This document shows positions 1-64,000 of a stretch of DNA of 64,000 nucleotides, piece by piece. Position numbers and translations under genes: made by a program. The notes under the pieces were generated by a model. The model had not been told where the DNA came from, ran no database searches, and saw nothing but the letters and a program-made list of their open reading frames with translations. The stretch spans positions 69,440,001 through 69,504,000 of the forward strand of contig OZ024741.1 of the NCBI GenBank assembly GCA_964016885.1, read 5' to 3'. Source of the stretch: Eledone cirrhosa. Lineage: Eukaryota. Each line of letters begins with the position of its first letter. Position 1 is the stretch's first letter.

Positions 1-720
1 CATAAAAGATGTAGTGGGATCACAGGTAAGCTAACTAAGAACATAGATTTTACATGTGGCCGGTGCTCTGGTGCAATAAGTAGCAGCAAGTGCCCACAAA
101 ATACTAGCTCCTTCAACTGCGCAGAGGGTTCTATAGAAATAGTGGACAGCTTCCGTTATCTGGGTGACAAAATCAGCAGTGGGGGAGGGTGCTCTGAAAG
201 TACAGTAGCTAGAGTCAGAACTGGATGGAAAAAGTTCAGAGAGCTTATACCACTATTAGCCGCTAGAGGGTTCTCCCTAAAAATGAAAGGCAGGTTATAC
301 GATGCCTGCATACGAACAGCAATGCTGCATGGCAGTGAGACCTGGGCATTGTGTGCAGAGGATATACGCAGACTAGAGAGGAACGAAGCTTGCATGCTCC
401 GCTGGATGTGCAATAGTAATATACGTGAACGGCAAAGCATAAACGAACTAAGGAAAAAATTAGAAATAAGAGGGATCAGATGTTGTTTACTCGAGAGAAG
501 GCTACGTTGGTACGGTCACGTGATGCGCATGAAAGACGACAGCTGTATAACAAAGTGCAGGGCAATAAAGATAGACGGTAGCCACGGAGTAGGCAGACCC
601 AGAAAAACATGGGACGAGCTGATAAATTCCGACCTCACACGCTTACACCTCTCCAAGACAATGTCACTGGACCGAGACCTTTGGCGGTACTCAGTAATAG
701 AGAAGACCCGCCTTACCTAA
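1..720 (+). mobile_element. RTE-clade LINE, C-terminal part of the RT ORF (open from window start)
   Basis: Frame 1 is open from base 1 (HKRCSG...FTCGRC...IVDSFRYLGD...ARVRTGWKKFREL...LHGSETWAL...RRLRWYGHVMR...GRPRKTW...DRDLWR) to the stop at 718-720; these are RTE-clade RT C-terminal motifs. Confidence 0.9.
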
Positions 721-1204
721 ATACAAAGTAAAAACCTACTACAGTCAGTAGGCATCTCTATCAAAACACACCCCCGTCCCACCACCTCCACCCCACCCAC
801 ACCGCCCCTTTCAATGTAAAGTTATGTTGGTCCCACAACATCCAGGCCGAAACAAATGAGATCGTGTAGGTGTCACGACAAAAAACACACAGTCCACGCT
901 GTAAATGTGGCCGTGTAGGCAACACGGTAAAAACCTCCCAGCCCCACACTGTAAATGTGGTTGGTGTTAGGAAGGGCATCCAGCTGTAGAAAACCCGCCA
1001 GACAGTCCACGCTGTAATGTGGCCGTGTAGGCAACACGGTAAAAACCTCCCAGCCCCACACTGTAAATGTGGTTGGTGTTAGGAAGAGCATCCAACTGTA
1101 GAAAACCCGCCAGACAGTCCTATGCGAGCAAGACAACCACTCTTGCCTCAAGTGGGAAAACCCCCGTCCAAACCCATGCAAGCGTGGAACACGGACGCTA
1201 AACC

Positions 1205-1238
<34 letters not shown>
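721..1238 (+). mobile_element. 3' UTR and (GAT)n tail of the RTE LINE
   Basis: Follows the ORF stop, contains a tandemly duplicated ~113-bp module and ends in (GAT)n; near-identical to 52600-52884. Confidence 0.85.
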
Positions 1239-1239
<1 letters not shown>

Positions 1240-1431
1240 TATGTGTGTATGCATATGTATGTATGTATGTGTATATATGTATGTATGTGTATATATGTAT
1301 GTATGTGTATATATGTATGTATGTATGTGTATATATGTATGTATGTGTATATATGTATGTATGTGTATATATATGTATGTATGTATGTATGTGTATATAT
1401 ATGTATGTATGTATGTATATATGTATGTATG

Positions 1432-1477
<46 letters not shown>

Positions 1478-1506
1478 TATATGTATGTATGTATGTATGT
1501 ATATAT
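1239..1506. repeat. (TATG)n/(TA)n microsatellite
   Basis: Directly visible simple repeat; explains the MYV/HTY ORFs. Confidence 0.95.
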
Positions 1507-2061
1507 CATGGTCGGGTCGTTGGTGACTAAACTGGCAACCCCACCAAGGTTTCTTGGTGAGGAGGGTGACTTTGGACATCCTGCAGGACTAAAAACAAAA
1601 CCTGTCAAAGGGCAAAGGAGCTCATAAGAGTCAATGGCCATCCAAAATCACCGGGAGAGATGACCCCTTCGCCTTTGTCAAGGCAGAATTCTAGGAGAAG
1701 GAAACTGATATAACACCTGCAACCCTGATGGTATCCAATGATGTTGACTCGTTCTTCTTTTTGGTAAATATCATCTTGGTTAAGAGAGTGGGACTGGCTT
1801 TGTGCAGTGCCTTTGCTCACTATAAAGGCTTCATGGCACAGGCATTGCTTTATATCTGGAGATCTCTCTGCACTTGTCGTCACATGGTACCATGGGCCCA
1901 GCACTGTGTGTCAATAATTGTCACAAGTGTAGTGTTTGTACCAGAGTTTTCAAGTCGCTGGCTGGACTAAAAAGTCACACTCGTTCAGCGCATCGGTAGG
2001 GGGTTCTCCTACATGGATATAAAGTAGTGGCCCTACTCGAAAACGAGTTGGCAGCCACCAT
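1507..2061 (+). mobile_element. Non-autonomous RTE-derived element (putative 5' region fused to an RTE 3' end with C2H2 finger remnant)
   Basis: Complex sequence between TA microsatellites; ~1916-1999 reads NCHKCSVCTRVFKSLAGLKSHTRSAHR*; the first ~100 bp recur inverted at 61705-61803. Confidence 0.6.
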
Positions 2062-2311
2062 GTATATATACACATATTTATTCACATGTTTTAATATAGA
2101 AAAGAATAGATTTATATCTCTCGCTCTCTCACTCTCTCTCTCTCTTTCTCTCAGATGCAGAGAGAGAGAAGGGGAGATAATGTAATATTAAAATCAGACA
2201 ATACCCCATGCAAGCATACAAAGTCATATATACTTCATCTGTAACATAAAGCTGTCTTCTCATTGATATATAGAACTCTTAAAAGTGTATGCTTATTTAT
2301 ATATTCATCTA

Positions 2312-2677
2312 TTCTTTTATACTTTTCCTGGTATCTGTCATTAGACTGTGGCCATGCTGGAGCCACCACATTCATTTAGTTGATCATATCGATTCCAGTA
2401 CTTATGTTTTTCAAACTTGGCACTTATTTTATCAGTCTCGTTTTTTTGTTTTTTTTTGTTGTTGCTATTGAGCTGCTAATGTACAGGACATAAACACACA
2501 CACACACACACGCACACGCACACACGCACAACAGGCTATTGTAGTTTCAGGCTACCAAATTCTATTCATAAAGGCTATAGCAGATACTTGCCAAAGATGC
2601 AGTGCACTAGAGTTAAACCCAGATGCAGAACCATTTGGTTGAGAAGTGAACCCTTTAACCACACAACCATGCCTGCA
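2312..2677 (-). mobile_element. tRNA-derived SINE (family B, internal (CA)n)
   Basis: Reverse complement starts ggcatggttgtgtggttaaag... with a tRNA-like head; related pieces at ~39155-39295 and ~39660-39800. Confidence 0.7.
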
Positions 2678-2679
2678 TC

Positions 2680-2733
<54 letters not shown>

Positions 2734-2811
2734 GTAAACAAATAACAAAGTAAACAACACAGTACAATTAAGAAATATATTAGTTTAACGCTTGAAATAA
2801 TAGGAAAAGAG

Positions 2812-2882
<71 letters not shown>

Positions 2883-2988
2883 TATATATATATATATTGA
2901 TATATGATATATGTATGTGTATGTATGGATGTGTTGATATTTATGTGTGTATGTGTGTATTTATATACATATATATGTGTGTGTGTAT

Positions 2989-3062
<74 letters not shown>

Positions 3063-3100
3063 ATGCTTTTGTGCGTGTTTGTGTGTGTTTGCATGTGTGG
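2678..3100. repeat. (TA)n/(TG)n microsatellite cluster
   Basis: Direct observation. Confidence 0.95.
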
Positions 3101-3292
3101 TTTTATTTTATTTTTCCTTTCCTTCTTCTTTCTCCAGCCTCACTTTCATATAGATTGCATTTTTGTTTTTTAAAATCCAAATTCAATAAACAGACCAGGA
3201 TTTTTTCATTCTGAGGATTGAAAGCAAAATCTTTTGCTTTTAAGAAACCACGGGTAAATGGAATAATTGCCTTATGTTGTTTATTACATAAC

Positions 3293-3330
<38 letters not shown>

Positions 3331-3331
3331 C

Positions 3332-3366
<35 letters not shown>

Positions 3367-3744
3367 GTGTGTGTGTATATATATATGTGTGTATGTATTA
3401 AAAATAAATATTAATAATATTAAAAATACAGTCTGTATACGTATGCATACACACACTGTACTTTTAATATATTTTGATATTTATTTTTAACATTATAAAC
3501 ATTAATCAGATTGACTTTTCTATGACAGATGCTTTTACTTCTGTTAAATAATTAGATAATGGAAGATACTGCATCATGTGAGACACATAGATGTATCTTT
3601 TGGAGATTGTTGTTGCTGTTGTTGTTTTGAAATATTTTTGCAGCCTTATCAACCTTATTCTGTTGCAGCTGTTAGATTGCAACCATTGCAATACAGCAAA
3701 GAACACCACAAGGTTTACATGGCTTTATAAGATTTTGACATATA

Positions 3745-3926
3745 ATGGTGGCAGTGATGGTAGTGGTGATGGTGAAGGTGGTGGTAACGGTAGTGGTAGC
3801 AGTGGTGATGGTAGTGGTAGCAGTGGTGAAGGTGGTGGTAGCAGTGGTGATGGTAGTGGTAGCAGTGGTGAAGGTGGTGGTAACGGTAGTGGTAGCAGTG
3901 GTGATGGTAGTGGTAGCAGTGGTGAT
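3745..3926. repeat. Short GGT/AGT/AGC triplet-phased repeat
   Basis: Repeated ggtagcagtggtgatggtagt / ggtgaaggtggtggt units. Confidence 0.9.
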
Positions 3927-4061
3927 ACCACATGTATCTATTGATTGAAATATTGATATGTAGATTTATTGATTAAATTTTGATCTCTTCCTTTGAAACA
4001 ATTGTAAAGTAATAAACACTTCTTCGTGAATGTTGGTTGAACTTCTCTAATTCTAACTTTG

Positions 4062-4270
4062 ATATTCCCTCTCTGCCTATATATTCCCTCTCTGCCTATA
4101 TATTCCCTTTCTGCCTATATATTCCCTCTCTGCCTATATATTCCCTCTCTGCCTATATATTCCCTCTCTGCCTATATATTCCCTCTCTGCCTATATATTC
4201 CCTCTCTGCCTATATATTCCCTCTCTGCCTATATATTCCCTCTCTGCCTATATATTCCCTCTCTGCCTAT
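4062..4270. repeat. 19-bp minisatellite, 11 copies
   Basis: Unit atattccctctctgcctat; 209 bp / 19 = 11 copies, one carrying a single substitution. Confidence 0.95.
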
Positions 4271-4426
4271 ATATGTACTGCCTGGCTTAAACTATGTGTT
4301 GCCCTCTCTAAACACCTGCCTTGCAGGTAATACACACTGAGCACCCTGCCCTCCTGTCTACTGGCATTTAATTTTCACACACTAATCTTTACACTCTCTT
4401 CTTGGATTAGATTGTATATTTACTTA

Positions 4427-4479
<53 letters not shown>

Positions 4480-4621
4480 GTCGCTGTATTCATTTTGCAA
4501 AGCTGTCTAAACGTAATGTTATAACTCTAGGGTATACGCTATCCGAGTGCTTAGCTGCACACCGAAACTGCATTCGTTAGCTTGGCTGTAACCATAGCTT
4601 CGTTGATGCTGAACTAAATTT

Positions 4622-4695
<74 letters not shown>

Positions 4696-4812
4696 AGGAA
4701 AAGAGTCAGGACCCTGATGGCTGAGCTCTGGCTGTTTTGATAGTTAGTTCTAGTTCGGATCTAGCTGTCGAAATGGGTGGATCTCAGCCATCGGGGTTCT
4801 GACTCTTTTCCT
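4696..4812 (+). ncRNA. Long gap-free RNA hairpin (candidate structured RNA)
   Basis: Hand pairing of 4696-4751 with 4757-4812 gives 43 Watson-Crick, 10 G-U and 3 mismatched positions, with loop agttc. The hairpin is certain; that it is a functional RNA is not shown. Confidence 0.5.
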
Positions 4813-5042
4813 ATTACCCACTCTTCTACCCTAAGTATTGAGTACTCTGGTGCATTATGGTCCACCTGGTTTCTTACCACACTTTTTTTGTTTATATATA
4901 TTTATACACACATACACACACACACACACACGCCCCTGTCTGTCCACAAGTGTCTTTGTCTTGTTATTTGTCTAAATATTTATCTATCTACCTCTGTCTG
5001 GGCAGTATTTTCACTAATCCACTGTTATTGTTTGTTATACAG

Positions 5043-5125
5043 GGGACTTATGACCACCACAAGTGTGTTACCATTCAAATGGAACTATTTGGAAAAAAAT
5101 ACAAAATCCGATTGGACCTTAACAA
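5043..5125 (+). CDS. ADAM-family metalloprotease prodomain exon A (mind-meld/UNC-71/ADAM11-22-23-like)
   Basis: ttgttatacAG acceptor and GTAAGT donor; 83 nt, GTYDHHKCVTIQMELFGKKYKIRLDLN+aa (phase 2), joining in frame to exon B. Confidence 0.85.
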
Positions 5126-5251
5126 GTAAGTGTTGTTATATATTAATGTTTTCCAAATGAAATATTGAAAATATCATATTTGCTTATATTTCCTGATAAT
5201 GAATATGTGAGTGTCCTGAACGCAGAAAATAACTGTAATAACACTTGATCA

Positions 5252-5436
5252 TGAATTGGCAGTATCGGTAGATAGTCAGACGCCATGCTTTCCAGCATAG
5301 AGTTACGTCCCTTTACGGACCGAGTTCAAATCCCGCCGAGGTGAACTTTGCCTTTCATCCTTACTAGGTCGATAAAATAAAATACCAGTAATGTACTGGG
5401 CAATTGCTGGCCTTGTGTCAAAAGTAGAAAGTGAAA
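5252..5436 (+). mobile_element. tRNA-derived SINE (family A)
   Basis: A-box-like tggcagtatcgg, B-box gagttcaaatccc, conserved core aactttgcctttcatcc...gtcgataaaataa...taccagt; more than ten copies in the window. Confidence 0.85.
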
Positions 5437-6204
5437 TATACAAACGTGTATATATATATATATATACAATTATATAATTATAGATAATAGTTGAGAAACA
5501 AACCCCTGTATCTCTCAAATACTCTGTATGTGTGTTTTACTATTATGCTTTTTTAGGATGCTATACTAGCTTGGAGTTAGAATGTAGCTGATGAAGCACT
5601 GAGTGTTTAAAATAAAAAAAAATTTAAATGTGACCACCCCAAATGCTGACAATAATTGTAATAACACTCTATCACTAAACTGGCCGTATCTGGGCAGAAT
5701 TCTTTCACCTCTTTCTGTTCAAACCGGCCATGACTGGCTGTTCATACTTATGTTAAGGTATTGTTCTCAAAATAAATAATATCAAAATCTTGTAGATTTG
5801 ATATTATGTGAGATAAAGTGTTTACCGTGAAAATACAGTAGTATATATATATTTTTTAATGCTAAAGGATTAATTGTCAAAGACCTTCTCCAGGTTGACA
5901 CATGTTAAGTGTAGTGGTTTACTCCTAAGTACTTCCCATACAGTTGTTTTACAAGGAAGAAGGAATTGGTTGTACCTCTTCCTGGCATGAAGCCAAATTG
6001 CCTCTCATCTGGACTAATTCTGTTCCTATTCTGTTGTCTTTTTTCCTTGTGTTATAACTGTTTCAGTAACTTGTGTGTGTGGGTGTATGAATGTATATAT
6101 GTATATATATGTGTGTGTGTGTGTATGGCTGTACTTGGATACACACACACATGTATGTATGTGTGCATGTATATATGTACGTATATGTATATATGGCCAT
6201 ACTT

Positions 6205-6252
<48 letters not shown>

Positions 6253-6258
6253 GTGTGA

Positions 6259-6296
<38 letters not shown>

Positions 6297-6535
6297 GTTT
6301 GTATATTTCACTTCTGCCCACCCCAATGCCTATACTTTATACACACTCTACATCATTATAACTCCTCTCACTTATACCCTTCTTTTCTCTCTCATCCTCC
6401 TACTATTCCTCCTACCACTACCCCTTTCCTTTTTTACCATTAAACCAATTAAGTTGTTCAACCAACAGTACAAAATGTTTATACACATCTGTCTTTGTTG
6501 AACCTTGTTTCTCTTATTTTGTCATTGCATTATTG

Positions 6536-9500
6536 ATGGTGGTGGTGGTGGTGGTAGTGTTTGTGGTGGTAGTAGTGTTGGTGGTGGTAGTAGTGCTGGT
6601 GGTGGTAGTAGTGCTGGTGGTGGTAGTAGTGTTGGTGGTGGTAGTAGTGTTGGTGGTGGTAGTAGTGCTGGTGGTGGTAGTAGTGCTGGTGGTGGTGGTA
6701 GTGTTGGTGGTGGTGGTAGTGTTGGTGGTGGTAGTAGTGTTGGTGGTGGTAGTAGTGTTGGTGGTGGTAGTAGTGCTGGTGGTGGTGGTAGTGTTGGTGA
6801 TGGTAATGGTAGTGGTGGTAGTAATGTTGGTGGTAGTGTTGGTGGTGGTGGTAGTGTTGGTGATGGTGGTGGTAGTAGTGTTAGTGGTAGTGTTGGTGGT
6901 GGTAGTAGTGTTGGTGGTAGTGGTAGTGTTGGTGGTAGTGTTGGTGGTGGTGGTAGTGTTGGTGATGGTGGTGGTAATAGTGTTGGTGATGGTAATAATG
7001 GTGGTGGTGGTGGTTGTAGTAATGTTGGTGGTAGTGTTGGTGGTGGTAGTAGTGTTGGTGGTGGTAGTAGTGGTGGTGGTGGTGGTAGTGTTGGTGATGG
7101 TAGTGGTAGTGGTGGTAGTGTTGGTGGTGGTAGTGTTGGTGGTGGTAGTGTTGGTGATGGTGGTAGTAGTGGTGGTGGTGGTGATGGTGGTGGTAGTAGT
7201 GGTGGTGATGGTGGTGGTGGTGGTGGTGGTGGTGGTGGTGGTGATGGTGATGGTGATGGTGGTGGTAGTGTTGATGGTGGTGGTAGTGTTGGTGGTGGTG
7301 GTAGTGTTGGTGGTGGTGGTAGTGTTGGTAGTGTTGGTGGTGGTAGTAGTGGTGGTGGTAGTGTTGGTGATGGTGGTGGTAGTAGTGTTGGTGATGGTGG
7401 CGGTAGTAGTGTTGGTGATGGTAGTAATGTTGGTGGTGGTAATAGTGGTGGTGATGGTGGTGGTAGTAATGTTGGTGGTAGTGTTGGTGGTGGTAGTAGT
7501 GTTGGTGGTGGTAGTAGTGGTGGTGGTAGTAATGTTGGTGGTAGTGTTGGTGATGGTAGTGGTGGTAGTAGTGGTGGTGGTAGTAGTAATGGTGGTGGTA
7601 GTGGTGGTGGTGGTGGTAGTGGTGGTGGTGGTGGTGGTGGTAGTGGTGGTGGTGGTGGTAGTAGTGTTGGTTGTAGTTGTGGTGTTGGTGGCGGTAGTAG
7701 TGTTGGTGGTAGTAGTGGTGGTGGTGGTAGTAGTAATGGTGGTGGTAGTGTTGTTGGTGGTGGTGGTAGTAGTGTTGGTGATGGTCGTGGTAGTGGTAAT
7801 GTTGGTAGTGGTGGTGTTGGTGGTGGTAGTAGTGTTGGTGATGGTCGTGTTGGTGGTGGTGGTGGTGGTAGTAGTGTTGGTGGTGGTGGTGGTGGTAGTA
7901 GTGTTGGTGGTGGTGGTAGTTGTGTTGATGGTGGTGGTGATGGTAGTGGTAGTGTTGGTGATGGTAGTGGTAGTGTTGGTGGTGGTAGTCGTGTTGGTGA
8001 TGGTGGTGGTAGTAGTGTTGGTGATGGTAGTGGTAGTGTTGGTGGTGGTAGTAGTAATGGTAGTGGTGGTGGTGTTGGTGGTAGTGGTAGTGTTGGTGGT
8101 GGTAGTGGTGGTGGTGGTAGTGGTGGTGTTGGTGGTGGTAGTGTTGGTGATGGTAGTAGTGTTGGTGGTAGTGTTGGTGATGGTGGTGGTAGTTGTGTTG
8201 TTGATGGTGGTGGTGGTAGTTGTGTTGATGGTGGTGGTAGTAGTGTTGGTGATGGTAGTGTTGGTGGTGGTGGTGGTGGTAGTAGTGTTAGTGATGGTAG
8301 TATTGTTGGTGATGGTGGTGGTAGTATTGTTGGTGATGGTGGTGGTAGTAGTGTTGGTGATGGTAGTGGTAGTGTTGGTGATGGTAGTGGTAGTGTTGGT
8401 GGTGGTAGTCGTGTTGGTGGTGGTGGTAGTAATAATGGTAGTGGTAGTGATGGTGGTAGTGTTGGTGGTAGTGTTGGTGGTGGTAGTGTTGGTGATGGTA
8501 GTAGTGTTGGTGATGGTAGTGGTAGTGTTGGTGGTGGTAGTAGTGTTGGTGATGGTGGTGGTAGTAGTGTTGGTGATGGTGGTGGTGGTAGTAGTGTTGG
8601 TGGTGGTAGTAGTTTTGGTGATGGTAGTGGTAGTGTTGGTGGTGGTAGTAGTGTTGGTGATGGTAGTGGTAGTAGTGTTGGTGATGGTAGTGGTGGTAGT
8701 GTTGGTGATGGTAGTGGTACTGTTGGTGGTGGTAGCGGTAGTGTTGATGGTTCGTAGTAGTGTTGGTGATGGTGGTGGTAATAGTGTTGGTGATGGTAGT
8801 GGTAGTGGTTGTAGTAGTGTTGGTGATGGTAGTGGTAGTAGTGTTGGTGGTGGTAGTAGTGTTGGTAGTGGTAGTAGTGTTGGTGATGGTTGTGGTAGTG
8901 TTGGTGGTTGTAGTGTTGGTGGTGGTGGTAGTGGTAGTGTTGGTGGTGGTAGTAGTGTTGGTGATGGTAGTGTTTGTGGTGGTGGTGGTAGTAGTGTTGG
9001 CGATGGTAGTGGTAGTAGTGTTGGTGATGGTGGTGGTGGTAGTGTTGGTGATGGTAGTGGTAGTGTTGGTGGTGGTAGTAGTGTTGGTGGTGGTGGTGGT
9101 GGTGGTGGTGGTAGTGTTGGTGATGGTCGTGGTAGTAGTGTTGGTGATGGTGGTGGTGGTAGTGTTGATGGTAGTGGTAGTGTTGGTGGTGGTAGTAGTG
9201 TTGGTGGTGGTGGTAGTGGTGGTGGTGGTGGTGGTGGTGGTGGTGGTAGTGTTGGTGATGGTGGTGGTGGTAGTGTTGGTAGTGGTGATGGTGGTAGTGG
9301 TGGTAGTAGTGTTGGTGATGGTGGTGGTAGTAGTGTTGGTGATGGTAGTGGTAGTGTTGGTGGTGGTAGTAGTGTTGGTGATGGTGGTGGTAGTAGTGTT
9401 GGTGATGGTGGTGGTAGTAGTGTTGGTGATGGTAGTGGTAGTGTTGGTGGTGGTAGTAGTGTTGGTGATGGTGGTGGTAGTAGTGTTGGTGATGGTGGTG

Positions 9501-10170
9501 GTGGTAGTGTTGATGGTAGTGGTAGTGTTGGTGGTGGTAGTAGTGTTGGTGGTGGTGGTAGTGGTGGTGGTGGTGGTAGTGTTGGTGATGGTGGTGGTGG
9601 TAGTGTTGGTAGTGGTGATGGTGGTAGTGGTGGTAGTAGTGTTGGTGATGGTGGTGGTAGTAGTGTTGGTGATGGTAGTGGTAGTGTTGGTGGTGGTAGT
9701 AGTGTTGGTGATGGTGGTGGTAGTAGTGTTGGTGATGGTGGTGGTAGTAGTGTTGGTGATGGTGGTGGTAGTAGTGTTGGTGATGGTAGTGTTGGTGGTG
9801 GTAGTAGTGTTGGTGATGGTGGTGGTAGTGTTGGTGATGGTGGTGGTGGTGGTGGTGGTAGTGGTAGTGTTGGTGGCGGTAGTAGTGTTGCTGATGGTGG
9901 TGGTAGTAGTGTTGGTAGTGGTAGTGTTGGTGGTGGTAGTAGTGTTGGTGATGGTAGTGGTAGTGTTGGTGGTGGTAGTAGTGTTGGTGATGGTAGTGGT
10001 AGTGTTGGTGCTGGTAGTAGTGTTGGTGTTGGTGGTAGTGTTGGTGATGGTGGTGGTGGTAGTGGTAGTAGTGTTGGTGATGGTAGTTGGTGGTGGTGTT
10101 GTATAGGGGGTGGTCGTTGTGGTGGTTTCGGTGGCAGTTGTGATGTTTCTAGAGGTAGTTGGTGGTGATG
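6536..10170. repeat. Cryptic triplet array 1 (GGT/AGT/GTT/GAT)
   Basis: ~3.6 kb of NNT triplets; gives the poly-Val and Gly/Ser ORFs; phase slip near 8750. Confidence 0.95.
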
Positions 10171-11699
10171 GTAGAACTGTTTGGTATAACTATGACTGCT
10201 TGGGGTTGGGAATTAGTGGTGTTACTGTTGTTGTTAATAGTAGTTGTAGTAATAGTAATCATAGTAGTAGCAGTAGCAGCAGCTATTCTTCAACTGGAAA
10301 TCTAGACTGGCTGTTGGTGTCAGAATAAGATGGAGCTCTGAGTTGGAAGTTATATAACTTTTACACATGATGAGGATGTCTTAGGTGTATTAGTGTAGAG
10401 GTGATTTATGAGTTCAACATAGTACTAGAAACCATTGTGTGTGTGTGTTTGTATGTGTGTGCCTGTGTGTACGCCTGTGTGTACGCCTATGTGTGTGTGT
10501 GTGTACGCCTGTGTGTGCGTCTGTGTGTGTGTGCATGTGTGTGCGTCTGTGTGTGTCGAAGATGGTTTTGAGATGTGTAGATATTTGTGTTTACCCAACT
10601 TTAGGCGGGGGGGGGGGGTTATTCAACACTTGCAAACAGGCATGTGTGTATGCATGTAATTGAAGTTGGTTTGGGAATATGTAGGTATTTGTGTGTTTAA
10701 CACTTGCAAATATCTGTGTATGTGTGCCTGTGTGGGTCTGTGTTTGTGAGGTTCAGCTTTATGAAATGTGCATGTGTGAAGATATGTATTTATGTTTGTG
10801 TAAGATCTGATTTCTTTCCTTAACACATTGAACCCAGAAAAATCTGTGTATTCAAGTTTAGTAATCTCCCAGAAAATTAAAAGAAGAATGTTACTGGCTA
10901 GAACTATTTACAACGCTCCTCCAGCTTTGTGGAAATTGAATCATCATCATCATCATCATGTCTGTCGTCCCCCCCTCCCCCCGCTATCAAAGATTGAATA
11001 TGTCTTCACTGAAGGAGTCAGTACTTAAGTGGAGCTACTGACCTCTCAGATGGGACAGAGGCCTATTTGTGCTCTACTGGGTGTATTTTATTGTGGCACC
11101 AGCACAAGGGAGGTTCTCATCCCTTTAACACACATGAAGAGTACTTCTGAACCTTTATTTGGCAAGTTTTCTATGGCTGAGTGCCCTTCCTATTACCAAC
11201 CATTTTACAGAGTGTACATGGTGTATTTATCATGTAGATCACCAACACTAGGGAAGTTGTCATGTCTTTGACATAACTGAAGAGTCCTTCCAATTCTTTG
11301 TTTGGCAAGTTTTCTATAGCTGTTAATTTTCAAGTTAAACTAAACGTATATTTTGTAGTTATACACTTAGTAACTTTTTATGCATCAGAAGGCTTGTTGT
11401 TGTCTACCAACTACTCATCTCTCACATCGACCGGAATTTACCAATTTTGTCTGACAATATCTCTTCTATTATAAAGCTTCATTAGTGTACTGTTATCTCA
11501 AATGATTGTCTACTTGATACAAACAATCTCTCAATAACTTACATACTTCTGACTTAAATGACTTAGTCATGTATCAACTCTTAACATCTTATAATAATTT
11601 CACTGAAAATATCTCATAACTGGTTTAATTCAAATGTTTATAGTAACTTTAGTAGTGAGCAGATCATTGTGAAATTTGCAGCATTTGACTAAAGTCTGT

Positions 11700-40059: not shown

Positions 40060-41550
40060 TCTCCTCCTCCTCTTCTGTGCCCACTTATTCCCGAGAGGGT
40101 CAAGTGGTCAAAGTCATCAAACACTCCTTCCAGTGGGTCCTGTCAGAAGCAACCAGCTCCAACTGATTTGACTGGATCCTCAAGCAAGACCAGTCAAGTT
40201 CATCGATTTTATCCAACCATCTTGATTGAAGTCTACCTCTGGGTCTCCTGATACATTCTAACTATATGCCTGTAGTATCGGAGTTGTGATCTCTTATTTT
40301 TGAAAAGTAGCAGCTCTATCTGGAGTGACTCCCTGATCTCCGAGTAACGTTACTCCAAAAGCCCTTTGGAGGAATCCCATTTTGGTTGCTTGTATTTGTA
40401 ATCGTATTCTTTCAGTCATTACTCAAGATTCATGACCATAGATAAGGGTTGACATGAATACTGAATTGAAGATAGTGAGTTTAGCTTTTACACCTAATTC
40501 CCTTCTGATTACCGAATGTTGAAGCTGACACATTATTGCACCAGCTCCTGCAATTCTTGCACATAATTCAGCCTCCTGCCTTCCATCACTTGTAAACACA
40601 AGACCGAGATACTCTTCACCTGCTTCAGAGGAACGCCATTCAGATGTATGTGAATTTTTGAGACAGAATATGATGGGGCTCAGCTAACACCCAAAGATAA
40701 GGCCTTCATTTCAGCTCTCCAATCCTCTTGAAAGCCATACATGAGAACCTGGAAACCAAGTATGCTGACCTGATGAGAATGACCGAGGGACTGCACCTCA
40801 GTGATATGCATCCAGTGCTCTTCCTTTTGAAGAACTATTTTGCCCTCCTCAAACTCATGTTTACGCTCCATATTGTGCCTTGTTACCTTTACATGGGACC
40901 GCCTCACAGAATTTGATGTTGCCATCTGATACAGTGCTAAACTCATCTGCACTATCAGTTTTGACAGCGCTAGCTGGCAACAGGCGAGCCTCTTCGTAAA
41001 ATTTGGTGGCCACAGGCTCCAAGCCACTTCAATTCTAGGACTGCTGGCCTACTTATCCTCATTCTTCTCCAACCACACCCTCATCAGCAAGATCCTCCAC
41101 AAGACTGCAGATCCAGACATTTCCTGCAAACTGGAGTCGACTATTGGAAAGATGAAGGCCTCCCTCTCCCCCCAGTTTGCAGATACCCAATGGAACTAGG
41201 GTAACATTAAGTGCAGCTCAACCTTCAGGTGGTTCAAGCTTTTCTTGAACCAATGGCATCTCACGTGCCTCAGTTCCCCCTCAATGCCAAACAGCAGTGT
41301 GTGACTCAATTCAGTGCCCTCTTCATCAATTGGTACCCTTCTTAATGATGAATGCATTCACATTGGAATGGCCCAGAACCTCAGATACCATTATGGAACT
41401 GTTGTTGTCAAGCTTACTATCCTGCCACCATAATGCAGTGTGGTTCCCCCAACACGCAGTTCTGAATGACATAATCTGAAGGAGTCTTTACGTGGCTGAC
41501 TTCCCATCATAACTGGAGCCAGATCTTCAAATCTAGCACTCTTAGTAGTC
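40060..41550 (-). mobile_element. Degenerate RTE-clade (Expander/Rex3-like) LINE, probably internally deleted
   Basis: Minus strand ~40380-40640 reads YLGLVFTSDGRQEAELCARIAGAGAIMCQLQHSVIRRELGVKAKLTIFNSVFMSTLIYGHES*VMTERIR; many stops; (CTT/CTC)n tail at ~40055. The right-hand boundary is approximate. Confidence 0.75.
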
Positions 41551-41592
41551 CATGAGAGAAGTAGAACTCAATATTGATAATAGAGGGTATAT

Positions 41593-41762
41593 AATTTTAT
41601 TAATTCAATTTCTTGTAACATAGCCACTATGTTTCAGGAAATCAAGCTGGTTTTTCTCTGAGCTTTATCAGAGGAGGTTTCTTCTGAAGAAGCTCAACAA
41701 ACACAGCTCGCTTTGCTGAAACATTGTGGCTATGTTTTAAAAAAACTAAATGAATTAAATTT
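41593..41762. other. ~170-bp imperfect palindrome made of two degenerate hammerhead-like halves
   Basis: aacatagccactatgtttcag...gagctttatcagagga versus ttcttctgaagaagctc...ctgaaacattgtggctatgtt. Confidence 0.7.
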
Positions 41763-41781
41763 ACACACACACGCGCGCGTG

Positions 41782-41867
<86 letters not shown>

Positions 41868-41868
41868 A

Positions 41869-42073
41869 AGGCACATGGCTGAGTGGTAAGAGAATTGGAT
41901 TCACAATCTTGAGGTTGTGTGTTCGATTCCTGAACCGAGTGATGTGTTATGTCCTTGAGCAAGACACTTTATTTCACATTGCTTCTTTTACCTTGAGTTG
42001 CGACTAATAGATAGTATTGGAAAGACCAATGGAAACATTGTTTCCTCGGTCCGATTTGATGAAAGTCGATTGA
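41869..42073 (+). mobile_element. tRNA-derived SINE (family C head) with a structured 3' segment
   Basis: A box tggctgagtgg, B box gttcgattcc, then tgtccttgagcaagacactttatttcac. Confidence 0.8.
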
Positions 42074-42109
42074 CTGTCAATATATACATATATATATACA
42101 CACACACAT

Positions 42110-42146
<37 letters not shown>

Positions 42147-42611
42147 CACACACAAAGACACCACACACACATGACTGTCATACACACATAGAAATACATA
42201 AAGTTTATATATATATATACATATATACTATGAAGTGTGTGTGAGAGAGAGTGTGTGGTTGTGTGTGTGTGCATTTACACGTGTGTGTGTATAAACCTCT
42301 ACACATATATCAAACTATTTGTCTGAATGTTCTAAAGTAACAAAACTAAAAGATAATTGAAGAACCAAAATGAAATGGAAGATAGATAATAAAAGCAAAT
42401 TCAATAAGAAATGTAGAGATATATTAACTAGATTAGATATTCTCTTAGAATTATTTCATTCAATTATTTCTGTTGTGAAATGGTTTCAATAATTTTAGTT
42501 TAATTTTAATAGAAAACCTACAAAATACTGACTAAAATTTGTTATGTGTGAGAGAGAGGGAGGAGAGGAAGAGAGAGAGAGAGGGAAGGGTAGAGAAAAA
42601 GAAAGGGGGTG

Positions 42612-42665
<54 letters not shown>

Positions 42666-44691
42666 CATCAGCCACAAGGTAGGGTTTGTGTTGTGAATTC
42701 AAAGCAATACTTGATTTGTTGAGTTTCTGAGTCATACTATTAAGTAGTTAAGTAAGCCATCCATTAGCAGTTTGTACTGTGTAAGTCTTGTCAGTTCTGA
42801 TCATGGCTGGCTCAGAAGAGGCTTAAGGCAAACCATTAACAAGAACTTATATTAACATCCACAACACCATCAGCAATATCAACAGCAGTTTTAAAATGTC
42901 AGAATTAACATTCACGCTCAAATAATGTGTGGAAGAAGAGACTTTAAAACCAAATTATAAAATCTTATAGATTTATGCTGATTGATACTCAAAAAGAAGG
43001 AATTAATCAACAAGATCGCAGACCTCATTTGGTTACCAAGTAGGGTGGAACTTGTTAAATTAGACCAAGGAAACAATGTTTACATTGGTTTTTCCATTGC
43101 TGATACTATCTACTGGTCAGAAGGAGCAATGTGAAATATTATGTCTTGCTCAAGAACATAAAGTATCGCCTAGTCTGGGAATTGAACTTGAAACCTCACA
43201 AATACAAATCTAATTCTCTAACCACTAAGCCACACACATTCATAGTTGGTACTCTATCAGAAAATATTGCCATAATTCTGGCAATTTCATTCCTATCTAT
43301 CTCTCCTTCACATACAATTGACATAAAAATTTTAAACTAAGCATCAATCCCCAAGAACTAGCCCTTAATTAACCATGTACTTAGGGTCTCAAGTAAAGAG
43401 AGGCCTCAGAACAATCAAGAGGCATATGTTTTCATTTTTTGAAAAGACTTTTTGGCATGATATTTTTAATGAGAAACCTCCAAGCTTTATATAGGTTAGG
43501 GCCTCACTAAGTTAATCCAGCATTGGTAAGATCAACTAAGTGGCTCTATCTTTTAGAAAACCATATAAGAATTCATCATCATCATCATCCTATGCTATTA
43601 TGGGTTAGACAAGTTGTCCCATTTGAGACAAGTCAGATCAGATGATCTTGTCTTGCTCATACAGAACTGTTTTGGGCTTGGTTTCAACAGTTAGATGCCC
43701 TTCCTAATGCCTACCACATTTAGAGTGTGGAATGTGTACCTTTTATCGTGGCACTGGAACGGCCTGGAAAGGGCTGGATTAAGTGTTTCTGAGACTCTAT
43801 GTGCTTAAAAGATTAATGTCATAATTAATGGGTAATACACGCCTGGCTTCTACTGCCCTTTATACATCCCTCATATGAAGTAGACTTGGAGACAAGTAAA
43901 TCAACAGTGTTGATACACATAATGGGAAGTTTTTTGCATTAATCTTCTAATAACATCATATTCTGTCTCACATATTCACATACATGTTCTTTAGAAACCT
44001 ACATAATACAAGATACAAGCTATTGATATACAGAGAGAAGAGAGAGACTAACAAAAATATAAGTCCATATATAAAACTATATAGACACCACAAATTCACA
44101 CACGGTAGTACTCGCATATCCTTTTATTTGATGAGTGATATGGATTTCATATGTGTGTGTGTGTGTGCGCGTGCGTAGTAATGTAGAAGTTTATTAACAT
44201 ATATATTAACAATAAAAATCATAAAGTCTCAACTGAGAAAGAACACAATCCATACTGTAGAATTTCAGGATTATTTTTAGATTATTTTAAAAAAGAGGTG
44301 GCAGTAACTTCAAAGATGCCCGTGAAGGTGCTTGGTTGTTTCAGTGCCTTAGCCTCACCATCACCCACGGTAATGCTGCAAGTGTGGCTTGCCTCAAAAA
44401 TTTCCAATGACACTTGTGTTGTATGTCCAATTGATGTACTTAGTGATGAATTGATATTTTTTGTTCTTTCTCACTTAGATTATACATTTTTGTGTATTAT
44501 ATTTATAAGGTTCCTAGCAATAATTAATTGATTATATCTATGTACTTCTACTTAATCTTATATAATAAAGTTTATTCTTATAGACAAGAACAAAAATTTC
44601 ATTTTGATTACACTTCAAAGATCTGCCTGAAAAGGTTTCTCAAACTGGCATCACAAAATCATTTATATGTATACACACACACACACACACA

Positions 44692-44976
44692 CATAGGTGT
44701 AACTAGGGTATGGCAAGCATGGCTCGAGCCATGGACAACACTTGTAAATGAGGCACCACTTGAACCAGGAGCACTTTCTATTAAAGACAGATAAGCTATT
44801 GTCGGAGACTGAGATGTATGATCTGCCTTTGACTATCATGGGTGAGAAGTACTATGGTGGCTGGATCACTGAACTATTTATATGAATTATTAGGTCCACA
44901 GTTAAAAATACAGTTCTGGGCAAGGGTGCAATTTCACTGCTTGCCATAGGCGCTATTTTCCCTAGTTACACCTCTA
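44692..44976. mobile_element. hAT-type MITE
   Basis: Perfect 14-bp inverted repeat aggtgtaactaggg / ccctagttacacct, inserted in (CA)n. The superfamily assignment is an inference. Confidence 0.65.
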
Positions 44977-45326
44977 CACACATGCTGTTAATAGTATACA
45001 CAACAGACATAACTGAATAAATTTTCTGCAGAAATTGTTGCTTACAACCCAAAGACTTTCTAATCATGAAACATTGCTAAATATATTTTGGCTTATCTCA
45101 TTTTTTCCATGTGGGCTTCAGTTTGCCATACATACATATATTTATATTTGTGTTATATGTATAGACACATACACATGTGTATATAAATCCACATAGATTT
45201 ACAGATACTAACATTCATATGTGTATACATATATATACATACATACATGCTCGTGTTTATATAAACATATGCTTATAAACGTGCAATGGTATAGAAACAG
45301 TCTTATATATCTCTGTGTGTGTATAT

Positions 45327-45395
<69 letters not shown>

Positions 45396-45401
<6 letters not shown>

Positions 45402-45502
45402 GGGTGTCCCAAAAAATGTATACACACTTCAACAGCATTCTAATAAATATTGCCTGTACAGGTAATCAAAGTGTGTAAACATTTTTTAGGACACCCTGTA
45501 TA
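45396..45502. mobile_element. ~100-bp Tc1/mariner-type MITE
   Basis: TA-flanked TIR cagggtgtcccaaaaaatgtatacacac / gtgtgtaaacattttttaggacaccctg; second copy at 52958-53064. Confidence 0.85.
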
Positions 45503-45546
45503 TATGTATATATGTGTGTGTGTGTATGTGTGCATATATATATATG

Positions 45547-45609
<63 letters not shown>

Positions 45610-46416
45610 ATATATGCCCTCTTAGATAACCATTGCCTTTGGCAGTGCCAGAAATAATTTAGCAACCAAACTGTCAGGTGAAATAACTTATGCCAGCTTT
45701 AATGAACACCTTGGCAGGAGTCAGTCCCACAAGTCATGTATTTTCTGATATTTTAGGAGGGGGGAGGGGGTACTAGTAAGAACAGTTTGGAAAAATATAT
45801 AGCTGGAAATGAAAGGTATGTTAAAATATGATGGTAGTTGTGGTGATAGTGGTGGTGGTGGTGGTCATGGCAGTGGCAGCAGAAGTGATGGTAGCAGTGG
45901 GGGTGTGAGCGGCGGTGATGATGGTGGTGGTAGTGGCTGTTGAAGGAGCAGTGGTGGTGATGGTATCAGTGGCAGAACAGTGGTGGTGGTAGTGTTGGAT
46001 GTGGTGGTGGTGGTGGTGGTTGTGATGGTAGTGTTGGATGTGGTGGTGGTGAGCATTGCCGGCAGGTAGTAATAAGTAAAAATGATTTTAAATGATTGAG
46101 AGAAATCCTAAATATGAATCTATATAAGGACGTGTGTGTGTGTGTATGTGTTAGATACAGGCATAGTCAAGAGGTTGTGTATGTGTTAGATTCAGGCATG
46201 GCTGCGAGGTTGTGTGTGGCTGTTTAAAGGTGTTTATGTTCATCTGAATATGTGATTGCATGTTTTAATGTGTGTATGTTCGTCTGAGTATGTAGGTAGG
46301 AAGAGTGTATGAGCTATGTATATGTTGATGTGTATGTGTATATCTAGAGTGACTTTGCATCTTGTGTATGCATGTATCTATTTTTGGCTAATTTTTAATT
46401 TGACCCTTTTAATACT

Positions 46417-46644
46417 AAACCCTTTAGCATTTACATTACTCTTTATTTACTATTATAGTTTCTTGGTAAAGGTTCTACCTCACATAATTATCTCACATAA
46501 TATCGAAGCTACGAGATTTTGATATTATTTATTTTGAGAACAATACCTTAACATTGGTATGAGCAACTGGTTATAGCTGGTTTGAACATAAAGAGGTGAG
46601 ATAATTCTGGCCGGATATGGTTGGTTTAAATGCTAAAGGGTTAA
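46417..46644. mobile_element. piggyBac-type MITE
   Basis: TIR ccctttagcattta / taaatgctaaaggg followed by ttaa. Confidence 0.75.
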
Positions 46645-48310
46645 ACTAAGCTGTTTATTTTAAAGTGTTTATATTTATCTAAAATCCTTCATTAGAATTT
46701 TAAATAAAGACATTTATGTTTGAAACACCAACTTAAAAACAAGGAGGTTATTTTACTAAATTTTGCAAATTATTGATTATTTTCAAAATTATTTGAAAAT
46801 CAAAGACATTGTCTTTCATTAGAAACATGGTAATGAAAGGGGTTAATATAGTTCAAAATGTGTATTGTTGTTTAGCAGTAGATCATCTCTGATTAAACAA
46901 TCATCATCAACAGCAGTTTTCCCTTGAAAATTACTATGACCCTATATTGATATTTTTGTATATCTGAGACTACATTGCCCACTGCAACATTCTTTTCTAA
47001 AACAGTAGGGAGACCCGGCTACTTTTTCTGCCTAGTCGAGCAACCACATAGAGGGAGGCTCAATGAGCATATAATAGGTGCCGTGCTCTATTTTTGCAAG
47101 CAGTATTCTAGTGAAAATTGTATTGAATTGGTAGATGTTAGCAACTATATTAGACCACCTACCATTTCTCTTTGAGATGAAAGAATTGAGTGAGAAAATC
47201 TAAAACAATATAACACAGCTTAGAAATGCAGTTCCAATATTGTTTCTTGATATTGGAATCCAATATCGGTTTCTTAATTGAAATTAAATCTACAGAACTC
47301 AAAGTTGTTCAAGCATTATTTCCAGATTAAATATATATATATATACATTTTTTTTCTTTTGTTTTTAAGGAATTTTTCTTTTTTTTTTAGCAATTCAATC
47401 GACCACTTTGTTAGTTTGATAACCTACACTTCTGTTGTTTAAGATTTCTGCACAACTGATGTTCTTAAGAGAAGCATTAATATCACAACTTCATATTTGT
47501 ATAAGTAATACTTCATATTGGCAGTCATTAGGACATTGGAGAGAATGCTTTGCAGCATTCATGACAGCTCCCTGCGCTCTGAGTTTAAAACCCACCAAGG
47601 TCAACTTTGCCTGTCATCCTTTCAGGTACCAGTTCAGTACTGGAATCAAGTCTTCTTCTATATCTCTTTCTCACTTCTTCTCTATTACTATTTTTTTTTT
47701 CTCTGTCTGGAAAAAGTAGCTGTGTTCAGATATGGAGAAGGATGGGCTCTATCATGTTTAAAATGTCCAGTGTATGTCACAACAATGTCCCTTTATACTC
47801 CCTTAGGATTTACAGTCCCATCTGATATGAATACTTCATGTATTACTTTGATAGGGGCAGATATGTATAATGAAGGAGAAAGAGGTGCCTTTTGGTCGTG
47901 GCTGACCATGTGTTTGCATTTAGAAAGTTCCTCTCCCATACACAAGCCTGGGCAAGAAGTTTTGTTGGAAGACCAGCAGTCCCTCAAGCATGCCAATTTC
48001 CCTTTCCATGTCACCAATGTTGTTCAGAAGAAAGGTAATGGCTAATACAACTTGGCACTAGTGAAGTTGCAACTCATTCTTTCCAGTTGAGTGAACTGAG
48101 GCAACATGAAATTAGGTGTCTTACTTAAGGATACACCCTGTTGTAGGAGAAAAACCCTGAACACCCCTGCATAACTAAAAGTGGACTAGGCAAAATGTCT
48201 ATAAATAATAACATGAAGTGAACTGTGAGTAGACTGTATACAGACTCTAGTTGGTAGTTCAAAATCACGTCTGGTGAATACTTAATTTTACCTTCGTTTG
48301 TACAGATATA

Positions 48311-49364
48311 CTAAACCAAACTCCTCACAACCTCATGATTGTTAGTTCAACACTGATCACTAAACCAAACTCCTCACAACCTCATGACTGTTAGTTCAAC
48401 ACTGATCACTAAACCAAACTCCTCACAACCTCATGACTGTTAGTTCAACACTGATCACTAAACCAAACTCCTCACAACCTCATGACTGTTAGTTCAACAC
48501 TGATCACTAAACCAAACTCCTCACAACCTCATGACTGTTAGTTCAACACTCTGATCACTAAACCAAACTCCTCACAACCTCATGATTGTTAGTTCAACAC
48601 TGATCACTAAACCAAACTCCTCACAACCTCATGACTGTTAGTTCAACACTGATCACTAAACCAAACTCCTCACAACCTCATGACTGTTAGTTCAACACTG
48701 ATCACTAAACCAAACTCCTCACAACCTCATGACTGTTAGTTCAACACTCTGATCACTAAACCAAACTCCTCACAACCTCATGATTGTTAGTTCAACACTG
48801 ATCACTAAACCAAACTCCTCACAACCTCATGATTGTTAGTTCAACACTGATCACTAAACCAAACTCCTCACAACCTCATGACTGTTAGTTCAACACTGAT
48901 CACTAAACCAAACTCCTCACAACCTCATGACTGTTAGTTCAACACTCTGATCACTAAACCAAACTCCTCACAACCTCATGATTGTTAGTTCAACACTGAT
49001 CACTAAACCAAACTCCTCACAACCTCATGACTGTTAGTTCAACACTCTGATCACTAAACCAAACTCCTCACAACCTCATGACTGTTAGTTCAACACTCTG
49101 ATCACTAAACCAAACTCCTCACAACCTCATGACTGTTAGTTCAACACTGATCACTAAACCAAACTCCTCACAACCTCATGACTGTTAGTTCAACACTGAT
49201 CACTAAACCAAACTCCTCACAACCTCATGACTGTTAGTTCAACACTGATCACTAAACCAAACTCCTCACAACCTCATGACTGTTAGTTCAACACTGATCA
49301 CTAAACCAAACTCCTCACAACCTCATGATTATTAGTTCAACACTGATCACTAAACCAAACTCCT
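48311..49364. repeat. 49/51-bp minisatellite, 21 full copies, probably SINE-head derived
   Basis: Unit ctaaaccaaactcctcacaacctcatgactgttagttcaacact(ct)gatca; 16 x 49 + 5 x 51 bp accounts for the span. Confidence 0.95.
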
Positions 49365-49956
49365 TTGCTAGAGTACAATGAAGAGACATGGTTTTACAGA
49401 AGTTTCAAATTACATGATTTGGTTTTATTTCCACACTGAGGCTAAGTTCTGTTCACACAGCTAGAAATCTCTTTCAGAAACATCACACCTAACATTTATT
49501 TTATCATATATGCCTTTTATTAATTTATTCATTTCCATTTGTTCCTGTTATTCTTTCACTCTATTTTTCTATCTTCTTTCATTCAAAATAATTTTCTATT
49601 TCATTTTATTGTTTTTATATGATTATTATTTTTCTTTAAAATATCCTTCCTTTTCTTCTTTCTTTAGTTCTTTGTTTCCTTTATCTTCTTCATTCATTTT
49701 TTTTCTTTCATTAATATTTTCTAGTTTTACTTTGTATTATTTTATTGAACCTAGAAGGCAGCAATGGCTTATCAATTAAAATCATTAAAACATTGGACAA
49801 AATGCTTTGCAGCATTTAGTTATGGCTCATTGCACTCTGAGTTCAAATCCCTCTAAGGCCAACTTTGCCTTACATCCTTCCTGTGTCGATAAAATATTTT
49901 ACTGGTATGAAAGGCAAAGTTGACCTTTCTCTAAATATTGTTGAGTTAGAGCCAGA

Positions 49957-49987
<31 letters not shown>

Positions 49988-50252
49988 TTTCACGATTTCA
50001 CCAAACTTAAATTCATAGAAATCTGGGACTTGTCTCCTTCTTCCTCACTTTCTGTTGCCTCACCATTTTGTTTGTTTACCCTCACGTCCCCTTTATTTAC
50101 GTGTCCCAACGACTTTTTTTAGCCGTTGCTCGCACCAACCGGAGGTATATGGTCTTTAAAGCGATGAAATGCCTATGATAGTTGGAAGATCACTGATGAA
50201 GGACAAACTTTTTTCATATGTAACCCATTTGCAACTCCGCAGCGCCCTTATT

Positions 50253-50342
<90 letters not shown>

Positions 50343-50650
50343 CTTCTTTAAAAATATACCCATCTTTCTACCTTATTTCAAAGTTATTTATTATATTTAT
50401 TATATTCTACATCACTCCTAATTTCTAACCCCTAATCTGTACCTTTTCTCACTGTGCCTAACATACAAACAATTATTACACAATACACCATATTCTTACT
50501 TCATATCACCTTGAAAAAATCCTTCGTAAACAAACATTTTTTGACGTTAGATTATTCATCCTCTATTCATTATTTTTTTCTCCCTTTCATCTAACTTATT
50601 CATGCTCATCTCACAATATATCCTTACTTACAGTACTTCTGTTTTTTTAA

Positions 50651-50944
50651 TAATACATATCAACATTTTCTTTCCATCGCACATATTATTAAACCCTTAA
50701 ATATTATTCTTAATACATATTAACATTTTCTTTCCATCGCACATATTATTAAACCCTTAAATATTATTCTTAATACATATTAACAATTTCTTTTCATCGC
50801 ACATATTATTAAACCCTTAAATATTATTCTTAATACATATTAACAATTTCTTTCCATCGCACATATTATTAAACCCTTAAATATTATTCTTAATACATAT
50901 TAACAATTTCTTTTCATCGCACATATTATTAAACCCTTCAATAT
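50651..50944. repeat. 60-bp tandem repeat, about 5 copies
   Basis: Units align in register on consecutive 60-nt lines. Confidence 0.95.
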
Positions 50945-51298
50945 ACAAACCTTAACTTTACATTATTTTTCTTTTCGTTAATTTTCAAATTCTTTTAATT
51001 TATACATTATCTTCCAACGGTTTTCAACCTCACTATGTAAAACAATATATTTTTCTCAGTTATAAAAGCTATCTCTCTCTCTCTATCACCCATCTCTCCT
51101 CCTATCTCATCCTTCCTCACTATACTCCTCCCCCTCCACTTTTTACTCTCATCTCCTCCTCTTTTTCATCCTTTCCACCCCCCACCCCCTCAAAATTTTT
51201 TTTCCCAATATCACACATCAATCAAAAACTACTTTTCATATGTTGATTTAAAACTGCACTATCCACAAGTGTTTTTTAACCTTCATATCATGTCCTCC

Positions 51299-51369
51299 TA
51301 TTTTATCTGATGAAAACACAAATGTTATTGCATGATGATATTTGTTTTTGAAATGCGCATAATAAAATA
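51299..51369 (+). ncRNA. Minimal type I hammerhead ribozyme motif
   Basis: tattttat-CTGATGA-stem II (16 positions, 1 mismatch, loop gcat)-GAAA-tgcgca-TA-ataaaata; stem I is a perfect 8 bp. Confidence 0.8.
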
Positions 51370-51399
51370 CATGGAACTCATTTAACCATCTTTTGATCT

Positions 51400-51430
<31 letters not shown>

Positions 51431-52178
51431 GTAAAAAATTGAACGGGAACAAAACAGAGAGGCAGTACGAACAAAGGTTTATTAGTTTCACGCTCTTGAG
51501 AGTGGGGTGGTGGTGGGGAACGACATTTCGGGCATAAGCCCTTCTTCAGGTAAAAAGTGTGTGGGAAGAGAGTTCCAAGGGTGTGTAGGGGAGTGGTGGA
51601 GAGAGATATAGCAAAAAGGGGGTGAGAGGAAATGGTGCAAATGAAATTAAAAATAAAGGCATGATCAAAATAAAATTAAAATGGAGTAAAACAGGTGGTG
51701 GAAGGGTGTGGGGCATGTAGGGGTGGTGGCGGGTGGAGTGGGAAGAGGGAGACGGGGTGTCCGAGCAAGGAGGGCTGAAGGTGGTGTGTGTGTGTAGGTG
51801 TACATGTGTGTGTGTATGTGAAAGCAAGGGTTGGGGGAAGAACGGGGTTGCATGTTCAGGAAGAGGTGTGTGTGGGTTGCGGTGTAGGTCGGAGTGTGTG
51901 TGCGTGTGTGGATAGAGAGGTGGGGGGAGAGGATTCCGGAGGCTGAATGTGTAAATATGTGGTGGTACGCACGTGTGTGTGTGGTGTTTATGCGTGTTGT
52001 GGATGTAGGTGGCGTGTGGGGAAAAAAATGTTTTGGGGTGTATGTCCGGGGGTGAGTCGTAAAGGTAATTCCGTAAAAGGATGTGGTGGAATGCTGAGTA
52101 AAATCCTTGGGATGCGGTAGATTCTCAGGATCAAGGTTCACATATGTGTAATCCGTGAAGAGATTGGTCGGAAGAGGG
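51431..52178 (-). mobile_element. Probable Penelope-like element 3' fragment between (TA)n tracts
   Basis: Minus strand carries ctgaagaagggcttatgcccgaaatgtc followed by aataaa; no recognisable ORF motif. Confidence 0.5.
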
Positions 52179-52599
52179 GAGATATATATATATATTAAAT
52201 GTTTAATAATAAACAAGACACACTACTAAAGGTGTTATTGTTTAGCCCCAGGTCAATCATGATCAAGTAGGCCTATGATCAAAGGCGTTCCAGCTGTGGT
52301 GGTCATCCCATCTGCTTAGAGTTAACTTGGATTTTGTTATCCAATGTGTCCTTTACCCATATTTAAGATGCAGGGAAAAGAGTTTGAAGGAGATTTGGCT
52401 GCTATTTCTCTTCTAGCAGGTCAAGTGACCATGTAGAGTATTGTTGTTGAGTACACATATAAGCATTGGTATAGTCATAGTCAATAAAATGTTTGGTCAA
52501 CAGTGTAGCCAACATGATACTATTATCATAGATATCAACATGTAACTAAAATTTACTACTTGAAATTTGTGAGCCTTCTCCCTACTCATCTTCATGTGC

Positions 52600-52884
52600 C
52601 ACACCATCCAGGCCGAAACAAATGAGATCGTGTAGGTGTCACGACAAAAAAACACACAGTCCACGCTGTAATGTGGCCGTGTAGGCAACACGGTAAAAAC
52701 CTCCCAGACCCACACTGTAAATGTGGTTGGTGTTAGGAAGGGCATCCAACTGTAGAAAACCTGCCAGACAGTCCTATGCGAGCAAGACAATCACTCTTGC
52801 CTCAAGTGGGACTACCCCCGTCCAAACCCATGCAAGCGTGGAACACGGACGTTAAACGTTGATGATGATGATGATGATGATGAT
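52600..52884 (+). mobile_element. Short copy of the RTE 3' UTR
   Basis: Near-identical to 835-1238 but with a single module; (GAT)n tail. Confidence 0.9.
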
Positions 52885-53087
52885 ATATATATATATATAT
52901 GTACATGTATAAACACATATATACATATGTGTGCATATTTGTATGCATATGTATTTATATAGGCTGTCCCCCAAAAATGTATACACACTTCAACAGCATT
53001 CTAATAAATATTGTCTGTACGGGTAATCAAAGTATGTATACATTTTTGGGGGACACCCTGCATATATACACATATATACATATGTGT

Positions 53088-53300
53088 CATCATCATCATC
53101 ATCATTTTACGTCCGCTTTTCCCTGCTTGCAAGGGTGGGACGGGAACTGATTCTGGCCTCATTTCTACAGCTGGATGCCCTTCCTAACACCAACCTCATT
53201 TACAGTGAGTGCTGGGTGCTTTTTTTCCGTGACGCCTCCATGTCCACTTTACAGTGTGGGCTGGGTGCTTTTTTTGAGGTGGCACCTCCACAACCACTTT
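53088..53300 (-). mobile_element. Related RTE-type 3' UTR copy, inverted
   Basis: (cat)n then tttctacagctggatgcccttcctaacaccaacc...atttacagtg. Confidence 0.8.
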
Positions 53301-53417
53301 GCAGTGGAATGATAGAAACCCCAGTCCTATCATCTCATTTCTACAGCTGAGTAAACTGGAGCAATGTGAAATAAAGTGTCTTGCTCAAGGAAACAACACA
53401 TCACCAAGTGTGTGTGT

Positions 53418-53466
<49 letters not shown>

Positions 53467-54921
53467 TACATATACAGAAGGGAATTTTCTAAGAATTTTT
53501 GTTATTTAGGTTTAGGCAGTAAATGGATATATCAGTGGTGATGGTTGAAGTGGGGGTGGTGTTGGTGGTAGTGTTGCTGGTGGTGTTGTTAGTGGTGATG
53601 GTGGCCATAATGTGTGAATGACAAATGGATGTGATGATGATGGTAGTGGTTGTGGTGGTGGCAGTGGTGGTCATGGTGGTGGTGGTGGTGGTCGCGGCAG
53701 TGGTTGTGACAATGCTGGTGGAAGTTGTTGTGGCAATGATGATGATAGGGGGAGAAAGCGGTGGAATATTCATGTATAAAGAAAGAGATGTATTACATTG
53801 AAGTCAAAGAGGTCTCCATACATTCAAAATAAATGAGAAATATCTGAGACACTCCTCTCTCTATAGAATGGCTCCTTATTTTATTTCATATTTCATTCAT
53901 TATTTTTTTTTCTGAATTTTAACATGGAAATTATTGTAATATATAATTGGATAGCAATAATTAGGATGGAATAACCTCTATTGTTCCTGCCGTGTGTAGG
54001 TGTGTGTGTGTGTTTATATAATGCAGACACATGTACGTGCACTTCCAACAATGATACACCAACCACACACACAGACAGAAGCAATAATTCACACACATAA
54101 AATGAAACCCATCTGAACACACATAACACATGTGGATTCTCCACCTAGGTCCCCTCTCCTGAATGCCTAATTACCCCTCCCCCAGCCTTCTTAAAACCTT
54201 TTTTTCAAACTCTGATGTTCCAACCTTTTCTCTCTCTTTGAAGTCGCCAATTACCAAAGAAGGACTCATGTCCAAAACAATGAACCCACTTCTACTTCTT
54301 CCTAAGCACGAAACTAATAAGACTTTGTTTTTGCATGTGCGTGTATTGTGATTTCTAGAAGTAATTGCTTTAGTTTCAACACATGAGCTCAGATCAAGTC
54401 ACTTGCCAGACAACTCCGATGTCTATAATATATATTAGTAATACAATATGAAGGCTAGATTTCATAACTTCTTTAATCCTTTAGTTAGTGACCCAGCCAA
54501 AACTGGTTCTGGTTCTATGATATAAAACTACCCATTTCATTTTAAATTAAAATCTTCCAACATAATTTTATATAAGTTAGTAGTAATTAACTAATTAAAA
54601 TAGAGTGTATTTCATTAGAAGTGTGGTCATGAAAGAGTTGATTATGCAATAAGGCATCTATATATAAATTTGAGCGACTTCTGTCCGTCACATTATGTGT
54701 GTGTTTGTATGAATGTAAGGGGATGGGGAAAACTATAGCAAAACTGGATGGCGTTCCATTTGCTACATTGTGAGTATGTGTGTGTGTTTGTATGAATGTT
54801 TGTGTGTGAATGTATGTCTGTGATTGTGTATTTTTTAAGTGTGTCTGTGTTTGCACATACACACACATAAGCATCACAGTATTGAAAAACATTCTAGTAA
54901 TATATATTTCTGTGGTGAAAT

Positions 54922-54962
54922 GGTTAAGACATGATTCTATGACACAACATCTTCAGCTGACC
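54922..54962 (-). ncRNA. Degenerate minimal hammerhead motif
   Basis: Minus strand: ggtcag-CTGAAGA-tgttgtgtcata-GAAT-catg-TC-ttaacc. Confidence 0.5.
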
Positions 54963-55351
54963 CATTAGGTAATCTGTTAATAAGGCACTGTAATGTCTTG
55001 ATATTGAGACAGATCTCTGTTTGATGTTGTTATTCCAAATGTCTCCATACCAGTTATAGTTACATTAATTTTCCAGTGTGTGTTGGAAGGTGGGGTTAAT
55101 AGGAGGGTTTTTCTTTTACCACTCATTGCCATGTCTACTTGTCCCTGGTTTTGAAGTTAATTGATGATGATACTGACAAGGGCTTCCCCTGCTATAACCC
55201 TTTCTTTGTCAGTACCTTAGGCATGAGGATTCCACTTCACATGTGTATAAATATTTTTGTGTTTGTTTCCTCAATATTACATTTCTTTAGGTTACTCTAT
55301 TGTCAATTATCATTGTTTTATATTCTATAATTTATCTTATTATTGTTATTA

Positions 55352-56480
<1,129 letters not shown>

Positions 56481-56502
56481 ATAAACAGTAATAAGTCACG
56501 AC

Positions 56503-56665
56503 GATGGCCCTTTACAGTCTGAGTTCAAATTCCATCAAGGTTAACTTTGCCTTTCATTCTTACAGGGTCGATAAAATTAAGCACCAGTTACGAACTGGGG
56601 TTGATTTAATCGACTTTCCTCTCCCCAAATATTGTTGGCCTTGTACCTAAATCAGAAACCATTAT
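56503..56665 (+). mobile_element. Family-A SINE
   Basis: B box and core as in the other copies. Confidence 0.8.
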
Positions 56666-57137
56666 TAACATTGACAAAGTTAGACAGTTGGACAAAAGCT
56701 TAGCAGTATTTATTCCGGCTCTTTAAGTTCTAAGTTCAAATTTTGCCACAATATCAAATCTCACATTCTAACGTGATCACTATCAGAGATGGAAGTATAG
56801 AACTCTGAAAGAAACCTAACTATAGCTTTTGTATATTGAATTCATGAAATATTTCCTTGTATTGTATTGTATTGTGTGTGTATCGAAGGGGTCTATATAT
56901 GTGTATGTATACATACACACACCACACGTGTGTGTGTATGATAGCAACAAACCAGAATAATAGTGCATAGAGTAGAAAACATCTTATGAATGCCTTATAA
57001 TTATCTGTTGCCTATAGTTACAGCTACCCAGATCAATTTCTTAGAGAATCTTTCAATAATCAATGCATATATACAGTTAAACACACACACACACACACAC
57101 ACATACATATATATATTTACAAATACACACATATGTT

Positions 57138-57169
<32 letters not shown>

Positions 57170-57209
57170 CTAACTATCATTCAAACTAAAGAACTTCCTA
57201 TCTCTCTCT

Positions 57210-57257
<48 letters not shown>

Positions 57258-57693
57258 TTATGTATCTAGATCTATGTCATTCTCTGTATGGTTCATTTTT
57301 TTTAAGGTTGTAGGGTGTCGTAGTTGATGTCAATATGTTATATTTGGCTGCTATTTCTAACTGTTGTTCATAAACACACTGTCCTCTCTCTGCTGTTTTT
57401 CCTATTGCTATTACAGTGTCTTCTGCTCTTTAAAACTGGCTGGTTGTGTGTCACTTCTGAGCCCTCACCAATTCATTCTTTTCTTTTGTCACCCATAGTA
57501 TCTTCCCTCTCCCAAGCCCAGCTCTAACCACTGTACCCAGTTTTTTTTCAGTCCCAGAGTATCAACTTCTTGAAATTCACTCCCTGTACATGTTTTTCCT
57601 GTAGTTTGTTGACTTGTAGTGGTTCAAGAGCAACATAAACCCTTAATGTCCTGTACCACATAGAACTACATCATTAAAACAGTCTTAAAAACT

Positions 57694-57889
57694 ATGAGGG
57701 TCGGCTGAAAAGTTCATAGCTTGACTATGAAGGAGTGATGCTAGGGCTGTGAAATCTTGCATGTGTTAATTTCAACTCTTCTTATTAACTGCATTGTTTC
57801 CTTCCAGAGAGTATGTTGAAAAATAAACCTCATTTTGTCATCCCATGAGAGTATCTTGGTCAGCCTATGAACTTTTCAGCTAAACCTCA
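57694..57889. mobile_element. Mariner-type MITE
   Basis: TIR tgagggtcggctgaaaagttcatag / ctatgaacttttcagctaaacctca. Confidence 0.8.
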
Positions 57890-58208
57890 CACAAAACAGC
57901 ACTATAACTGCTTCACATTAGAAATTAAAACTTTCATTCTAAAACTGCACACTTTCACTGTGATCTGTCCACTAATGATACTAAAATCACTTAAATTAAC
58001 AAACCATGTTTTTCATTTTCTCCTAAATCATTACAAAATGTAAAGAGTTAAATCAAGTCACCAGCGATACACTTTACTGCATTACAAGGTTTTACACTAT
58101 AAACATTTGAATTAACAGACCCTGTTTTTTTTAGATATTTTCTGGTAAATTGTTACAGAATGTTAAGATTTAATCAAGCCAGTTCTACTGGTCTTGGCAT
58201 AGGGGTGC

Positions 58209-58405
58209 TATACAAGGGGGTGCTGAAAAGTTCCTGGCTTTAGGTAAAAGAAAATGCAGGAGGATCAGTTCAAAGAAAATACAGGAGGATGATTTTATTC
58301 AACATATTCCCCTCTCAGATTGCAAGTGGTCCTACCTGCCTTGTAAAGATAACAGCTCTACCCTTTCGCAATACCCTTAAAGCCAGGAATTTTTCAGCAC
58401 CCTCT
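58209..58405. mobile_element. Mariner-type MITE (another family)
   Basis: TIR gggtgctgaaaagttcctggcttta / taaagccaggaatttttcagcaccc. Confidence 0.8.
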
Positions 58406-58694
58406 CATCCTTTCCTTCATCAAACTAAGCCAATAAAGAAAATCAATTCCAGCCATAACTATCCTATATAGTTTTGGGATAGAATGAACCCAGCATTAGG
58501 GTCTTTATTTAATATGGCAGTGTGAGAATTTTAGGGAAACTTCATTGCTATTTCCAGCAGGTTAAGAGACCACATAGTGTATCCTTCATATGTTATTGAA
58601 CAGATTAATTATAACAGATATATTGATTCCCATATAATGGATCCTAATTTTTCATTTGAACCACATTTCAGTAATCATTTGTTCTTTATAACTC

Positions 58695-58745
<51 letters not shown>

Positions 58746-58750
58746 CGATC

Positions 58751-59138
58751 AACAACTGATTCTTTTTTTCAAATACCACTTTGGAAGAAGAATCAGGATG
58801 GAGAGAGAGGTGCTGTACCCCAGTAAGTTTTATGAAAGGTGGGTGAAAGTGACGAGAATGGCCAGAGTGAATGGGCCTTCTCTCTATATCAGCCTGTAGG
58901 TTGAGGAAAAGGAGGAGGAGAGGAAAGGAGTACAAACTCTTCGTACTCCTGGAGATGAGGGTTGCACATTTTTTCGGGGGTATGTGTTACCCATATGAAC
59001 TGTCTCCCCCTATTGGGGAAAATCGACTAATTTGTTAAATTGCATTTGTGATAATATTTTACACGTTTTTATTGTATGTAAACTTCCCCCTTTGTATTTG
59101 TCCCCTTCTTTTGTGCCCCTGTGGCTAATAAAGAAACA
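58751..59138 (+). mobile_element. 5'-truncated LINE (L1/Tx1-like 3' end) with 14-bp TSD
   Basis: Flanked by tatctatctcgatc direct repeats; remnant peptide RIRMEREVLYPSKFYERWVKV; ends aataaagaaa. The clade assignment is tentative. Confidence 0.6.
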
Positions 59139-59305
59139 TATCTATCTCGATCCATCCATCGTTGATTAACAAGTCTGATTTGCAGATTGGGGTGGAGTCT
59201 GATCTAATGTGAAACCTTGCTTTGTTTTTAATATATAAATTCTGCCTTAGCATAGTGCTGATTTTGCTACCATTTTAAGTAAACCACGAATCTACTGAAC
59301 CACCT

Positions 59306-59357
<52 letters not shown>

Positions 59358-59392
59358 TTCATTATAATTGACCCCTCTCTCTTCTCTTTCAG

Positions 59393-59459
59393 GGAACTGC
59401 TGTCTAAGGATATTGTTGTCAAACAATACATGAACAAGAATCAACAAATTATTTTGAGA
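59393..59459 (+). CDS. ADAM prodomain exon B
   Basis: ctctcttctctttcAG acceptor and GTAAGT donor; 67 nt, g+ELLSKDIVVKQYMNKNQQIILR; its only open frame matches the phase of exon A. Confidence 0.9.
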
Positions 59460-59524
59460 GTAAGTTATTCCAGAGTTCTTTCATTCTCATTGAGTTGTTG
59501 CTGTTATTATTAATAAATATATCA

Positions 59525-60172
59525 GGGCAGTGGATTAGCAGTATTGGTAAAGCATCTGGCAATAAGCTTTGTGACCTATAGTTACGTCCCTCTAATTTCT
59601 GAGTTCAAATCCTGCCATGGTTAGTTTTGCCTTTCATCCCTACAGGGTCGATAAAATAAAGTACCAGTCTCTCACAGTGGTTGTTTTAATTTACTTTCTC
59701 CCCACCTAAAATAGCTGGTTTTGTGCCTAAATCAGAAACCATTATTAATAAATATATCAGGGCAATGAATTGGCAGAATCTGTAGAGCATCAGACAACAT
59801 GCTTTGTGTCATAGAGTTATGACCCTTTATGTTCTGAGTTCAAATCCCACCAAGGTTAGCTTTACCTTTCAGCCTTACGGGGTTGCTAAAATAAGGTACC
59901 AGTAATGTACTGGGGTTGATTTAATCGACTTTCCCCTCCCCTCCACCAAAATTGTTGACCTTGTGTCTAAATCAGAACCATTATGAACTGGCAGTATAGG
60001 TAGAGAGTTGGACGCCATGCTTTCCAGCATAGTTACGTCCCTTTCCAATCTGAGTTCAAATCCCGCTGAGGTTAACTTTGCCTTTCATCCTTACGGGGTC
60101 GATAAAAAAAAAAAAGTACCAGTAATGCACTGGGTAATTGCTGGCCTTGTGCCAAATGTAGAAACAATTATT
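59525..60172 (+). mobile_element. Three head-to-tail family-A SINE copies
   Basis: Three successive gagttcaaatcc / tttcatcc cores. Confidence 0.85.
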
Positions 60173-61287
60173 AATAAATATATTTATGTAAAACAAACTG
60201 CATTATAGAAAAGTTAAGATAAATTAAATATCAGTATAACTTTTTTTTTGTTCTGTTTTGTCATTACAAGCCTCTCTGTGATTACTGATGAACTGTAAAC
60301 ACACTTTTGTTCATTCTCTTTATACACAGAGAAACAAACATAAAAGACGGCATCCACTATAAAACTTTGTTGATTTTGTTTGAGTTTTATAAGAGAAAAT
60401 ATGAGAAAATATTTTTTTTTAGTACGGTCATAACATCGCTACCCCAATGATGTGGGCCCAGATGGTGCAGGTGAGCATTCTCTGGTGCCTGGGAGCCCAT
60501 GTGTGCCCTCCTCGCGATCTTGGTGGCCAGGATGGAGAAATGTTGCTCGGTATTGTTGTTGTTGTCATATTATTATTTGAGTTTTTTCTCTTCCTTCAGT
60601 TTTGTTTCCATTTCTTGCTGAATGTCTTCCCAACACCTAGGGTAGAATAACTCAATGCATACATTGATAAGACACAAAATAAACACCCCAAATTGTTCGC
60701 ATCACCCACTTTACATAGTTACAAGTATATAATTTGCTTTATACATGTGTTCATTATCTGTTTAAAATCATATTTACAATAGAATGATATTCAATCATAT
60801 AAGAGTGCTGAATTTTTTACAACTTACATAATTATGCAATATAATCTAATAAAGTTATGTATTTTCTTACATAAAATTATAATGGAAATTTTTAGACAAA
60901 TATAAACACTTTGAACTAAGCAGGGTGGTTTTGGTGGTTTGATATTGAAAGGGATAAGCACTGGGTTTAGTTTAAGAAATTATGCCCTTTCCTCTCTAAA
61001 GTGGTGAATTGCTAGAATTGATAGTATTCAATATAATACCTTGCGGTGTTTGTTGTCCCTTACATTTTGAGTTTAAATGCTATTGAGACAAACTTTATTT
61101 TTCAGCCTTTTGAAGTCAATAAAATAAATTACCAGTCAAAAACTGGGGTCAATATAATCAACTGCTTCCCTCCCTATAAATTCCTGGCAGTGAGTTTCAT
61201 TAGAAATATGGTAACAAAAGGGGTTAAGAAAAAATTGTTATTGTTTTATGAGGAAGTTTCTCATTCTATGTTGTTGTTGTTGTTCAG

Positions 61288-61370
61288 AATGTCGAGCACT
61301 GTTATTACCATGGCAAGGTCAAACGAGATGAATGGTCAAGTGTTGCAGTCAGCACATGTAATGGGATCAG
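61288..61370 (+). CDS. ADAM prodomain exon C
   Basis: ttgttcAG / GTAAGA; 83 nt, NVEHCYYHGKVKRDEWSSVAVSTCNGI+ag; HCYYHG...STCxG is the hallmark of the M12B propeptide. Confidence 0.95.
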
Positions 61371-61439
61371 GTAAGAAAGCCCTCAATATTTATGTGTGTG
61401 TGTGTGTATAAAATATGTCCCATAATGATAGGACACATT

Positions 61440-61803
61440 TCTTCTTCTTCTTGTCCTCCTTCCATGGAGGATCGTGAGAAAGAGTTCTCAAGTATACCTT
61501 CCAGTGGGTCCTGTCAGAAGCACCCATCTCCAATTGATCTAGCTAGATCCCCGAGTGAGACCAACCAGGCTAGGTAGGGGACTGAATTAAGTGCAAGATT
61601 TGAAGGAGCTGGTGCAGTAATGTGCCAGCTTCTGTATTCAGACATCAGAAGGAGGGCTTTAGGTGTAAAAGATAAACTCACTATCTTCAAGTCGGTATTC
61701 ATGACAAGTTTTGTTTTTCATCCTGCAGGATGTCCAAAAATCACCCTTCTTCATCAAGCAATCTTAGTGGGGTTGCTGGTTTAGTTGCCAATGACCCACC
61801 ATG
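61440..61803. mobile_element. Rearranged RTE fragments (3' end on -, RT piece on +, 5' piece of the 1507 family on -)
   Basis: Homology to 40060-40560 in both orientations and to 1508-1610. Confidence 0.7.
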
Positions 61804-62678
61804 TGACAGATTATACTGGGCTACATGTTACCAGTAGCACTCATGAGCAACCTGACAATATATATATACAATATATCTGATTATAGTGTAGTAATTCACT
61901 ATTATCTTTGGTAAGGTAAGGGAAGCTCTATGCACAGTACAAACCTCGGTTCATTGGAAGTTTAAAACAGACAAATAAGTCATCGACAGTTAAAGATCTT
62001 GTTGAGGACAGTTCAAATAGAAGAACATTAATATTCACTATTACAAAATACTGAGGTTTATTTTTACATCCGTTTCAATAGTTACAATGGTACATGCAAT
62101 TGTAGAACAACTGGAAATGATTAGTTAGCAATACATAATACCAATAACTCACATATCTTCAGGAAAATGAGAAAGAATAAAGACCCCACATCATGCTTTC
62201 ATACGTTCCCACACTCTACCCCATGCTTTGATGGGCCAGGACCCTGCATCTCACTTACATATGTTCCCTTGCCCTACCAACTGCATTTTATAGTGGCACC
62301 GGCTCTTGGAGATTGTCATGTCTTTGATACTGCTGAAGTGTCCTCCGGACCCTATGTTTTGTAGGTTCTTTATGGCTGGATGCCCTTCCTATCATCAACT
62401 ACTCAGTGCACTGGGTGCATTTATCATATTGATCTTATACATATTTTAAGACATTAAAGTGTGATTTGATGAATTTTTCACTGCTCTTTCTAGCAACCTT
62501 AGCAACCAGATATATCATGATAGTGTATGTATGTATGTGGGTATATATGTGTGTATGTATGTATGTATGTATGTATGTGTGTATATATGTATATATATGT
62601 GTGTAGGACAAGGTCCACCTTGTGTATAATTTACTATTGAACTCATATATCTTTATATTTCTTTCTTTACAACAACAG

Positions 62679-62742
62679 AGGTGTCATACAGCTGCGCAAT
62701 GAGACCTATGTCATCCATCCACTTCAAGGAGGTGATGAGGAG
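62679..62742 (+). CDS. ADAM prodomain exon D
   Basis: ttctttacaacaacAG / GTACGT; 64 nt, a+GVIQLRNETYVIHPLQGGDEE; completes an R codon with exon C. Confidence 0.92.
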
Positions 62743-63087
62743 GTACGTATTTTCTCATAATCAGTAACTCATTGGTTTGCATCTGTTTGTGTGTTTGAAA
62801 TGGGTGAGTATTTGTGTGTGTGTATGTTTGTGTGTAGCAATTGACATGTATGTGTGCATGTACTTGTGTATATATGTATGTGTGTCATATTTATATATAT
62901 TCTAAAACATACCATATATAATTAGATATACAAAATTCATGTACGTATATGTATAAAGCTGTGTCAGGGAAAAGATTTTAATTCTACTTTCAAGCTAAAC
63001 CGGCTCATACAGCTTCATATGCAAATGAGGTTCATCAGCCCAGCTACACTGGCAAAAAAAAAATAATATATTTTCACCTGTTTCAAG

Positions 63088-63177
63088 TTCCAACAGAGAG
63101 CAGAGGAAGCATTGTCCTGATGATGGCCAGAACCTGAAATGTACATTGACAATTGTCCTCCGCTACTTCTGCTGGAA
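63088..63177 (+). ncRNA. Type I hammerhead ribozyme motif with extended stem I
   Basis: attgtc-CTGATGA-tggccagaacct-GAAA-tgtaca-TT-gacaat (core 63111-63153); stem I extends via gagga/tcctc, agc/gct, caga/tctg and ttcca/tggaa. Confidence 0.7.
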
Positions 63178-63429
63178 TCTGTTAGATGGCGCTAGCTGTC
63201 AGCCTGACAATATTCAAAGCTAGAAGTATTTCCAAATGTTTATTCTTAAACATACTGTATGTCATTAGACACACAAAATTCACATACTTATATGTATACA
63301 GCTATTGGAGTGAAAATTAAAAATAACCCTCCCCCCTCACGCACACACACATGCATAGATACAAACATATATGTATGTATATAGGCCCATTATTTTAATT
63401 TAAATATATATGTAAATACATCATCCGTT

Positions 63430-63496
<67 letters not shown>

Positions 63497-64000
63497 ATAT
63501 ATATACACCCACATGTGTATATATATATATACACACACACACATATATACACAAAACACAGATGTATATATGTGTGTTTTAATGTCATGATGCTCTATAG
63601 TTAAGAATAATTTTGAATTTTGTTGACGTTGCACTGCAGTTTTTAATTTAATGAATTTGTTTTATTAATAATTGCACTTTGATAAGAAAAATATAAAATA
63701 AAAATAATTGTTAATTAGAATTGAAAACATGTTTAATTATCACAAAGCCTAGAAATCAAATTAACATACAATGAAATGACAATGTATGTTTGTGTGTGTG
63801 TGTGTGTGTTGTCTTGTGTGTGTGTGTGTGTGTGTTTTGTGTGTGTGTGTGGACTTGTGTGTGTGTGGTCTTGTGTGTGTGTTGTCTTGTGTGTGTGTTG
63901 TTTTGTGTGTGCATATATAGGTATGTATATGTGTATCTATGCATATTTAAAAACATTCACACATGACTATATATACATATACATTTGTTTAATATATTAG

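Follow-up and report, generated by a model that had tools for sequence, protein, structure and literature searches.

The stretch of DNA analysed here (the window) comprises 64,000 nucleotides of Eledone cirrhosa (assembly GCA_964016885.1, contig OZ024741.1, positions 69,440,001 to 69,504,000, forward strand). Within what is likely a long intron of an ADAM-family gene, it holds the 3' end of a Penelope-like element (PLE), and near this end lies a hammerhead ribozyme motif with the following parts.

51299-51369, plus strand: type I hammerhead ribozyme motif, whole, 71 nt (sequence and motif scans)
51299-51306 paired with 51362-51369, plus strand: stem I, 8 bp (scans); a common variant, A>G at 51300, gives a G-U pair
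51307-51313, plus strand: catalytic core C3-A9, CUGAUGA; between subfamilies only N7 (51311) varies
51314-51349, plus strand: stem II, consisting of 3 bp, a conserved C-pyrimidine mismatch (51317/51346), 12 bp and a 4-nt loop
51350-51352, plus strand: core G12-A13-A14 (sequence and scan); GAAA spans 51350-51353
51353-51360, plus strand: helix III, a self-complementary octamer; a weak hairpin, or 8 bp between two copies
51361, plus strand: position 17, end of the AUA triplet, with predicted cleavage 3' of it (sequence and established hammerhead numbering)

An earlier note, made from the letters of the window, had placed the core, stem I, stem II, a palindromic stem III (ugcgca) and the AUA triplet here and a (TA)n tract about 40 nt further downstream; sequence and scans recover all of them, the tract being found at 51400-51430. 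The two strands of stem II (51314-51329 and 51334-51349) run over 16 positions with three G-U pairs and one C-U mismatch, amounting to 15 bp. Helices I and II surround the core and the open ends lie in helix I, which is the type I layout, and the motif has the corresponding CUGANGA, GAA, A15.1-U16.1 and H17, with U15.2-A16.2 giving the AUA triplet. The label 'minimal', also used in the note, does not hold. According to excerpts of the defining paper, minimal PLE hammerheads have no helix III, a stem I of 4-5 bp, an extra base after A9 and a G10.1-C11.1 pair (PMC4209133), whereas in the present motif helix III is palindromic, stem I measures 8 bp, stem II follows A9 directly and G10.1-C11.1 is absent. 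Its likeness is rather to the hammerheads of the Hydra clade and to those with a palindromic helix III.

No Rfam hammerhead family was matched by the motif, either at the gathering threshold or at E 10, because of its AUA triplet and the conserved mismatch in stem II; six weak Rfam matches to snoRNA and UTR families lie far under threshold and were rejected. The folding energy of the motif alone is unremarkable as well (z -1.35, with 25 of 200 shuffles equally good). Both results would fit a motif arisen by chance, or no more than a palindrome of the DNA in an AT-rich region, a reading to which we return with the comparison of copies.

The motif belongs to a short, non-coding remnant of an element, bounded by (TA)n on both sides.

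50256-50342, no strand: (TA)n at the 5' junction; its right-hand portion belongs to the element itself, as an internal TA run
~50308-51414, plus strand: 5'-truncated PLE copy, consisting of 3' untranslated region/pseudo-LTR only, with neither coding sequence nor tail
50651-50944, plus strand: 60-bp tandem array of 4.9 units in the element's 3' untranslated region, found in other copies too
51400-51430, no strand: (TA)n at the 3' junction, common, tail-to-tail, to a second PLE on the minus strand

A genomic copy search for a link to Penelope reverse transcriptase (RT) and GIY-YIG sequences, or for tandem retrozyme arrays, had been proposed in the note. The first of these was found: in eight of the 20 long loci fetched, the motif is present in direct orientation on either side of an RT + GIY-YIG frame. 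Two of the 20 have intact frames, of 794 aa (L099) and 797 aa (L112), with YRDD and IY..YFG motifs that we take to be the signatures of RT and GIY-YIG; a Pfam search gave no match for either element protein. The full-length unit measures 3,627 nt and carries the motif twice: once ahead of the frame, with the predicted cut 216 nt upstream of the start codon, and a second time some 1 kb beyond the stop codon. A unit of this length that codes for protein, and a motif that is single at 51299-51369, are at odds with a tandem retrozyme array. The single RT + GIY-YIG frame, the pseudo-LTRs with hammerheads, the tandem and inverted insertions and the tail at one end are all traits of EN+ PLEs. The window motif is thus the 3' hammerhead of a 5'-truncated copy of a young Penelope-like element.

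The element protein has DKT in place of DKG (SDKT, residues 122-125 of one frame), a CxCx5C linker, no CCHH finger, and CxxC and CxH around conserved E and N residues (in the L099 copy, D stands in place of the E); the element inserts into (TA)n. These are published features of the Hydra clade, as given in the available text of PMC8557442, and membership of this clade is likely from the protein sequence. The RWK motif near the N-terminus reads RWI here, with RW in register; its third residue is K, R or E among 11 homologues, one of which is without the W. Database searches returned 34 homologues of the protein in other organisms, 30-43% identical, none with an informative name.

Several other repeats occur in and around the window. 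The 3' end of the second PLE occupies 51431-~52190 on the minus strand, tail-to-tail with the first across the (TA)n at 51400-51430. Its own motif, near 51515-51549 (minus strand), is a true minimal hammerhead, with an extra A, a G-C-rich 4-bp stem II and no helix III. C15.2 is present in 18 of 19 related loci, the window copy having T. Loci related to this second element encode an endonuclease with CCHH and a CxxxxCxxC linker, which, from these motifs, is presumably Neptune-like. A third hammerhead, at 3204-3263 (plus strand) before (TA)n, has a GUA triplet and an 11-bp stem II and belongs to a young repeat family, of which two of 25 loci have Hydra-type N-termini (RWK, DKT) inverted beside them. 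The window also contains an 81-bp tandem array at 13478-16018 (31 units, 97% identity, one minus-strand frame open for more than 400 codons), a 49-bp tandem array at 48310-49364 (21 units, 97% identity), a LINE reverse transcriptase frame of 447 aa at 36885-38225 (minus strand; RVT_1, E 5e-39), pieces of a mariner-type transposase at 55447-56010 (minus strand) and the likely C-terminus of a LINE at 1-717 (plus strand). A Pfam search with 92 frames of the window returned RT and transposase pieces only. An unrelated abundant repeat, with MITE-like nested inverted copies about 0.5 kb apart, was seen elsewhere (L035, 3170-3450, and L045-L068).

The family is very abundant. The 3' half of the motif (a 23-mer) has 23,143 exact matches in the genome (control 0) and a 15-mer just downstream of the motif has 26,201 (control 18), compared with only 202 for a 27-mer of the element's 5' untranslated region; nearly all copies must therefore be 5'-truncated. 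In a DNA search in which 40 of 771 candidates were scored, 18 matches, the window copy included, are identical over 171 nt. A sister-family motif that agrees in stem I and in the AUA triplet adds 46,698 exact matches (control 0), so that the two groups together reach at least 69,841 exact matches in the 3.0-Gb genome, or about one per 43 kb.

The ends of these copies record how they were inserted. At the 3' side, 14 of 30 copies end without the tail of about 90 nt, 14 have it and two read through, and in 40 of 54 inverted pairs just one of the two ends carries a tail. At the 5' side, 75 matches were surveyed, taken from the first 70 of 1,191 listed and their neighbours, of which 25 proved to be indels or substitutions and 50 truncations. 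No pile-up was seen at the predicted cleavage site, where two of the 50 truncated copies begin (one of them resembling a small deletion); relative to the cut, 10 starts fall in -3 to 0, 17 in +1 to +4 and 10 in +5 to +8. Among 30 copies that retain 5' untranslated region, moreover, 22 read through the cut site and one starts exactly there. Read-through together with the lack of an end pile-up implies a template of uncut or re-ligated RNA, two options that these data cannot separate, and the genomic ends argue against linear, cleaved RNA as the usual template. In the first 25 Mb of one contig, many head-to-head pairs of the family's 3' ends lie 215-245 nt apart, which suggests either that inversion prefers a certain point or that a short derivative propagates itself.

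Comparison of copies indicates, first, that the variation common to subfamilies respects the fold. In 180 deduplicated copies (a sample biased towards copies near the window copy in sequence), all eight stem variants common to at least six copies keep pairing, and N7 is the sole core variant common to subfamilies; rare stem substitutions keep the pair in 11 of 78 cases. All eight common variants go into or out of G-U, a pair that exists on the sense strand only. The probability of eight out of eight is 2e-5 with the mutation spectrum of the flanks and 0.004 with transitions only, values that are optimistic because changes within a subfamily are linked. Rare substitutions, by comparison, run at about 1% per site alike in core, stems and flanks, as expected for young dead copies.

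Secondly, the sister families have changed both sides of several pairs. Across 118 distinct motifs out of 233 copies, tabulated without alignment, two-sided changes are found at stem II pairs 2, 3, 5 and 6 and at pair 3 of helix III. Position 4 of stem II is unpaired in 116 of the 118, nearly always as C-U or C-C, and the first stem II pair (10.1-11.1), directly after A9, is A-U in 87 and G-U in 29. The central pair of the palindrome is complementary in 114 (C-G in 75, U-G in 27 and U-A in 12). Helix III thus covaries; in the window motif it is predicted to be unstable as a hairpin and stable only between two copies. In an alignment of 18 rows, from which five bulged sister motifs were left out, 98.6% of the cells pair; its covariation score was reached by none of 500 shuffles and its number of two-sided pairs by 77 of 500, a control that related sequences can beat without any structure. 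At all three loci checked, the sister motif lies downstream of an endonuclease 45-48% identical to that of the element. Further hammerhead families with stem II regions of 45-55 nt and palindromic helices III of 8-12 nt were also encountered (L324-L343, L308, L313, L338), one of them near a third Hydra-type endonuclease.

Lack of covariation in homologous copies had been named in the note as evidence against a ribozyme; the pairing-keeping stem changes (8/8) and the two-sided changes in stem II and helix III are the opposite outcome. Selection acting on the sense strand maintains both stems and core. The copy number, the position in the element and the covariation show that the motif is not a product of chance. 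A chance arrangement or DNA palindrome, for all the unremarkable folding z-score and the missing Rfam hammerhead match, has next to no probability given the fixed position in the element, the strand-specific G-U variation and the two-sided covariation.

Our preferred interpretation, which we hold to be probable, is that this motif, which lies in the terminal repeat of a PLE copy both truncated and non-coding, acts on the element's own RNA, cutting after 51361 (the site predicted from hammerhead numbering) by way of copies paired through the palindrome. In a transcript of tandem elements, the upstream and downstream hammerheads would join in an 8-bp helix III, and an RNA of unit length would be set free. 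A copy standing alone, like that in the window, would be silent for the most part, and introns could for this reason tolerate sense copies. The RNA serving as template for insertion would have an intact site, being either an uncut precursor or an RNA that was cut and re-ligated (circular), and the element protein would prime reverse transcription at (TA)n, with two start points about 50 and about 140 nt past the cleavage site.

Computed energies are consistent with the dimer step. In the monomer fold, stems I and II have a mean pair probability of about 0.88 and helix III of 0.0; closing helix III would cost 2.9 kcal/mol, compared with -10.5 for the octamer duplex, and the active-form dimer is predicted at -32.7 as against -21.2 for two monomers. 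The complementarity of the central two bases in 114 of the 118 motifs likewise suits a dimer and not a hairpin loop. Energies and covariation of the central palindrome together make dimer dependence plausible. Of seven sequencing runs available as contigs, the two RNA runs (share 0.05) do not cover the motif and thus speak neither for nor against cleavage. Against it count the 3.6 kb between the two partner hammerheads of a unit and the pair 10.1-11.1, which is A-U or G-U and not G-C. The sister palindromes, moreover, form weak duplexes in these calculations (-2.2 to -3.2 kcal/mol), and dimer gating may hence not be general. In published excerpts, other PLE hammerheads were inactive alone and weakly active as dimers (PMC4209133), and that of an anole PLE cut only with protein added, its mutants leaving insertion in vitro unaffected (PMC11167929).

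The weak sister duplexes would also fit a ribozyme that is active as a single copy, its weak helix III being offset by a tertiary contact (formed by the long stem II, the C-pyrimidine mismatch after its third pair and the U-rich stem I) or by a protein chaperone. That position 4 of stem II stays unpaired in 116 of 118 motifs while its neighbours covary, that stems I and II already form at about 0.88 in the monomer, and that protein-dependent cleavage has been published for another PLE (PMC11167929, excerpt) all speak for such a ribozyme. We nevertheless regard it as rather unlikely: the probability of helix III is 0.0 in the monomer ensemble, the central two bases remain complementary across families although a hairpin loop would not need this, and no tertiary partner was identified.

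The insertion ends raise the further question of whether the fold is mainly a binding or template signal for the element protein, with negligible cleavage in vivo. Inserted copies retain the uncut site, reverse transcription begins just downstream of it, and the anole hammerhead mutants, according to the same excerpt, still insert in vitro (PMC11167929). A protein signal of this kind seems improbable to us since the unpaired core is fixed, with N7 alone variable, across families whose proteins are 45-55% identical, which is the pattern that catalysis requires, albeit that the fixation in the sister families is partly built into the search patterns.

The surroundings of the element are those of a gene on the same strand, of which the following parts could be recognized.

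5043-5125, plus strand: likely upstream host exon (ADAM prodomain), with AG/GT ends and continuous frame; no Pfam match alone
5126-59392, plus strand: likely intron, 54 kb, of an ADAM-family metalloprotease gene, inferred from exon candidates, frame continuity and downstream ADAM domains
59393-59459, plus strand: likely downstream host exon, with AG/GT ends and continuous frame; no Pfam match alone
61288-61370, plus strand: likely host exon from the splice-site scan, with AG/GT ends and continuous frame; no Pfam match alone

The host exons come from splice-site scanning only: five exon candidates submitted singly to Pfam gave no match, and a search for the prodomain family found nothing at the window locus. 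The candidate at 61288-61370 presumably carries an ADAM prodomain-type motif. A reprolysin match (E 7.9e-6) lies 9 kb past the window end; disintegrin-type exons and a sub-threshold match to the ADAM cysteine-rich domain likewise occur downstream. From the plus-strand exon candidates and these downstream ADAM exons, the sense placement in a giant intron that the earlier note had proposed is probably correct. The weight put on it there seems misplaced, as dispersed copies of the window motif number more than 20,000, and the position in the intron is probably incidental.

A copy that is intact and lies sense in what is likely a 54-kb intron could conceivably have been adopted by the host for splicing or abundance of the ADAM transcript. 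We find this very improbable: the 171-nt identity to 17 other loci (among the 40 of 771 scored) means that intactness reflects youth, and other hammerhead-like motifs occur in the same gene region in both orientations. The window copy, identical as it is to many others in the genome, shows no sign of a host role. Another locus (L382, 5037-8355, minus strand), some 55-58 kb beyond the window, has eight identical hammerhead cores with a period of 474 nt, the layout of a non-LTR retrozyme array, apparently antisense between two likely ADAM exons.

A bolder version, which we think unlikely, would have the motifs form a distinct AUA-cleaving subtype of at least about 70,000 copies, in which the mismatch replaces the loop-loop contact and which cuts host pre-mRNAs, alone or in trans by way of its palindrome. 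If this were true, retroelements with the AUA subtype would influence how giant introns are processed throughout the genome. Many copies are intronic, and an orientation bias among them could reveal whether such ribozymes cut host transcripts.

Hammerheads have been known in PLEs since 2014 (PMC4209133) and in the Hydra clade since 2021 (PMC8557442), as the available text of these papers states, and the basic finding was therefore to be expected. New are the family, the AUA triplet with its long stem II and conserved mismatch, the abundance and the genomic evidence on the template. The triplet and the mismatch extend the known range of natural hammerheads. A literature search on hammerheads with octopus, cephalopod, Penelope or Hydra found no paper on the window family, and the main text of a 2026 repeat annotation of Octopus vulgaris, as far as available, has neither hammerheads nor Hydra (PMC13282606); a search on the triplet preference of hammerheads likewise yielded no paper. 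For the job of hammerheads in PLEs, the Eledone cirrhosa genome offers an unusually good test set: several families are young, full-length copies survive intact, covariation has arisen naturally, and the ends of insertions numbering in the tens of thousands record the copied RNA.

Of the known systems, the Hydra-clade PLEs described in the available parts of PMC8557442 are most readily compared. Shared with them are the single frame with C-terminal GIY-YIG, a sense hammerhead near the 3' end, (TA)n targets, and inverted 5'-truncated partners with a tail at one end. The unit is longer here (3.6 kb, with a 3' region of about 1 kb, as against under 3 kb), as is the tail (about 90 nt, as against 30-40 nt). 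All 26 Hydra hammerhead rows listed there have C15.2-G16.2 (GUH) and a stem II of 3-7 bp, in contrast to AUA and 15 bp in the present family. The N-terminus aligns by eye with the excerpt of Hydra-1_Obim, for which no pLTR and four copies ending at one site are listed (PMC8557442), compared with more than 20,000 copies here. The family is distinct from Hydra-1_Obim and has a different hammerhead.

The PLE hammerheads of 2014, in the available text of PMC4209133, resemble the present ones in being of type I, in lying in terminal repeats, in their long helix II and palindromic 15.2-16.2, in occurring mostly as dispersed single copies, and in the predicted dimer mechanism. The 4+4 palindromic helix III and the 8-bp stem I set the present motif apart from the minimal class of that paper and place it in the palindromic-helix-III variant class.

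The anole PAc Poseidon element, as presented in excerpts of PMC11167929, likewise has two 3' end points past the hammerhead that define a tail, an apparently uncut template and AT-rich targets, and the two classes of 3' end observed here match its two starts of reverse transcription. It belongs to another clade, its ribozyme was assayed, and its start codon lies inside the hammerhead; in the present element the start lies 216 nt past the predicted cut.

Finally, non-LTR retrozymes also contain type I hammerheads in high copy number, dimer-dependent in amphibians, with 126,247 motifs in axolotl and about 5,000 in mussel according to the text available (PMC7229834; bioRxiv 10.64898/2026.07.22.740005). 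The count of at least 69,841 reported here is lower than that of axolotl (PMC7229834) and higher than the approximately 9,000 motifs given for Xenopus tropicalis in PMC4209133. Retrozymes, as described in excerpts of PMC7229834, are non-coding tandem repeats of 150-450 nt, whereas the present motif is single at its locus and part of a protein-coding element.
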